Source of the DNA: Adineta vaga
Taxonomy: Eukaryota > Animalia > Rotifera
Reading direction: 5' to 3'
Length of the DNA stretch: 64,000 nt
NCBI GenBank assembly: GCA_021613535.1
Contig: CP075494.1
Location: forward strand, 2,108,001-2,172,000
In this document: positions 1 through 64,000 of the stretch, one piece after another
Layout: each line of letters opens with the position of its first letter
Position numbering within the stretch: the first letter of the stretch is position 1
The notes under the pieces: generated by a model
Database searches by the model: none
What the model was told of the DNA's origin: nothing
The model's input: the letters and a program-made list of their open reading frames with translations, nothing else
Program-made: the position numbers and the translations under genes

Positions 1-906
1 TCAAACAAATGGAATTTTGTTTAATTAGAATTTATTGAAACAAAAAAGAAAGAAGTGTTTAATAGAAAAGCTTTAAATTATTTTATATCAATTTCAAAAG
101 AGGAAGTATTGAGTTGTTTAATATGCCTAGAAAAAGAAGAAATCAGTGTTTATATCATGCCTCAAACTGAATAAACTTATAATTGTAATATAGGGCTTCC
201 CGTGAGAAGACAAGAAGTAAAAAAACTATAGTTGTCATGTCTTTCGCATTTGATTCACAGTAGGAAATTAAAACGATTAACATGTATTTTCAATTGAAAG
301 TTTTTCGAAATGATATCTTTAAAATTTCCATATTATTTTGTTAAGAAAAAAAAAGCAAGTAATTGAGTTCTTCAATATATAAAACAAACTATTGAAAGGT
401 CCGTTTTTAATACAAATAAAGTCGAAATTATCTTTTAATCAAGATTTCTAAGAAAAGTTTATATCATAAATTGAGAAAATATCTAAAATGACTCAATTAA
501 TAATAAATCGATTTATATGATGAACTCATAAATTCCAAACCTGTTTAAAATATACAAAATATATTATGAAAGACAATAAACAGACGGAATTGATCATTCA
601 TATGTCTATAGACTTCAAAATATTTGAAAGCATATCGTTACATGTTTTTTGTTGCTAACGCTCATTTGTTTAACTAATTAGTTTTAAAATAAATCAATTC
701 ATTGTTGATGTATGTATATGTAAAAAGTAATTATCTTTTTTTTTCTCACTATTATAAGTATTTGTTGTATACTTGAAATTAAACAGTTATTTGAGTAGGA
801 AAATCAGGATTCTTTTGAATATAAAATAGCATTTCATTTTATTATTTCACATTATTTTCTTAATTTTTACCCAAAGAAGCAACACAATTGATAGAGAAAA
901 AGAGAG

Positions 907-2458
907 ATGAAGCGAATTCATATATTCTTTATTATTAGTACTATTTGTGCAGTAGTATTAACTGCTGCATTACTAATTGTTTTTATACCTCGGTCGAAAA
1001 AAACACATGAAAATTCCAATGAAATAAATAATACAATAAGTTCAACAACAGGTTCAACTAGTAAGTTTAAATCTATTCAATTGATTAGTTGAAATGATTC
1101 TATTTAGATGGTGTAACATCAACAACAAAAATAATAACAGGTATACATATGTTCTATTTAATTTGATATAATCTGTATTTTCTTTAGTTCAAACAATACA
1201 AAATTCGACAAGTATATTTATTCTATTTGAAAAAAAAAGATTAATTCCTTTTGTCTTTATACATTTAGCAAAATTCGGTAATTCTACTGCAACTTCAACA
1301 CAAAGAACAACTAGTGAGTCATACAATCTAATTTTAGAGATTTGATAGAATTCATAAGTGTTATCTGATGAAGAATTGCTTACTTTTGATATGTAATTAT
1401 GTTTTATATCTATTATAGGTAATTCTGCTCAATCTTTGTATTGGACCATGGATGCATCACTAAATACAAAAAGATATTGGTTTGGTGCCGCTTTATTAGC
1501 TAATGGAAATGTTATTGTGTCTGGTGGTTGGTTAAATTCATCTATAGTAACACGATCAACTGAATTTTATTCATCATCAACAGGTTGGATATTTGGTCCT
1601 TCAATGAATGCTACTCAATATGATCACACTCTCACTGCTTTTGCAAATAATACCAAAGTATTATCTGCAGGCGGTAGATCTAATAATGGTCTAAAATTAG
1701 CTGAAGTGTACGATAGTATTAATAATATCTGGCGAAGTACATTCAATAATATGATTAGTGAAAGTTATTTGCGTAAAAGTACACTTCTTGGAAATGAACA
1801 AATACTTTTTACAGGCGGATTTAACGCTTCTGGTATATCTGTTAAAGTAGCAGAACTTTATGATGCAGCATCGAATTCATTTATTAAGATAAATGATATG
1901 ATTACAACACGAGTTCATCATACAAGTACCTTGCTTAGTGATAAATCCACAGTACTTGTTACAGGAGGAATAAATGCTAGTAACTACCTTATATATACAG
2001 CTGAACTTTATAATGCAGGTTCTTGGATGGTATTAAACAATAGCATGACAATAAATCGTGCTTATCATGCTGCCGTTCTGTTAAATGATGGAAATGTACT
2101 TATCGCTGGCGGAAGTAATGGTGGTGATTATTCATTTTCTAATGCTGAAATTTATAATGTAACAGCACGTACATTCAAAGCTGTTGGATCGATGAAATAT
2201 CGTCGAGATAGATTTTCACTTACACTTTTACCATCAGGTAATGTATTAGCTGTTGGCGGTATGGATTGGACAAATAAGACAATTATTAATGTTTGTGAAT
2301 TATATGATCCTGTCACACAAACTTGGTCAGATACAAAAATATTAAATACTAGACGATATATTCATCAAACTGTTTTACTCAATGATTCAGTACTTGTAAT
2401 TGGTGGTTACGATGGAAATGGTAACGGAATTGCTACTTCTGAAAAATATTATTTTTAA
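907..2458 (+). CDS. Type II membrane Kelch-repeat (beta-propeller) protein; exons approx. 907-1060, 1108-1140, 1188-1211, 1269-1313, 1419-2458
   Basis: N-terminal hydrophobic anchor, Thr/Ser-rich stalk on GT-AG-bounded microexons, then ~7 Kelch repeats (VLVTGG...AELY...W). Confidence 0.85.
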
Positions 2459-2857
2459 TTCTTTACATAAATTTTTTCCCTTTCAATTATTCATTCAAAA
2501 CGAGTTTCTCTTTTTGCCATTTAAGAAAATATCAAATAAAAATACACATCCAGCATTATAATTAAACTTTTTTCTAATAACTATTTTGAAAATGAAAAAT
2601 CGTATTTTTTCTATCAATAATTAATATGATTAGTCTTAACAGTTAGAAGTAATAAAGCAAACAGGCAGTTGTTATTTACAGCCAATGAATATGATGTCAA
2701 TGCAGAAGATTGACTCGTATACTCATTTTATATTGCGTTCTTAAAACTTGATTTATTTGACATATCAACATCATGGCAAACAATACGTTCATTATGGCGA
2801 AGTGCCGTTCTTCAGATATTCTTTCTGTCGTTTTATTCACCTTGATAGTTTTTTTTC

Positions 2858-2927
2858 ATCTTGAGGGCCTGGGTGGATTGGTGTGATTGTGGGTGAAGTA
2901 ATCGTCTCTCTATACCCACACCCTCAA
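2858..2927. repeat. Telomere-like inverted-repeat element (G-rich arm, spacer, C-rich arm)
   Basis: atcttgagggcctgggtgg...tgtgggtg / tacccacaccctcaa. Confidence 0.8.
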
Positions 2928-3074
2928 AAAGAGAATCAGAAATATTCGAAGAGAAAGACAAAGGTCGTGAAGAATAACAACAGCCGTCATAAAGATTTTA
3001 ACGTAGTAGCGAACCTCATCTAATGATTTATGAAGTATTTTAATTCCAAAATAACAGGCACTCTGCAACTGCAA

Positions 3075-3140
3075 TTGAGAGCGAATAGAGACACTGACTT
3101 GCACGCATCCACCCACTCCTACACCCTTACCCACACCTAA
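3075..3140. repeat. Degenerate telomere-like inverted-repeat element
   Basis: ttgagagcg ... catccacccactcctacacccttacccacacctaa; mostly the C-rich arm is preserved. Confidence 0.55.
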
Positions 3141-3260
3141 CATATACATCCAGGCTAGATAATAATCGAAAATGTGTGGCTGTACAAAAGTACACTGTTA
3201 ATATTGCAATGCTTTCATCATTAGTAAAAGCCAGATCTGGAAGTGATTGCATTAAAATGT

Positions 3261-3315
3261 ATCTTGATGGTGGGTGTAGATGAAAGTCAAGAAGGTATAC
3301 CCACAACCTCAAGAT
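3261..3315. repeat. Telomere-like inverted-repeat element
   Basis: atcttgatggtgggtgta ... tacccacaacctcaagat; outer ATCTTGA/TCAAGAT are perfectly inverted. Confidence 0.75.
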
Positions 3316-4404
3316 ATTTTTATTGAAATAAAATATTATTTCTATGAGCAGGGACAAGTCGAACCAAATTCTTCCTCTAACACAGTTTCACTATTACTCG
3401 TTAAATCATAAATATTGATATCACTATTTTGTCTAGTTTGCTGTACAGCTTGATTTGCCGATCTTAACACCTGCAGGAGATTAGCTAAAATTAAAGCTAT
3501 GATCACTTGTAAAGTTTACTTATACTGAATTTACTCATATTTGCACGACAATTAGGACAACTAATTTGTAAGCTACCATTTAGCCAGCGATATATACAAT
3601 TTCTATGATATTTTTTTTTACACCTCGAACAATCATTTGTTGGTTCATCAGGATCTATGTTCCTAAGACAGATTGGACACATTCTAAAACAATAGCAGTG
3701 TAGTAATAAAGCAAGACACTTTCTTGACGTATGGATCTTATACGCTTAAAAACTGACACAAACGCTGATTCTTCTTGTTCCTGACTTGTCATTATATCGT
3801 TGTACATAAAATATGTCTCTGATATCTCTTCTGAGAACTACACTAATAGAAATAATTTATCAATACTTTCATATCATTGTAAAAAATAAGGCTTTCTGAA
3901 TTTGCAACGTATAATAAAACTTTTTCCCGTTTTTAAAATATTTCACGTGCGAAAAAGGACTATTTACATGTTGCAAATGCATAAGTATTTTTTCCATTTA
4001 TGAGGCTATCATAAACGATTTTACCGTTGGTTATTTTCCTTTATTTTTATTACAATGATGTATTTGCGACGGTTTTCGAGGAAAGAGATGTACGCGTTGA
4101 TGAAACTACGTCTTTATTTATTTATTTCTCTCATAAATCGCAGCCACATATGTGCAACCAAAAGAAAGAGAAATATCAAGAAAAATGGACAGAACGATAT
4201 CGTCACAGATATCATTACAGTATTGTTTTTTTCTCTGTTCTGTTCTTGATTTATCGTCTCTATACGTAATGTGAATTTATCCCGCTATTTTTCTTCTTTT
4301 TCTCTTTATATAACATCGTCATAATTTTGTTTTGCCTTTGAAAAGACTAGTTATCAACTTATGAGAATCGAAATATTCTACATATTTCCTATATAACAAA
4401 ATAA

Positions 4405-5791
4405 ATGACTTCAACCATTCAAAAACAAGATGATCTTTTCTCAGCTGGTGATTGGTCATATTGGGGATGTCAATATGTGAAGGCTCGCGAGCATTTTCAA
4501 GGTGTTCTAAAGCAGTCATCTCTAAGTACTTTTGACTTAAGCCGATGTTATCGTTCATTAGCTGCAGTCGAAGTTGAATTAAAAAATTATGATCAAGCAA
4601 TAAATCTTTACAATCAACAACTTCATATATTACAAGAAATACACGATACGAACAATCAAATCGAAGAGATTTTGTCATGCTATGTCTCTATGGGTAAAGT
4701 CTATTGGTTAAAATCGGATTATGATCAAGCAATAGCATGTCAACATCGAGCTATTGAATATGCCCAATCTTATCAGGTATCTCCAACTCGAATTTCAGCT
4801 ATGTATAAGAATTTGGCAAATATTTTTACAAATACAAAAGAATTTGGAATAGCATTGGAATATTTTCAGAAAGCTCTCAATATTGATGATAAATGTCATC
4901 CCAAAAATTATCTTCAAATTGGACAAACATATGCAAATATCGGAATGATGTATCAATCAAAACAAAACTATCGAAAAGCATTGGATTATTTCGAAAAAGC
5001 TCGTGAAAATTTACTCAAAATACTTCCATCAACTCATATAGCTATTGAAAAGATCAATAAGACTATTGACAAACTGATGTTGAATTCGGATAGATCAGCA
5101 ATATGGTCTCCAACAGATGTCATGACTAGCATCGAACGACTAGTTAATGTTCAGGTATATGCATATATTTTGAAGTTTTCTAAGATTAAAATATTTGTTT
5201 TCGAAATAGCCTGTGAATTCAACGGATATTCTTACTCAAAACAACATCATGGTACTTTGGCTTGATGATCATATTGGTCGTGATGAAAATTGTCGAGCAT
5301 TAAAAGAAGAATTTCGTCAAATTACGAATAGTTTAAAGATGGTTGATTCTGTACGAAGTTGTCGGGAATGTCTACCGTATGTGAAAGATCGAAAACTTTT
5401 CTGTATTATTCAAGGCAAATATGCCAAAGAAATTGTTCCTGATATTGTTCAAATTGTATCATCACCTTCATCATCAATGAAACCAGTTGTCTACATTTTC
5501 TGTTTACATATGAGTTACTTAGTTGAATGGGCTGAAAGACAAGAATGTATAATAGAAGGTGGTATGTTCGATCATGAAAAAGATCTATTCAATCAACTTC
5601 GCAACAACTTAAATGATTTTATTAAACAAAATTCAATGAAATGTGAAAACACATTGTCACAAGAAATGATTGTAACATTTCTCGCGAAATTTACGCAAAT
5701 ATCTACACGTTGTTATAAAACAAGAGATATGATTGTCTCTTCAAAAGAAACTGTCAATGACAGAAGTCAAGATACTTCTACTGTCGCATAA
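4405..5791 (+). CDS. TPR-repeat protein with C-terminal receiver-like (VLWLDD) domain; intron 5155-5209
   Basis: TPR helices (YKNLANIF...ALEYFQKAL; YANIGMMY). A phase-0 GT-AG intron joins ORF 4405 in frame to ORF 5213. Confidence 0.85.
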
Positions 5792-5949
5792 TCATCTACC
5801 TTATATACAAGACTGATTTTTCAGTTGCATTATATATTTATCATTTTTACATTCAATACGAATCTCTGCACTTTTCCTACTTCTATATTTTGAGAACGAG
5901 GATGAGAATACTTGGTTAGTTCTCGTAATAATGGGCAATATAATCAGGA

Positions 5950-6018
5950 GAGGGTGTGAGTGTGGGTGAGATTGGCTTTGACTGTCTCTTCATCCACACC
6001 CACACCCACACCCTAAGA
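5950..6018. repeat. Telomere-like inverted-repeat element
   Basis: agggtgtgagtgtgggtga ... catccacacccacacccacaccctaaga, between the converging 3' ends of two genes. Confidence 0.9.
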
Positions 6019-6095
6019 ACTCTACAGAATTCGATCGAATGATCGCATCCTAAAAGATCTACAGGATCTAACGTCGAATTCGTGTATCTACGTAA

Positions 6096-9000
6096 CTACA
6101 CTTTCAAGAATTTGATTATTGACAAAATTCGACATTTCCATTTAGTAATGGACCCTTCAAATTCTTTGCAGTATACAGTCGAAGGAAGGACAAATATAGT
6201 GAAGGCAAGTAATGCTGGTGTAAATGCGATGAAATAACCAAAAAGAAATAGCCATGGATAATTGGATGCATTGATACATTCAGATAATAATGACATAACT
6301 AGACGAGGTAATGCTAAAATTAGTAGAACGGCAGGAGTAATTAACAATTGTTTATGATTCTTCATTTGTTGATAAACATGTTCTTTAAATATTTGTCGCT
6401 TTTGAACTTTTGAACGTTGTTGAGCAGATCCAAATATAATAAATAAGGCAGAGAAAAGATTAGCAAGAAATGGAACGATAAAATGAATAAATAATATGAC
6501 TGTATTATAATTTTGAAGAAAAGGTGAAAAACGAGTTATACACCAAGTATATATCCCTCCTTGATTTTTTTCGATTTTAACTTCAAGTAATCGTCGATAT
6601 AAAGGTTCATGAATAATTGAACCCATAATACAGAATGGTAAGATTATAATTACCCATCGAGCAATATATTTACTCTTTTCTTTATTGAATTTGATTCCTT
6701 TGAAAACGCTCACTGCTCGTTCGATTGCAACACAAGCATTGAGCCAACTATTGAAAGATAAAAATAGTTTGAGAAGAGGTTCAATAGATATACAACCTCC
6801 TCGATGAATAGTAAGATTTACAGATACATTCGTATGAGTAAAAATGAGGAAACAAAATTTAATTGTAAACATACTAATTATAAGAAGAGATGTAATCGAT
6901 GATGCAAATAGATATATTCCACAACCAACCTGTCTTAAATCTTTATTTTGAAATGTTATAAGAGAAAGAATACTACTGATCAAACCACTAATAAACATGA
7001 TAATTGTCATAGCTACACTCATTTTCACTATTATTGGTTGATTAATAAATGATGTGTCAAATCGAATTTCATTACGTAAAATATCATCGAGAGTAACACC
7101 AATATTTTTAGTATAAAACTTACATTTATCGGTAATGAAACAATTAGTACAATGTTTATCTAAATAAAATTATAGAAAACTGTGTATTCATACATTGAAT
7201 GTTGTAATTATTTGCTAACAAACAATAATAGGATGAGGGTTTAAATGATACAGATCTATAAATCTAATCTTATTTTTACATTGAGAACCAAAAACGATGA
7301 GTCATTTTTTATTTAGAAATAAAATAGATACTTACTGATCGGATTGAAAATAGTTTTATTTGGGCCATATGCCTCAATTGAAAAGTTTCCTCTCATATTT
7401 GGAAACGTTGTTGTTACTATTAATATGTATTTTACATTGAGCTGAAGATATGCGATCAGTTTAAAATCGTTTTCACTACAGCTACGATAATCTTGAGATA
7501 ATAAATTTTTAAATGGTCTGATTGGATCAAAATTATCTATATAAATATCACCGAATGTGTTGATATCGGTTTTAGTACCGATACCATAATATCCACTTTC
7601 AACTACATTCATTTCTATGATTTCATAGTAATAATTTGACTTTTGACAATCTCTCGAATATGTTTGACTATTCAGTGACAAAGTTGATGAATATTTCGAT
7701 TGTACGTTTTTTGAATACTCTGGTCGGAAAACTGATGGAGAATCTATTGAAATGAAAATAAAAATCAATTAAAATTCATAGAAGATGTTGATAAAGACTG
7801 AATTTTCTATAAAGTTTGTCTTCCTCTATAAGAAGAAATATTTCATCGCTATAACGAAAAAATCTTATCAGTGAAAATATTCAATCTTAAAGATATGTTG
7901 ACTTGAAGTGAATATACTCACTGATTTTATGGAAAATGACGGCATTTGAACCGTATGCAAAGACCGAGATCGGTCCATACGTAAACGATACGTCTGTTGC
8001 CACAACCAATACATATGAAATGTTAGCCTGAAGTGCAACTGTCAATTGAAAGTGATTTTCTTTGCATCTAAATTCATTCTGTGAATTCATATTGTCGAAT
8101 GGTTTGAACGGACTGAAATGATCTATGTAGATACAACCAGATGTTCCTATTCGAGTTTTGATTAAAAAAGTATAAAAGCCAACTGTGTCAATCTTTATTT
8201 GTATCGCTTCGTAGAGATGTTTATAGTCTTCATAACAAGTTTTGTAATATGTTGACGTATTTTTAGTAAATTCTGACCAATAGTTTGATTGTACACCTCT
8301 TGGATAGACTATATAAAGAAAAAGTGAAAACAGTTAAACTAGATTTTTATATTATTTTAGATATACATTTAAAATACCAGACTATTTATTTATGTACTTT
8401 TAAATATAAAAGATATCTTTGAAGTCTACTTTCTATTGATTAATCATTAAAAAAAACAATAGAAATAAATATGACTTACAAACAGGATTGAAACTAATCT
8501 TTGCCGGACCATGTACAGTAATTGAGAAATTTCCCGTGATATTTGAAGATGATGTTGTTATCACTAATATGTATGTCATGTTAACGTAAAGATTAGCTAT
8601 AAGTTGAAATTGATCTCCATTATCATTAAGAATACTTTGTGAAAATAAATTTTCATGAGCATTAAACTGATTGAAATCATTTTTATAAATATCGCCATGA
8701 ATTGTATTATTACTGGAATTATGTAGAAAGGTGTAAAAACCATTTGTAGTAATGTTGATCTGTAATGCTTCATAATAAGAATTTAATTTCAAACAATCCT
8801 CGAAAAACATCGAACTAGTTTTTGTCAATGCTGATGAATAAATTGATTGAATAATTGATGAATGTTCTGTATTTAATAAAACAAATAAAAATCATTTTGG
8901 ATATTCACAAACATTGAGGGTGTGAGTGAGACTACATTCTTAACCCACACCCTAAACTTACCACAAGAATTTTCTAAGAATAAAAACTTTTGAATTCGAC

Positions 9001-10048
9001 TGTTCTCTAAATCAGTAACAAATATATTTCCATAACTATCAAAACTAAAACTAAATGGCATATTTAATTGATACGATAATGAACCTTCTCCATGACATCC
9101 GATTATACACTGAAAACCATTTAAACTTTCTCGAATAATTCGATTTTTCTCTTGATCTATAATAAATACATATTTATCATCATCTAACAGAATTGCACAT
9201 GGATCATGAAGTGTAATTGTTAGATTTAATGATGTTTCTCCTGCAACTGTCGTTCCATTTATTTCATTTAAATGAAAACGTTGAATTCGATTATTTCTAC
9301 TATCTGCTACATATAAATCAAAATTATCATCATCCACAAAAATTCCCATAGGCTGATTCAGTTCATTTGAATCATATCCTTTAGTACCTGTCCCCGCAGC
9401 AATTATTTTCGTCATATTAGTATTATTTAACAATATTTTCATAACTTGATGATGAAAATCTATTGAAAGGTATAAAATATGATTGATATCGATAAAAATA
9501 TGATTTAGTGATAAATCAGAAGTTATAACGTTGACAACTCTATTTGTTTTTGAAATCCTTTGATTAACTACATGTGAGTATTGTCCAGAAATAAGAAAAA
9601 TATCTTCATTATCGGTAACAAACATAAATTTTGGATATGGAAATAAATCAGACTTGATTTTTGTTGGATTGATACTATTGTTGAACCATACTAAAAGCTT
9701 ACCCTTCTCTTGATTCGAAACATAAATTGTGTTCTTTGTATTAATAAAAATACCAACAGGATAATAACCAACTGTTGTTCTATTGGCTATTGTCATTCCA
9801 TTTTGATTCCAGACTGCTGTTGGACAAAATTTTGGTTGATTATACGAAGTAGCTATAAAAGAAGAAGAAATTAGTAGCTCTTACATATCCAGTAGATGTG
9901 GGGATATTGGTGATGCATCTCATCCTCATACGCTCTCCCAAATCACTCATTTATGCTAAGAGGCATTTTTTAGAATACCTGACATATTGTTGATCGTATG
10001 AATAAAACTAATGATAAAAATAGTGAATTGATTTCTTGTATTAAACAT
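6096..10048 (-). CDS. Multi-exon receptor: NHL-repeat propeller + three tandem ~110-aa beta domains + rhodopsin-like 7TM
   Basis: NHL motifs (LNQPMGIFVD...LYVADSRNNRIQ). Three homologous exons (YYE.I.I....GFY...GDIY...F......NL...YILV.TT...G.FSI...GP). Linker CKFYTKNIGVTLDDILR runs into the 7TM ORF (ACVAIERAVSV). GT-AG junctions seen, e.g. intron 8867-8961; the junction near 7150-7330 is not resolved. Confidence 0.75.
8914..8956. repeat. Telomere-like inverted-repeat element inside an intron
   Basis: ttgagggtgtgagtgag ... taacccacaccctaaa, a few nt from the GTAAGT donor of the NHL exon. Confidence 0.85.
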
Positions 10049-10635
10049 ATTCTTATTCAATATTAACATCAAATGAATGTTATTAATTCTTTTTTTTCTC
10101 TTTATTATTTTTCATAAATATGGCCTAGAGAATCATTCTATATATAAGGAATTTGATTCTTTTAGATAAGTACGTGATAGAATAGAAATGGTAAGTCTAT
10201 ATTGATTATTGAACGTGTTTTAAATAAAAACTCAGTCTTGGTAACAAATTTCTTTATTAGTTCTATGTTTAGTTGTATCGATCAAATAATCTTCTTGTCA
10301 GAATTATCGTTTGGTAAACTCACACTAAAAAAAAAGCTATTTTTATCAAACTTTAGAAGCTTTGTATCACTTAGGGCAATGCAAAAGTAGTGGCAAATGT
10401 ACCTTATTTTCTGAAGAAGACGTCTAAAGAAATTTCTTTTTTCGCCAATAGATAGAGCATCTTTCGCTCTATATTTCTGTACTACTTGATCATTATTCAA
10501 GTGGTGTCATAATACTAAAATTTCGCTGAAAACTTTTCTGTGTAACTTCAGATGGTAGCATTAATCATTGAATAGTTTTTATCAAAAAAACAAAGTACAT
10601 CACAAGTGAAGAACTCTACAACTTACGAAAAGCAG

Positions 10636-10673
10636 TTTGAGAGTGTGGGTCAGAAGGACACCCACACCCTAAA
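10636..10673. repeat. Telomere-like inverted-repeat element (minimal form)
   Basis: tttgagagtgtgggtc-agaagga-cacccacaccctaaa. Confidence 0.85.
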
Positions 10674-10744
10674 AATGAAAGTATTTGTTTATGATAGGTT
10701 GAAGAAGAACATTTTATTAAAATAAAATTTAAAATAAAACGAAT

Positions 10745-10840
10745 TAAGTCCATTATAGAGTGAACGTAATCAAAAATATTGGATAACTAACATAAGTCCA
10801 TTATAGAGTGAACGTAATCAAAAAGATTGGATAACTAACA
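10745..10840. repeat. 48-bp tandem duplication of the PARP gene 3' end
   Basis: taagtccattatagagtgaacgtaatcaaaaa(t/g)attggataactaaca twice, one mismatch; includes the stop codon. Confidence 0.9.
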
Positions 10841-13800
10841 TGGTTATCGTATACAACGTAAACTCTACTTCCTCCTGTTTCACCGGTTACACTATTATAA
10901 CGTGCTTCTGATACTTTTTCATTTTTCTTTGGAGCTTGACGTAATCCTGGGTTATTTTCATCTTTATAATCAAAAGATTCTCCAGTTAATACTCGAGCTA
11001 AAAATACTTGACGTTTACCATCTTGTAATTTATGAGCATAATGTTTACAAGAATATGCGGCATTAACAGCAAAATATAATCCATTTCCCCATAAACCTTT
11101 TTCACAAAATGTAAAATCAAATCCATGTTCACCTTCATAAATTTGTCTAGGTGCTGCTGTTCCAGTACCATGAAATAATTCCTTTTCTATTTCGAAATCA
11201 GGTCTATGACTTAGTTCTTGTTGAAGAGTTCGATAACGAAATGTATAATGATTCCATAATCTTAAATTTTGTATTCTTTCAATTTTTTCAATTTTAAAAT
11301 TACGTAGAGTTTCTTTCATACGGTTTTCAATACGAATAAAATCTGGATGATTTATAGGTAATTGAACTAATATACATTGTTCTTCTTGTTCACCCCATTC
11401 TGTTGGAATATCTAATGAATCTTTTCTATTCGCTGCCATTGCTAATATATCTTGTACATATGACATAATTTGTAATTTAGCTCGTTGTAAATTTTCAGGA
11501 AAACCTTTTAATTGTAATAATAAATTACCCGTTTGATCTCGTTGAAAATCAATATGAATAAATTGTTGATTTGCAATATTGCTTATTAGTTGTTTATGAA
11601 CTTCAATATTGTCAGTTAAATTAACAGTAAACGGTTCTGATATTTTAGAAGATGCAATGAGTTCATGAATTTCTTTTTCTGCTTGTTTTACTGATATCTT
11701 ATTGATACCAAAAATATTCCATTCGTCTTGTTCAGATTGTACTTTTGAATGATATACATCTAATGGTTTAGGATGATATGTCTCAGATATGATCTGTGTT
11801 TTTGTTGTTATTGGTTCACGAATTATTTCTCGTGGACCACCTGTTTCTACATTCCTTTGATGTCCACATACAAGACGATTGTTCAATGCATTTGGATTGA
11901 TTTTTAATTTTTGTTTTAAACTAGGATCAAAGTGGATAGTATAGCAAACAATAGTACCTGTTGTTAAATTATCAGGATAAATTCTCAATTTTGATGGGAC
12001 AAAATTTTGTAAATATCGTTGAAAATCCTCTTCAATTTGACGTGTTTGAGTATCATCATAAATTTCCCATCCATCATCATTTAGCCAACACCATTTTGCT
12101 GTTAGTGGTGTTAGATTAGGTGTCATCATATCATTATTTTGATCAACATCTGTATTTGTATGATCATTAACAATTTCACGTGTAAATGAATTACATGCTG
12201 CATCATCAATATCTAATAAAATAACTTTTCGTAGATGTGAATTGGGAAAATCAGCAAAGAATTGTTTTATTGCACGAATAACAATATTCGTACAATTTTG
12301 TAATGGAAAACCATAAGTTGCAGCACTAATAGCTGGCATTGCTATACTATGATATTGCTCGTTTTCAGCAAGTCGTAAACTAGATAAAATAGTGGAAAAT
12401 AATAGTGAATGTTCATTATGATGACCATCACTATATTGAGGACCAATTGCATGAATAATACCTTTATAAGGAAGACGACCAGCTGTTGTTTTAACTGCTC
12501 TACCAGGAGGTATTGCTAAACCATTGTTTTCAGCAAGTATATATTTACGTTCTTGATCAAGTTCAGGACCAGCAGCAACAAATATTGCTTTATCGACACC
12601 TCCTGGATGACGTAATGCTCCATTTGCAGCATTTACAATTGCATCAACATCTTTCGCTTTTGTAATATCACCTTTCTTAACAAGAATTGTTTGACCACGA
12701 TTATTGACAACACATGCTAACGTTACATCAGTATCATCATTAATATTTGATGTCGAAGTCTTTGCATCTACTTTAACATCTCGAATACTAGTATTAGTAT
12801 TCTGTTCAATACGTGTAAGAAGTTTATATGAATTTCCTCGAATCAATTCTGATTCGGCTAATGGTAATTTAATAGAATTTCGAATAAGTTTTTCATTAGT
12901 ATCTTTAATAATAGTCTTGATTTTTTCTTCAACTAAATTGATGACATCAGCACAACCAGAAATTGCTATTTCAGCTGGATTTCTAGAATCAGTATGAATT
13001 TTCTGAGCTCTTGCTTCGTTCAATATTGTTTGAATAGCTGAATTAGCAAAACGACGAGTAATACGTTGAATAGGAATGATTACCGATTTACGTTCGATTT
13101 TATCCATTTTTCCTGTAGCTAAACCTTGTAAAGCTTCTTTAATCTCTTCAGCAATCGTAAATGATGATGCAGGAATAACAACTGTATGGTTTTCATTTTG
13201 TAATTGTATGTATGTGTCCCATTGTTTTTGAAATTGAATAATACTTGGTCGTCTTTTGACAAATAATGCATCAGATATATTATTATACATATCTAAAGAT
13301 GGTTTCCATACAATATATCCATGAATAATATCTTCGCATTGTTGAACAACATTCTTTGTCGTTTCTTCTTTAAAACTAACTACTGTAAAAGTAACTTTTG
13401 GTGCTGTGTGCTGTCGTTCGATCAAATTATCATATAATTTAACAAATATTATTGCTTCAAAATCATCAGATTGTTGTTTTTGTTTTAAATGCTTTCTAAT
13501 TCTCGTGGCAATGTCTCTTGCTATGTTCCAAGCTTCACGTGGATAACTTTGTTCTTTTTCTGATAAATTCTCAAGAAAATTTTGAATTTCCATATGTGCT
13601 GAATCAATACGAGATACAGGACCAAATAATTTTAAACAATGATTATTATTATTATCATCGTCGTCATTATTAAAAGTAACAACACGACGTGGAGCAAAAA
13701 ACTTTACCTGAATATTGTAAATTTTACTAAGTCTATTAATATCAGGAGACGCTTTTGTTTCAAGAAAATATGCCATAGCAGCTGATATAGGAACTTGAAC

Positions 13801-15115
13801 TTCAGTTTGAACAACATCATTCAAATAGTTTTTCATTTTTAATACTGTAGTATCTACATCAGTCTTGAATCCACTTATTTGCACATGCCATACACCTCGA
13901 GTGTAATGTATGAAAATATGCATCAGTGGATTTTTAATTGCTTGAAGGAAGTAAAATCTAATTTGTTTAGATTCTTCTTTTCTTGACATATTGTTTACTA
14001 CAGGTTTACCACGTTGTTGTTGTTTTAAAATAAATATGCGTTCTTGGTCTTTTAATGCCCATGATTTTATATGAAAAGTATAACTTTGTAATTCTTCTAT
14101 TGCGCTATTTAAAGAAGTTAGAGAATCGCTGCACAATGATACTAAAATACGTTGTTGAGCATTATCATTTGAAGTTGCCCTATTGGAAAAGTCGCTTGGA
14201 AAATTGAATAACGATGAAGCATCAGAATCAGAAGGTTGACTCATATTTTCACCATCATCATCATCATCATCATGTCGTTCATGTCTGTCATGTTCTTCAG
14301 AATCATCATGATCTTCTTTATTCTTATGACGATCATTCAAACTCAATTTGCTTAAATTTGGATAGCTGTTTGATGTTAGGATGACTTCGTTGAATATCTC
14401 CCTTTCCATGTGAACCACGATTATTTGAAAACCCGCGTCCTCTACCACGTATACCATCTCTATGCGGAGTATTGATACCTTTATTTTTAACATGCATGTT
14501 TGCTTTTTGGAAAGATGTTCCCACACGATGTCTGTTCACAAAATCTTTCAGCCAACATCCTTTATCGATTCTTTCCAAATGTTCCTTTAAGCCACAAGTA
14601 ATAGGTACAACCTTTTCATAGAGAAAGTTTTCAACATAAGATGTCATTTTGGTAGTTGCAGCATTATCCCCAGATATTTGCATTTTGCCAGATACAAGCT
14701 GTGCACTCTTAACACCTGGCTCTTTTCTAATCTTACTTAAAATTTCTTGACCGAATTCTTCAAAAAAATTATTTTGAGATACGCTTAATTCGATCGTATC
14801 TGATTTCGTTGGATTAGGACAATCTTTCTTTGTTTTTTCAGGTTTTCCTTCTGGATTACTTTCCCCGGAAGATACTTTATTGATCTTATGTTGAATTTGT
14901 TTTGCACAAGTATCAACCGATGTTGTCTTTCCATTGATAGATACGATTTCATGAAATTGATTCATCTTAATAAGAACATGTTGAGAATCTTCTAGTTTAC
15001 TGATAAATTCCTGAAACTCTGGATTTTGAATCACATCGCTGCTGACATTTAATATTTCTGTTTTCATTGTTTGAGACACTGGTGCAGCTGATTGCTTTCC
15101 ATGACCGGTTGCCAT
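10801..15115 (-). CDS. PARP14/PARP9-like macrodomain-WWE mono-ADP-ribosyltransferase with KH-like repeats; apparent frameshift near 14340-14390
   Basis: Macro domain (GDIT...DAIVNAAN...GGVDKAI, IIHAIGP, MPAISAATYGFP), WWE-like WCWLNDDGWEIYD, PARP (LFHGT, GLYFA, VYVVYD with no catalytic Glu). ORFs 14333-15115 and 10801-14526 overlap with no plausible intron. Confidence 0.85.
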
Positions 15116-15705
15116 TATGTAATATATCTATGGAAGAGAAAATTTTATGAGATGAGTAAAAATGATGAATATGTGTCATATATACCTTTTTGAAATTTGC
15201 GTTTAGATGAGTTGTGTGAGTGATAAACAACAATAGTTTTCAATGTTGCTTTACTGTGTGCTGCATGCATGCTATATATACCTTTATATTTGTTGTCATA
15301 AAAGTTCCGATAACGAGATGAGGTATCCCACGGTGAGAATTATTTTTTCGCGGTAAAAAGACGAAGTCGTCGTCAAACAAGGTTTGAGATTATAAAAAAA
15401 ATAACGTGTTTCTACGAAAAAGAATTCTGTACATGATAAAACAAGTTTAATCTTTCCTCCTATTACTTGTAGGATTAGTAACCATTATTTTTCATTTCAT
15501 ATAAGAGCGATATGACAACACAATGTGAAATGGTAGAATACTCAATCATATGTTGTGTTGTTTATTTATCAATTAGTTAACTAGAGAAAACTATAATGTG
15601 ATCATTAGAACAATAGACATATTTAAACTTGTATTTATTCAGTGCACGATGTCTTGCCGAAATTGAAATAAATAAAATAATAATATTTATATTTAATTGA
15701 GATAA

Positions 15706-15754
15706 GAAGGGTGTGGATGTCGGTATAAGAAAAGCATCCACATCTACATCCTCA
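15706..15754. repeat. Telomere-like inverted-repeat element (diverged)
   Basis: gaagggtgtggatgtcgg ... catccacatctacatcctca. Confidence 0.7.
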
Positions 15755-15919
15755 CGAGTGATAGATCAATAACTAGAAAATGTCGTACACAACTAAGCAT
15801 TCGTTAGCAATCAATGTCATTTTGACTTGATTAATATTATCAGTTTATTAATTTATTTTAAAGACTTCAAAAATAGATTAAAAATGAAAAACATTATTTT
15901 TTTCCTTATTGATTATGTC

Positions 15920-18900
15920 TTATTGATGTCCATTAATCCATTTCTTATTGTCAAATAGTGCTTTCCGATCTTTTACTGAATTGCTTGCCGTAATCACAGG
16001 AATGGGTTCAGCTTTTCCGTCTAGTTTTTTGCTTGAGGGTGTGAGCTCTGCAGTAGTAGAATCGGCTGGAGACGCTCTTGCTTCTTTTCCTCGCTTATTT
16101 TCGCCGATTGGATTGCGTCTCCGATGAGAGGGAACGACTTCAGGTTCTGTTGGTCCCTTGCGTGTTTCCTCAGTCTTTATATGCTGTTGTTCCACAATCG
16201 ACGGAATGATTGGAGTTTTCAGATCATTTTTTCTAATAAAATCTTCCCAAGGATAAGCTTCGTCAGTAACTTTTATCAGCCTATGTGTCACTTGATTATT
16301 GTGTATGAGAATAACATAATGGCCGTAACGATAGCGAAGATCGCTTATTTCTCTGGCGAAGTCAATATCCCCGCTTATAAGCACTATTGTGGCAGGTTCC
16401 GGATGATCTTCTCTAAATACCTGTAGATTCTTGTAAATAAGTGCATCAGCACTATTTTTCACATTTATTACGTCTATAAGGTCCACGTTGGCATAATGAA
16501 GATCGCTTTTATGCTGCTCTGTTAAAAGTGTTGTTTTACATAAAACTTTAAAACAACGTTCCATCAACTTTCGGCCTTTAATTAGTCGTCGTCGGATTTC
16601 CATTACAATATCCAAAGCATTCTGTCCACGAGGAATGGCCACATTTTCAATATCCCAATATATACTCACTTTGCCATTGGGTTGTTCGGTACCTATATTT
16701 AAAAATGTCTATTAATCAAAACTACACTTTCTAAGAATCAAATCACATCAATATAAAGAAAATCAGAAAATAAATCTATAACATTCTGATAAATTGACTT
16801 CTGAAAGCTCTGTCTGTATGAGATGTATTCTGTTTTTCTTCTCAGTAAGCTCAGGTCACTCTTGTATACAAGTCATGCTTTGACACTGAATTTTGAAAAA
16901 TGAAAAGTTTCAATCAAGTTTCAACAATTAATGTCAATTTTCAGAGCCATACAGATTTATCTTTTTATAAATATTTGTTACCTGCAGAATACGGCGACCG
17001 TAAGGGTGTCGGCATCAGTTGCGGTGTTGGTGATGGTGTTGTTTCAGCTATATTTTCTGATATCTTGACAAAAATTTGATTATTATTTAAAGATGGTTCA
17101 CATTTTCCTGAAACATATATATCATAATATCGCCTATTTATCATCACTCCGCGATCTATATTCCAACTTACCATTATACCTTTCAATTGCTTTCATAACC
17201 GGCTCTTCTTCTTCAAATGTAATTGTAGCTATACCATTCAATTTAGATTTGTCATCTGACTTCTTAAATAAATAGATAGATAGCTTCTTCGTTCGTTGAT
17301 CAATCTAAATATACAATAATTTAAGTCAAAGAATAATTTTGTAAAAATGTTTGTTGTTCATACTTTGATTGAACCAACGCGATTAAATAGAATCCGTAAT
17401 GTATCGAATAGAACTTGTTCAGACACATGCAATGGTAAACCGCTGACAAAGATTGAATCTTTAATGGAATAATCGGACTTAGTTTCGTTTTATGTGGAAA
17501 TTAAAATACTAACGTACACAAAGATCTACTGATTCATGCTCGTCAGTCATTTGGACTCAAGTAACTTCTTAAATATTTATGAGATAGAGACCATAAAAAC
17601 ATGGATATTTTTATTAAACTCAAATGAATTCTTCGCGTCTTAAGTCTTCTTTCACTTAGATCTTGATTTATTTGTACGGAATTTGAAGCAGAGGTAAACA
17701 AAAAGAACTGAATAGTTTTATAAAAGTAAGCTGATCAATCTCTTATTCCATTCTAATAACGTTTATAGTCTTTATCATATAATCTCGGTAACAAATCAAT
17801 TTAATCCTTATACACGATATGGCTCTTTACAATTGTAATACCGCTCGTATCTTTGCTGTAGGATATGTGTCCTTTTTGGAGATTTTTCTACTATCAAAAT
17901 CTTGAATAACACTCTCTGTTCATCATGCATGATTAGCAACGTCACAAATCTTTAAGTCTTCATTCACTTGTGAATCTTTTCTTTACTTTCATCATCAATG
18001 AAGCATTTATACTCAAAAGTAGATTTATTTTTTAGTTCTTACACCATTCAAGCACTAAACTACAAGTCATATAGTTTAAAGATGTATATTTTCTCAAATC
18101 AAATCATTACGACTATTTTCTTTTCAATATACTCACTTTTTTTAAAGAATACTGGCTTTTTTGGTTCTGATATCTTGACAAAAATTTGATTATTATTTAA
18201 AGATGGTTCACATTTTCCTGAAACATATATATCATAATATCGCCTATTTATCATCACTCCGCGATCTATATTCCAACTTACCATTATACCTTTCAATTGC
18301 TTTCATAACCGGCTCTTCTTCTTCAAATGTAATTGTAGCTGTACCATTCAATTTAGATTTGTCATCTGACTTCTTAAATAAATAGATAGATAGCTTCTTC
18401 GTTCGTTGATCAATCTAAATATACAATAATTTAAGTCAAAGAATAATTTTGTAAAAATGTTTGTTGTTCATACTTTGATTGAACCAACGCGATTAAATAG
18501 AATCTGCAATGCATCTAACAGACGTTGCACAGGCATATCTGTTGGCAGACCCTTGATAAAAACTGCATTTTGTTCGGATGTTTCAGCACCACTAAAATTA
18601 CTCCTAGTATTATCGGTATCATCAGATTCTATCGTTCCGCTCTCCTGCGGTGGCGGTCCAAATTCGCCCTTTCCTTTCTTTGTCATCTCAACAATAATCA
18701 ATGCGTTTTCAAGGCTTGTTACACGTTTTCCTAAAATGTATAGGATCATATATTGTTTACGCGATAACTCTGGCTTCTACTCAAGCTTACCATTATATTC
18801 ATTAATTGCTTTCATTACCGACTCTTCATCTTCAAATGTAACCGTCGCCGTACCATTCAATTTAGTTATGTCATTTCTTTCTTTGTATAAATGGATAAAT

Positions 18901-19359
18901 GGTTTCTGTGTTCGTCGATTGATCTGAATATCAAATAATTGAATTTAAAACATACCCTCTAAAACTTTCTATTATTATTATTACCTGAATTCGACCAACG
19001 CTCGTAAATTCATCCCATAATGTATCGAAAAGTAGTTGCTCGTTCATATGCCGTGGTAAAGAGCGGATATATATCTGATTTTGCTTGAATATTGATGGAT
19101 TATGATCCACATCTGAATTCTCTTCGCTAGTATCACTTTCAGATCGATATACTGGTAATGAAGCAATCTTATTTCGTGGAATTACAATTCCATCATTTCG
19201 AGAACAGTGGAAATCACCTTTAGTGCGTGAAATTACTTCGCCTATGCAGGTAAAACAGTATTTGTGGCCGCAAGGTAATATACGTGGATCAACCAACTGT
19301 TGGACGCAAATCATGCAGAGCTTTATTTTGTCGTATTTATCCCCGTTTTTGTTTGCCAT
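15920..19359 (-). CDS. Multi-exon RING finger + three FET-like RRMs + NYN (PIN-fold, MARF1/Limkain-b1-like) ribonuclease; middle part possibly degenerate
   Basis: C3HC4 RING (CMIC...LPCGHKYCFTC). RRMs: QIYIRSLP, AVFIKGLP, SIFVSGLP ... GTATITFE. NYN motifs SIYWDIEN, KNSAD, TIVLISGDIDF. The NYN exon has a splice acceptor near 16692 and no ATG of its own. Confidence 0.65.
17055..17394. repeat. 340-bp direct repeat, copy A (RRM exons plus two introns)
   Basis: Matches 18165-18504 except for one substitution seen (17231 a vs 18341 g). Confidence 0.9.
18165..18504. repeat. 340-bp direct repeat, copy B
   Basis: Offset 1110 bp from copy A; the ORF track shows near-identical translations. Confidence 0.9.
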
Positions 19360-19925
19360 GAGTTTTGTAGCGATACTGAAGTTTTTCACTATGGTAAAAC
19401 AACGATAAACAATTAAATAAGACGAGTAAAAATCTAAAATATATCTCAGTTGAAGCATATTTAAAGAGGTCTATCTCGCTGATATTACAATTCAAAAAAT
19501 TATCCCTGTGGTGAATTTGTGAATTATTGCATTTTTGTTTCGAATAATCTAAGAGAACGTTTTCAAAGATGCGAGAGAAGAACCTAATTTCAACATGGTG
19601 AGAGAATTTGTGTGAATTTGTTTTTCTTTCACGTCCCCACCCGCATCATACCTGATATGAAACTAAGCAAATGATATCAATATTTGCCAACGCTGTATTC
19701 TATTGAAATTAGTTGTGTATACGTATAGGTGAGTTTTGTTCGTCGTTTTGATGGCGAAGTTTCTTATCGTCTGTTGTTATGATCGTAATAGCACATCTCT
19801 TGATTCTCGTGAGTTTTGTTGGCGTTGTTGCGAAACTATAAAAACGAACTATAATAAATAAACTACTGCTTATTCTCTTCTTTTAGATGATTCTCTGAGA
19901 TTTCGACAACAAAAGTTATGTCATG

Positions 19926-19982
19926 TTAGGGTGTGGGTTTAGAGAGACGACTCCTTCACCCACACCCACACTCACACCCTTA
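19926..19982. repeat. Telomere-like inverted-repeat element
   Basis: ttagggtgtgggttt ... ttcacccacacccacactcacaccctta. Confidence 0.9.
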
Positions 19983-20061
19983 TATGATGCATTGTCGTCA
20001 ACAGATATCTGTATATTCACTTCTTCTAAGCCATTAATGAACATGATGAAACTTGCTGCTA

Positions 20062-20592
20062 TCGGGTGGTCCACATTAAATGGCGGTCTTAGTATTTTGT
20101 CAATATCCATTTTAATTTCTATCACTTACACATGAACTTTCCCCTAAAATAGCCCCCGTCGAATTCTCTACAAAAATGTATAAGCATGTTTGATATTAAA
20201 CGTTGATATAAAAAAATGAACTAATCATACTGTGAAGCTTCTCTACAGTTTAGTATGCTATGTCTCGTGGTGTAGAATAAACTCAGTTTCAACCAAGTAT
20301 TATGACTTAAAAACTATATGAATTCCTGAAACTGGATAAAAGAACACAATTTAGCGTATTTTGCTTATTTCATTTGAAAAAAAGAACTTTTTAAAATTCA
20401 GAAATTTGGACTGCTGTGTCCCATTCAGTCCTCTTCGATATAAAATTCAAATAAACAAAACCGAGATAATTTGTTTTCTTTTTACTAGAGAATTTGACGG
20501 GGACTATTTCGGAAAAGATCAATCATAAACTATGAAAATTGAAAGTGATATTGACGAAATACTGGGACCACCATTTAATCTGGACCACCCGA
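20062..20592. mobile_element. Non-autonomous TIR element (Tc1/mariner-like MITE), ~115-bp TIRs, TA flanks
   Basis: TA-tcgggtggtccacattaaatggcggtc...gaattctcta is inverted relative to tagagaatttgacgggg...ccatttaatctggaccacccga-TA. Confidence 0.8.
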
Positions 20593-21091
20593 TAAATTAT
20601 GTACAGAAGATAAGAAAGATTGGATGTGTATCTTGTTCTTTTTCATGCTTACATTCAATATTATATGGATACGAACATATTCGCCTGCGTATTTTCATCG
20701 ACGAATGCGAAATGTAATTAGTCATGAGTTATGATAAAAAATACATGTCATCAGATGTCACTGAAAAATACTTTCTATGATGCTGAACTTATTCAAGTTT
20801 ATAGATAGATTTTGGCAGAACTATACTCAGATATTGTTTGAAAGAATCTGACAAATGCACACAAAGCATGGGCATCGTTGTAGAGGTAAATTAAGTGAAA
20901 CAATGGTTAGTTGAAATTGAATACTTTACTTCTAGTATAATCTTGAAGAATGTATTTTTTTCATTTCTTTTATTTGCATATCTGAATACACATGTTTATA
21001 TAATGCTATAGATAAGTCGTATTTTGTTTTTTCTTCAAATATCTGGGAATTTCCCAGATATTGTATAGTTTTTATCGATAGTATTTATTCA

Positions 21092-22465
21092 ATGGCATTT
21101 ACATCATTTAAGATGAAAAGCACATATAAGAAAGATATGGAAATATCGCCTACTGTTAACAATGAACAAACTCAATCAACTCGTCGTCCAATAATTCATG
21201 TTTTTACTGGTTTTCGAGCATTATCATGTCTATGGATATTTATGTTGCATAGTACAGACACAAAGGAACTAATGAAATTTCATTTATCATGGTTATCACT
21301 GAATGGATCAGCAGGTGTTGTATTATTTTTTTGTCTAAGTGGATTTGTCATGGTGTGGACTTATGGCGATTGTAAATTTAAATCAGCTAAATGTTATTGG
21401 TCTTTCATTGGAAGAAGAGCAGCTCGTTTATTTCCATTATACTATTTTTCCTTACTTTTATCTATTTATGATATTAGATGCGTATGGAGTAAGAGTGAAC
21501 GATGTACTAATGAAAATGTGATATATATCTTATTGACTTTATTTACCGTACAAACATGGATTCCTTATAATTTCGGTGTGCTTTCATGGAACGAACCAGT
21601 ATGGAGTGTGCAAACAGAATGGTTTTTCTATCTTATGTTTCCTTTTATTCTTCATCTGATTCGATATTTTTTAAATAGAAATCAAATTAGTCTTCTTACT
21701 AATAGAGATGATAAGAAAAAAGCATTGAAACGATTATATTTTATGTGTATTATAGTTTTATTTATATCATCAATACCTTTACCATTTCAATTCAAGACAT
21801 ATGAAGAGTTCATATCTAAAAATATAACAGATCATTTTGATCCAACAGTAATATTATATACATCACCATTAGCAAGAATTCCTGAATTTATTCTTGGAAT
21901 ACTCACAGGTATTATTTTCATGTTAAAATCATCATCAGATAATCCTACTAATCAATCTGATAACAGTGTAAGCATTACTTTATTATCAAACGATAATCAG
22001 CAACAGAACACACAATCTCCGTTATCATCACGTTCAAAATATGATGGTCATTGTTGTATGTTGAATATTTATTTCTTTTTAGGAATATTATTTTTTATCG
22101 GTTCACCAGTTTTATTTATTATTCCTGTGTTACTTAAACATTCTGTTATATTACGTATGGGATCAGTGATGTCGTTCATGATGTGTATCTATCTATATGC
22201 GGCTGCCAGATATCCTTTATCATTAACATCGAGATTATTAACAAAATCTTTATTAATTAAAATGGGTGAAATTTCTTATGCATTCTATTGTTTAAGTGAA
22301 ACATTACCTCAAGTATATTCACTTTTAATCGGTGTCATGGTTGAACAGAGTGTAATTATGAAATTATTTGCTGGTATTGGTATAGCTGTTTTTGCTCGTC
22401 ATTTTATCGAAATGCCATTTTATACATGGGCAAATAAAAAATTACCGAAATGTCAATGCAGATAA
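21092..22465 (+). CDS. Acyltransferase family 3 (OafA/YrhL-like) multi-pass membrane O-acyltransferase, intronless
   Basis: Motifs GFRAL...H, GVVLFFCLSGFVM, RRAARLFPLY, WSVQTEWFFY, GEISYAFY, IEMP. Confidence 0.9.
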   Translation: MAFTSFKMKSTYKKDMEISPTVNNEQTQSTRRPIIHVFTGFRALSCLWIFMLHSTDTKELMKFHLSWLSLNGSAGVVLFFCLSGFVMVWTYGDCKFKSAKCYWSFIGRRAARLFPLYYFSLLLSIYDIRCVWSKSERCTNENVIYILLTLFTVQTWIPYNFGVLSWNEPVWSVQTEWFFYLMFPFILHLIRYFLNRNQISLLTNRDDKKKALKRLYFMCIIVLFISSIPLPFQFKTYEEFISKNITDHFDPTVILYTSPLARIPEFILGILTGIIFMLKSSSDNPTNQSDNSVSITLLSNDNQQQNTQSPLSSRSKYDGHCCMLNIYFFLGILFFIGSPVLFIIPVLLKHSVILRMGSVMSFMMCIYLYAAARYPLSLTSRLLTKSLLIKMGEISYAFYCLSETLPQVYSLLIGVMVEQSVIMKLFAGIGIAVFARHFIEMPFYTWANKKLPKCQCR

Positions 22466-22609
22466 AACCTTTTTCCCCCTCTAAATCAAACATTTCATTA
22501 CCTATAACAAACTTTTTGTGTATTTATAAACAAAACATAATTTTTGTTCTTATTTACGTTTTAATCATTTTTATCTTGAAGGATGTGGATGGGTTCATAC
22601 AATGAAGTC

Positions 22610-23503
22610 TTACGTTTCTGTTATAGTAAATATTCTTTGTAACAAAACTAGTTTTTCTGAAACAGCAGTTCGGATTGGAGTTGTTGTTTTGAATACTACG
22701 ATGATTACCGCTGTTGTTGAAATATCAACACCAATAAAAGCAATACAAAAATGATCTTTTGGTGGTGTTGTAAAAAACGACCAAAAGATGAGAAAAGCAA
22801 AAGGAAGACCTAATATTCCAAGAATAGTTGTTATTGTTATAATATTTTTCACCATTTTCAATTCTCGTTCTGCACGAATTATGACATTAGATGGTGTTAC
22901 TCTTTTATTCATTTCACGAATAAATCGAACTAACCGTGAATAAACAACATTAATAAATATATTTGGAATAAAATAAAGTGTGATTACTATATAAATAATT
23001 CCAAAAGATCTTCCTAATGGTGGATGACATATCTGATTGGAAGGATTGTATACAATTTGATTAGTTAATAATACAGGTAAGCTTATGACGAAAGCAAAGA
23101 ACCAAATTAGACAAATGAGACACATTTGAAAACGAGATGATTGCCAGAAAAGATGAGTTGGATGTATAATTGTAATATAACGATAAATTGCTTGTAATAC
23201 ATAGGAATAATTTTGTGCAACAGTAACGCTAATTAGAAAATAACCACGAAAAATACAAAGAGAATCTTCGTAAACAATTTTTTTAATGTCATTTTGTAGA
23301 ACGAAAAGTGCCATGCTTAATAAAACACATGCACAAATAAATTCAACGAAACAAGTGTTCGCGGTTAACATCATGGGTACCGTTCGACATGTTTTGTTAA
23401 ATACAATGACAACTAATAGAAAAAATGAAATACCAACTGTTGCTGAATCACATATAATTCTTAGGATATCGGTTGGAATATACCAAACTTCGGAGTTTAT
23501 CAT
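22610..23503 (-). CDS. Rhodopsin-like 7TM GPCR, intronless
   Basis: Seven hydrophobic segments, LCIFRGY, QAIYRY (DRY position), RELKMV. Start taken as MINSEVWY; the ORF extends upstream to 23689. Confidence 0.85.
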   Translation of the reverse strand: MINSEVWYIPTDILRIICDSATVGISFFLLVVIVFNKTCRTVPMMLTANTCFVEFICACVLLSMALFVLQNDIKKIVYEDSLCIFRGYFLISVTVAQNYSYVLQAIYRYITIIHPTHLFWQSSRFQMCLICLIWFFAFVISLPVLLTNQIVYNPSNQICHPPLGRSFGIIYIVITLYFIPNIFINVVYSRLVRFIREMNKRVTPSNVIIRAERELKMVKNIITITTILGILGLPFAFLIFWSFFTTPPKDHFCIAFIGVDISTTAVIIVVFKTTTPIRTAVSEKLVLLQRIFTITET

Positions 23504-24174
23504 ATTTGAATGATTGTCAAAGATCATTAGTATCAACTTCTTGTCATAAAAACAGGTTTTTAGAAAGAACATTCTAGAAAAGGAAAAATGTAAGTTTCTA
23601 AAATTTTTGAAGAGAAAAACATGAATTATCAAATTAGTGTATGCTGAAAAGAAGCGCAAAGCATAAAATAGATGAGATTGATAGATCAATTAGATAAAAA
23701 CCACTCATGTTATCTCCGCATGCATCCTCTTACAAATCATAAAAGTTTTTATTAAAGCAAAAGTGATCTATACTAAATAAAATAAAGACTTTAGTTTTCA
23801 TCATTCAATGGCGTTACTTGTATATCCGTTTGTCTAATGAGTTTATAAATTAGATCCATAATATGGTACACTAATATGAAAGGATGTGGGTGTGAGTTTA
23901 CACGATGGAGATAGCAACTCTCTTCGATACGAATGCAATGAATCCACAAGAGTTTTTCTCTAATTTTGGTATTATTTGCTGTTTGAGTATCACTATTCTC
24001 TAAATCTGCATCTTGATCTGTTGAGCTTCTCTTACAGTCTTACTCTGAATATCCATCACTCTCGAATTCCTGCACTAAATCATCAAAAATCAGTTTCCTT
24101 TATAAACACTCGGACGTGTTGTCAGATGTTCTGGAAAGTTGATACAAAATGTAGTTTACTCATAGTGATGTTTT

Positions 24175-24262
24175 ATCTTAAGAGTGTGGGTGCGTGGATA
24201 GATGCAAGTAACTATCTTTATCCAACCTGACCCACATCCTAACCCACACCCACTTTCAAGAT
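24175..24262. repeat. Telomere-like inverted-repeat element (half-elements also at 22573-22594 and 23877-23898)
   Basis: atcttaagagtgtgggtgcgtgga ... cccacatcctaacccacacccactttcaagat. Confidence 0.85.
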
Positions 24263-24508
24263 GGTTCCTCTATAAGTAAAAGCTTTTCTTCATTACAATG
24301 AAATAATTTACAATAATAAAGAAATCAATATGCTCTATTGATTCTGATAAATGTTTTTAAATATAGAGAAATTTAAAAAAAATTAAATGAAAAAATAACC
24401 TTCGTTATTATATAATATAATAACTGTGTTTATTAAAATATCGTTCGAAGCCAAGTTTATTTGTATCAATAAATATAAGATCGATCATTATTAATTTATT
24501 CGAGATAA

Positions 24509-26832
24509 TTAATATAGCTCTGCACTATCTAGATAGTAATAGCCAATTCCACCACTAACCAGTACTTTTCCGTTGTTCAATACAGATGCTGTGTGACCGT
24601 AGCGTCCATAATTCATATTCCCTGTAGTTGCCCAAGTTTCTGTTGATGGATCATATAACTCAGCACTGCTGATACCACCTGAGCCAGCATTAACTAATAC
24701 TTTCCCGTTGTTTAATATAGATGCTGTGTGTCTTTCACGCGGTTGATTCATACTACCTGCAGTAGCTACCCAACTTCCGGTTGATTGATCATACAGCTCA
24801 GCACTATTTGTGGATACAATACCATTATATCCACCACTAACTAAGACTTTTCCGTTATTTAATACAGATGCTGTATGACCAACGCGTTTACTATTCATAT
24901 TACTAGTAGTTGTCCAAATTCCTGTTGACGGGTCATATAACTCAGTATCATTTAGCGCATTTGTACCATTAGTACCACCAGTAACCAATACTTTTCCGTT
25001 ATTTAATACAGATGCTGTGTGAATATATCGTGCACTATTCATATTGCCAGTAGGTGTCCAAGTTCCTGTTAATGGATCATATAACTCGGCGCTATTTAGT
25101 GGTGTAATACCAGTATATCCACCGCTAACCAAGATTTTCCCGTCATTTAATATCGATGCAGTGTGATCATATCGTGCATCAGTCATATTACCAGTAATTA
25201 CCCAAGTTAATGTTGACGAATCATACAATTCTGCGTTACTTATTGCAGTACCACTTAATCCACCGCTAACTAATACTTTCCCGTTATTTAATACAGATGA
25301 TGTGTGCCAATATCGTGCATTATGCATGTAAAAAGTAGCTACCCAAGTTTCTGTTGATGGATCATACAACTCTGCACCTTGCGGGTCGCCACCATTAACA
25401 TTGTTAATTCCACCACTAACCAGTACTTTTCCGTTGTTCAATACAGATGCTGTGTGACCGTAGCGTGCATAAATCATACTACTAGTATTAAACCATCCTA
25501 GAAAAAAAAACATATGATTCTATTCAGCTTGTGAAGCATTCAAGGCATGTTTATGAATTTAAGAGAACAAAGTGAACAAAGGAAATCACTGTTATACATG
25601 TAAATTTGAAAGTTATTGAAAAGAAAAAGTTTTCTTCGCTTTTAGACGCACTTACTATCGTGATTTACGTTCAATCGATATGATACTATAACATTGTGTG
25701 AGTCTTCTATATTAGTGCGTATGTCAATATTTAACCCATCGATGTACTGCGACATTTTCTTCTGGCCTGAATGTAAAACGTTAAGTTTTGAATACGCACT
25801 ATCCTATCTATTATTTTTATCAATTATAGCAGATAATCATTGATTATACCAAAAAATAGGAACCTCTACTCAATTTTCTTGCACTTCTTTGATTCTCATA
25901 ATAGAAACAAGACAATATTTGCACATAATGAGAAGAGTTATGAATAGCTAAAATCGACTTACTATCACAACTTATATTTTTCTTTTCCATTTTATCATTT
26001 AAATGATTAGACATCACTTGTCTTCAGGATGGAAATCGTACCCTTAATCGATCCAATTACTTACTTTTTTCAGTCATAAGTTTCTATAAACATATGGGAA
26101 AATTGGTCTATAATTTTCTTCTATATCAAGATTTGAATACTATTATATAGAATATATGAGTCGATTGGATACATCATTTGACAGTCTGTTTAATGTATAT
26201 CAATACACTCCGAACTAAATATCAAAGTCGATCGAACGATAGGTTGCAGTAGAAAACGATAGTAATTGATACCTCAATATTAAAGCAACAAAATGAAAGA
26301 AACAAAGACGAACTCTAACGCAAATAAATTTGAACATCATCCTCCTTTGAATAAAACCTATCAATACCTTTCTGGCAGAAATTTGTCAATGACAATGGTA
26401 AACATACTGCTGATGGTGAACAACATGAGTTAACGATACATACTGATGTATTTGATGCACAAGTATATGTCATATTATTACATGATTCTAAAATTGAACA
26501 CATAATACCAGGTGCACAATAACTGCGATTGTTGAATGAATAATAGTCAAAACATGGTGTTGATGAATGATAACAACTGACGCTATCATTCGAACCTGAA
26601 TTACATTGTTTTAAAGAACAATTTGATGATGTATCGTTAGCAGTATGAATGGACGAATATAATGTAAATCTAGCATTAATCCGATTTACACTGCATGAGT
26701 AGTTAGGCACTTCTGTAGTTTGTCCTAGAAATGATTTATATCATGAAAAAAGTAAAATAAGAAGTAAGAAATATACACACCTTTAACATATAGAAAAAAG
26801 ACGCTCAAAACTAAAATTGTTTTATGTCGCAT
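24509..26832 (-). CDS. Secreted Cys-rich domain + Kelch-repeat protein; exons approx. 26832-26781, 26724-26368, 25497-24509
   Basis: Signal peptide MRHKTILVLSVFFLYVKG, Cys-rich exon, seven highly similar repeats R..HTASVLNNGKVLVSGG...AELYDP.T.TW; in-frame GT-AG joins. Confidence 0.85.
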
Positions 26833-27254
26833 AACCTCTTTGAAAAGAAATGAATGATTATTTTTTGTACTTTTATAAATCACATACATATATTCAGTTT
26901 GAGACGAAAGAACGCAAAATTATTTCTTTCAATACTTATTCATGTTATAAAAATAATGAATGAGAACATTCTCATAAGATTGACTGATTATTTCATCCGA
27001 AAAGAATTCATATGTTTACCTAGTACATATTCGTTATAAGAATTATAATGTTTCTATGATGTTTATAGCGTCAAGTTGTTTCACAATTCCGTTGTTATTT
27101 CTCATAAAATACACTCGCACTTGTATTTACTTCATTTACACTAATAAAATCGAAACATTCTTCCAATAAAAATATGGTGCGTTATTGATTAAGCGTCCCC
27201 TTTCCCACTCGCACATCTAAACTCACATCCATTCTCAAAATGATATTTCATTTT

Positions 27255-27323
27255 TGTGGGTGTGGGTGGACAAGGCTATGGTTGTGAGTATCTTGTATTC
27301 GCCGTCACTCACACCCACACTCT
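27255..27323. repeat. Telomere-like inverted-repeat element, left border of the expansin-GH5 cassette
   Basis: tgtgggtgtgggtgg...gtgagtatcttgtattc...cactcacacccacactct; an extra C-rich half lies at 27204-27238. Confidence 0.85.
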
Positions 27324-27596
27324 GCTTCTGTATCATCCATTTCAATCTCGTCGCCAATTATCACGTCTTAATTTCATGTTTAAGATATTTATTATGTAAA
27401 TAATAAATTGAAGGAAAAAATAACAACTACAATAGAAAAAGCATCTCTCTCTATATAGATATAGAAATATGAGAGGAGAATATCTTACGGATATTACGTA
27501 AGAAATTCAGAACCTACGTGAGATATTCCCTTGAACTATTCCTATGGTAGAAAGAAAAGAATGATATCTGTAGAATTGAAATAACAACTAATCTCG

Positions 27597-28700
27597 CTAT
27601 ATCACACCACGGTTGTCACGTTTACTACTGGATCTGCCACGGATGTTACGATTGCTACTGGATCTGCCACGGATGTTACGATTGCTACTGGATCTGCCAC
27701 GGATGTTACGATTGCTACTGGATCTGCCACGGATGTTACGATTGCTACTGGATCTGCCACGGATGTTACGATTGCTACTGGATCTGCCACGGATGTTACG
27801 ATTGCTACTGGATCTGCCACGGATGTTACGATTGCTACTGGATCTGCCACGGATGTTACGATTGCTACTGGATCTGCCACGGATGTTACGATTGCTACTG
27901 GATCTGCCACGGATGTTACGATTGCTACTGGATCTGCCACGGATGTTACGATTGCTACTGGATCTGCCACGGATGTTACGATTGCTACTGGATCTGCCAC
28001 GAACATTATGCTTACTAATGGATCTGCCACGGCTGTCACGATTGCTACTGGATCTGCCACGGACAGTACGGCTTCCACTAAATCGTACGTTCCCGGTTAT
28101 AATGCGAGCCTTTGTACTACCATGATCAGGCAGTGCAGAAATCGTATCAACCACTTGAACTCCACGAATATCAGTTATTCGTATGTGCAATGGTTGATTT
28201 CCAAAATCAGTGCCGACAAAGTGATTGTAGTTCATTTTTTCCAGGTTGATCCACTGACCACCTTTCGAATATTCCAGCTTCACTATCGGAAACTTGTGAT
28301 TGCGTATTTGAATTGCAGCCCAGCATTGACTGCTGCCCTCTTTAATGCGATACTTAAGATTTCTCGAGATTGGTGCTTCAATGACCTTCCATTGAATATC
28401 AATCTTACCATCTGCCATGTTGCCAATTTCACGAAAAGCATTCGGTGAAAGATCCAGTGCTCCACTGGCTCCCTCAGGATACAAATCTGTTACATAGACG
28501 ATTGTTTGTCCTTTTGGTCCTCTTACGCGTAGATAAGCACCAGCCATAGCTGCCTTGACACCCTTGAAATTATATTGAAAAGGATTCAATGCTGTAATTT
28601 TCATGTCAGCTGGGATTGGATCGAGTAAAGCTGCTCCACCAACATATCCAGAACCTGTATATGTTGCATATCCTTTAAATGTATCGTCCCAGTTACTCAT
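27597..28700 (-). CDS. Bacterial-type expansin (EXLX1/YoaJ-like) with C-terminal RGRSSS repeat tail; no signal peptide
   Basis: Colinear with Bacillus EXLX1 as I recall it: GYATYTGSGY.GGA.LLDPIP, VYVTDLYPEGA.GALDLSPNAF, YRIKEGSS..WAAIQ.RNHK, YNHFV. Possible 5'UTR intron 28725-28775. Confidence 0.93.
   Translation of the reverse strand: MSNWDDTFKGYATYTGSGYVGGAALLDPIPADMKITALNPFQYNFKGVKAAMAGAYLRVRGPKGQTIVYVTDLYPEGASGALDLSPNAFREIGNMADGKIDIQWKVIEAPISRNLKYRIKEGSSQCWAAIQIRNHKFPIVKLEYSKGGQWINLEKMNYNHFVGTDFGNQPLHIRITDIRGVQVVDTISALPDHGSTKARIITGNVRFSGSRTVRGRSSSNRDSRGRSISKHNVRGRSSSNRNIRGRSSSNRNIRGRSSSNRNIRGRSSSNRNIRGRSSSNRNIRGRSSSNRNIRGRSSSNRNIRGRSSSNRNIRGRSSSNRNIRGRSSSNRNIRGRSSSNRNIRGRSSSNRNIRGRSSSKRDNRGVI
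27605..28062 (-). repeat. Coding minisatellite, 30-bp unit encoding RGRSSSNRNI (~15 units, 12 identical at 27631-27990)
   Basis: gatctgccacggatgttacgattgctactg tandem array. Confidence 0.97.
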
Positions 28701-30677
28701 AAGACTGGCTCGTTCGAAGGACTTCTATTAAACAGTTGTGAAAAAAAAGAAAAAGATATAGTCGAATAATCATACATTGTCTGTTTTTTGTTTTTGTAGC
28801 TTAAAGTAATATTTCGTCGATCATGCATCCACATGCGTCAATGGGAAAAAAGAAGGGAGAAAAACATTCGCGCTGTTGTAATTTTGTAATATGAAATAAA
28901 ACGAATAAATATAGATGACGAAAGAAATTACTCATTGACGAGCAAGATCAATGACAGTATTCTTTTCCTATGTTTTACTTTTGTCAAAGAAACGTATAGC
29001 GAAGAAAAGTGAGCAATCTTGACTGAATGAAATACAGTGAATCATATCGCATCCATGATGTGCTTGTTAAGACCTCTCTCCTAAAAAAATGAATTTTCAT
29101 CAAAATTTTTGACATTGAGATAAACACACGAGGAGATAGCCCGTGTTTTTTTCAAAAATAGCTTTCTTATCTTATATTGGAAAGCATTTTAGAAATTTGA
29201 GCGTGAGTTTTCGAGAATTTCTTAATGAAGGAACTTGTTAACTTTTCTCTTTGCTTGTTAGATAAGAGGTTCAAAAGAGGAGCCTCATAGAACCTGCAGT
29301 TTTAGACGCTCTTTCGAACAAAAAGATATCTATATATTAGACAAAGACTCACAGAGCATTCTTGTCGACAAAATTATCAATTTTTGAACCCTTCTTTGAT
29401 ACATGTCTCCGTCAAACAACGTAGTATCGATCTAAAAATTTTACCACACTTCCCTCACTTCGGTCATTTTCTTGTGAGATGTTCGAATAATTCATCATTA
29501 TTTTCTTCGAAACTATTTGTAGTTCCAGCTGCAAAAATAGTATCAGAAAGTTGAAGCGATGGTTTTTAAATTTAACTTTGGAAACGTATCGTCTTTACGA
29601 AAAACATAAAACTTTCTTTTTACTTTTACTGCGCGAACATATCAATTTTTTATGCTAAATTATGACTGAAACTGAATCGAGCAGTGAGATTCTTTTAGTT
29701 CAGTTGTTTATATTGATTTTTGATAGATGATATTCACTTTGTTGTTCAAAAAACGAAAAACGATGAAAACTATTTGATAAACACGATCTTTTTTCGTAAT
29801 TCAGTGAGAGAAATCGTAAAAAAGCGTTTTTCTCAATAAATCATAAAAAATGAGAATAAATCAAACTTTTTTTTCTGATGAAGGTAATTTTCTGATTTAA
29901 AATCTTAAAATTTTTAAAATTTACATTTGTTATCTGTTCATCAAGGGCCATCTGACAATATATCAATAAAAATAATAAATCATTGGTTAAAACTCGAACT
30001 TTCCGTACATTAAAAGAAGAAATTCAAACATTCGTTGCAATCGTAAGAAAGATATGAGCAGGATAAAAAATCGTTAACTTCGTTATGAAGCGCTTTAAGA
30101 AAATATTGTCCATGAGAATGAGAAAACACTATTCATATGACTGAACTTGTGACAAGTAATAGGGAACTGCTGCGGACTTATGCAAGTGCTCTATACCATT
30201 TCAAAGTATATGATCTACAACGAAAAATTTATTCAAGAAAATACTTCTTTAGTTTTTAGTCAATAGATTGTATTTTGAATCAGCTATGAATATCCAATTG
30301 ATATATGTAGAAAGTGATAGAAAATAGTTCTCCTCGATTTTTATGGTACATTCATCATTGAAGTGTCTGACGGGAAAAAGTGAGAATATACTTTAAACAA
30401 AAATTGCATCCATTACTCATCAAGTCGTTGCACTAATACTATTTTTATGTCATGGAGCAACATTGAGTCATCAAACGGGAGAATAGAAAACGATTAAAAA
30501 AATACCCGTTCGTCACACAGAAAGTAATATAAATTATTATCACCGAATTACTGAAATGACGTTTTATAGGTATATAAATGTCAATGAAACGAAAATAGGA
30601 AAATCAAACATTTGTTATTTGAAAGAATCTTGCTAGTACGTTTTTTCATCTCAACTTAATACAACGACGATAAAATC

Positions 30678-31763
30678 ATGTTCGGTAGATTACGAGTGAA
30701 AGGCAATAAAATTGTTGGTGACAACAATCATCCTGTTCAACTGAAAGGAATGAGTCTTTTCTGGAGTCAATGGTCCACTCCTTTTTACAATAGAAAAACA
30801 ATATCGTATTTAGCATCGAAGGTCAAATGCACTATTATTCGTGCAGCAATGGGAGCTCAAAGTGGTCAGGATGGCTATCTAGATGGTAATTCGAATAGAG
30901 AGCAGGCCATCCATCAAGTTGTGACTGTTGTTGATGCTGCTATCCGCGAAGATATTTATGTTATTATTGATTGGCATGCACATGATGCCATTCACCATAG
31001 AAATCAAGCTCGACATTTTTTTGTATCGATGGCGAAGAAATATAAAAACACTCCAAATGTCATCTTCGAAATCTACAACGAACCTATCAATGAGCAATGG
31101 CATGAAGTGAAAACGTATGCTGAATCAGTGATTGGTGCCATTCGAGATACAGGAGCTAAGAACCTGATAGTGGTCGGAACACCTTTCTATTGTCAGCATG
31201 TTGATATTGCATCTGAAGATCCAATAATTGCTTTTCGTGATGTGGCTTATAGTTTACATTTCTATGCTGGAACACATCGTAAGAGTGAGCGTTCTAGAGC
31301 TCAAAAGGCTTTAGATAATGGTATTGCTCTGTTTGTAACTGAATGGGGTACGTGCCAGGCTGATGGAAATGGAAATCTTGACCTAAACGAAACTCAAAAA
31401 TGGTTCCGATTTATGGATGAGAACAAACTCAGTTGGTGTAATTGGTCATTGAATGATAAACCCGAAAGTGCTTCGGTACTGAAATCAGACATTAGTCACT
31501 CAAGACCTGCTGGTCCATGGGAACTAAACGAGTTAACTGAGTCGGGAAAATTTGTTTTCAATAAAATATCCAGTGGAAGTCGTAGCAGTCGTGGCAGATC
31601 CAGTAGCCAGCGTAAGAGCCGTGGCAGATCCAGCAGCAATCGTAAAAGTCGTGGCAGATCCAGTAGCAAGCATAAGAGCCGTGGTAGATCCAGTAGCAAG
31701 CATAAGAGCCGTGGTAGATCCAGTAGCAAGCATAAGAGCCGTGGCAGATCCAGTGGAATTTGA
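30678..31763 (+). CDS. GH5 (subfamily 2-like) endo-1,4-beta-glucanase with RGRSSS repeat tail; no signal peptide, intronless
   Basis: QLKGMSLFWS, YVIIDWH, acid/base FEIYNEP, YSLHFYA, nucleophile FVTEWG, SWCNWS. TATATAAA at 30571. Confidence 0.93.
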   Translation: MFGRLRVKGNKIVGDNNHPVQLKGMSLFWSQWSTPFYNRKTISYLASKVKCTIIRAAMGAQSGQDGYLDGNSNREQAIHQVVTVVDAAIREDIYVIIDWHAHDAIHHRNQARHFFVSMAKKYKNTPNVIFEIYNEPINEQWHEVKTYAESVIGAIRDTGAKNLIVVGTPFYCQHVDIASEDPIIAFRDVAYSLHFYAGTHRKSERSRAQKALDNGIALFVTEWGTCQADGNGNLDLNETQKWFRFMDENKLSWCNWSLNDKPESASVLKSDISHSRPAGPWELNELTESGKFVFNKISSGSRSSRGRSSSQRKSRGRSSSNRKSRGRSSSKHKSRGRSSSKHKSRGRSSSKHKSRGRSSGI

Positions 31764-31799
31764 AATAGCCGTGTTAAATCCAGCAGCAATCGCCAGAGC
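31590..31799 (+). repeat. Coding minisatellite, 30-bp unit encoding RGRSSSKHKS (6 units to the stop plus one decayed unit after it)
   Basis: cgtggcagatccagtagcaagcataagagc units; same core as the expansin array. Confidence 0.95.
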
Positions 31800-32233
31800 T
31801 AGGACAAATACAAGTATTGCAAGTAAAAATATTATACTTGTACTTATACTTCAGACAAATACTTTGGTATTACACTTACGTAAGAAAACGCGTTCGTTTG
31901 TTCATATAAGGTGCACCAAATTCAAAAGTCGAGCAAACCTTTTTTGCTGATATTTTTTAATATAGATGGGTATAGCTCGACGAGCTCTATAAAACTTTAT
32001 ATATGAAAAAAAAGACTGATTTTTGGGAGAAACTTTGCTGATTTTTAATTGTTTTGTTACGGAAATGATTTGGAAATAGACTCATTTGATCCATCGTGAT
32101 AAATTGTACCTACTGATACGAAATTTAACATGTTTCATGAAACACTTGTGAACAAACATTTCAATAATAGAAAACGATTCTAGTCAGAATCAACTGATGT
32201 AGACCAACACTCTATGTAGTCCAGTATGATACA

Positions 32234-32299
32234 TTAGAGTGTGAGTGTGGGTATCTTGTATTCACCCACACTCACACCCACACCCACACCCACACCCTA
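32234..32299. repeat. Telomere-like inverted-repeat element at the GH51 truncation point and right border of the expansin-GH5 cassette
   Basis: ttagagtgtgagtgtgggtatcttgtattcacccacactcacacccacacccacacccacacccta. Confidence 0.93.
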
Positions 32300-33342
32300 T
32301 CTTCGGCAAACGTCATTAATTCAATGATTCCAAAGCCTTCGGTGTTGTAGCCTATCCATGATCCTCTTCGACCGGGCCGCGATTGGAGTGGGCCAAGTGT
32401 TTCATTCCAGATGAAACGCTCTGGAATGGAAGGACCTTCGAGATCGTTACCGCCCGGAAGTCGAATAAAGCCAGGCTTGAGATCAGCAAACGCTTGTGCG
32501 ATATCCTTGCGAGCACCATTGATTCGACCGTTATACGTAGGAGGTAAGCATGAGATGAGATTGAACTCAAAATCACCTTTGGATCCTGCAGGAAACTCAA
32601 CAAAAAAGTAGTTTTTCGCAGATGGAGCAGCACTGGGAACAACGATGAGTGAAATGAAATTTACCCAGCTACCTGCGGCAACACTGGATACGTCAACAGT
32701 AGTCGAGCCGTAAGTGATTTGGCTATTTGAGTCTTTCAGTCCAATAGTTAATTTACCACCTGCTACAGAAGCCCCAGCTAATGGTTTGTAGAAGAAGCTC
32801 GAATTGTAAGTTTGAGCTTCGACCTTCATACCGTTGAAACCGAAGTTCATGAAACCTGCGACAGCAGTTGAAGTCGATGTCAGTGAGAATTTTAATTGAG
32901 CCGGTAAAGCGGTAGACAAAGGTTGATCGGTGACAAGGTTGATCGATCCCGATCCGTAGGAAGCCCATCCATCGAGCGATCGGCTTCTCTCTAGAAATCA
33001 CATTTAGGTTAAATATATATTCTGGTAGGAAGGAGGGACAGACTTACCTTGAAAAGCACGATTATAGATGAGCTCAGCATATAAACCGCCATCGTCACCC
33101 CTATTGATGTTGGTCTCGAGAATGACACCATGCATTGTAGATGGAATACTCTGACCAGTGGTAGCATCCTGGATATTGAGTGAAACAGTGTTGGCACGTA
33201 TGCTATTCGAAGATGGCCAGGCGACTGACACTGTCGCTAAAAGTACAGTAATAAAGCCGAATATCGACAGTGAATTCTAAATAAAATCCAATTTAGTTAG
33301 GTGGTTTTCGATACCAAAAACAGAAGATGTACTTGCCTTCAT
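32299..33342 (-). pseudogene. 3'-truncated secreted GH51 alpha-L-arabinofuranosidase; introns 33277-33336 (GC-AG) and 32991-33047
   Basis: Spliced product MKNSLSIFGFITVLLATVSVAWP...ETNINRGDDGGLYAELIYNRAFQ...PGFIRLPGGNDLEG...RPGRRGSW.GYNTEGFG. The frame runs straight into (GGGTGT)n and no downstream exons are visible. Confidence 0.85.
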
Positions 33343-33743
33343 GATTAAGACCTTTCAGAGACACAAACGAACGATAGTATGACGAAACGAATGAAAGAAA
33401 TGAAAACTGAGTGTGATAAGATAAGGGACAATGCTTTATATAGAGGACTGAGCCTCACAACCACTCATTCTGGATATGGCATATTTCTCTGATAACAGCA
33501 GAAAGTTAAATTTAATTTCACCTTTTCATTAAGAACTCTCGCATCAGTGGTTCTTTACGATATCTGCGCATAAGAAAAAATACCGAATGTTCGGGATGGA
33601 TTTCGCAATTGCAAAAGTCAACAAAGTATAGTTAAAAATAGGATGTTCTGAATGAGATTCGTCTAGAAGTTCGTAACAAAATCTGATAACACATTAACTG
33701 TGTTTTAAAGATCAGATCTGACTGAAGACCGGAATGAGAAAGT

Positions 33744-33806
33744 TGGGTGTGGGTGTGGGTGTGATTGTCGTTATTGTCTTCAACTACACGCACCTCCACT
33801 CACACT
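33744..33806. repeat. Telomere-like inverted-repeat element
   Basis: tgggtgtgggtgtgggtgtga ... cacgcacctccactcacact. Confidence 0.8.
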
Positions 33807-34189
33807 GTCGTTGGTTAACATTGAACAAAGCACGGTTACTTATTTACAATTCGATACCTTTTTCTACGATAATCTACAAAGCAATCAGATTTTTCTTATT
33901 ACATTCATGGATATCGAAGTCTGTTCCTTTTACATCAAATTTAACTGCTGGAAAATTTTTCAAAAAATACGATGCAATGTTTTTGCTGTCTTTCATCTAT
34001 AGTATTAGCTGTAAAGTTGAAACATTGTGAGGAGGTAGTACTAATGACCCTTAGTAATATTTGATAGTTTCATGATGATTGAATTTTGAATAAGGGATCC
34101 TCTTATTTGAAAAGAAAAATTATATAGGAAAACGATTTGAACATTATTTGTTTGTATTGTTCCTTTTCGGAAGTTAATTGAAGTGTTCT

Positions 34190-35281
34190 TTAACAAAACA
34201 TGCGCATAAAAGTCCATTCGACACAAGAATGATCATGTTTATTTAGCTCGTACTGCAGAAGTCGATAGCCACTTTTCCATAATTGCGAGAATAAAGAGAT
34301 ATGCAAAATACTGTGATATGCATCTCGGTGCCACCAATGAGATTCAAAGGATATTTGATATGGCAAGTTTTGTTTCGTATCATTTTTCAACAGATCTCTG
34401 AATGCAGAATATTCTCCACCTTCAATGTCCATTTTTAAAACATGTATTTGATTATGATTGTTTATCTTCATGATCTGATCAAAGCTCATATAAGTCATTA
34501 TAGTCAAAAGCGGGTTATCGAGATACTTGCCCGATTCTGGATAGATATAGCGCTGCATTGGTGAATTTTCACCTAGACAAATTTTATAAAAATGTAATCG
34601 ATCGTATTTTGTTTGTGGCGGAAAACTTGTACAGTCGAAAGTGTACACAGTGCATTTAGTTTGTGCCAAAATCGATTCTTCAAATCTGAAATCATTTCCA
34701 GAGCCCAAACTGTATACCGTACAAGAATCATCAGATGATAGTATTTCTAAACCACAAAGCAACTTTCCTGTATCATCTGGAAGACCGTAACGTTTCATGT
34801 GATTGTTATTATACGGACAGGCTAGCAAGTCAGCGGTTGGATAGAGAATTTTGGGAAACTCTCCTTTTGTTTCATTAGGAGAGAGAACGTATTTTTTGAT
34901 GAAATCAAAAGTTTTTGAAAATTCATCTTGCGTCCACAAGTAGTGTTTGTATTCGAAGTCTAAGACTAGCTGTTTGTTGTAACCTATTATAAACGGGTTT
35001 TTTCTACACCATTGAAGACTATTTGATATTATCGTATCACTCTGTTTGCTGAAGTTGACGTGCGAGACAATTGAATACCTTTTGTTGAAATCAACGATGT
35101 GTGTTGTATAGAAGTAAAGAATGCACAAAAATAGCATCAGCAGAAGAGAAAACTTCATATAACTTTCATTGCGTGTAAACAGGAAAGTCATTGGTACTTT
35201 AATCAAATCGAAGATTTTTTTCCTTTTCCCTTTGTCGTTTATGTTATCAGATAAACTATTATATTGAAAGTTTTCGACCAT
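34190..35281 (-). CDS. Type II membrane SAM-dependent methyltransferase (Methyltransf_22 / METTL24-like)
   Basis: N-terminal TM, then GKLLCG, VYSLGSGNDFRFEE, VYTFDCT, VLKMDIEGGEY, QISFESH. Confidence 0.85.
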   Translation of the reverse strand: MVENFQYNSLSDNINDKGKRKKIFDLIKVPMTFLFTRNESYMKFSLLLMLFLCILYFYTTHIVDFNKRYSIVSHVNFSKQSDTIISNSLQWCRKNPFIIGYNKQLVLDFEYKHYLWTQDEFSKTFDFIKKYVLSPNETKGEFPKILYPTADLLACPYNNNHMKRYGLPDDTGKLLCGLEILSSDDSCTVYSLGSGNDFRFEESILAQTKCTVYTFDCTSFPPQTKYDRLHFYKICLGENSPMQRYIYPESGKYLDNPLLTIMTYMSFDQIMKINNHNQIHVLKMDIEGGEYSAFRDLLKNDTKQNLPYQISFESHWWHRDAYHSILHISLFSQLWKSGYRLLQYELNKHDHSCVEWTFMRMFC

Positions 35282-35673
35282 TATTTCAACTGTTTATTCA
35301 CCTAAGAAGAATTGAAACATAAAATTTAAAGAACTACAACAAGGATGGGTGGGGGCAAGGATAAGAGTAAGAGTTAGGTAGAAGAAGGAATTTTCACATT
35401 CACATTTATACCTTCAAAAATCAAAACTAACTTTTGAATCAATCGTCGACGATGTCTTTGATTCCTTTACGACGAAGGACGCAAGCAATGTCAAAGTATT
35501 TGTAGTGTCTTTCTTATTCTTTCTTTTTTCTTCCATTCATTTTATTCAGCATTTTTTCAGTTGCAAAATTCGATGGCAACGTTTCTTTTTATTTGTTGTC
35601 ATAACTTCGCTCTTTAACGTACAGCAATGTCACGCATGTTGCAGATTAGGAGTGCTGAAAATTCATCTCCTGT

Positions 35674-35733
35674 TCTTGAGGATGGGTGCGAGTGGGCCAA
35701 GAAAATAACCATACTCTCACCCACACTCTAAAT
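35674..35733. repeat. Telomere-like inverted-repeat element (a more decayed copy lies at 35341-35417)
   Basis: tcttgaggatgggtgcgagtggg ... ctcacccacactctaaat. Confidence 0.75.
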
Positions 35734-36244
35734 CTTATTAATCTGTTTTTAATCGATTCTTCTTTGTAAAGTGGTGACGGCAGAATATAAATGAAATATA
35801 ATAAAATATAAGTGTGATCCGTGTAAATGAATAACTATCAATAGACTGACAATTATTAAAAAATAAAATAATCATTTGAGATAATTGATTAAAAAAAAAC
35901 AAATGGGACTCAAAGAAATTCTAAATGGTGAGAGAAAACATCAATGAATCATTTGAAATGAGCTTTATTTTGTATATTTACTTTTGATCGACTAATATTC
36001 AATAGAAGAATTAAAGTAGAAATAAAAGTTTAACTGAATGAAATGATTTGATAGTGCGTGAGTGAGATTGATGTAAGTCGGCATTTTCGGGAGGGAGGAT
36101 GACCTTAACTCTTTTTGGACGGGATTTTCTTAAAGAAAAAACACAAAAATCAATCTTTTCAGAACCGACTGATTCTAATTTTCATTCAAATTTATTGATA
36201 TGACTTTATAGTATGATAGTCGTGAAAATAATTCGGAATGCATG

Positions 36245-36299
36245 TGAGGCTGTGGAAGGGTACAAGTCAGTGTCTCTACCCTCACCCACCCACACCCTT
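36245..36299. repeat. Telomere-like inverted-repeat element
   Basis: tgaggctgtggaagggta ... taccctcacccacccacaccctt. Confidence 0.8.
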
Positions 36300-36400
36300 T
36301 GTATTAAATTGACATTTACTTGCATGATAACATTCGAAACAAATACACATGATTCGATTTGGACAAGGTCGATCTTGAAACCATGATGCATTATTTTTAC
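36300..36400 (-). pseudogene. Orphan fragment of an EGF-like/GPCR-linker exon
   Basis: The minus strand translates NNASWFQDRPCPNRIMCICFECYHASKCQFNTKG and then enters the repeat; comparable to CKFYTKNIG in the 6-10 kb receptor. Confidence 0.6.
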
Positions 36401-36504
36401 GATCATGTACGATGTTTGATTAAAATCAAATGAAAACAATTAGTATTGTGTTTATTTGTACATAAACACATAAAAGTATCTTCATCATGAAAACAGGCAA
36501 ACTT

Positions 36505-36545
36505 TGTGGGTGCGAGTAAGAACGAGATCCCCATCCACACTCGCA
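36505..36545. repeat. Telomere-like inverted-repeat element (short, diverged)
   Basis: tgtgggtgcgagt ... ccccatccacactcgca. Confidence 0.65.
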
Positions 36546-36960
36546 GCTAATAATAATGACTAGTTTCACGAAATGCAACGCTACATGTATCTATGTGGTG
36601 CTTTATTGTCTTTTGTGTATATTTTGAGAGATCACTAGTATTATCGTTGGTCTTACTAGACAGTAGCTTGTCTACGAAGGAAATCAATAAGTTTTTTTTC
36701 TTTTCATTGCACATCTCTGTGTACGGTTTTGATTAAACATGGAGATAAAATGTACACATTCTATATTTCTAATAAGAAATGATATTAAAAGAAAATATCT
36801 TCGTTCTCTTACTCGTCATCAACCGATACATGAACGATAATAAAAATCACGTCATTTTTCTGTTCTTATATCTTGTATAAATAAAACCATTAGGTTTTAA
36901 TAGCGCGACAGAACAGAGAGAGAAAAAAACAGACACTTTTCCCATTTTATAAACGTTAAT

Positions 36961-38478
36961 ATGATACTACTGATGACATTATATGTTATACTTGGTCTAA
37001 TTTCTTTGATTATTTTCTATATTTATTGGAAATATATTTATTCAAAAAAAAAGATTTATAATATATTACGTAATCAAGGTCTACCATGTGAACCATTTAT
37101 TCCATTTGTTGGTCAATTACCTGATATACGACGTGCAATTGCTGGTGATAATGCCATGAACTATCGATTAGCTCTGGCAAAAAAACATGATTATGTTTAT
37201 GTTTCTTCGTTTGGTCCATCAATACATTTGAATGTAATGGAACCAGATATGCTTGCTGATGTTTATGGTCGATCACATGCGCAAGATTATACAAAACCAG
37301 ACGATACTGTAATATTTTTTAAACCTTTAATTGGTATACATAATTTATTAGTGAGTGAAGGAGAAGAACATGAACATGAACGAAAAATGCTCAATCCAGC
37401 GTTTCATTTCATTAAATTACAATCAATGATTCCTATAATAGTTGATCAAACAAATAAATCTTTTAATGATTTTCTTTCAACAACCAAACAAGGTAAAGTA
37501 GTTGATTTACAAGTAGAATTAGCTATTCTTACATTAGTAATTATATCATCCAGTGCATTCGGTAAAGGTTTAGAAACGATGACGAATGCAAAACAAATTA
37601 TAAGTCATACATTTAATGATTTATTAACAGCTATATCATACCGAACTATACGTGCAATTAATCTAATACCAATTATTTGTCGATTACCATTTCGGCGCAA
37701 AAATATTGTGGATAAAGGTTCACGCGAAATTTCTCTATTTGTTGATCAAATCATTGCTGATCGTCCATCTCATCGATCAACTAGTTTATCTTCTAATGAA
37801 GATATTCTTGATCTTCTACTTACAGCAGTTGATAGTAAAGGACAATTGTTTAGTGATCAAGAAATTAAAGATCAAGCATTAGCTTTCATATTTGCTGGCC
37901 ATGAAACAACAGGTAATTTAATGGCATAGATTATGTATATATTAATGATACATGATGATGTATTAGAAGCTTGTCAAGAAGAAATCGCTCGAATACTTCC
38001 GAATAATATGGAACCTAATTATGAACAGATGAATGAATTGATTGTATGTGAAGCAATTATACAAGAAACACTTCGTTTATATCGACCAGAACCAATGACT
38101 GTGCGAAAATGTATTCGTGAACATTACATCGGTAGTAAAGAACATCGTCAAATATGAATTCCTGTTGGTGCAAGTATTCTACTTAATACTTATGTTCTTC
38201 ATCGACGAGAAGAATTTGATTATAAACGCTGGATTCGAGATCCTGTGGCAGGTCTTAAACCAAAATTAGCTCATCCATTCTGTTATTTACCATTTGTTGC
38301 TGGACCACGAAATTGTATTGGTCAAAATTTTGCTTTACTTGAAGCAAAAATTATGTTAGCAATGCTTGTCCAACGATGTCATTTTCAATTGGAACCTGGA
38401 CAAAAAATTATTCCAGAAAATCACGTTACTATGCCACCAAAATATGGATTACAAGCAAGAATTACTAAACGATCATAA
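36961..38478 (+). pseudogene. Cytochrome P450 pseudogene (CYP4/CYP72-like)
   Basis: AGHETT, ETLRLY and PFVAGPRNCIG all in one frame, interrupted by TAG (37927) and TGA (38155); short in-frame deletion in the meander/PERF region. Confidence 0.88.
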
Positions 38479-38854
38479 CAAAAAAATATAATTTGACTTT
38501 AGCTATTAAAAGAATTATCAGTTGACTAGTAATAAATATCTCATAAACGTAATAGCAATTATGATGCAGAAAAAGAATTTGCTAAGAAATCACTTAGATA
38601 TGATACAGGTGGAAATCAAATGTATTAGCAATATTTTAGCAATTCGAAAAGAAAGAAATACTTCATAAAAGAGTTTCATATATGCCATCCTGATGATGAG
38701 TGTGACTAACGAAGGGGAGAGGAGACGGATTCGAAAGAATCTGAAGGCTGAAGGGGTCCATGGGATCTAAGGACCCATGATCCGCTTTTCTCCCTTGTGG
38801 TGTTCTATACGTTTTGTATTGGTTTGGCGCACTTGTCATTAGAAACATTGCAAC

Positions 38855-38878
38855 CGCCCACACCCACACCTTCAAGAT
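38855..38878. repeat. C-rich half of a telomere-like element
   Basis: cgcccacacccacaccttcaagat. A possible partner arm tgagtgtgactaacg at 38697 shares spacer sequence with the 41179 element. Confidence 0.7.
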
Positions 38879-39362
38879 GAAAGAAAAGAGTTAAAGAATC
38901 ATAATAACAACTCGTTGATGACTTGATATAAGTTTTGAATAAATTCGATCAAGATTTTCTCGACCAATCATAATAAAGTGTGGGATAAACAAGTTTTGTC
39001 ATCGTCAATTTTTATAAAAGAATCATTATTATTCATTGCAAGAAGAATAAATATGCAGATGTGACTCCATACATTAAAATACTTATAAATAAGTACTCAC
39101 CTATTCAAAAGAACCAAACTACTTTTCTAACAAAACGTTTATTTTTACAGGTACTTTTTGTATGAATCAGCCCACTCTTCTGTCAATACGTTTGTCCTTA
39201 CAGCTAAAATACATGAAAAGACAAGGTTAAAGAAAAATGTTTTTCGCTTACTTTTTTTCAAGTTAAGGTTTTTGATATTCTGCTAGTGCTTTCGATTTAT
39301 AAAATGTAAGAAACCCTAGTGAATAAAAAGTACTTTTTTTTGTTTTGTTTAAGAGTAACACG

Positions 39363-41055
39363 ATGGAATCCGATCAAAAAGGTATTCTTTCAGTAATTAA
39401 TATCTTTCCCGTTAATCCTAAGACAAAAGAAATAAGAAAACTTCGTCGACGTCGTTCAATCGTTCGTGAATTTAGTTTGAACACATCAATGCATGGTATT
39501 CCAGGCATTGCTAGAAGCGAAAGTGTACAAAATCGTATCTTTTGGACGATTATATTTTTAATATTCGCAAGTATAATGTTCTTTTTTATTATTCAAGCCA
39601 TTCGCGCATATTTCGACTATCCAACGCAAACATCGGTGAGTATTATTAGTGAACGACAACAACAATTTCCTGCATTAACGTTTTGTAATGCCGGTGCATT
39701 TCGATATGATAAGTTTATTGGACCATTTCTGAATTATGTAAATAACTTAAATCTAACAAATGTCATGAATGCAGATTCATCTGGTTCAATTCAAACCCAA
39801 TTAATGAGAAGTTATTTACCGTTTATTATAAATCAAGGTCAATCCATAGAACCATTTATGTATACTTTGGACACGATGATGATAGATTGTCAATTTGAGC
39901 AGACGTCATGTTCGGCTAAAGATTTCATTTCATTCTATTCATCAGCATATGGTCGTTGTTTTACATTTAATGCTAAAACAAAAAATTCCAGTTTACATTA
40001 TAACTATATGAGTAGTGATGTAAGCAAACTTACGGTGCGCCTCTATCTCTATAGCTATCAATATGTATCTCTTATAACAGAAGGTAAAGACAAACATATG
40101 AATATCTTATATTTCTATGTATTTAGGTATGGGTATGATGGCAATGGTACATGATAATGAGCAATTACCTCTCATTGAGAGAGCTGGGATGACTTTAGCA
40201 CCTGGTTTCAAACACAGATTGACCTTTACGAAAAAAACAGTTTATTCTTTGCCATCTCCTTATTCATCTTGTACAAATGAAATTCCTCTTGCAATGAAAA
40301 TTATGTTTGATCAATATGAAGGCGCAGATTATACCTACTCAGAAGATATTTGTTATATCATATGTGCACAAGCATACATGTAACGCTTTGAAAGATTACA
40401 ACGCAAAAAAGATGTCCTTTTTTCTATTTTCAGTTATGATCAATGTGGATGTGTCTTTCCGGGACAATGGAATGCTCGCTCTATAGTTTTACCGGGTACG
40501 AATAAAGTTGTTCTAGCACCCTTATGTAATGCATCTGACAGTTGCTTTGCGATAGCAATGCATAATTTCGATTCGACGCCGTCTATTCATGATGATTATT
40601 GTTCATACTGTTCACAGCAATGTTCGATTACAAATTTTATTGTTAAATCATCAATCATGACCACACCATCTGAATGGCTTATGACGACTATTAAGAATTT
40701 CGTTGAAAATTCATCGGTGCCCTTGGCCAGTGATTGGTCCACACAATGGCGTGAACATATTCGTACAAGTTATCTCTCATTAGAATTATCAGGTGAATCA
40801 ACTCTAATTGAAAACTATACTGAAACGGCATCAATGGGATTTGTTGATGTTATTTCAAATGTAGGTGGACAGACAGGTCTATGGATTGGTATCAGTTTTC
40901 TATCATTAATGGAAGTCATAGAAATGCTCTATCGTCTTATACGATATCACATTTATCTTGTTCGAAGAGGCTTGACTAAAAATACAAACGTGCCGAATAC
41001 TCCGAAACCTGATTATGACATTGACTCTATTCGAATCAAAGATAGTAAAAATTAA
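39363..41055 (+). CDS. DEG/ENaC (ASIC-like) amiloride-sensitive sodium channel subunit; introns 40084-40126 and 40380-40433
   Basis: TSMHGI gating motif, TM1, FPALTFCN, YGRCFTFN, Cys-rich thumb, GGQTGLWIGISFL TM2; introns splice in frame. Confidence 0.92.
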
Positions 41056-41178
41056 GTTTCTAACGTTAAAGTAATATTTATAATCATACAGCGATGATTT
41101 CATTTTTTCGCAAAAACACTTGTAATTTGACAAAAACGTTTTTCTTAATCAAGATGACTATTGAACGTGACATAATTA

Positions 41179-41248
41179 TAGGGTGTGGGTGTGACTAACG
41201 TTGGTTCTTACGATATCTTTACCCTCACTCACAGACACCTACACCCAA
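41179..41248. repeat. Telomere-like inverted-repeat element
   Basis: tagggtgtgggtgtgactaacg ... accctcactcacagacacctacacccaa. Confidence 0.85.
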
Positions 41249-41807
41249 AACAAAAAATTCATTGAGAGTATCTATGTACTTCCATTCATTCAGGTAAGAA
41301 TATCTTGGTTGGAACGATAAGAAACTTTCATTGTTATAGATTTGAAATATTTTTACCCTGTTTGTTTGATACTCCCTTATAGTATATGTATCAGTCGAGT
41401 TAGATATACATTTGTTCACTTTGTAAGTGTTTAAATCTTTTAAACGAAACGAGAAAATTTCATTCGATTGACGTCATACAGATAGATTCAAAAAATAAAC
41501 GCGTATATAAGAGTGAAATCACAAACTTTCAGTGTAATTATCATTCAATGGAAAGGTGCAGTACAGAAAAACAAGTTCGTTGTTTATATTTAACTAAGAT
41601 ATGTTGCTTCATCTTTTCATACGGATTAGAATCATCCTTAACCAACAATCATAGCAAAAAAGATAGATAAAGATTCTTATCTGCATACAAAACCTGTCAC
41701 ATTCACAGGTTATTCATGCATATACGTCATAACTCACGTAGCATCACCTATAAAAGTATCTAGGTGCTCTTGATTTATCAAACACAAACCACAACTTTAT
41801 TATATTG

Positions 41808-42746
41808 ATGTGTTGTGTAAAACGATACTTGTATGGATACTAGCCACTTTTGCTTTGATAGAGAACAAACCACCCATATCCTCGAAGAATGACGTAGTTC
41901 ATCAATTTATGGTACAACAAAATCATCATGAAGAAAAGATTGTATCTGCTACCAAAACGTCGAACAAGCTGATCCGTTGTCTCAAGCATTGCTTTTTGAC
42001 ATTTCCTCTCATGATTCATTGGCTATTCCATCACGCTGCGACACTTATGTACAATCTGAAAGATGTGTAATGAATCTTGTTGTGGATTATGTTAAAAACA
42101 AAGGTACTGTCGATTTTACCAGTAGCAACGTGACTGATGTTGTCTTTGATGTTAGTCTGGAAGTGGACAGTCATTTTACTTATATGAACAGCATGCTGAG
42201 AAAGATGTATATTGGGCGTATAGTTGCACGACTTATGATGAATGTAGTAGCAACTATTTTAACAAATATGCTTTATATTATCTTGAATTGACTAAACAAT
42301 TACAAAGTTTGCATTCTCAACTGTCTACATTCATCTATAATAATGTTAGTTCATCAAGTGTACAACAATGTTATGGTGAGTCGAATGTCAAAATGGCATC
42401 TGTGGATTTATTTCAAACGATATCCACAATGTAGCCGCCCAGTATACTTGTAGTGCAAAGCAAGATCATCCAGATATTTTTTTATGAAATAATTGAAGCA
42501 TCATCAATGAATACAAGAACAAAGACAACAAAAGAGATTTCTTTTACATGTAATCTGGATAAATGCAATCCTCCTGAAAATGGAGCAGCGATGAAAAAAG
42601 TGATTGAAGATAACTGGGTGGGTGTTTTAGATATTAATTCTGCATCGCAAAGCATGGCTACTATTTCAATGCATTTGTTGAGCGTTTATTTAATTATCGT
42701 ATTTTTCACAAAGTTTTTTTTAAAATCCAAACACAGTTTTAAATAA
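41808..42746 (+). pseudogene. Fragmented Cys-rich secreted/GPI-anchored-like gene
   Basis: Pieces in several frames with paired Cys, FTCNLDKCN and a hydrophobic C-terminus; no continuous frame found. Confidence 0.35.
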
Positions 42747-43065
42747 GAAAATTGGCAAAGGGACACGAAAGGCTAAAAAGCATACGCGAAGAAATTAATG
42801 CCGAATACAAAGAGTGAGTAGTTGACTAACACCTCAACACTCTCTTTCAAATCGTATTTCGCAAAACATCAACACAAAAACTATTGAACTTTACAAAAAG
42901 ATACAGGCAATCTAATATTTACTCTACTTATTCAGAACCATCTCCAAAGTTTTCTCTTAGTTTCTTCGTTTTTTTTTCTTAATTTTCAATAAATAAAATC
43001 TTTATTTATTATATTGTTCAAAAAAGAAATTGTTGAATTTGTCTTTGAAAACATAAAATTGAGTT

Positions 43066-43249
43066 TCAATATTTATTTTTATAAATTCCGGATGGTGAAA
43101 CAAAAATAGGAAAAGCAATCATTGACGAAACAAGCAAAAAGAAATAGCCAAGAATTAAACGTGTTAATGCAAGAAGAAATAAAACAATAGACGCAATTAA
43201 TAAATGTTGGTGTTCTCGAATTTGTTCACGTAACATTTCTTTATATGAT
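43066..43249 (-). pseudogene. Orphan C-terminal (TM6-TM7) fragment of a 7TM receptor paralogous to 6096-7028
   Basis: YKEMLREQIREHQHLLIASIVLFLLALTRLI...GYF...FPIFVSPSGIYK vs FKEHVYQQMKNHKQLLITPAVLLILALPRLV...GYF...FTIFVLPSTVY; begins at the edge of the repeat element. Confidence 0.75.
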
Positions 43250-43297
43250 GGGGTGTGGGTGTTAGATAGATATAGTATCCACATTCACCCACACCCT
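43250..43297. repeat. Telomere-like inverted-repeat element
   Basis: ggggtgtgggtgttaga ... tccacattcacccacaccct. Confidence 0.88.
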
Positions 43298-43435
43298 TTG
43301 ACAAACACCGTATTCGAATTGATATATTATTATTAAATGATTATCCACGATATTTTATTCCAAAACATTTCCATCGATTCTTTCAACCAAATAGAGTACA
43401 CATGTCAACCGCGTTGTTAGTAGCTCTTCTAGCTT

Positions 43436-46400
43436 TTATTTATCAAGAAGAATAAGTTGTAATCTCTCACGCACAGTTTCCAGGTGTCTTATATACAATT
43501 GCAAATAAGGATGGTTGGGAGGCAGTGAACGTTGTCCAATTTCAACGGCACGTTCATACAACGGGACAGCTTCCAAGTATTCACCCATGTCGTCATATGC
43601 TTTTCCGATGTTGTTATATGATATTGCTAATTCCGGATGATTTTCAGATAAATTGTTTTGACGAATCTCAAGTGCCTTTTTGTAAAATGGAAGTGCTTTC
43701 GAGTTCTCGCCCATATTGTTATATACCAAAGCGATATTGTTGTAGGATGTAGCCAATCTGAGGGGATGTAGAGGGGCAGCTTCTTGCAAGATCTCCAGCG
43801 TCTTTTCGTACAACAAAAGTGCCTTTGGGTAATCACCGATGTGGGAATATACCAACCCCATATTGTTGTAGAGCTTATATAGCAGGGGATTAGAAGCAGA
43901 TAGAGTTTTCTGAGAGATATTGAGGCATTTTTTGTAGAATGACAGTGCTTTCGAGTACTGACCTATTTCGTCATAAATCGAACCCATGTTATAGTAGGAA
44001 GTAGCCAAAATGAGATGATTTGTGGGAAGTGCTTTTTCGCAGATTTCACTAGCATTTTCGTAGAAAGATAGAGCTTTCAAGTATTCGCCAGTGTACTCGT
44101 ACATGGAACCGATCCTGTTGTAAGAATCAGCCAAAAAGTGATTGTCAGAAGGGAAAGTATTTCGGCAGGTCTCCATACCTTTTTCGTAGAACATCAAAGC
44201 CTTCGAGTATTCACCATTGTGCTCATACATGAAACCAATATTTTTGTAAGAAATAGCCAAAAGAGAATTGCGACAAGGGAAAGTGTTTTGTAAGATTTCC
44301 ACTGTTTTCTCGTAGAAGGAAATTCCTTCCGAAAACTCGCTAATGTTAGCATACACTGAAGCGATGTTGTTATAAGCGGTAGCCAAGGAGATATTATCAG
44401 ATGGGACACGTTTTTGCGCAATATCTAGTGCCTTTTGGTAGAACATAAGTGCTTTCGAACTCTCACCGATTTTGTTATATACTCCACCAATGTGATTATA
44501 GGTAGTTTCCGACAAGTAATCGTCTAAATCGAGTGCTGCTTCTAGAATTTCAATCGCTTTCTTGTAAGACGAAAGTGCTTTCAAGTACTCCTCGCTCTTG
44601 CAATACGTGGAGCCAATGCAAACGTAGCTCAGGATCAAATCAGGATGGCTCCGGGGGAGATTTTTTTCACGAATATCCAGTGATTTTTGATGAAACAAAA
44701 GCGCTTTTGAGTAGTCATACATCTTTTCATACAACAGAGCGATATTGTTGTAAAAAGTGGCGCAGGAAACATCGTTAGTAATCAGAGTGTTTTCCTTGAC
44801 TTCCACGACTTTCTCGTAAAACCAAATGGCTTTTGAATAATCGCCTATTTCTCGATAACAAGAACTGATCTTTATGCAGCAATTCCTCAAATAAGGATGG
44901 TTAGGAAGGAAAACTTTTTCTAAGATTTCGAATGCGTTTTGATAAAAAGGGAGTGCTTTTGAGTATTCGCCTAGTTCTTCATACACGCAACCGATGAAGA
45001 AATGGGTTTTAGCGGTATTTTTATGGTTTAAAGGATCGATACTTTGAATTTTAAGCGCTTTTTCATGGAGCGACAGTGCTTTCCAGTGCTCACCGATGTC
45101 ACGATATAACGAACCTATGTTGTTGTAGGAAGTAGCTAAAGCGGGATGATTCGGCGGGAGAAATTTTTCACGGATTCGAAGTACGTTTTGGTAAAGTGAA
45201 AGTGCTTTCAAATATTCGTGCATTTCAGCATACGTACAGCCGATGTTGTCGTAGATCGCAGCCAAATATGAATCGTTCGATGGAGTGATGTTTTGACAAA
45301 TTGCAAGTGCTTTTTCGTAGAACGAAAGTGCTGTCACGTATTCTCCCATGTGAAAATACAGCACTCCTATGTTATTGTAGGAAATAATAAATGAGGGATG
45401 GTTCGGATAGAGAATCTTTTGTTGGATATCAATTGCTTTTTCGTACAAAGGAACTGCTTTCAGGTGTTCCGACATATCAGCATATACAGAGCCGATGTTT
45501 ATATACAAAGTGGCCAAGTAAGGATGGATCGAGCCAAGATTTTTGGTGAAAAGTTCAAGTGCTTTTTCGTAATACAAAAGTGCTTTTGAGTACTCGCTCA
45601 TGTGATAATATACCGAGCCGATATTGTTATAGAAAATAGACAAATTGGGGTGGCTTGGAGAGAGAGCATTTTGCTGGATTCTAAGTGCTTTTTTGCAACA
45701 CTGCAGTGCTTTCAAATATTTCCCCATGTGATTATAGTGGATACCGAGGTTACTATAACTAGTAGCCAATTCAGGATGATTCGGAGAGAGAGTATTTTGC
45801 GCTATTTCAAGCGCTTTTTCATCAAACGATGATGCCTTAGAGTATTCTCCCATGTTACAATAGACCGAACCGATGCCATTATAGCAACGAGCCAAATCGA
45901 GAGGATTGGGTGGGAAAGTTTTTTGTACGAGCTCAAGTGCTTTTTTGTACAAGGAAATGGCTTTCTGGTACTCTCCTAAATGGTTATGGACATTGCCTAT
46001 AGAGCAGTAGGTAGTGACCAACAGTGAACTGTGCGAAGATGCAGGTCCTTGGAAGCATGCACGCGCTTTTTCCAGTGAAGAAAGTGCTTTTGAGTACTCG
46101 CCCCTGTTGCAATACACCGAACTTATAAGGTTGTAGGTGACAGCAAAATTGGGATGGTTCAGAGGCAGAGATTCTCGGTTGATTTCGAGTACTTTTTCAT
46201 AAAACGAAAGTGCTTTCAAAAATTCGCCCATATTGGAATGAACCAACCCGATATTGCTATAGATAGAAGACAAATCTGGATGGTTCAGAGGGCGAACTGT
46301 TTTTATGATTTCGAGAGCTTTTTCATAGAGAAAAAGCACTTTCGAGTAATCACCAATCTTAGAGTATGTGTTACCCAAAGAATTGAACAAATAAGCCAAG

Positions 46401-48068
46401 TCGGGTGTGACGTGAGGGAGTGCTTTTTCGGCGATGTCCACTCCTTTTTCGAGAAAGGATAATGCTTTGGAGTGCTCGCCAATATCGTTATGGCAAATAC
46501 CAATGCTATTGTAGATTCTAGCAAACACAAGATTGTCTGAAGGAAGAATTTTTTGGTTAATTTCAAGTGAACTGTGACAGAACAGAAGCGCTTGCGTGTT
46601 ATCTCCTTGTTTACTCTTGATACATCCAAGATGGTAAAAGAGATCTGCCTTTACAATGTCATTTGATTCCTGACTGAGCAAAAACTGGAATATTTCTTCA
46701 GCCTTGTCCAATTCGCCAAGCTGTATTAGTAATTTCCCCAGTCGTTGCCATCCTGTTGAGCCTCCAGTCTCACATTGTATTATTGCAGTCAAAGCAGCGA
46801 TCTGCGGATCCTTATCGCTTGTCAAGGAAAGCCTCACTTTCCACAATCGTTCGTTGCCGTTGATTTGCTCCGCCGTACAGATACGAAAGACTGTGTGCAT
46901 GGAGAAGAGAATCTCCTGTTCTGATGTAAAATGGCTGACATTGTCGATGTGGGCAAATGGAACTGAGATTATTGAGTGATCGATAGTTATTTCGAAGAGA
47001 ATTCCAATTAAACTGGGATCATCTTGACTACTCTCAGCAAAAGTAAAGGAAACATCTCGATCGATGCTTGTTGATAAAAAGTTGTTGAACGACATCAGTC
47101 CTCCTATTGACTGCATGAGTTTCTCAAAGTCTGTCTTGCATAGTCCCTGACCTCGATAGACCGTTAAAAGTGGCACTTGATCGTCACTCCATTGCTTCGA
47201 AGTGAAGTTGTTCGATTTGTCGATGGAGATCACGAATGAAAAAAGACATTTTTACAATTGTATCCACTTCTTGAGCACGCAGAGCTCGGTTGAGCATGGG
47301 ATAGAGAAAACATCCGTAAGTGTACCACCAGATGGGTGTCTGTAGTGAATATTCACGTTCGAACCGTGCGATCTCTTCCAACTGGCGTTGATTGTCGCCG
47401 CACTGGAACCGGCAATAGGCGGCTAGTTCTTTGATACATTGTGCATCATTGCCGTCGATTTCCAAGAAAATCTCTTTGAATAGTTGAGTATACATGAAAG
47501 ATTGATCGAGTTTCTCCAGATTTGTTGTAGATGATTCCTCATTAGCCAATAGAAAGCTTATCGGCATCGAGTCTTGATCACATTTTCGTGCAGCTCGTTG
47601 CAGGGAATCACACATAGGACCAATCTGCGTGAAAACACCCTTCACTTTCGGCCACTCTTTTGTCCATTGTTCATGCAACGACTTGCTGTCGCAAAAGACA
47701 AAGATAGAGTCGACCTCGGGAATATCGTGGATGAAGCGTACTGTATATTGTCCGAAAGAACTGGAAACAATGACAAAAATCTTTTCGTCCTTTACATCGG
47801 TGAGATAGTCGACGCATTCATCAACATCAGTGAAAGTGTCGACGGTATTCACAATGCTTCGTAGATCAGTAATGAAATTCTCATAATCTTCTTTGGATTC
47901 ATGGATTGTAGCGTCCAACCAGATGAGAAGAAAGTTCTGCATGATGTGTCTTTTGACATTGGTGTTCACTGGCAGGCTGTTTGTGACGCATTTAGAAAAA
48001 GTGGACAATATTTCGATTTTCTCTCTATGGTTAGAGCTGCTAGCTGTTGTTAATTTTTCGTTGTCCAT
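43436..48068 (-). CDS. Receiver-like domain + R-S-E-type (ARTC/VIP2-like) ADP-ribosyltransferase + ~25 42-aa TPRs; +1 frameshift near 47200
   Basis: FLLIWLD N-terminal domain, WWYT...LNRALR, VYRGQG, FLSTS, EQEILF, then kinesin-light-chain-type TPRs (HP.LA.SYNNIG..Y...GEYSKAL.FYEKAL). Removing one T in cacttcgaag fuses the two ORFs. Confidence 0.85.
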
Positions 48069-49167
48069 ATCTTCTATAATTGTCAAAGGGAAATCGTAAA
48101 AGAATAAATGCAAAATAGACAGAGAGAAACGTCTATTTATGTAATATATTATTTTATTCTTTTCCGACTCTTTTCTGTCATTCGATTTGTTTTCTCTCGT
48201 TTTGATAAAATAGGAGTGCTGAGCGAGTATTCTTCGTTCGTACGTGTCTTTGAGACCATCCACAGAAAAAATTTCTACAAATACCGCGGTAATTGACGGT
48301 TTATTACTTGCGGGTTTGAACGGTGATTCTGCACCGAAAAAGTTAGACCTTTTACTAGGTTTTTCTACACCGCCCGACACCGCCGTATGTTCAAACCGCG
48401 ATTATTAACGATTTCTGAACAAAATGAATTCGTCATATTAATGGTATATTATTTCTGATATCTATCTGATAATCTTTACCTTTTCTATGTTTGTAACCTA
48501 TCCATTATCTTAAGATGATACTTTAACACCTCAGTCAACTCAATAAATACCACTATCTATTTTTCATTTATTTTCCTCTGATTAAATTCGAACTTCTTAT
48601 CGAGTGATTGCAATCCACTAGTTCCATTGAATCATCTGCTGATGTTCATACTAATATCAGATATGATAGTTTATCTAATCAGTGATGCAAAAAACTTCTC
48701 ATTTAGACTGATATGTTTCATTTATTAGTAGATTTATAAGAATCTTACAATTCCTAATAATTTAAAACTCATTCATAATTTTATTAAACTTTCTGAGATA
48801 TTCATGTTGATGATGTGCTATATGCAATATGCAATATATAAAATCTTATTTATTACTCCTAGTCATGATTATTAAACTATAGACAGTCTATTCGAATAAA
48901 ATCATTTCTGGAGACAAATATACATTTATGGGGATCTTTAGTTGATGAACTGCGGTATTATATGTTACGACAAAGTCTAACTATTTGAAATATTATTACA
49001 GTTATGCCTATATGTAGGTCTATACGTCAGAACACATGAGAATACTACTCAGTACACTTATCTTTATTCCATCAGTCGAAAAAAAGATTTGTCTATTTCT
49101 ATCTCTGAACCCTTACTATCTCATGGATATATTGTTACAAATGATCATCCCAACGAAACCTGACTAA

Positions 49168-49437
49168 TACCCAGACAGACAAAATCGATAAAAAAAATGA
49201 CGTTCTTAAGTTGGTTTTCTCCAACAAAACATATATTTACTACATTAAGAATATACTTTTATACGCGTAAAAACGAGGCTTTTTCTTCCCGGCAGAAAAT
49301 AGCCAATAACAACGTTTGTACGTGCACAAGTGTGTTTTTTCACGTGGTAAATATATTTTTTGTTGAAAAAAAAACAACATAAGGACGTCGTTTTTTCTCG
49401 TGAAGCGCGTTTTTTATTGATTTTGTTTGCCTGAGTA
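49168..49437. mobile_element. Fold-back MITE with TA-CCCAG...CTGAG-TA ends
   Basis: tacccagacagacaaaatcgataaaaaa is inverted relative to tttttattgattttgtttgcctgagta; internal arms (gacgttcttaagttg...atatttac / gtaaatat...caacataaggacgtc) also pair. Confidence 0.7.
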
Positions 49438-49906
49438 TCTTTAAGATGTATTCATGTCTATTTTCACTCAATATAATATTAGATTAATCTATAACGTCTA
49501 TTTGAATTCGGTTTAATAATTTCTTCGCAATTTGACTTTCAGAACAAGTCTTTTTTATCTCAACTCATTTCATTTGTCAATGGTAAAAACTGAATCTAAT
49601 TCAATCAGAAATATCTTTTTTTTGAAATTTTACTGTGATTATATGAATGGAAATTGTTGTGATATATCATTATGACAAAAATCGCATAAAAATCTGACCA
49701 TATTACTAACACGAAATTATTTAGAACAATGATATATTCATACATAATGGAAAGATCACGGTTTGTAATAGAGAAAGTTCATAAAATATAACACCGTAAT
49801 GTATGGTGATTCTCGAATACCGCAACTAATCTATGTATTATCAAGCTTTTTTGAAACCGCGTCCTTCAGCGGTATCGACTTGAATATCTTTCCGTGAGCA
49901 TGCGAG

Positions 49907-49935
49907 TATGTATGTATGCATGTATGTATGTATGT
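49907..49935. repeat. (TATG)n microsatellite
   Basis: tatgtatgtatgcatgtatgtatgtatgt. Confidence 0.85.
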
Positions 49936-50372
49936 AGAAAGGTTATCATTTACCCCAAATCTGGTTCTCTGAATTCATCCCTAAATGAAATCCACATTTG
50001 TGAATAATCAATGAGCTAACGTTTATAGTGGTAACCAAATAGGGATTTTTCAATTTAGGAATCTTTTTCTGAACGTTACATATCGAACACCGAGAATAAC
50101 CTAAAAATAGGAGGTTATGCCTTGCCCTACTTTCTGATCCCCAGACACATCAGTTTATGTAGTCCCTACGTAGGGACGATAAATCCATTATTGCTGGTTC
50201 TGGTGATCAGATAGGGACTCTTCGACTTAGGGACTTTTCTTAATAAAATATGTATCACTCATCTGGTGAACGGATTCACAGAAAACTATAGATCTCAGTA
50301 TAGTCAGTGAAACTATGTATCTGGTGGCCAGATTGATACAAACCAAAGGCCTTAGTTTAGTTCGTGAAACTG

Positions 50373-52160
50373 TCAACAATTGACTTCATCAATTCCTTTG
50401 GGACAATCCCAATACCCATCGCAACGTGTATATGAATTTACACATGGCCATAGTTCACAATAAGTTTCATCAGTTTCATTATTTCCAAAAAAAAATATCC
50501 ACTTTTTTATCACAAAAACCGGAAAATGGCAATTTATGAATGTTGGTTGAAGCACTATTTTCATTACTTTCATCTTCTCCACCAATACAATGTTTCCGTT
50601 TATCGTTGACTAGAAGTGATACAATGCATTTCTGTTCAGATATACATTGGAAACGATATTTATCATTCAAAGAACATGAATTTGCGGCAAGTGATTCATC
50701 AAATGCATGATAACAATCTGAAATACCATCCATAATTCGCCGTTTAGGTATACATTTATTCGTTCCTACGCAGCGCAACATAGTCGAGTCGATACAGTTA
50801 GTTTCATTTCCAGTTTCAAAAGTATAATCACATGATTGAAAGATTTCATAAACATCCTTAACTGTTGAGAAATTCGATCGATTGATATGTAAACAAGTAT
50901 AGTTATCCATTGTAAATGTTGGAACTACATGTGAACAAAGATTTTTATCACAACATACAAAATCAGGTTCACATCCATACACTCGAACAGATGTTCGATT
51001 AGAAAAATAGCCAAACTGTACATGACTATACCACATTGGAAAAGTAGGTGCAATGAATGTTGATGGACATTTTCGAAGAGTTTGTATGGTACATTCTTCT
51101 ACATTATTGCATAAATTCTTGCAATATCGATCAAAATTTTCCAACAAAAACGAGTCTGACACACACATAAGAGTTGTAAAACAATGCGAATAATGCTCAT
51201 TTACAGGATTATTCCAATCAAATAGATAGTTATACCTTTGATTTCGGTTATTTGCGCATGTTCTTAAGTTTTGTGATGTAAAAATACTAATACAGGTTCC
51301 ATCTCCACAATTAAAACTAGTATCAAGTAAACAAAGAGTATCTCCACATAAAAACGATTCATCTCTTGCACATAATCTCAATAATTGAGGTCGAACTTCA
51401 TCCGAGCCGTCAAAACATTCTAAACTAATGACTTCAATAGATTCATCCAAGAAAAATTCTTCATCTATACACATTCCATTTCGACATTGATATTCATTTT
51501 CTTCACATCGATTTATTTCTAATTCAAGACAATATTTTTCATCTTCACCATCATTCAAACAATCGATTTTTCCATCACATATTTCACGCCAATCAAGACA
51601 GATCAAAGATGGATTTATATTCACATATTTCATATGCATGTAACACGTTAATGTTGTATCTTTTTCAAACGATTGATCTTTATCAAATCTTATTTGAATA
51701 AAATATGAAAATGATTCATTTAAAAGAAATTTATATTGACAAAATGATCCAAACCATGGGAAAGTACAATTAGAAAATCGATCCAATGATGAAGATTCAT
51801 TTGTTTGTAAAAATATTCATATCGTTCAACAATATCAATAGGACTTGACCATCTCATTAGATCTGCAGATGTTATATTTCTCTTCTTTAATTCATCGAAT
51901 GTTAATATAGATGATATTGCTTGTTCATTAATATCAATCACAATCGTCTCAGTTGTTCGGATACAATATTCAACATTTTGTTGAATTCTATATGATCGTT
52001 CGTGAATATTGACACTTTTAAATATTGTTGAATAAAAACAATCATGATCAAAATCATTCGTTATCATATCTGTATTATAAAGATTATAGAATGGTTGCCA
52101 TGCATTCGAATTCGAAAATATGCCGAGAATAATGATTAGATTTGATAATAAACGGTCCAT
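50373..52160 (-). pseudogene. Truncated, frameshifted LDLa-repeat receptor (GRL101-like LDLa/EGF-GPCR N-terminus)
   Basis: Signal peptide, CLDWREICDGKIDC..GEDE..C, CEENEYQCRNGMCI, CDGYWDCPKGIDE. Frameshifts in A/T homopolymers near 51810 and 50490; ends near 50375 with no 7TM. Confidence 0.75.
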
Positions 52161-52423
52161 TATGAATTGAGAAGAATAATATCGTTATAGGAAAAAAAAA
52201 TAGAATGAGTTTGAGATTTAACGACAGATGTATCGTATCCGTCAATCTATTTCTTTTTTCCTTCTCACTGAAAAGTGTAGTTGATAAAGCTTTTTTTCTA
52301 GCGATAAATAATAGTTAACATTGTCAATAAATGTTACCATATTGCTCAAAGATATTGAGTGTATTCATTATTCTCTAGGGATCTTTTTTGTCACACGTAA
52401 CACACGCCGGTAATGTCCATCGC

Positions 52424-52480
52424 GGGTGTAGATGTGGGTGTTTGAGAATGAGGTTCTCTTGTATTCACCCACGCCCTCAA
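52424..52480. repeat. Telomere-like inverted-repeat element between divergent genes
   Basis: gggtgtagatgtgggtgt ... tcttgtattcacccacgccctcaa; shares TCTTGTATTC with the 27255 and 32234 copies. Confidence 0.85.
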
Positions 52481-52996
52481 TCTTTATAGAAGATGAAATA
52501 TATTCTATATTCACGGATTTACAATAATTGATTAAAAATCATAGTAACCTCTATCCATTACAATATCCATCAGCATTATATTACATCAAAATAAGCTATA
52601 TGTCGTTATAGCTTATCCAGAATCGGTCTCTCATTGTAATGAATCGTTGGAATTTCTCAATGAAAAATTTACATTTCTAATCCATTAAATACCACATTTA
52701 TTTAACTTTCCATGTGCAATAAGTGTTCGTTATTATGAAAAAAAAACATCAAAATATAAAAAAATACTTTCCTCTCTCTCTTTACCTTTCATCGAATGTA
52801 TTTTTCAAAGGGGAAAATTTTTTTTGTCAATATGTAAAAAAGACGTTGGAATTTTCATATGAAACCAAACTTACCTTTGAATAAATAGAAAGCAAATAAA
52901 ATCATTTTATGTCATTATTTTCTGTTCGCAGATTTCTTTTTACCCACTGAATATTCAACCAGTCTTTTTTTCAAAGACTATATTTGAATTACACCA

Positions 52997-55900
52997 ATGG
53001 AATCTGTTGATGAAACAAGATTAAAACAATGTTTAAGTTCAATCATTCAAAAAATCGATGAAGTTTTAAAACAACAAAAAAAAGAACCGCCACAAATACG
53101 TCCAACAACAACAACAACGGACAATATTACGAATGATCCATTACTTGAGAATTCAATTCAAAATAATAACGTAAATACATTTACGATCGACAATGAAGAA
53201 GCTGAAGTATTAAATACATTAACAAATGATATTCAAAATATTCTAAGAGATTCTTTACCACAATTATCAGAATTATGTTCAAGTTATATTGAAAAACATT
53301 TACATCAATATCATTTTGATTCTAGTCAACAGGTATTTACAGAAGGACTTACTCTCAATATTCTGTATTCATTTAAACATGATTTAAATGGTTTATTATC
53401 AGCTGCACGTGCTTATCCAGCTGCATTGAAAGGAGAATTAGAAATAGTAGAAACTTTTCTTAAACGTTTTCCATTATATAAAGATAAACCAGGTTTTTGG
53501 GGTACAACATTCTTATATTCAGCTTCAAAAAGTAATAATCTTCCATTAGTAAAACATTTAATTGAAACACTTAGTTGTTCTGTAAATGCTCAAAATGAAT
53601 GTGAAATGGCATTTACTTTGATCAGTGATGATAACAATCGAACAGATCTTACTTATAATCCTGATCCAAAATTTGCTTCAACAGCATTACATGCTGCTTG
53701 TTTTAATAATAATTTAGATATTGTTAAATATTTAATTAGTAAAGGAGCAAATTATTTTTCAAGAAATCAATTAGGTGAAACTCCAATTCAAAATGGTGGA
53801 TTCCATAGAGAAATTCAAAAATTCTTTAATGATTTTCTCGTCACTTCATATACAAATCTCCCGAATATGTCTTTACCAAATGAACCTGTTTTAAATTGTT
53901 ATGATCGAAAACCAACAAATTGTATTTGGGAATATAAACCAGTAAAAGGATTACAATGGGATGAATTTACAATCAGTGAACATAATATTTTATCTTCTGT
54001 TTTTGTTGTAGAAAAGAATAATCAATTATTTACTCCAACAACTTATTTAAGTTCTAATGGAGGTACATATAATGTTAATCTATTGACATTTTTACGTGGT
54101 GGAAAAAATCAAGAACCAAATCCATCCAATCAAGATAGTTTAGCATGGATACGATGTCGAGGTTCAAGTGTAGCTAATTTTGATATTCATTGTGTTTGGC
54201 AATTGATGTTTATTAAATATGAATTGAAAACAAATGATACGCCATCATTAGATTCAAAAACATTTCCAACTGTTTATGATAGTAAATTTGAAATCAAATT
54301 AAATTGTTGGTATACATGTGATTCAAAACGAAATACTTTATTAGATGAAGCAATGAATTATCGACGACGTTATCTTGATTTAAATTGTAATTTTCATACA
54401 AATTATCATGAAAATCGAATTATTAAATGTAATCTTTATGAATTTCAATTTAGTAATAATGATAAAACAATCATTGGTTTTCTTCGTTGGATACCAAAAT
54501 TAATTTCAAATACATCAAATGATCAAGATACAATTAAAGTTTTAGATAATTTTAAAATGATTCAAAATTCAAATCCAATACCTTTAACAACAAAACGATT
54601 AGAAAAATCGATTAAAACAAAGAATGAAAATGATATAATAGAATTAGAAATTCCAGATGAAAATGGAACAATTGATGATGATGATGATGATACAAATATT
54701 TCAACTGAAAATATCGGTACTTGGAGTTTAGATGATCTATTACATGATGATTCACAAGCAATGGATATTGATGTCTCATTACCAAGTACGACTGAATCTA
54801 CTGATCAACCAAATGATCCACCGGAACAAATCGAAGTGAAACAAATAGATACAATAGATAATGATACAGAAGAAAAAGCAAAATTTATTTTAGAATTTGA
54901 AAATAAAAAATTACACGAACAAGTAAGCCGTTTAAGAATTCAACTCGATGAACAATTAGAGAATGTAACTGAACATGCTAATCTTATTTTAAAATCAACA
55001 TTAGACGAAGTCGATCGTTTACAAACTGAACTTCAAACAAAATCTACACATGAAAATTTAATTAAAGAAACTTCACAAAGTATTTTAACACGAACATATA
55101 CTTTACCGAAATCAAATTTATCAATACTTTCAAAATTTAAATTAATCTTTAATACATTAAGAAAAATTGATTTTCCTTTAAAAACTTATTTTAAAGATAA
55201 TATACCCTTAATGGAATTGGATGATCAGTATGAAAATCAAATTATTCTTCGAGGTCTTGTAATTCATCATGAAACATTAGAGAAGATTTTTCAAAGAATT
55301 CAAAAACTTATTCAACAAATTAATTCCACAGAAAACGATTATAAAAGAAAAATCAATGAAAAAACTCAAAAATTCTTAAGATTAATTCAACAAATACATT
55401 CAAAGAAGATGATTTATTGGAAATCTTATTATAATTCATTAGTAAAATTAGTTAATGAACATTATAATGATGATATAAAGAAATTTTCCAAATATATTCA
55501 TGATAAATTAAGAAATTTCTTAGATATTTCAATTCAAGAGCCAGAACGAGAATTTGAAAAAGATATTAATGATTTAACAAATGATTATTTAAGAAATGAA
55601 ACATTTACACATGATATTGAAGACATAAAAATGAAAGCATTCGAAGAATTTATTCATGAACATATTATATTACAAGAAAAATCAACAAAAACAATACCAA
55701 ATAAAGAATCAATTTCAATTCTAAATAAACATATTAATAAACTTAAAAATATTCTTAAAACAGATAGGAAATATAAGGGTTATGAATTAAAACATTTCTA
55801 TATGATTGTATCATTATTACAAAGATTAATGATCTTTTATCATTGTTTTCTTTTACAATTACCTTTATTTAATGCATCAATTGATCTTTTAAATCATATT

Positions 55901-58900
55901 CAAACAAATACGATTGTTACCATTTCAACGGCAACTGGTTCTGGAAAATCTACTCTTCTTACGGCATTATTAATTGCCGATGGTTATGATAAAGTAATTG
56001 TTACTCAACCACGACGTTTACCATGTAATCTAATTTCACAACGTGTTAATTCTATGGTAAATGATGATATAAGTGGATGGGCAGTAAGTGGTGCTGAAAA
56101 GAATGTTAAAGCGAAAATTCTTTATTTAACTGATGGTTTATTAAAAGAACGTTTATTAAATGATGCAAATTTCATAACTGAAAGTACGAATGTCAACAAA
56201 TCGGTCGTATTTTTTATTGATGAAGTTCATGAACGTTCAATTAATATTGATTTATGTTTGGCTTTATTTGCTCGTTTATTAAAATTAAATCCATCTTTAC
56301 ATACAAAAATGAAATTAATTATATCATCTGCAACATTAGATCAATCAGTTCCAACATTATTTCGAAATATTCCTCGTTGTTCTTTAAAAGAATTTAATTT
56401 AACATCATTATCAACATTATATCCTGTAAAAATTCATCGAACACCGAATGAAAATCTTCTGGATCTCGTTCAAAAACTTTACAGTGAACGAAATCGTTAT
56501 GATCAAATTCTTTGTTTTGTTAGTTCAACACAAGATACACATGAAAATTGTCAATTATTAAAAAAACTTACTAAAGGTGCTATTATTGCTTATCCACTTA
56601 TTCAATCTCAATCAGCAATTGAACAACAAAAATTCATCGAAGAAGGAAGTGTATTCTTTTCAACAACTGTTGCTGAAACATCGTTAACATTTCCATGTTT
56701 AAAATATGTTATTGATACAGGTTTAATTAATATGCCTGTATATAGTTTAGCTTTAGAACGAACACAATTAGAAGAAATTAAATCAGCAAAATCAACAAAA
56801 AAACAACGATTAGGTCGACTCGGTCGAACACAACCAGGAGAATATTATGCATTGTATGATTATTCACCAGGTGAACAACGAGAATATCCAATACCACAAA
56901 TATGTCAATCAGATTTAGTTAATATTGAATTTTCATTACGAAAATCTCGTTTAACAACAAACTTACGTGATTTTATTCAATATTTACCTGATAAACCAAA
57001 ACGAGAATTTATTGATGATGCAATTAAACAATTACAACGACTAGAATTTATTGGTCCTTCACCAAATGAATATTTTACTTCATTAGGTAAATCAATTGCA
57101 GAATTACCTGATTTTACATCTTTATCAATGTCAAAAGCTGTTCGTTTTGCATTAACACGATATCGTTGTGGTCGTGATTTAATTATTTTATCATCAATAT
57201 TATCGGTTCTAAATACTTCATCTATATTAAAATCAATTCCAGCTGAATATAAACGTTCCGAAGGTGATTTTATGACACTTTTACAAGTAATGAATACTGT
57301 CTTATCAGTTCGTGATGCAGTTACACCAAAAGAATTTAATCCTGATCGATTTTGTGCTAGTAAACGTTTAACTCCTATTGCACATGTTATTAAAGCAGCA
57401 TTACGACGATATAAAAGTTTAGAAAAAGCATTTACTTTATCCGATAAATATCGTGAACTTGCTCAAATTCAATCGGGAAATTGGGAAAATATCGTCAAAG
57501 CTTTATTAAAAGGTTTTTCTGATAAAGTTTATGCATCACAAAAATTACTTCAAGGTAAAACTCAACAATATGTTAAATACAATATTCATCAACAACAAGA
57601 TTCATTAGATGAACCATGTTCAATTGCAGTTATTGATCGTACATCAACATTAAGAACAGGAAATAAAGGTGCATTACCAGCTTCATTAGTTTTAGCACGA
57701 GATGTTCGATATTTAACAGCAATACGTTCATCAGCAATTTTATCATTTGTTGGACAAATTGAATCTTCATGGTTAGAATATACATTTAGTCGAGAATTAA
57801 AATTAAATCAAAATGAACAACAAAAATTAAAAAATAATAATATATTACAACAAGCAATTCAACAATTTCCTTATATACAAATACATATAAATAATGGTAA
57901 ATTAGTTTTTCAAGGTCCATCTGGTCATATTCTCAATGCCGAACTTTATATACGACAACAATTAATAACATCATATAGTTTTACTTTATCATCGGATCAA
58001 GCGAATGATAATTTAGCAAGAAATTTGAAGAGTGTAACAAGTATGCCAGGAGATCTGTTTGGTCCATTAAGATGGCGATGGGAATCCGAATGTCAAGTAA
58101 AAGTACGAACAAAAATGCATAAAAATAATGGAACAATTGAAGTCAATGTTGAAGGTCTTGATTCACAAAATCAAGCTGTAGAAAAAGAATTTCGATCATT
58201 TTTATCTTGGCTTCGTATGTGTGCAGTTATTCGAGATCCAAATTCAGGTGTTTCACCTCGTGTATTAAAACCACAAATACGTGATAAATTTCGTGATATG
58301 GAAGCGAAAATTGGTAATATAACTGATCCTGAACGAACATCGGTCGATCGATGGAGAAGTTTAAAAGGTCCTGATGCAACACGTGAAACACGTATGGAAG
58401 TTGTTGCTTGGATTGCTGTATGTCAATATCATTGTCGATTAGAAGGTGGTTTTGTTCGAGATTGGGTTGTTGGAAATCATCGATCACGACCACCAAATTC
58501 ACCTCCAGATCAATGGATATCATCATCCACGACAACAAGTCAAGTTCCAAGATTACCCGTAGAACTTGTTCCCGCCGATCTCGATTGTCATTTACCTCAA
58601 TCGAAAATCTTTGATATTGAAGCTTTTCTTGATAAATTATATAGTTATGAAATTCATGCAAGATCAGTTCGTCAAGATTGGCGTTATGTTGTTATTGTTG
58701 ATGAAAAAACGAAGACCGGACCGTTTACAATGGATTTAATTGAACCACATATTGCCTTAACACATGATCGAATTGATTTTGATGTTAGTAATTTATCATT
58801 AGAACGTGAATATACAAAAGATTTAGGTATGCGTGTTGATATAACAGGTGGAACATATCCAATTGAATTAGAAACAATCGTTGAAAATATTCGAAATAAA

Positions 58901-59645
58901 AATTTTCAAGTTTTACGTCCAATTGATGGTGAAAATGGTCCAAATACATCAGGAACAGTTGCAGAACGAATTGATAGAATGAAAGCAAGAGGATGGACAC
59001 AAATTGGTACACCATTTTCATTTATTCCAAATCCACCATCAACTTGTAATGCATTACTCGTTCCTTATCCATCATCCACTGTACTGTATCAAAATCTTGT
59101 TACAGAAATGAAAAAAATTCCAGGAATGAAAGTAATTACAATTGAACAAATAAAAAATCCTAATATTGAGGCATTATATGAATATATGAAACGAACAATC
59201 GCAAAAGAAATTCCAGGAGATGATCCAAATGAACGTGAATTATTTCATGGAACAAGTGGTGAAGCTATTCAAGGAATTATTGATCGAGGTTTTGATGATC
59301 GATATTTTTCGCCTGCTGGAGCTTGGGGTTAGGTTACAAAATTCTTCCGAGAAAAAAAAATTTTTCATTGTTTTTTATTTAGGACGTGGTGCCTATTTTG
59401 CTGATGATCCTCGAAAATCGAATGGCTATGCATCACCCGATCCAACTACAAATCGTCGTGTTATTTTTTATAATAAAGTTGTATTAGGTATTGAATCTGC
59501 GCAAGCACAAACAAATAATTCTCTGAGTGCAGCACCACCAAATCATCATTCAGTTCATGGGAATGGTTTTCAATATCAAGAATATATTGTCTATCGATAT
59601 GGACAAGCTTTACCGTATCTAAAAATTACTTATACAGCACCTTGA
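52997..59645 (+). CDS. Giant fusion protein: ankyrin repeats + WWE-like + coiled coil + DEAH/RHA helicase + class II nucleotidyltransferase-like + PARP catalytic domain; intron 59328-59382
   Basis: ANK (TALHAACFNNNLDIVKYLISKGA). Helicase motifs ATGSGKST, TQPRR, TDGLL, DEVH, SAT, STTVAETSLT, QRLGRLGR. NTase EGGFVRD...ADLD...DRIDFDVSNL. PARP LFHGT / GRGAYFA / YQEYIVY. The 55-nt GT-AG intron splices in frame. Confidence 0.9.
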
Positions 59646-59830
59646 TAACATTCGGGACTGGTTTTTTTATCGTAAAATTATATATTGACCTTTTTTCGGA
59701 CTGAGAGAAAAATTTATTTGATTATTTAAAGAGTTTTTTTCAAATATTTAATAAAGAAATTAGTTTTACTGACAATTTAAACTATTTTTTGTTTGTATTT
59801 ATCAATACAAAAATAATTCATCATATATTC

Positions 59831-59892
59831 ATCTTGAGGGTGCGTGGATGTGGGTGTCGGTTGAAATGAAGAATCGATATCCACACCCTCGA
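59831..59892. repeat. Telomere-like inverted-repeat element (half-elements also at 62005-62026 and 63908-63922)
   Basis: atcttgagggtgcgtggatgtgggtgtcgg ... atccacaccctcga. Confidence 0.88.
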
Positions 59893-60992
59893 TATTTGTT
59901 TATGTCACTTTTCTTTATAAGATTGATTTTTATGAAGATAATGTTATTCATTATTTGATTATAAATTCTATAAGAGAATCTGTTATAATAATTCAGATTT
60001 GCGATATGTGTGCAATCGTTCAACCGACTAAAACTCAGTTTCATGAGGAATTCATATCATTATACTACTAATGCTGTGGTGTGATTGTCGATGCTGATAC
60101 AGTTGATGATGAAAATGATGTGAATATTATACTGTGATCGATTTTTGAAACGAAGAACTTGATATATAAACTGAGAAAAGTGCAACTAATGTTTTTTGTT
60201 TGTTTTTAACTATATTTTGGTCGTGATATTGTCACTTTATCAGTTATATAAGATATTGATTCGAAAAGGAATTTACTTGTCTATTACTGATTTATAAATA
60301 TTCAAAGGTAAAAGAGAAAGTTAATCAACATCTATTTTTTTAAACTATTTGAGTTTAATTCGATTTCTTTTTCATATTGACGTATCGATCACAAAAATAT
60401 TATACTCATCCAATGAATATTCTGTTCTAGTGATAATAACAATCATTGTTCTTGCATTGATTTCATATGAAATATTTTCATTTTGATTTATTAAACTATT
60501 AAGTAATTGACAAAGTAAATTTGATAGATAAAGTGTAGCTACTTGATATTGATTTTGATTCAAATAATTTATTTGACATTGTCGAACATTATCTTTTCTT
60601 TCTACAAGATGCAACATGGGAATACAAAAATGTATAACCAATACAATAAGTGCTCGTATCTTTTTCAAAATTTGCGCTATAATAAGTTCTCTCAGAGCGA
60701 CAACAACAAATCCCTAATACCGGATTCTAATGAACTTCCATGCTTGAAATTGAAAAGTGCATCATTGTCGGAAGTCAAGATATTAACAGAATACAGAATG
60801 TTGCGAATATTTTGTCTCACCCGATATGTTTATAAACAAGTTGAAAAAATTAACAAAATATTTCTTCTTTTTTTAATTTTATCTAACTTTTTTCATAGAT
60901 CTATTACAACATGAGAAGAAATAAAGAAACAACAAACTGAATAATTGATTCTAGAGAAAGCAAAGAAACACTTCTCCACCAAGAAACTTTGT

Positions 60993-61700
60993 TCATTTGA
61001 AAAATGATGTTCGAATAATGTCAACAGACGATTGTGATTCACTCGAAACAATATTTGAAACATATTTTCGTGTACATTTTGTTTCTACCCTATATCTTGT
61101 ACCTGGTAATAAATTTCCAAATCGAAAGTTTTTTATTAAATATATATCATTCGTTATTGTTTCAACTGGTGAAGTTGTATTCCAACCATTCAATTGTGCA
61201 TTCATTTCAAGTTCAAATAAAGGAATTTCTTTTGGCCAATACATTGAAACAATAGCTGAATTCGATGTTACTTTAGTCGATGTTTTTTCACGAGGTATTG
61301 GTGTTTTCGCCATTTTAAACAATTCCAATATATATGCGGAAAAACCAAATCCTGAACTGGTATTACCATTAGAACTTACTTTATATTCAATACCGCCAGC
61401 ATAATATGCATTAGCTTTTAAAAAATGATTGTCCACAACGATAAATGATGAGAAATGCATTAAATCTTTATCATTCATTATAAAATTCTTACTACGATAG
61501 ACATCAGTTGTGTTCAGTTTAAATATCACAACAGTCAAATTTACAACAAAGGGATATTCTTCCAGGGGATTAAATTTCCAAATAATATTAACAGCTGAAT
61601 CATTGTATATATTGACAGATTTGATTGAAGGTAGTATAAACGTAGATGAACTTATTGGTATTGTCGTCAATATCAGAATAAAAATCCACATGAATTGCAT
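60993..61700 (-). CDS. Secreted protein with probable fibronectin type III-like domains
   Basis: Signal peptide MQFMWIFILILTTIPISSS; FN3-like hallmarks VTSNSAIVSM.W and FGNLLPGTRYRV. Confidence 0.6.
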   Translation of the reverse strand: MQFMWIFILILTTIPISSSTFILPSIKSVNIYNDSAVNIIWKFNPLEEYPFVVNLTVVIFKLNTTDVYRSKNFIMNDKDLMHFSSFIVVDNHFLKANAYYAGGIEYKVSSNGNTSSGFGFSAYILELFKMAKTPIPREKTSTKVTSNSAIVSMYWPKEIPLFELEMNAQLNGWNTTSPVETITNDIYLIKNFRFGNLLPGTRYRVETKCTRKYVSNIVSSESQSSVDIIRTSFFK

Positions 61701-62289
61701 TTTATTGTTCGTTTAATTAGATGTGACTGGTGGTTGTTCTATTTATAGAGTAGTATTCCAAACAGAGAGAAATGTTCAAAACTAAATTAACCAATACAAT
61801 TCGTGTGACTAAGAAATGTGAGCAATCATTTTTCTTAATTTTGTTTTAAATTTAAAATTTGTTTGACCTCTAGGTCATGTTAAACCGAAGGGAAAAATGT
61901 CGAGAATAGATGGGAGAAAATAGATACGGACTGACGTCGAAGGAGCAAAAGGCCAAACAAAGAGAAATATGTAGAATGTACATAAATTTTACATTACAAA
62001 ATATTTGAGGATATGGGTGTGGGTGTCGATTGAATTAAAAATTTATATAGAATTCTGTTCAATGAATTTGGATATTGCCGGAATTCCGTTTTACCGTTCT
62101 TATATTTTCTATCATACTGAATGCGAGAAATATGGACAAAAACAAGATTATTTCATTGATGATATATATTTTTTTATTTGACAAGCAACTTAAAATTATT
62201 CTTACGATAATAAAAATGACAAGAATAAATTTTATTTACAGTTTAGCCTTTGTGTGACATAAATCTCTTTCAATCAAATAGATTTCTAT

Positions 62290-63294
62290 TTAGACAGTAG
62301 GTAGGCGATTATTTCCTGTACGAATCATAGGAAGTTCTAATGCATGAACGATGCGTCGATGTCGAAAATAATGTACAATATTCATTGTTTTTTGTCTTAA
62401 CTCGGGTAATGAGCCAATGACAACTATCGGATAAAGAAGTAATGTATAATAAGGACAATACGCTGCAAGAATAAAAACAGCATTTCCAGAATCAAATGGT
62501 ATATTGCATATGAAAAGAAAGTTCATAAGTATAAATGGAAATAGGAATATTCCATAAAGAGAAGAAATACTTAAGACTTGGATTGTCATTTTTCGATATC
62601 GTCTCCAATCTACTTGTCGTTGTGTTCTATGTTTTTGCCAGATAGTTCGTATTAAAAGAGTAAAACTGGATATGATAATGATGATTATAGGTGCAATAAA
62701 ATGAGCGCTTATTTCATATACATAAAGAGCAGCATTTTGAAGAGCACAAGGAGTCATAAATACACCAGAAATATTTTCATATGTATTGACACATTGTGAA
62801 GCAAAAAATAAGATTGTATGAAACACAATGCAATAAACAATAATAAATATTGGAGGAAAATAATGAAGAAGAATACGTTTTCGTGTAGTTGCGAGTAAAT
62901 CATTGTGAAAAATGAGAATGTGCCGTTCAAATGAAACCCAGGCATAAAGCATACATTGAACAACATAAAATGTCCAATCAATAAATCCCAAAATCATATG
63001 AAATACCAGTGGAAGATAAAACGTTTCAGAAGTGCGAAAATAATGCATAATAAAAGCTATATCTGTCAATTCATAGAATAAATTAATCACAAGAAGAACA
63101 ATAATTACGTGATTGTGAAGAGCATGACGAAGGTTTCGATCATGAAAAAACCAATATAAAGCAAACAATGAACAGCCGATCGATGGAATAATTAGCAGAA
63201 GAAAGAGCGAAAATTGTATAAAATAAAATGTTGTTGTAGCAATTCCTGATAAAAGAACACCACTTTCAGTATAGTTGTCTGTACTTACAGCCAT
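62290..63294 (-). CDS. Rhodopsin-like 7TM GPCR, intronless
   Basis: Seven TM segments; LRHALHNH, AWVSFERHILIFH, WRRYRKMTIQVL. Confidence 0.88.
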   Translation of the reverse strand: MAVSTDNYTESGVLLSGIATTTFYFIQFSLFLLLIIPSIGCSLFALYWFFHDRNLRHALHNHVIIVLLVINLFYELTDIAFIMHYFRTSETFYLPLVFHMILGFIDWTFYVVQCMLYAWVSFERHILIFHNDLLATTRKRILLHYFPPIFIIVYCIVFHTILFFASQCVNTYENISGVFMTPCALQNAALYVYEISAHFIAPIIIIIISSFTLLIRTIWQKHRTQRQVDWRRYRKMTIQVLSISSLYGIFLFPFILMNFLFICNIPFDSGNAVFILAAYCPYYTLLLYPIVVIGSLPELRQKTMNIVHYFRHRRIVHALELPMIRTGNNRLPTV

Positions 63295-63594
63295 CGTTGA
63301 TTATGACAAAAAGATATTGACAATAATGTTTAAATTTAACAAAAAATAATTTAAAAAATCTTTGAGACAAAATCTTAGAAAAGAAGCTTGTCTTCTAATC
63401 TAAGTTAAAGTCGGATTATTTTTTCAGTTTTCTATTCTTGACATTTAATGAGATGATTTTAAAGCGAAGAAGCAAAAAATTCTGTTGATGATTAGATGGC
63501 GAATAATTTCTCTTCCATCTAAAATTTTTCATTGTCGTAAGTGAATCTATGTTAAGACGAACAGTTAATGAACGCGTTTTGAACGCATTGAATG

Positions 63595-63693
63595 TAGGAT
63601 CCGGTGGAACAAAGTTTTTTCGTCCCGATCCCGACGGGATTGGGACCGGGCTCCAGAAAAAAAATAGGATTGGGACAATCTCGCCGGACCCTA
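63595..63693. mobile_element. 99-bp hAT-type MITE with 8-bp target-site duplication
   Basis: TIRs TAGGATCCGG / CCGGACCCTA (9/10 match), flanked by ATTGAATG and ATTGAACG; internal cccga/gggat subterminal repeats. Confidence 0.75.
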
Positions 63694-64000
63694 ATTGAAC
63701 GTACGAAATCGCATTCAGGACGACGCAAACAAAGATATATCGAACTCGTTCAGAATGCACAAGAACACACAAAGAATACGTTCCAAACCGAAGCCGTAGA
63801 CAAGTCACTCTTTTTCTGCCTGGAGTAAGACGGGGGGAGGGGGGGGGAATTATTTAGTTTTTTGGCGTACTAGGCCATCAGGCGCATGTCACAGGCTAAA
63901 TGTTACTTGTGGGTGTGGTGAGATAAGCTGCCATGACCAGTTTCAGTCTTGCTCAACGATCTCATCAGATGATTAATATCTTAATTGAATTTTAAAATCT

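Follow-up and report, generated by a model that had tools for sequence, protein, structure and literature searches.

Two neighbouring bacterial-type genes of Adineta vaga, an expansin and a GH5 endoglucanase, end in the same polycationic repeat

We analysed a window of 64,000 nucleotides, i.e., the whole stretch GCA_021613535.1 CP075494.1:2108001-2172000 of the bdelloid rotifer Adineta vaga, and searched the corresponding genome (100.8 Mb in six contigs). Inside a 4.9-kb cassette, an expansin gene and a GH5 endoglucanase gene form a head-to-head pair, so that the divergent transcription described in the initial annotation is confirmed. The cassette is symmetrical (hairpin, array, gene / gene, array, hairpin) and its features are the following.

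27256..27325, left border: hairpin element armed with telomere repeats, with the spacer ATCTTGTATTC
27597..28700, minus strand: expansin gene, one 367-aa ORF comprising an EXLX1 two-domain body and a repeat tail
27597..28079, minus strand: expansin tail, i.e., half-unit SGSRTV, 15 units of 30 bp (RGRSSSxxxx), RGVI and stop
28078..28120, minus strand: 43-nt GT-AG intron of the public expansin model P0001 (351 aa)
28080..28700, minus strand: expansin body, D1 (DPBB) and D2, residues 1-207
28725..28755, minus strand: polypyrimidine tract and AG, 24 nt upstream of the expansin ATG
28701..30677: divergent intergenic region, 1977 bp
30678..31763, plus strand: GH5 endoglucanase gene, one 361-aa ORF comprising a catalytic domain and a repeat tail
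31572..31763, plus strand: GH5 tail, i.e., half-unit SGSRSS, units G1 to G5, and G6 with a TGA inside the unit
31764..31802, plus strand: untranslated array remnant, i.e., the rest of G6, a decayed G7 (RVKSSSNRQS) and TAG
32238..32297, right border: hairpin element with the spacer ATCTTGTATTC in left-border orientation, running into a (CACCCA)n telomere repeat

The expansin is a member of the EXLX1 family. Indeed, its body, composed of the D1 double-psi beta-barrel and D2 (CBM63), aligns end to end with solved EXLX1, residues 4-207 matching residues 3-206 of chains 2bh0, 3d30 and 4fer at 1.3e-93 (phmmer; B. subtilis YoaJ/EXLX1). It is 70% identical to Paenibacillus EXLX1, its Pfam DPBB_1 match lies just at the cut-off, and its AlphaFold pLDDT block means lie mostly between 72 and 96, a single block averaging 63. 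D82 and the polar D1 face (T12, T14, S16, D71, Y73 and E75) are conserved, as are K119, W126 and Y157 (roles of D82, the D1 face and the D2 aromatics as in PMC5072189). In the D2 platform W125-W126-Y157, position 125 is a Cys, whereas W or Y stands there in 18 of 19 homologues. The GH5 ORF matches Pfam PF00150 at 2.7e-58 and the solved GH5 endoglucanase 5ihs at 7.2e-87; in the alignment to 5ihs, its (beta/alpha)8 domain keeps the acid/base Glu in NEP and the nucleophile Glu in TEW. Other solved GH5 endoglucanases matched are 1egz and 1a3h, which, with 1tvn, are among the nearest solved chains; we take these to be GH5_2, as a lead only. An identical match to this ORF was not returned from the protein database.

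Both proteins were said to lack a signal peptide and to start at the mature domain, which our analysis bears out. The expansin start codon is located one residue ahead of the mature N-terminus of the Paenibacillus proteins, and GH5 starts with M-F-G, two residues ahead of the conserved G-x-L-x-V-x-GN, where bacterial GH5 homologues have leaders of 30-60 residues. Neither N-terminus contains a hydrophobic stretch (maximum Kyte-Doolittle value over 11 residues of 1.15 and 0.97, versus 2.2-3.4 in bacterial homologues). An in-frame stop lies 8 codons upstream of the expansin ATG, and the polypyrimidine tract with its AG is probably a splice acceptor, most likely serving a spliced leader. According to PMC1925144, citing Pouchkina-Stantcheva and Tunnacliffe 2005, a 23-nt leader is trans-spliced onto more than half of bdelloid mRNAs. 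Our transcript evidence consists of contigs from runs only guessed to be RNA (hereafter, putative RNA contigs), from which neither RNA ends nor rare isoforms can be read. At the expansin 5' end, those of two runs stop exactly at 28724 and those of the third continue to 28796, and an aatag/AAGyCCTT motif is kept upstream of the Rotaria expansin orthologue. An upstream exon, which could have supplied a signal peptide, is not seen in the putative RNA contigs, and the 2-kb intergenic region is devoid of them except for the expansin 5' leader. On the GH5 side of this region, a TATA-like motif precedes the ATG by about 100 nt, and the segment from 30303 to 30677 is found again beside a decayed GH5 copy on contig 3.

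The repeat arrays were delimited by Tandem Repeats Finder at 27607-28063 in the expansin (30-bp period, 15.2 copies, 95% matches) and at 31568-31789 in GH5 (about 6 copies, 91% matches). Their period is divisible by three and they are continuous with both ORFs, as in a coding minisatellite; the announced RGRSSS repeats, roughly 15 and 6, are indeed present at the protein ends, as 15 units in the expansin and 5.5 in GH5. Units E3 to E14 of the expansin (E1 to E15) are 12 identical copies of RGRSSSNRNI, which point to a very recent expansion, and G1 to G5 of GH5 consist of RGRSSS followed by QRKS, NRKS or KHKS. The 18-nt core CGTGGCAGATCCAGTAGC, with at most 3 mismatches, is matched 21 times in the window versus 0.01 expected; over the 100.8 Mb, it is restricted to the two genes, plus one 2-mismatch chance match. 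The two arrays are inverted, 3.5 kb apart and 81-83% complementary. The repeat block begins at the identical base in both genes, in frame and where each bacterial domain has its natural C-terminus, and the first units (G0 and E0) are identical at 22 of 30 positions. With an identical core, a common leading half-unit AGTGGAAG and a KH variant present in both arrays, the tails are built, as proposed, from one 30-bp unit and are homologous DNA, not a product of convergence. No other RGRSSS-tailed gene was found in the genome, so the idea of a general tag does not hold; nor is the unit a dispersed non-coding minisatellite, since it is found nowhere else.

The unit is open in two of its three forward frames, and an open frame by itself is therefore no evidence of coding. 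Among the variants of the RGRSSS core, 3 are synonymous and 1 is non-synonymous (P=0.046, with four variant sites only), versus 2 and 10 in the xxxx part. The untranslated G7 departs from the consensus at 6 of its 30 bases; three of these changes, in two codons, affect the core. Together, the synonymous-biased core and these two altered codons hint at a constraint at the protein level. Array length apparently differs between haplotypes: in the partly read contigs of the DNA run X5, loose ends connect the distal unit straight to one of the E2 type, and E2-type units stand in tandem, an arrangement absent from the reference. Such variation, like the stop inside the GH5 array, is compatible with little or no constraint on tail length.

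The closest bacterial relatives of the two genes differ, i.e., Paenibacillus for the expansin (70%), and myxobacteria and Mahella for GH5 (52-57%). Bacterial EXLX1 homologues end with ...VQFPD and bacterial GH5 with ...KIS/KLSQ (KLSQ in Cystobacter). The expansin orthologue of Rotaria (L073:1413-2462) starts with MSNW and carries DUF7910 instead of the tail; the GH5 orthologue (L072:3001-3873), located among eukaryotic neighbours on a rotifer-like metagenome contig, starts with MYG and ends, tail-less, with KISDEN. These orthologues share the rotifer-specific start codons and have no tail, no gene adjacency and no signal peptide either. The dN/dS is 0.15 for the expansin body versus Rotaria and 0.26 for the GH5 domain, and 7 of 9 allelic differences in codons 5-43 are synonymous; both domains are under purifying selection. 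We showed in this way that the expansin and GH5 are bacterial genes gained long ago by bdelloids and kept without signal peptide. Since the orthologues are tail-less and the domains are under purifying selection, the tail is an addition of the Adineta lineage, made long after the transfer, with an age bounded only by the Adineta-Rotaria split. This supports the earlier proposal of a host-added tail, as do the bacterial homologues, which end at the domain, and the differing closest relatives. Moreover, the signal-peptide-less state is much older than the RGRSSS tail, which therefore cannot be what first allowed these proteins to do without one.

In the expansin, putative RNA contigs extend from 27972 or 27989 to 28724, i.e., from the domain into the repeats, with 0 gaps. 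In GH5, they cover 30761-30958, 31137-31685 and 31715-31862; contig 31345-31685 bridges the domain and the repeats with 0 gaps, and the last one covers the stop and the 3' UTR. Transcripts that splice out the repeats or stop before them were considered at the outset as a way in which the tails could be illusory, and this colinearity in both genes speaks against them. Contigs of the 60-nt repeat cycle have depths of 225, 175 and 80 in the three runs, versus 15, 10 and 7 in the gene body (12-18 times deeper).

We propose that one array was copied to the 3' end of the other gene, possibly through local template switching or conversion assisted by microhomology while a break was being repaired; a transfer from GH5 to the expansin is slightly favoured. 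Afterwards, the arrays would have grown and shrunk in the manner of a minisatellite, as suggested by the 12 identical expansin units, the in-unit stop of GH5 and the signs of a differing array on the second haplotype. Transcription would run on from the domains into the arrays, with RGRSSS as the frame of translation, and the proteins would thereby carry disordered tails with net charges of about +45 (expansin) and +23 (GH5) and RxRxxS motifs. This account of the origin, structure and expression of the tail, function excluded, is probable as a whole.

Several other explanations can be weighed against it. The tail may not be translated as RGRSSS, either because the 43-nt intron places it in the VADPVAIVTS frame or because the mRNAs stop inside the array or short of it. 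NCBI model I4U23_022448 (P0001) has precisely this intron, its GT-AG borders and its length suit short bdelloid introns, and no putative RNA contig covers 27400-27641 (distal expansin unit, stop codon and 3' UTR). However, contigs of the three runs cross 28078-28120 with 0 gaps and no joint and do not support the intron; splicing would moreover cost D2 its final conserved beta-strand, which reads A-Y-I-V-P-G-N-V-Q-F in homologues. An intron of this kind is absent from GH5, whose tail, stop and 3' UTR are covered, and the excess depth of the repeat-cycle contigs is expected if the whole array is transcribed. We thus regard this reading as quite unlikely, and the public expansin model probably has its tail in the wrong frame. 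Alternatively, the arrays could be the terminal inverted repeats, built of tandem units, of a Foldback-like transposon carrying the genes as cargo, with the ORFs simply extending into them, in line with the symmetric layout, the inverted, complementary arrays and the spacer of the flanking elements, found only at these two sites. Such a transposon would be expected in multiple copies with common tandem-repeat arms, though, and the unit occurs nowhere else in 100.8 Mb; the arrays sit 280 and 445 bp inside the hairpins, the flanks contain no other inverted repeats, no transposase is present, and the arrays keep a fixed phase relative to the reading frames where the domains end, which makes such an element very improbable. 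The adjacency of the genes, the discrete cassette borders with paired hairpins and a unique common spacer, and the existence of bacterial GH5-expansin fusions (Xanthomonas, Xylella) would also suit a single donor fragment in which both genes were already tailed, for example with a shared linker or anchoring module. This origin is highly improbable given that the closest bacterial relatives differ, that the bacterial homologues listed stop after the domain or continue into different modules, that the Rotaria and metagenome orthologues combine rotifer start codons with the absence of tail and adjacency, and that none of 8000 candidates matched the tail in a word search. Finally, perfect 30-bp arrays assemble poorly and the short-read contigs of X5 are interrupted within it, but a collapsed or chimeric repeat is scarcely credible, as both junctions and the repeat cycle are found in independent data (a 2013 DNA study and a 2024 study) and the public protein model rests on the same structure.

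Regarding function, the tail could be a neutral passenger, i.e., an unstable minisatellite whose period happens to be divisible by three, with the original stops lost or bypassed, useless and tolerated owing to its disorder. The very recent expansion of 12 identical units, the GH5 stop inside G6 with a decayed unit behind it, the signs of a differing array on the other haplotype, the two open frames, the restriction of the tail to two genes genome-wide and the functioning of the orthologues without it all fit this view, and W125C in the expansin binding platform may point to relaxed constraint. Against it, each array joins its domain exactly, in frame, where the bacterial protein naturally ends, one block is fixed on two functionally related genes, the core variation is synonymous-biased while the untranslated G7 lost its core, and the domains are clearly under purifying selection. 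We consider neutrality a serious possibility, if short of an even one. The initial annotation had likened the tail to SR proteins and protamines and called it rich in potential phosphorylation sites. It is indeed rich in Arg and Ser, predicted to be disordered (pLDDT 28-53 in the AlphaFold model of the expansin tail) and endowed with 15 RxRxxS motifs in the expansin; the likeness fails in that RS dipeptides number only about one per ten residues and that no RRM or other Pfam match is found. Slightly less likely than neutrality, the tail may act as a non-specific electrostatic anchor to anionic polymers, which would cheaply replace the carbohydrate-binding module found at this junction in the Rotaria expansin. 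The remaining likelihood is shared by further possibilities, among them unconventional export and a phospho-switch. A stronger version, in which a host-evolved, transferable localisation and anchoring module (a phosphorylatable polycationic tail by which proteins without signal peptide would exit the cell unconventionally, in a Tat/FGF2-like manner) would hold both enzymes on anionic food polymers and would have been recruited twice by selection for a common address, is unlikely; if true, a wall-loosening protein and a cellulase would act side by side.

With the proposed local copying, the locus is a base-pair-resolved case of foreign bacterial genes remodelled in an animal long after their transfer, in which one coding repeat born in the host was added to two foreign enzymes of linked function that are separated by a few kilobases. 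It sharpens the question of how a signal-peptide-less cellulase and expansin reach their substrates in bdelloids, and it offers natural comparisons with and without the tail (Adineta versus Rotaria) and, apparently, between a long and a short haplotype. With B. subtilis EXLX1 (YoaJ) and Paenibacillus EXLX1, the Adineta expansin shares the two-domain body, D82, the D1 polar face, W126 and Y157; it differs by the absence of a signal peptide, by the Cys at position 125 and by a 160-residue polycationic repeat at the position of the bacterial stop. The orthologue of Rotaria sp. Silwood1 (of which P0037 is a truncated model) is 78% identical over the body, with the MSNW start in common. Its C-terminal extension begins at the same junction as the Adineta tail, but it is a folded DUF7910/FRG1-like beta-trefoil repeat instead of RGRSSS, and W125 is kept.

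Bacterial modular enzymes (GH5-expansin of Xanthomonas and Xylella, GH5-DUF7910 of myxobacteria) also combine GH5, expansin and a C-terminal binding module, in their case within a fused secreted polypeptide and with a folded module, whereas Adineta has two divergent genes and a low-complexity tail. The RS domains of SR proteins and protamine-like tails are likewise Arg/Ser-rich, predicted to be disordered and provided with motifs of the basophilic-kinase type. They have no sequence relationship with the RGRSSS tail, in which Arg accounts for about 30% instead of more than 50% and which is attached to extracellular-type enzymes. Coding minisatellites (in-frame VNTRs) occur in mucins and yeast adhesins, and the Adineta arrays share with them a period that is a multiple of three, near-identical units and a copy number differing between genes; in contrast to the usual case, the array is carried, inverted and with no other genome copy, by two unrelated neighbouring genes. 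In plant-parasitic nematodes, horizontally acquired GH5 cellulases and expansin-like proteins reportedly share a CBM2 module; in that case signal peptides and introns are present, and the module is a genuine carbohydrate-binding domain with its linker. Adineta likewise holds, in an animal, a foreign pair sharing a C-terminal module gained after the transfer, but its two proteins have no signal peptide and their common module is a charged repeat.

The genome that we analysed is a 100.8-Mb assembly of six contigs, with a G+C content of about 31%; the window corresponds to G000:C5:2108001-2172000. Two genes of bacterial type lie head to head in the window, their ORFs being divergently oriented and separated by 1977 bp:

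27597-28700, minus strand, expansin (EXLX1) ORF, intron-less, 367 aa
30678-31763, plus strand, GH5 endoglucanase ORF, intron-less, 361 aa

The expansin ORF aligns with the whole of the solved B. subtilis YoaJ/EXLX1 (1.3e-93), shares 70% identity with Paenibacillus EXLX1 proteins and is identical, over most of its length, to a public protein labelled Adineta vaga. The GH5 ORF contains PF00150 (2.7e-58), matches 5ihs at 7.2e-87, possesses the NEP and TEW catalytic motifs and has its best bacterial relatives among myxobacterial and Mahella enzymes (52-57% identity). Both are working genes and not insertions in decay: the expansin body has a dN/dS of 0.15 and GH5 one of 0.26, and seven of the nine differences between the two haplotypes of a DNA run (X5) in expansin codons 5-43 are synonymous. 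A word search of the protein database, covering proteins of 0.55-1.75x the length of the GH5 ORF, found none identical to it; this gene may be absent from public annotation or modelled very differently there. Codon 126 of the expansin (28323-28325) specifies a Cys where EXLX1 has W125 of its cellulose-binding platform; 18 of 19 aligned homologues carry Trp or Tyr at this site, and the Rotaria orthologue keeps its Trp.

Both ORFs end in a tandem array of 30-bp units. In the expansin, the array comprises 15 units, of which 12 consecutive ones are identical (each RGRSSSNRNI), and finishes with RGVI-stop. In GH5, five full units (RGRSSS followed by QRKS, NRKS or KHKS) precede a sixth one that holds the TGA stop, with a decayed seventh unit (G7) beyond. 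The shared tail described in the initial annotation is real and beyond chance: the 18-nt core has 21 matches in the window, vs 0.01 expected. Whole-genome searches, exact or allowing two mismatches, found the unit in these two genes only. The degenerate codon pattern RGRSSS-N12-RG produced 10 genomic matches outside the arrays vs 22 for the reversed control (i.e., chance level), and the tail used as a protein query had the GH5 tail as its sole true match in the genome. Therefore, the unit is not a dispersed minisatellite, an explanation that had been envisaged, and its core is restricted to these two arrays; further RGRSSS-tailed proteins, for which a search had been proposed, do not exist in this genome beyond the two genes. 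Weak matches to the tail query came from an unrelated array on contig 1 (15-bp units, TQPTG type) and from unrelated low-complexity ORFs on contig 3. Outside the genome, a word search of 5.8 billion proteins with the tail gave no relative at E 0.001 or better among 8000 candidates, the ESM Atlas returned no usable match, and literature searches with the string RGRSSS returned optical-character noise and one unrelated paper, none describing such a tail. When contigs of metagenomes and of bacterial genomes were scanned with the 18-mer, the matches listed were chance matches only, one per contig save one contig with two 263 nt apart; these scans are uninformative, the pattern being too short.

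The two arrays lie 3.5 kb apart in opposite orientation, with 81-83% complementarity. The common block begins at the same base in both genes, with the same variant half-unit (AGTGGAAG..., i.e., SGSR), and this start is the exact end of the bacterial domain in both. The expansin reads ...VRF then SGSR, bacterial EXLX1 proteins ending in ...VQFPD; GH5 reads ...KIS then SGSR, its closest relative ending in ...KISDEN and the Cystobacter enzyme in ...KLSQ. Placed in unit phase, the first 30 nt are identical between expansin and GH5 at 22 of 30 positions, and the KH variant typical of GH5 units is also found in expansin unit E2. The common start base, half-unit and KH variant support the earlier proposal that the tail was copied between the genes. 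The native bases that precede the junctions, cGATtt and AtATCC, resemble the unit at that phase (AGATCC), which would be compatible with microhomology-assisted joining. As a native Ser codon completes the first full unit in GH5, and as the GH5 array is more degenerate than that of the expansin, we slightly favour GH5 as the source.

The age of the tail can be approached through orthologues. An expansin orthologue, 78% identical over the body, is carried by a contig of Rotaria sp. Silwood1 (L073:1413-2462). It starts with M-S-N-W like the Adineta expansin, the motif aatag/AAGyCCTT lies upstream of both, and its ...VQFPD is followed by a DUF7910/FRG1-like beta-trefoil repeat in place of RGRSSS. 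This kind of module is also found behind some myxobacterial GH5 enzymes, and the deposited Rotaria model (P0037) starts 32 codons too late. A GH5 orthologue (61% identity) is located on a metagenome contig beside EH- and SH3-domain genes, neighbours that make the source of this contig a eukaryote; it has an M-Y-G start at the same position as Adineta GH5 and no tail at its end. These tail-less orthologues with the same starts place both transfers and both signal-peptide losses before the split of these lineages, and make the tail younger and specific to the Adineta side. The addition of the tail in the host, as first suggested, is thus supported by bacterial proteins that end at the domain and by orthologues that are tail-less. 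The alternative, that one donor fragment brought both genes already tailed, conflicts with the nearest bacterial relatives, which differ between expansin and GH5, and with both orthologous contigs, on neither of which the two genes are adjacent. Two candidates for the origin of the unit were rejected as too weak: the Rotaria linker DRSNSD matches the unit core at 9 of 18 positions, and the GH5 orthologue matches the first half-unit at 9 of 17 positions at its 3' end. Contig 3 carries a decayed GH5 copy (L025:1050-1603; G000:C3, about 1259275-1259830), which is interrupted by in-frame TAG stops, has internal deletions and shares about 370 bp of the GH5 upstream region at 74-87% identity; it was discarded as a dating point for the tail, its homology stopping at 31482, before the tail.

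Host addition and copying between the genes can be assembled into a mechanism. A coding minisatellite would have been born in the host, a local copying event would have carried its array, in inverted orientation, from one foreign gene to the neighbouring one, and it would afterwards have grown and shrunk. The origin and architecture of the tails are well supported. The expansin-GH5 cassette is moreover bracketed by two hairpins in the same orientation:

27256-27325, plus strand, telomere-repeat-armed hairpin
32238-32297, plus strand, telomere-repeat-armed hairpin

The hairpin spacer (GTATCTTGTATTC plus flanking bases, RCC) occurs at only those two sites in the whole genome, as if a single hairpin element had given rise to a copy of itself on the other side of the 4.9-kb cassette. 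This arrangement agrees with break repair having shaped the region, and break repair is also the process most likely to have produced the inverted array copy. Pieces of an arabinofuranosidase gene of GH51 type (ASD1 domain; 32272-33231, minus strand) end at the (CACCCA)n repeat.

Three runs guessed to be RNA cover both genes and, apart from the expansin 5' leader, none of the 2-kb spacer, while X5 covers everything. Their contigs 27972-28724 and 27989-28724 lead from the 5' leader through the whole expansin body into the first repeat units, with zero gaps or differences; contig 31345-31685 spans the GH5 domain-repeat junction, and contig 31715-31862 the last GH5 units, the TGA and about 100 nt of 3' UTR. 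Splicing before the repeats, which had been considered, is thus not what these contigs display, as they are colinear from each domain into the repeats. The 60-nt repeat-cycle contigs are 12-18x deeper than the gene body (225/175/80 vs 15/10/7), as whole-array transcription would yield. No contig of these runs lies on 27400-27641 (distal expansin unit, stop and 3' UTR), a coverage hole that proves nothing. The public expansin model I4U23_022448 (P0001, 351 aa) removes 43 nt by a GT-AG splice (28078-28120, minus strand), after which the array reads VADPVAIVTS. This model is probably wrong because the contigs are colinear and unspliced through 28078-28120 and because the splice would cut the last conserved strand of domain D2. 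We are confident that the unspliced RGRSSS frame is the real one. X5 contains a second haplotype, about 7% divergent, with 30 differences across the 420 nt of 28542-28961, which comprise the expansin 5' end and sequence upstream of it. Its loose ends (27519-27641) put an E2-type unit beside the distal unit, which suggests that the two haplotypes differ in array structure; only the reference allele is represented among the RNA-guess contigs.

Neither N-terminus has the hydrophobic core present in all bacterial homologues, and stops are close upstream: two after 8 open codons for the expansin, one after 6 codons for GH5. The absence of signal peptides reported initially is thus confirmed. An upstream exon might have supplied one; in the three RNA-guess runs, no such exon was seen, since they have no contig within 28797-30760. 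A long pyrimidine tract ends in AG 24 nt upstream of the expansin ATG. Contigs of two runs end exactly behind this AG, at 28724, and the third run continues to 28796. A de Bruijn branch between unspliced RNA and RNA with a widely shared leader would yield contig ends at 28724. According to PMC1925144, which cites Pouchkina-Stantcheva and Tunnacliffe (2005), over half of bdelloid mRNAs receive a 23-nt spliced leader. We consider it reasonably likely that this AG is a trans-splice acceptor, contigs being unable to prove RNA ends. The unspliced leader (28725-28796, minus strand) holds a 26-codon hydrophobic, out-of-frame uORF that begins at the only upstream ATG of this stretch and whose end overlaps the main ATG; the AG acceptor (28725-28726), if used, would remove it.

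What the tails do can be weighed from their composition. The expansin tail (160 residues) has a net charge of about +45 and the GH5 tail (63 residues) one of about +23, the calculated pI being about 12; RxRxxS motifs number 15 and 5, respectively. The tails have no match in Pfam, and AlphaFold confidence for the expansin falls to 28-53 in the tail, block means of the body being mostly 72-96. By analogy, the tail could tentatively be an electrostatic anchor: according to the review PMC5072189, binding of the basic B. subtilis expansin to whole cell walls is electrostatic, and glucan is bound by W125, W126 and Y157. The Adineta expansin is devoid of W125, and its Rotaria orthologue has, at this junction, a folded module of lectin-like type; on this reading, a binding part added at the C-terminus is a recurrent solution there. 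That the tail is a nearly neutral extension has a somewhat better claim, still short of even chances. When the distinct translated units are compared, variants of the RGRSSS core are synonymous in 3 cases and non-synonymous in 1 (P=0.046 under neutrality), vs 2 and 10 for the four variable residues; a hypergeometric calculation from these numbers gives 0.063, one-sided, for the contrast. In the untranslated unit G7, two core codons are altered. Together, these data hint that the core is constrained at the protein level, with very few events behind the signal. The rest of the probability goes to further possibilities, among them unconventional export and a phospho-switch.

The nearest precedent is that of cyst nematodes, in which a CBM2 module is common to horizontally acquired cellulases and expansin-like proteins. 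In-frame minisatellites in general, as well as bacterial GH5-expansin fusions, are further precedents. What is new here is that the common module is a polycationic repeat born in the host, that it is borne by two proteins without signal peptides, and that its spread from one gene to the other can be read base by base.

Follow-up and report, generated by a model that had tools for sequence, protein, structure and literature searches.

On contig C5 of Adineta vaga, a GH51 arabinofuranosidase gene is cut within an exon, exactly to the base, by a tract of telomeric repeat. The tract marks a real breakpoint with the polarity of chromosome healing, later re-internalised by a head-to-head junction with retroelement-type flanks. 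What kind of event leaves such a trace? A spare paralogue was truncated, probably with a retroelement reverse transcriptase taking part, and the trace is now a scar inside the chromosome. Bdelloid rotifers survive massive DNA breakage and, to our knowledge, carry more foreign genes than any other animal, and the locus bears on the way in which broken ends and stray fragments are turned into lasting parts of a chromosome. Thanks to the intact parent copy, the break can be placed at one exact base, and the locus makes several ideas testable: transient neotelomeres that leave scars, an Athena-type reverse transcriptase in break repair, and the shuffling of gene cassettes.

The gene lies on the minus strand of the window, by which we mean the whole 64-kb stretch analysed (C5:2,108,001-2,172,000), and the break sits at C5:2,140,298 of 16.93 Mb, now internal, with the contig end 2.14 Mb away. 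The genome comprises six contigs and 100.8 Mb, the window has a GC content of about 30%, and introns are short, with GT-AG or GC-AG borders. The assembly is haploid and represents one haplotype; the AV20 haploid assembly of A. vaga has been described as six chromosome-scale scaffolds (PMC8494291). From its ATG at 33342 the gene runs undamaged down to 32298, through exon 1 (33337-33342, ATGAAG), a 60-nt GC-AG intron (33277-33336), exon 2 (33048-33276), which encodes a signal-peptide-like N-terminus with the GGLYAELIYNRAFQ motif and shows 5 differences from the copy on contig C3, a 57-nt GT-AG intron (32991-33047), and exon 3 (32298-32990), which by Pfam holds the N-terminal beta-sandwich region and the start of the catalytic domain. 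As the alignment with C3 shows, the upstream or promoter region on the same strand (33343-33744), with its TATATAAAG box, was duplicated along with the gene. A spliced contig of 2133 nt from run X13, which we guess to be an RNA run, confirms both introns; the contig is of the C3 paralogue's sequence type, and its joints 33276/33337 and 32990/33048 skip 60 nt (CT..GC on the plus strand) and 57 nt, respectively. The initial description of the gene, made in an earlier note from the sequence by itself, as spliced and otherwise undamaged is thus borne out, with the reading frame intact to 32298.

Exons were searched singly and concatenated for codon counting only. Exon 3 is cut after codon 309 of about 673, and its translation passes from ...IIELMTFAED straight into RVWVWVWV and a stop within the repeat; the truncated copy matches the GH51 catalytic domain (PF22848) at positions 1-66 of 239 only. 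A protein ending in RVWVWVWV has no match in public collections, where the best homologue is 68% identical and the Rotaria homologues 51-52%. No transcript specific to the C5 fragment was seen in the public-run contigs, which drop rare variants and among which the only RNA-type contig is of the C3 type.

The intact parent emerged from a whole-genome search as a 99% identical match at C3:17,158,320-17,159,009, within a 597-aa open frame. This gene, whose mRNA is present in the RNA-type run X13, is a fungal-type GH51 arabinofuranosidase with complete domains (PF22848 positions 1-238 of 239, PF06964 positions 1-163 of 165), and the best PDB match of its product is the fungal GH51 alpha-L-arabinofuranosidase MgGH51 (6zps; residues 4-592, E=7e-111), with VEIGNEDWF against VEVGNEDFF and GEF against GEY. 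Its third exon places GNED at residue 299 and GEF at residue 375, and we take the glutamates of these motifs to be catalytic, as the acid/base Glu of the GNE motif and the nucleophile Glu of GH51 (clan GH-A). The C5 copy breaks off after exon-3 residue 230, 69 and 145 residues before these motifs, so the lost half does carry the catalytic glutamates, as had been supposed before the parent was at hand. Unlike MgGH51, the C5 copy ends after the first quarter of the catalytic domain, and because of this it would, to judge from its sequence, be incapable of acting as a glycosidase. It is a partial duplicate, and the other GH51 gene, the intact paralogue that the earlier note proposed to look for, reads straight through the break.

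Window and C3 share a single block of DNA homology, window 32298-33769, which covers 1.47 kb at 96.4% identity. The C3 parent itself forms a 2.7-kb cassette flanked by telomeric-repeat palindromes (L005/L006; C3:17157042-17157090 and C3:17159775-17159887). Homoeologous chromosomes of A. vaga pair as 1-4, 2-5 and 3-6 and differ by about 13% (PMC8494291); C3 and C5 are therefore not homoeologues, provided that the contig numbers match the published chromosome numbers. A dS of 0.05 places the duplicate later than the divergence of homoeologues, and the C5 copy would then be an inter-chromosomal duplicate younger than the genome doubling.

The two copies are identical up to ...GAAGATA, after which C3 goes on with TCGGTGCG and the window with GGGTGTGGGTGT; at the junction itself, ...GATA|TCGGTGCG in C3 stands against ...GATA|GGGTGTGGG in the window. 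Homology stops exactly at 32298, the base at which the gene had been thought to be cut mid-exon by the array, and the boundary is unambiguous because the telomeric hexamer contains no A. Junction microhomology to the repeat amounts to 0-1 nt, the A at 32298 being the one base that a template might share. The G-rich strand prolongs the broken 3' end, which is the polarity of healing. The 3' half of the gene is absent from the 64-kb window by tblastn and blastn, and the search for it elsewhere in the haploid assembly, also proposed earlier, came back with nothing besides the intact C3 gene and old decayed pseudogenes. Since the remainder of the gene does not lie across the element, the site represents a real breakpoint rather than a simple insertion. 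The decayed GH51 copies (C4:9.875 Mb, C3:3.969 Mb and C4:11.12 Mb) have no recognisable arms at their ends; the one at C4:9874964-9876282 (L003/L009), which likewise ends without recognisable telomeric arms, is an old pseudogene with 48-65% amino-acid identity, stops and frame breaks.

What adjoins the break is a 64-bp head-to-head palindrome (32234-32297). On the plus strand it opens with a G-rich arm (TTAGAGTGTGAGTGTGGG, 32234-32251, from the arm scan), which is joined to the 3' flank of a GH5 cellulase cassette, and continues with a loop or leader (TATCTTGTATTCA, 32252-32264; TGAATACAAGATA on the gene's strand), recognised by its recurrence in the genome and by the hairpin fold. The C-arm follows and is, read on the gene's minus strand, the tract (GGGTGT)4-GAGTGT-GGG (32265-32297) that adjoins the break, delimited by TRF, the arm scan and its translation into the codons for RVWVWVWV and a stop. 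The palindrome folds into a perfect 14-bp stem with an 11-nt loop (z=-4.4), and the stem with 32264-32277 includes the GAGTGT variant. The bdelloid telomere repeat is (TGTGGG)n (PMC8494291, PMC7943196). With 33 nt and 5.5 hexamers of the TGTGGG type (5.8 copies of a 6-nt unit at 32263-32297 by TRF), the tract is the longest in the window and the cleanest of its arms, where the earlier note had counted it among the longest and least decayed. GGGTGTGGGTGT occurs 27 times in the window at no more than one mismatch, against 0.03 expected.

The species' own telomere repeat starts at the break and runs with its G-strand 5' to 3' away from the retained DNA, and the distal sequence is lost in the one haplotype assembled. 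The earlier attribution to telomerase healing stands as far as this polarity goes, but the array is not a plain telomerase tract: on the gene's strand, the 5.5 hexamers are followed by an 11-13-nt leader (TGAATACAAGA), then by the inverted arm and then by unrelated DNA with the GH5 cassette, so that the tract is no chromosome terminus. No terminal array for comparison is present at the contig end C5:1-1500 or at the right end of C3.

Arms of this kind are frequent in the window, which holds 35 arm seeds. All 11 clear pairs are ordered G-arm, spacer, C-arm, each arm keeping the healing polarity towards its own flank, and the flanks are biased: an A precedes the arm in 24 of 35 (p=3e-5) and TGA in 7 of 35 (p=2e-5), and TGA follows it in 9 of 35 (p=1e-7). 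The loop is recurrent as well. Allowing one mismatch at most, TCTTGTATTCA followed by CCCACAC is found at 27 sites in the genome and at 0 in the reversed control, and at all 27 a G-arm lies directly upstream, with a joint (GGGTC|TCTTG) that hardly shifts from copy to copy. So constant a joint is not accounted for by end-joining alone, and it makes the hairpin look like a templated unit rather than a product of free end-joining. The expansin/GH5 cellulase cassette next to the GH51 copy is bracketed by two palindromes (27258-27322 and 32234-32297) that share the rare loop variant GTA|TCTTGTATTC and the CACTCACACCCACAC arm pattern; because both carry the same rare variant, there are hints that the two were formed in one episode.

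From where might such a unit have been copied? A hammerhead search combined with a pattern search found six loci with a hammerhead followed by ...GATCGTAGAATGCTTTACTCA-(CCCACA)n-TCAAGAT (L055-L060; C3:17498238, C3:19516160/19516337, C3:19714831, C5:2550184 and C1:16756731), where the hammerhead leads into ...ATGCTTTACTCA-(CCCACA)n-TCAAGAT. Read on the G-strand, this module becomes ATCTTGA-(TGTGGG)n-TGAGT... and reproduces both arm-flank biases of the window. The arm flanks thus appear to fit the 3' module of hammerhead-bearing Athena-like retroelements, composed of leader, (CCCACA)n and TCAAGAT, and the tract was probably made with the involvement of a retroelement reverse transcriptase, be it in addition to telomerase or in its place. 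It is chiefly because of this module that we call the elements Athena-like, as the open reading frame upstream of one C3 hammerhead locus gives only a weak RVT_1 match (E=0.005, below the cut-off).

Endonuclease-free Penelope-like elements (PLEs) prime on 3' ends at deprotected telomeres or double-strand breaks (PMC3846280), Athena attachment to G-rich ends involves reverse-complement telomeric repeats beside a hammerhead (PMC8557442), and PLE reverse transcriptases have been reported to self-prime, forming head-to-head palindromic junctions (PMC3846280, PMC8557442). At the GH51 site, TCTTGTATTCA followed by (CCCACA)n abuts the break, so that reverse-complement telomeric repeats face the G-tailed end as they do at the 3' end of such elements. 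Rfam finds no hammerhead in the window, none lies upstream of the 27 loop copies, which have a G-arm there in every case, and no body encoding a reverse transcriptase is present between 31800 and 32300. The 11-nt loop (TCTCTTGTATTCA) differs from the hammerhead-linked leader (ATGCTTTACTCA), the hammerhead-linked modules have 2.5-4 repeats against the 5.5 hexamers of the GH51 tract, and the GH51 arm has an A before it and TGAATACAAGA after it, without ATCTTGA. Such an arm fits telomerase tailing followed by a short reverse-transcriptase copy of the leader, or internal priming with slippage.

We favour, with moderate confidence, an explanation in which the C5 GH51 copy was broken in exon 3, tailed with G-rich repeats, supplied with a copied leader and joined head-to-head to an end bearing the GH5 gene. 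The copy, made after the ancient genome doubling and endowed with the upstream palindrome arm of the C3 cassette, would first have undergone a double-strand break within exon 3. Telomerase and/or a telomere-attaching reverse transcriptase, of the Athena type among the endonuclease-free Penelope-like elements, would next have added TGTGGG-type hexamers to the sense strand at its 3' end, and about 11-13 nt of a retroelement-type leader would have been copied onto this end. Head-to-head joining to another G-tailed end, the one with the GH5 cellulase cassette, would be the last step in this presumed order, leaving behind, now inside the chromosome, a palindromic scar of 64 bp. Points against this explanation are the leader mismatch, the lack of a hammerhead in the window and of a reverse-transcriptase reading frame nearby, the near-constant loop joint, the uneven divergence from the parent, and a junction that no independent contig was seen to span.

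How does the locus compare with known outcomes of breakage? Chromosome healing at double-strand breaks is known from yeast, ciliates, nematodes and mammals. As in de novo telomere addition, the repeats begin at the last retained base, the G-strand prolongs the broken 3' end, distal sequence is lost, and the junction has little or no microhomology; the GH51 tract differs in that it is 33 nt long, internal and followed by the leader, the inverted arm and unrelated DNA, the healed end having been re-joined instead of staying a chromosome end. Telomere-telomere fusion leaves head-to-head interstitial telomeric repeats, for example at human 2q13, and here too two telomeric tracts face each other inside a chromosome, but the arms are short (16-33 nt) and separated by a conserved non-telomeric loop, and about 20 junctions per 64 kb mark gene-sized pieces, not a fusion of chromosomes. 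Reverse transcriptase can also patch double-strand breaks with retroelement cDNA, as in the capture of Ty1 cDNA in yeast, which resembles the GH51 site in that retroelement-derived filler joins unrelated DNA ends, whereas the filler here is a tiny telomere-repeat hairpin with no stretch of an element body. In bdelloids, both the telomerase healing of breaks and the attachment of Athena elements to exposed ends are established.

With the endonuclease-deficient PLEs of the Athena/Terminon kind (PMC3846280, PMC8557442) the site has in common a leader and (CCCACA)n facing a G-tailed end, and the arm flanks in the window match the module ...ACTCA-(CCCACA)n-TCAAGAT. It differs from them in its leader, which has another sequence and only about 11-13 nt, in lacking hammerhead and reverse-transcriptase reading frame, and in its inverted repeat tracts, where canonical Athena chains give tandem ones. 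In A. vaga lines, a 2026 study found deletion breakpoints bearing telomeric repeats and pieces of Athena elements, and it proposes that neotelomeres form transiently and leave scars behind (PMC13564844); that subtelomeric DNA contains short telomeric stretches among its foreign genes has long been on record (PMC2861651). In the searchable literature we found no description of head-to-head hairpins of this form, in which the loop is conserved, the outer motifs are of retroelement type, and the hairpin marks to the base the point at which a gene with an intact parent is broken.

The history of the fragment can be read in part from its other end. Homology to C3 ends in a second palindromic element (33745-33806, plus strand), whose G-arm (33745-33762) and first spacer part are common to C3; the degenerate C-arm (33786-33806) is not clearly shared, and the alignment past the first part of the spacer is ambiguous. 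The 1.47-kb shared block has telomeric tracts at both ends. Divergence along it is uneven, with 1 difference in the 353 bp next to the break, 11 in the following 340 bp of exon 3, 9 in 307 bp of proximal upstream sequence and 18 in the last 120 bp upstream, or 0.3% at the break, about 3% in the middle and 15% at the upstream end (Fisher p=6e-5), a pattern that one simple event does not explain. The claim that the break is recent agrees with the near-identity beside it but not with the rest of the block, which is diverged by some 3% (dS 0.05).

Over the 309 codons, in which the copies show 17 coding differences, dS is 0.051, dN is 0.0086 and omega is 0.17, a value with which neutral evolution is rejected for both copies together (p=4e-4) and, weakly, for one copy (p=0.017). 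Because an omega of 0.17 rejects neutral drift, the truncation would be late relative to the duplication, and we read the fragment as what may have been a complete copy of the cassette, truncated late and possibly with ectopic gene conversion, which could itself account for the low omega. No recent paralogues of the segments flanking the GH51 copy were found, and neither flank has a C3-linked paralogue. In run X7, one contig joint leads from 33768 back to 32232, carries a single extra G and has roughly the depth of one haplotype; this joint would fit the junction of a circular or tandem 1.5-kb GH51 unit, and its sequence is absent from the haploid assembly. Loose ends at 33745 and 33761, considered as an alternative haplotype, were rejected as a cross-match from C5:1,472,227.

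A more general reading, which we offer only tentatively, sees the hairpins as products of a dedicated break-processing route, in which a PLE reverse transcriptase copying a small hairpin-ended RNA caps fragments that are then joined, perhaps via circular or tandem intermediates of the kind hinted at by the X7 joint. Were this true, gene-sized cassettes, foreign genes included, would be moved, truncated and shuffled along this route, and the GH51 fragment with its intact parent would be the clearest before-and-after example.

The most serious rival, though unlikely in our estimate, holds that the fragment was captured as such: two breaks in C3, in exon 3 and in the upstream palindrome, would have freed a 1.47-kb piece, whose ends were G-tailed and ligated into an unrelated break in C5, with C3 restored from its homologue and the C5 copy never complete. 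That both ends of the block are telomeric tracts, that only 1.47 kb is shared and that neither C5 flank has a paralogue linked to C3 would all follow from capture. The X7 joint fits a circle or tandem copy of exactly that unit, and the rare loop variant common to the palindromes around the neighbouring cassette suggests one episode involving many fragments. A dead fragment should drift neutrally, however, and omega is 0.17; the 3% divergence across most of the block speaks against a recent capture, and the block ends upstream just where the entire C3 cassette has its boundary, as expected if the whole cassette had been copied first.

We give little credence to an aborted ectopic templated repair, in which a broken C5 end finishing with a telomeric arm would have invaded the similar arm that precedes the C3 gene, synthesised 1.47 kb of sense strand on the C3 template and come off within the exon; repeats would then have been added to the new 3' end before it was joined. 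Break-induced extension repair has been reported in A. vaga (PMC13564844), such synthesis would proceed as the sense strand does, 5' to 3', starting at the shared arm (33769) and finishing at the break (32298), and the copies differ most at the end that would have invaded and least at the terminus. A new copy should nevertheless be uniformly donor-like, whereas divergence is about 3% in the middle of the block against 0.3% over its last 353 bp, and the arm homology available for invasion is very short.

Equally improbable is an origin of the palindrome by insertion of a mobile hairpin unit (MITE-like or retro-copied) into the gene, with nothing added de novo to a broken end and the 3' half removed by a flanking deletion or by recombination between two units. 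Such a unit would account for the near-constant joint of loop and arm in the 27 copies, many of which have palindromic outer motifs (ATCTTGA...TCAAGAT), and for arm variants that are mirrored in the GH51 palindrome and in L031 and L022. Yet there is no target-site duplication when the C3 parent serves as the empty site, as a MITE or foldback element would lead one to expect, and the gene does not resume on the far side of the element; the outer motif is missing on both sides of the palindrome at the GH51 copy; the C-arm is about twice as long as the G-arm and begins exactly at the last base of the gene; and all arms keep the healing polarity relative to their own flanks.

Could the junction have been made by the assembler? 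Read evidence was drawn from assembled contigs of public runs, with 32259-32304 left out as repeat. A 577-nt contig, recovered in three separate studies (2013, 2015 and 2022), covers 31715-32258 and about 33 nt into the C-arm, following the path from the left flank through the G-arm and the loop into part of the C-arm. From the other side, a 559-nt contig covers 32305-32856 and 7 further letters, and so ends at 32298, as expected where the assembly graph forks into a C3 and a C5 path. Both sequence types occur at 32857-32913, with depths of C3 type against window type of 137/71 in run X3 and 22/9 in run X7. Among these contigs none was seen to span 32259-32304, the public short-read contigs breaking at the repeat; the junction of gene and palindrome is supported, though short of independent proof. 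A mis-join of two contigs at a common telomeric repeat, to which the breaks of all short-read contigs at 32259-32304 and the single haplotype of the assembly might point, is very improbable, given that the 577-nt contig runs from the left flank into the C-arm in three studies, that the 559-nt contig ends where a C3/C5 fork should, that C5-specific SNPs occur at about half the C3-type depth in X3 and X7, and that the pure repeat is only 25 nt long, below k=31.

Several other features of the window lie close to the GH51 copy. Just downstream of the stop of the GH5 gene, at 31794-31846, is a motif of about 52 nt that recurs at 81-89% identity at at least 7 loci on five contigs. Tandem repeats with a 30-nt unit occur at 27607-28063 (15 copies) and 31568-31789 (about 6 copies) and encode an Arg/Ser-rich tail in two neighbouring foreign-type genes of opposite orientation. 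Finally, a 144/288-nt tandem repeat at 24548-25377, with about 5.8 copies at 72-74% identity, is probably the coding region of a repeat domain.

Follow-up and report, generated by a model that had tools for sequence, protein, structure and literature searches.

A candidate RNA-directed enzyme of Adineta vaga combining a DEAH helicase, a class II-like nucleotidyltransferase and a PARP in one chain

Closest described systems and architecture of the fusion

DEAH helicases are loaded at a 3' single strand of RNA and travel in the 3'-5' direction, class II nucleotidyltransferases (NTases) extend RNA 3' ends, and WWE domains often bind ADP-ribose chains. In the TRAMP complex (Trf4-Air-Mtr4), and likewise in bacterial PAP I acting with the degradosome, a polymerase that adds tails works together with an RNA helicase of 3'-5' polarity. 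The antiviral PARPs (PARP14/DTX3L and PARP12/ZAP) and the tankyrases share, in various combinations, WWE, degenerate KH and ankyrin modules and a tankyrase-like H-Y-E domain, and to our knowledge none of them carries a DEAH helicase or an NTase.

The gene described here lies in a window of 64,000 nucleotides (contig C5:2108001-2172000) of the Adineta vaga genome, which was surveyed for further copies over its 100.8 Mb and six contigs. Its product of 2197 aa, read from two exons on the + strand (window positions 52997-59645), carries on one chain and in this order ankyrin repeats, tandem WWE-like modules, a DEAH helicase with its HA2 region, two KH folds, an NTase and, last, a PARP of tankyrase-like type with H-Y-E. 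The KH folds were absent from the original prediction. All of these domain types are known, and no known family accommodates the whole protein. As the original prediction had supposed, no characterised protein with helicase, NTase and PARP is described in the literature searched, which also holds no description of the fusion architecture or of DUF5769 (see below); a mention in Burroughs and Aravind 2016 is possible. The features of the gene are:

52997..59327, +, exon 1: codons 1-2110 and the first base of Gly2111 (ORF, homology)
53594..53794, +, ankyrin repeats, Pfam-matched part, aa 200-266 (Ank_2 E 3e-11)
53924..54109, +, WWE-like module 1, aa 310-371 (Pfam WWE at family level; hhalign)
54194..54499, +, WWE-like module 2, aa 400-501, weaker than module 1 (conserved W..W pattern; hhalign)
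54587..54916, +, acidic variable linker, 29% D/E (composition, family alignment)
54917..55876, +, long variable pre-helicase region, probably helical, without family match
55877..56893, +, DEAH/RHA RecA1 and RecA2, motifs GSGKST, DEVH, SAT and QRLGRLGR intact (Pfam DEAD, Helicase_C)
56894..57772, +, HA2 (winged helix, ratchet) and probable OB fold (profile match to DHX15/Prp43)
57779..58219, +, two KH-like folds, aa 1595-1741, without GxxG loop (predicted model, structure comparison)
58343..59032, +, class II-like Pol-beta NTase with GGFVRD, D1861/D1863, D1913, RIDFD and RxxKMxxRGW (model, conservation)
59111..59642, +, tankyrase-like PARP catalytic domain, H-Y-E, spanning the intron (Pfam in both exons, homology)
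59328..59382, +, putative intron of 55 nt, GT..AG, within the PARP domain (sequence and homology)
59383..59645, +, exon 2: second half of the PARP (Y2115, E2177) and stop (Pfam, homology)

A single ORF (52997-59332) encodes 2111 aa, and the rest of the PARP is located on the second exon. Splicing out 59328-59382 would link AWG to RGAYF. A phase-1 intron at the same glycine codon is common to seven other genome copies and to a helicase-less NTase-PARP gene, so the intron reading was accepted and a frameshift or pseudogene at the 3' end was ruled out; in intronless relatives the reading continues straight across the exon 1/exon 2 junction. The two exons were searched separately against databases and folding was done on single regions. 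The closest named database protein is an A. vaga hypothetical protein with 99% identity over the NTase. Elsewhere in the window, 43436-48380 (-) encodes a long TPR-repeat protein with 15 repeats, preceded by a 398-aa ORF without Pfam match, and 27597-31763 holds a DPBB/expansin-like ORF and a GH5 cellulase ORF, both foreign-looking and of higher GC.

Ankyrin repeats had been predicted at the N-terminus and were recovered there by the Ank_2 match. The WWE-like modules placed beside them are supported at the family level only: Pfam WWE is matched in 28 of 41 family members, weakly (best 4e-5), and the Pfam scan of the window copy alone gave no WWE match. A distant relative (P0072) presents two WWE stretches (E 1e-10) at the same place in the chain, and the family profile aligned with them by hhalign at 96.9% for module 1 and 87.9% for module 2.

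Concerning the helicase, motifs I (55937), II (56219), III (56327), V (56663) and VI (56804) were found where a complete DEAH/RHA enzyme had been claimed, and Pfam matched DEAD and Helicase_C (E 2e-8). A family profile covering the part downstream of RecA1 and RecA2 matched the HA2 part of DHX15/Prp43 (E 4e-9), which therefore points to a full DEAH/RHA helicase. HA2_N was matched in 15/59 family members and OB in 4/59, a weak support for the latter. DHX15/Prp43 is alike in the RecA motifs and the HA2 region, whereas the rotifer protein adds ankyrin, WWE, KH, NTase and PARP domains and is multi-copy and patchy. A DEAH11/12-type RBR helicase was ruled out, since there is no RING-IBR-RING in the protein (Pfam), and no DEAH11-type KH models were among the matches listed for the KH region. 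Folding of aa 1592-1775 gave two KH-like units (pLDDT 90), the first of which resembles PCBP2 KH3 (Z 9.1, rmsd 1.9 A); tandem-KH structures were also matched. In this predicted model, aa 1595-1741 present the type I KH fold. The GxxG RNA-binding loop is absent from the KH alignment consensus, and the pair is degenerate, as in the KH models of DTX3L/PARP14, with a weak KH_DTX3L match.

At the end of the chain, PF00644 was matched in both exons and the H-Y-E triad is formed by H2084, Y2115 and E2177, in agreement with the tankyrase-like PARP of the original prediction; the best matches of exon 2 are tankyrases (E 2e-7). In parsed relatives the triad is kept almost without exception (H 51/51, Y 51/51, E 50/51). 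Tankyrase membership was ruled out, as only a short ankyrin block and no SAM are found (Pfam), and the rotifer protein differs from PARP14/DTX3L, PARP12/ZAP and the tankyrases in having no SAM, macro or CCCH. H-Y-E is necessary and not sufficient for the synthesis of poly-ADP-ribose chains; it is also present in PARP3 and PARP4, which are mono-transferases, so the triad is no proof of poly-ADP-ribosylation here. A second PARP gene, PARP14/9-like, is located in the window at 10801-15115 (-), with a 1241-aa ORF carrying Macro (E 2e-30), weak WWE and PARP matches, and an NYN nuclease ORF (15920-16669, -) lies just upstream of it.

The nucleotidyltransferase domain and its viral relatives

The motifs EGGFVRDW, ADLD and DRIDFDV begin at 58442, 58574 and 58766, as had been predicted, and aa 1783-2012 were modelled with confidence (pLDDT 88). 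Sequence and profile searches of the domain against solved structures gave no real match. By structure, Foldseek ranked class II A-adding/CCA enzymes first (E 3e-4), and an exhaustive structure aligner placed four class II enzymes on top (Z 8.0-8.9, only moderately above background), with TENT5B (Z 7.2) and antibiotic NTases (Z 5-6) lower down. cGAS-like and CD-NTase structures, which belong to class I, reached Z 4.5-5.2, and membership in the cGAS/OAS/CD-NTase group was ruled out on this comparison. The structure prediction thus returned the expected Pol-beta NTase fold, in a form like the class II head, and the modelled domain has the hG[GS], DxD and third acid of this superfamily.

Furthermore, G1817, R1821, D1822, D1861, D1863, D1913 (D/E) and D1927 are kept at 95-100% in 117 distinct sequences, and therefore the catalytic motifs are beyond chance; the acids are kept in 117/117 (D1822), 111/117 (D1861), 115/117 (D1863) and 113/117 (D/E1913). 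GGxVRD and DxD, which make up class II motif A, are both present, at a spacing longer than canonical. The RRD of motif B had been described as altered, and this proved to be family-wide: its central Arg, tied to ribose recognition (PMC2910056), occurs in 0/238 sequences and Ile takes its place in 193/238, with an ambiguous register (RID or DFD). The EDxxR base template of the neck was likewise found by pattern in 0/238 sequences. There are no body or tail RNA-binding domains: the structural match stops near residue 200-215 of the bacterial enzymes, and the PARP His follows ~80 residues after the RGW motif, where the class II body/tail would be. Since RRD, EDxxR and the tRNA-binding body/tail are all missing, a CCA-adding or poly(A) enzyme was ruled out. 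An engineered Arg-to-Ile change in RRD reportedly let a CCA enzyme accept dNTPs, in work attributed to Cho et al. in 2007. With Ile at the RRD centre, this NTase family could possibly use dNTPs as well, depending on the register.

The class II CCA-/A-adding enzymes and bacterial poly(A) polymerase (PF01743) are alike in head fold over ~155 residues (rmsd ~4 A), GGxVRD, DxD, the third acid and a DFxxN-like segment. On the other hand, identity with them is ~10-14% with no Pfam hit, RID or similar stands for RRD, an insert of 35-40 residues precedes DxD and the domain sits inside a helicase-PARP chain. The proposed match to CCA/poly(A) enzymes therefore stood for the head fold, GGxVRD and DxD and failed for RRD, EDxxR and the body/tail.

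The best fold scores of the NTase came from giant-virus proteins (E 5e-8, TM 0.5-0.56; TM 0.64 in a further comparison), several of which carry RING, F-box or BTB in their annotation. DUF5769 (PF19073) is matched weakly in 39 of 43 family members (family best E 4e-7), the window copy scoring 21 bits against a curated cut-off of 26.1, and weak matches to the phrog_1614 NTases were also obtained. Pandoravirus NTases have DFD for RRD, no EDxxR and two conserved arginines further on (bioRxiv 10.1101/2023.12.02.569716), and the family counterpart of this arginine pair is RxxKMxxRGW. The giant-virus NTases (DUF5769-like, Mimiviridae L685-type and Pandoravirus cluster 7) share with the rotifer domain the apparent replacement of RRD by DFD, the lack of EDxxR and a basic pair near the C-end. 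They differ in that the viral proteins, as annotated, have no helicase or PARP and that the sequence score falls below the Pfam cut-off.

Moreover, language-model features pointed to Gad2-family phage proteins (score 0.95, the families of all 30 hits), with a fold similarity of TM 0.55, a likeness of features and fold only. Gad2 (PF26128) was absent from the Pfam scan matches, and the Pfam copy used may lack PF26128. Gad2 is a phage NTase that blocks Gabija defence (bioRxiv 10.1101/2023.05.01.538930), by a mechanism reported as unknown (PMC12904381); a rotifer protein would not be expected to inhibit Gabija. As a counter-defence protein it has no helicase or PARP, unlike the rotifer fusion, with which it gives no significant direct sequence match. 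By its predicted structure, the NTase amounts to a head-like unit whose nearest counterparts are giant-virus and Gad2-type NTases and not CCA/poly(A) enzymes proper. When viral and prokaryotic contigs were scanned by pattern, no relative was found, and therefore no close viral or bacterial donor.

Copies in the genome and relatives in other organisms

Nine helicase-linked copies and four helicase-less NTases (13 loci) were found in the genome, and two of the former, a C6 copy and a C3 duplicate, are apparently broken. The C6 copy (35-38 kb, L032) is full-length and has stops and frame changes within the NTase. The gene-sized C3 duplicate (19.42 Mb, L023) lies on another chromosome, is 95.7% identical to window 52489-59820 and lacks 1 bp of a T run (window position 54177), which is either a real deletion or an assembly error. 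Its divergence is uneven, with pS ~0.10 in the pre-helicase region and 0.01-0.03 elsewhere, which suggests a mosaic history. For the NTase, pN between recent copies is 0.004 and pS 0.019 (few changes), and the comparison shows a gene family apparently under purifying selection, with copy turnover.

The helicase-less NTases (L033:3511-4479, L034:5436-6068, L035:3883-4506 and L036; ~210-350 aa) match from the point where several full-length copies have an intron. L033 retains the PARP half-exon across a long intron, whereas L034 and L035 seem to be NTase alone. The genome also holds a second group of ~8 giant DEAH helicases (L049-L056; C1, C3 and C5) with 25-34% identity, some with CCCH fingers and three with a PARP match close downstream; no NTase match was found near these sister helicases. 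A WWE-HA2-PARP gene with best hits in Macrostomum has been reported in bdelloid data (PMC10809525).

In the database search, the matches listed include 78 long relatives, of which every named one is bdelloid; no named animal outside the bdelloids is among them, and the range is patchy. The window copy belongs to an orthologue group of Adineta, Rotaria and Didymodactylos (support 97). Across bdelloid genera the NTase is as conserved as the helicase core (72-81%), and the pre-helicase region is far more variable. Other homologues were found in a Euglena gracilis transcript (helicase and NTase, with PARP absent from the record), in an MMETSP protist and in many eukaryote-like contigs of 23-62% GC. 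A metagenome scan gave further loci whose frames are open only if TAA/TAG = Gln, with several copies per sample (L101, L104, L107, L109, L116, L117, L121, L126 and L133; the complete ones with frames of 2100-2600 codons). These are probably from ciliates; no telomere repeats were found in their contigs, and such homologues would escape standard gene calls.

The order helicase, KH, NTase and PARP is kept in nearly all distant loci with enough flank, and the architecture search beyond rotifers that had been proposed thus found it again in protist-like contigs. In a quick, unrooted tree, weak at depth and including only the best hits of each search, there are several deep lineages, and a branch with support 86 has the named bdelloid sequences together on one side. 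A transfer of the gene from a protist into bdelloids is plausible on this sequence evidence. Regarding the neighbours in distant contigs (L019:3056-7867 and 16413-18473, L022:4706-9702, L037:2537-4275), a long-repeat protein ending in an apparent ADP-ribosyltransferase was observed, as well as WWE-EEP, an RBR-type ubiquitin ligase, and EEP-Macro together with another EEP-like gene. In two distant contigs the fusion gene is adjoined by genes for an EEP phosphodiesterase, combined with WWE or Macro. No similar EEP neighbour was found in ~40 other distant loci, and a conserved EEP linkage was ruled out as a rule. The EEP between two C4 copies of the A. vaga genome resembles an ordinary nocturnin.

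Proposed function and its meaning

The three catalytic domains have intact and conserved active sites in a fixed order, with the tandem KH between helicase and NTase. The protein could be a single-chain enzyme for the surveillance of RNA 3' ends, probably deployed against viruses, mobile elements or RNA damage, a reading to which a probability of about 0.45 is given. The KH pair and helicase would take the place of the class II tRNA-binding body, absent here, and present the RNA 3' end, to which the NTase would add a tail of relaxed specificity, taken as non-templated because the EDxxR base template is lacking. This tail could be the single-stranded landing pad of the DEAH helicase, which would pull 3' to 5' through structure, while the PARP may ADP-ribosylate itself, partners or RNA and the WWE pair may read this mark, concentrating the enzyme. 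TRAMP and PAP I with the degradosome may serve as a working analogy for such tailing by one chain, although TRAMP is multi-subunit and has a class I polymerase, a Ski2-type helicase and no PARP; the rotifer protein would then be comparable to a one-chain TRAMP to which a PARP of antiviral type has been added.

The tailing model is favoured by the ranking of class II RNA 3'-adding enzymes and TENT5B over cGAS-like structures, by the RNA-binding modules (HA2 region and KH pair) that adjoin the NTase, by a conservation of the NTase like that of the helicase core together with the low pN, and by the persistent linkage of helicase, NTase and PARP in distant contigs. Against it are the moderate Z values, the presence of helicase-less NTases and the RING, F-box or BTB annotation of several viral relatives, which hints at protein targets. 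The defence side of the reading was adopted because the family is expanded and patchy, has viral relatives and in some contigs lies beside ART, Macro, EEP or RBR genes; copy number with two apparently broken members, the several copies per sample in TAA/TAG=Gln organisms and viral nearest relatives of the NTase domain, one of them an anti-defence protein, argue for conflict. However, the orthologue group is kept in three bdelloid genera as for a housekeeping gene, and PARP activity was not significantly enriched in the available portion of the bdelloid fungal-infection data. The sensing of foreign RNA that was originally proposed is, like defence, backed indirectly, and the sequence makes a function in RNA surveillance or defence plausible.

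The same observations can be read in other ways. The NTase could put back 3' nucleotides that tRNA, rRNA fragments or further structured RNAs have lost, in repair after desiccation, radiation or ribotoxin attack or in routine processing, with helicase and PARP as helpers. The class II fold and the stable orthologue group would suit this function, CCA-type NTases serve repair in jumbo phages (PMC7824862), and foreign RNA ligases of bdelloids are strongly induced on fungal attack (PMC11258130) and also after radiation (PMC10809525). It is nevertheless rather unlikely, as the absence of EDxxR and of a body/tail makes sequence-specific CCA repair improbable, copy number turns over, the range is patchy and no ligase domain or conserved ligase neighbour was seen. 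The viral annotations with RING, F-box or BTB, the block of a protein complex by Gad2 through an unknown route, the loss of the ribose-reading RRD and the existence of helicase-less copies would agree with NMPylation of a protein or small acceptor, the NTase being a second writer beside the PARP that is switched on when the helicase engages RNA. This is judged unlikely, given that solved structures rank RNA-adding enzymes first and antibiotic NTases lower, and that the KH pair and helicase are directly upstream of the NTase in all full-length members tested.

An OAS/cGAS-like system, with RNA sensing by the helicase and a diffusible oligonucleotide produced as signal by the NTase, would be consistent with the Pol-beta superfamily, the absent primer-binding body and the EEP genes adjoining two distant loci. 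The low scores of cGAS-like and CD-NTase structures, the ~40 loci without such a neighbour and the nocturnin-like C4 EEP make it improbable, and on the predicted fold tailing fits the NTase better than second-messenger synthesis. Finally, the sister helicases with a PARP nearby and no NTase match would allow the NTase to be an inactive RNA- or nucleotide-binding scaffold of a helicase-PARP; with the near-complete retention of its four acids, this is very improbable.

Returning to surveillance by tailing, a broader and more tentative proposal is that the fusion represents a eukaryotic immune or surveillance family, deep and so far undescribed, whose helicase, once activated by RNA, would drive two writers, a PARP and a Gad2/giant-virus-type NTase with a new product, this NTase type being common to viral counter-defence enzymes. 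The new product could possibly be a non-CCA, perhaps deoxy-tolerant tail, a new signal or protein NMPylation. The fusion would provide a cellular eukaryotic context for the biochemically uncharacterised Gad2/giant-virus type of NTase; RNA is suggested as the likely substrate by the helicase and KH domains joined to it, and the natural helicase-less NTases make the enzyme directly assayable. A three-enzyme chain of fixed order in rotifers and several protist lineages may point to an unrecognised RNA-tagging pathway that combines tailing with ADP-ribosylation, and it would extend what is known about how bdelloids handle pathogens and RNA damage.
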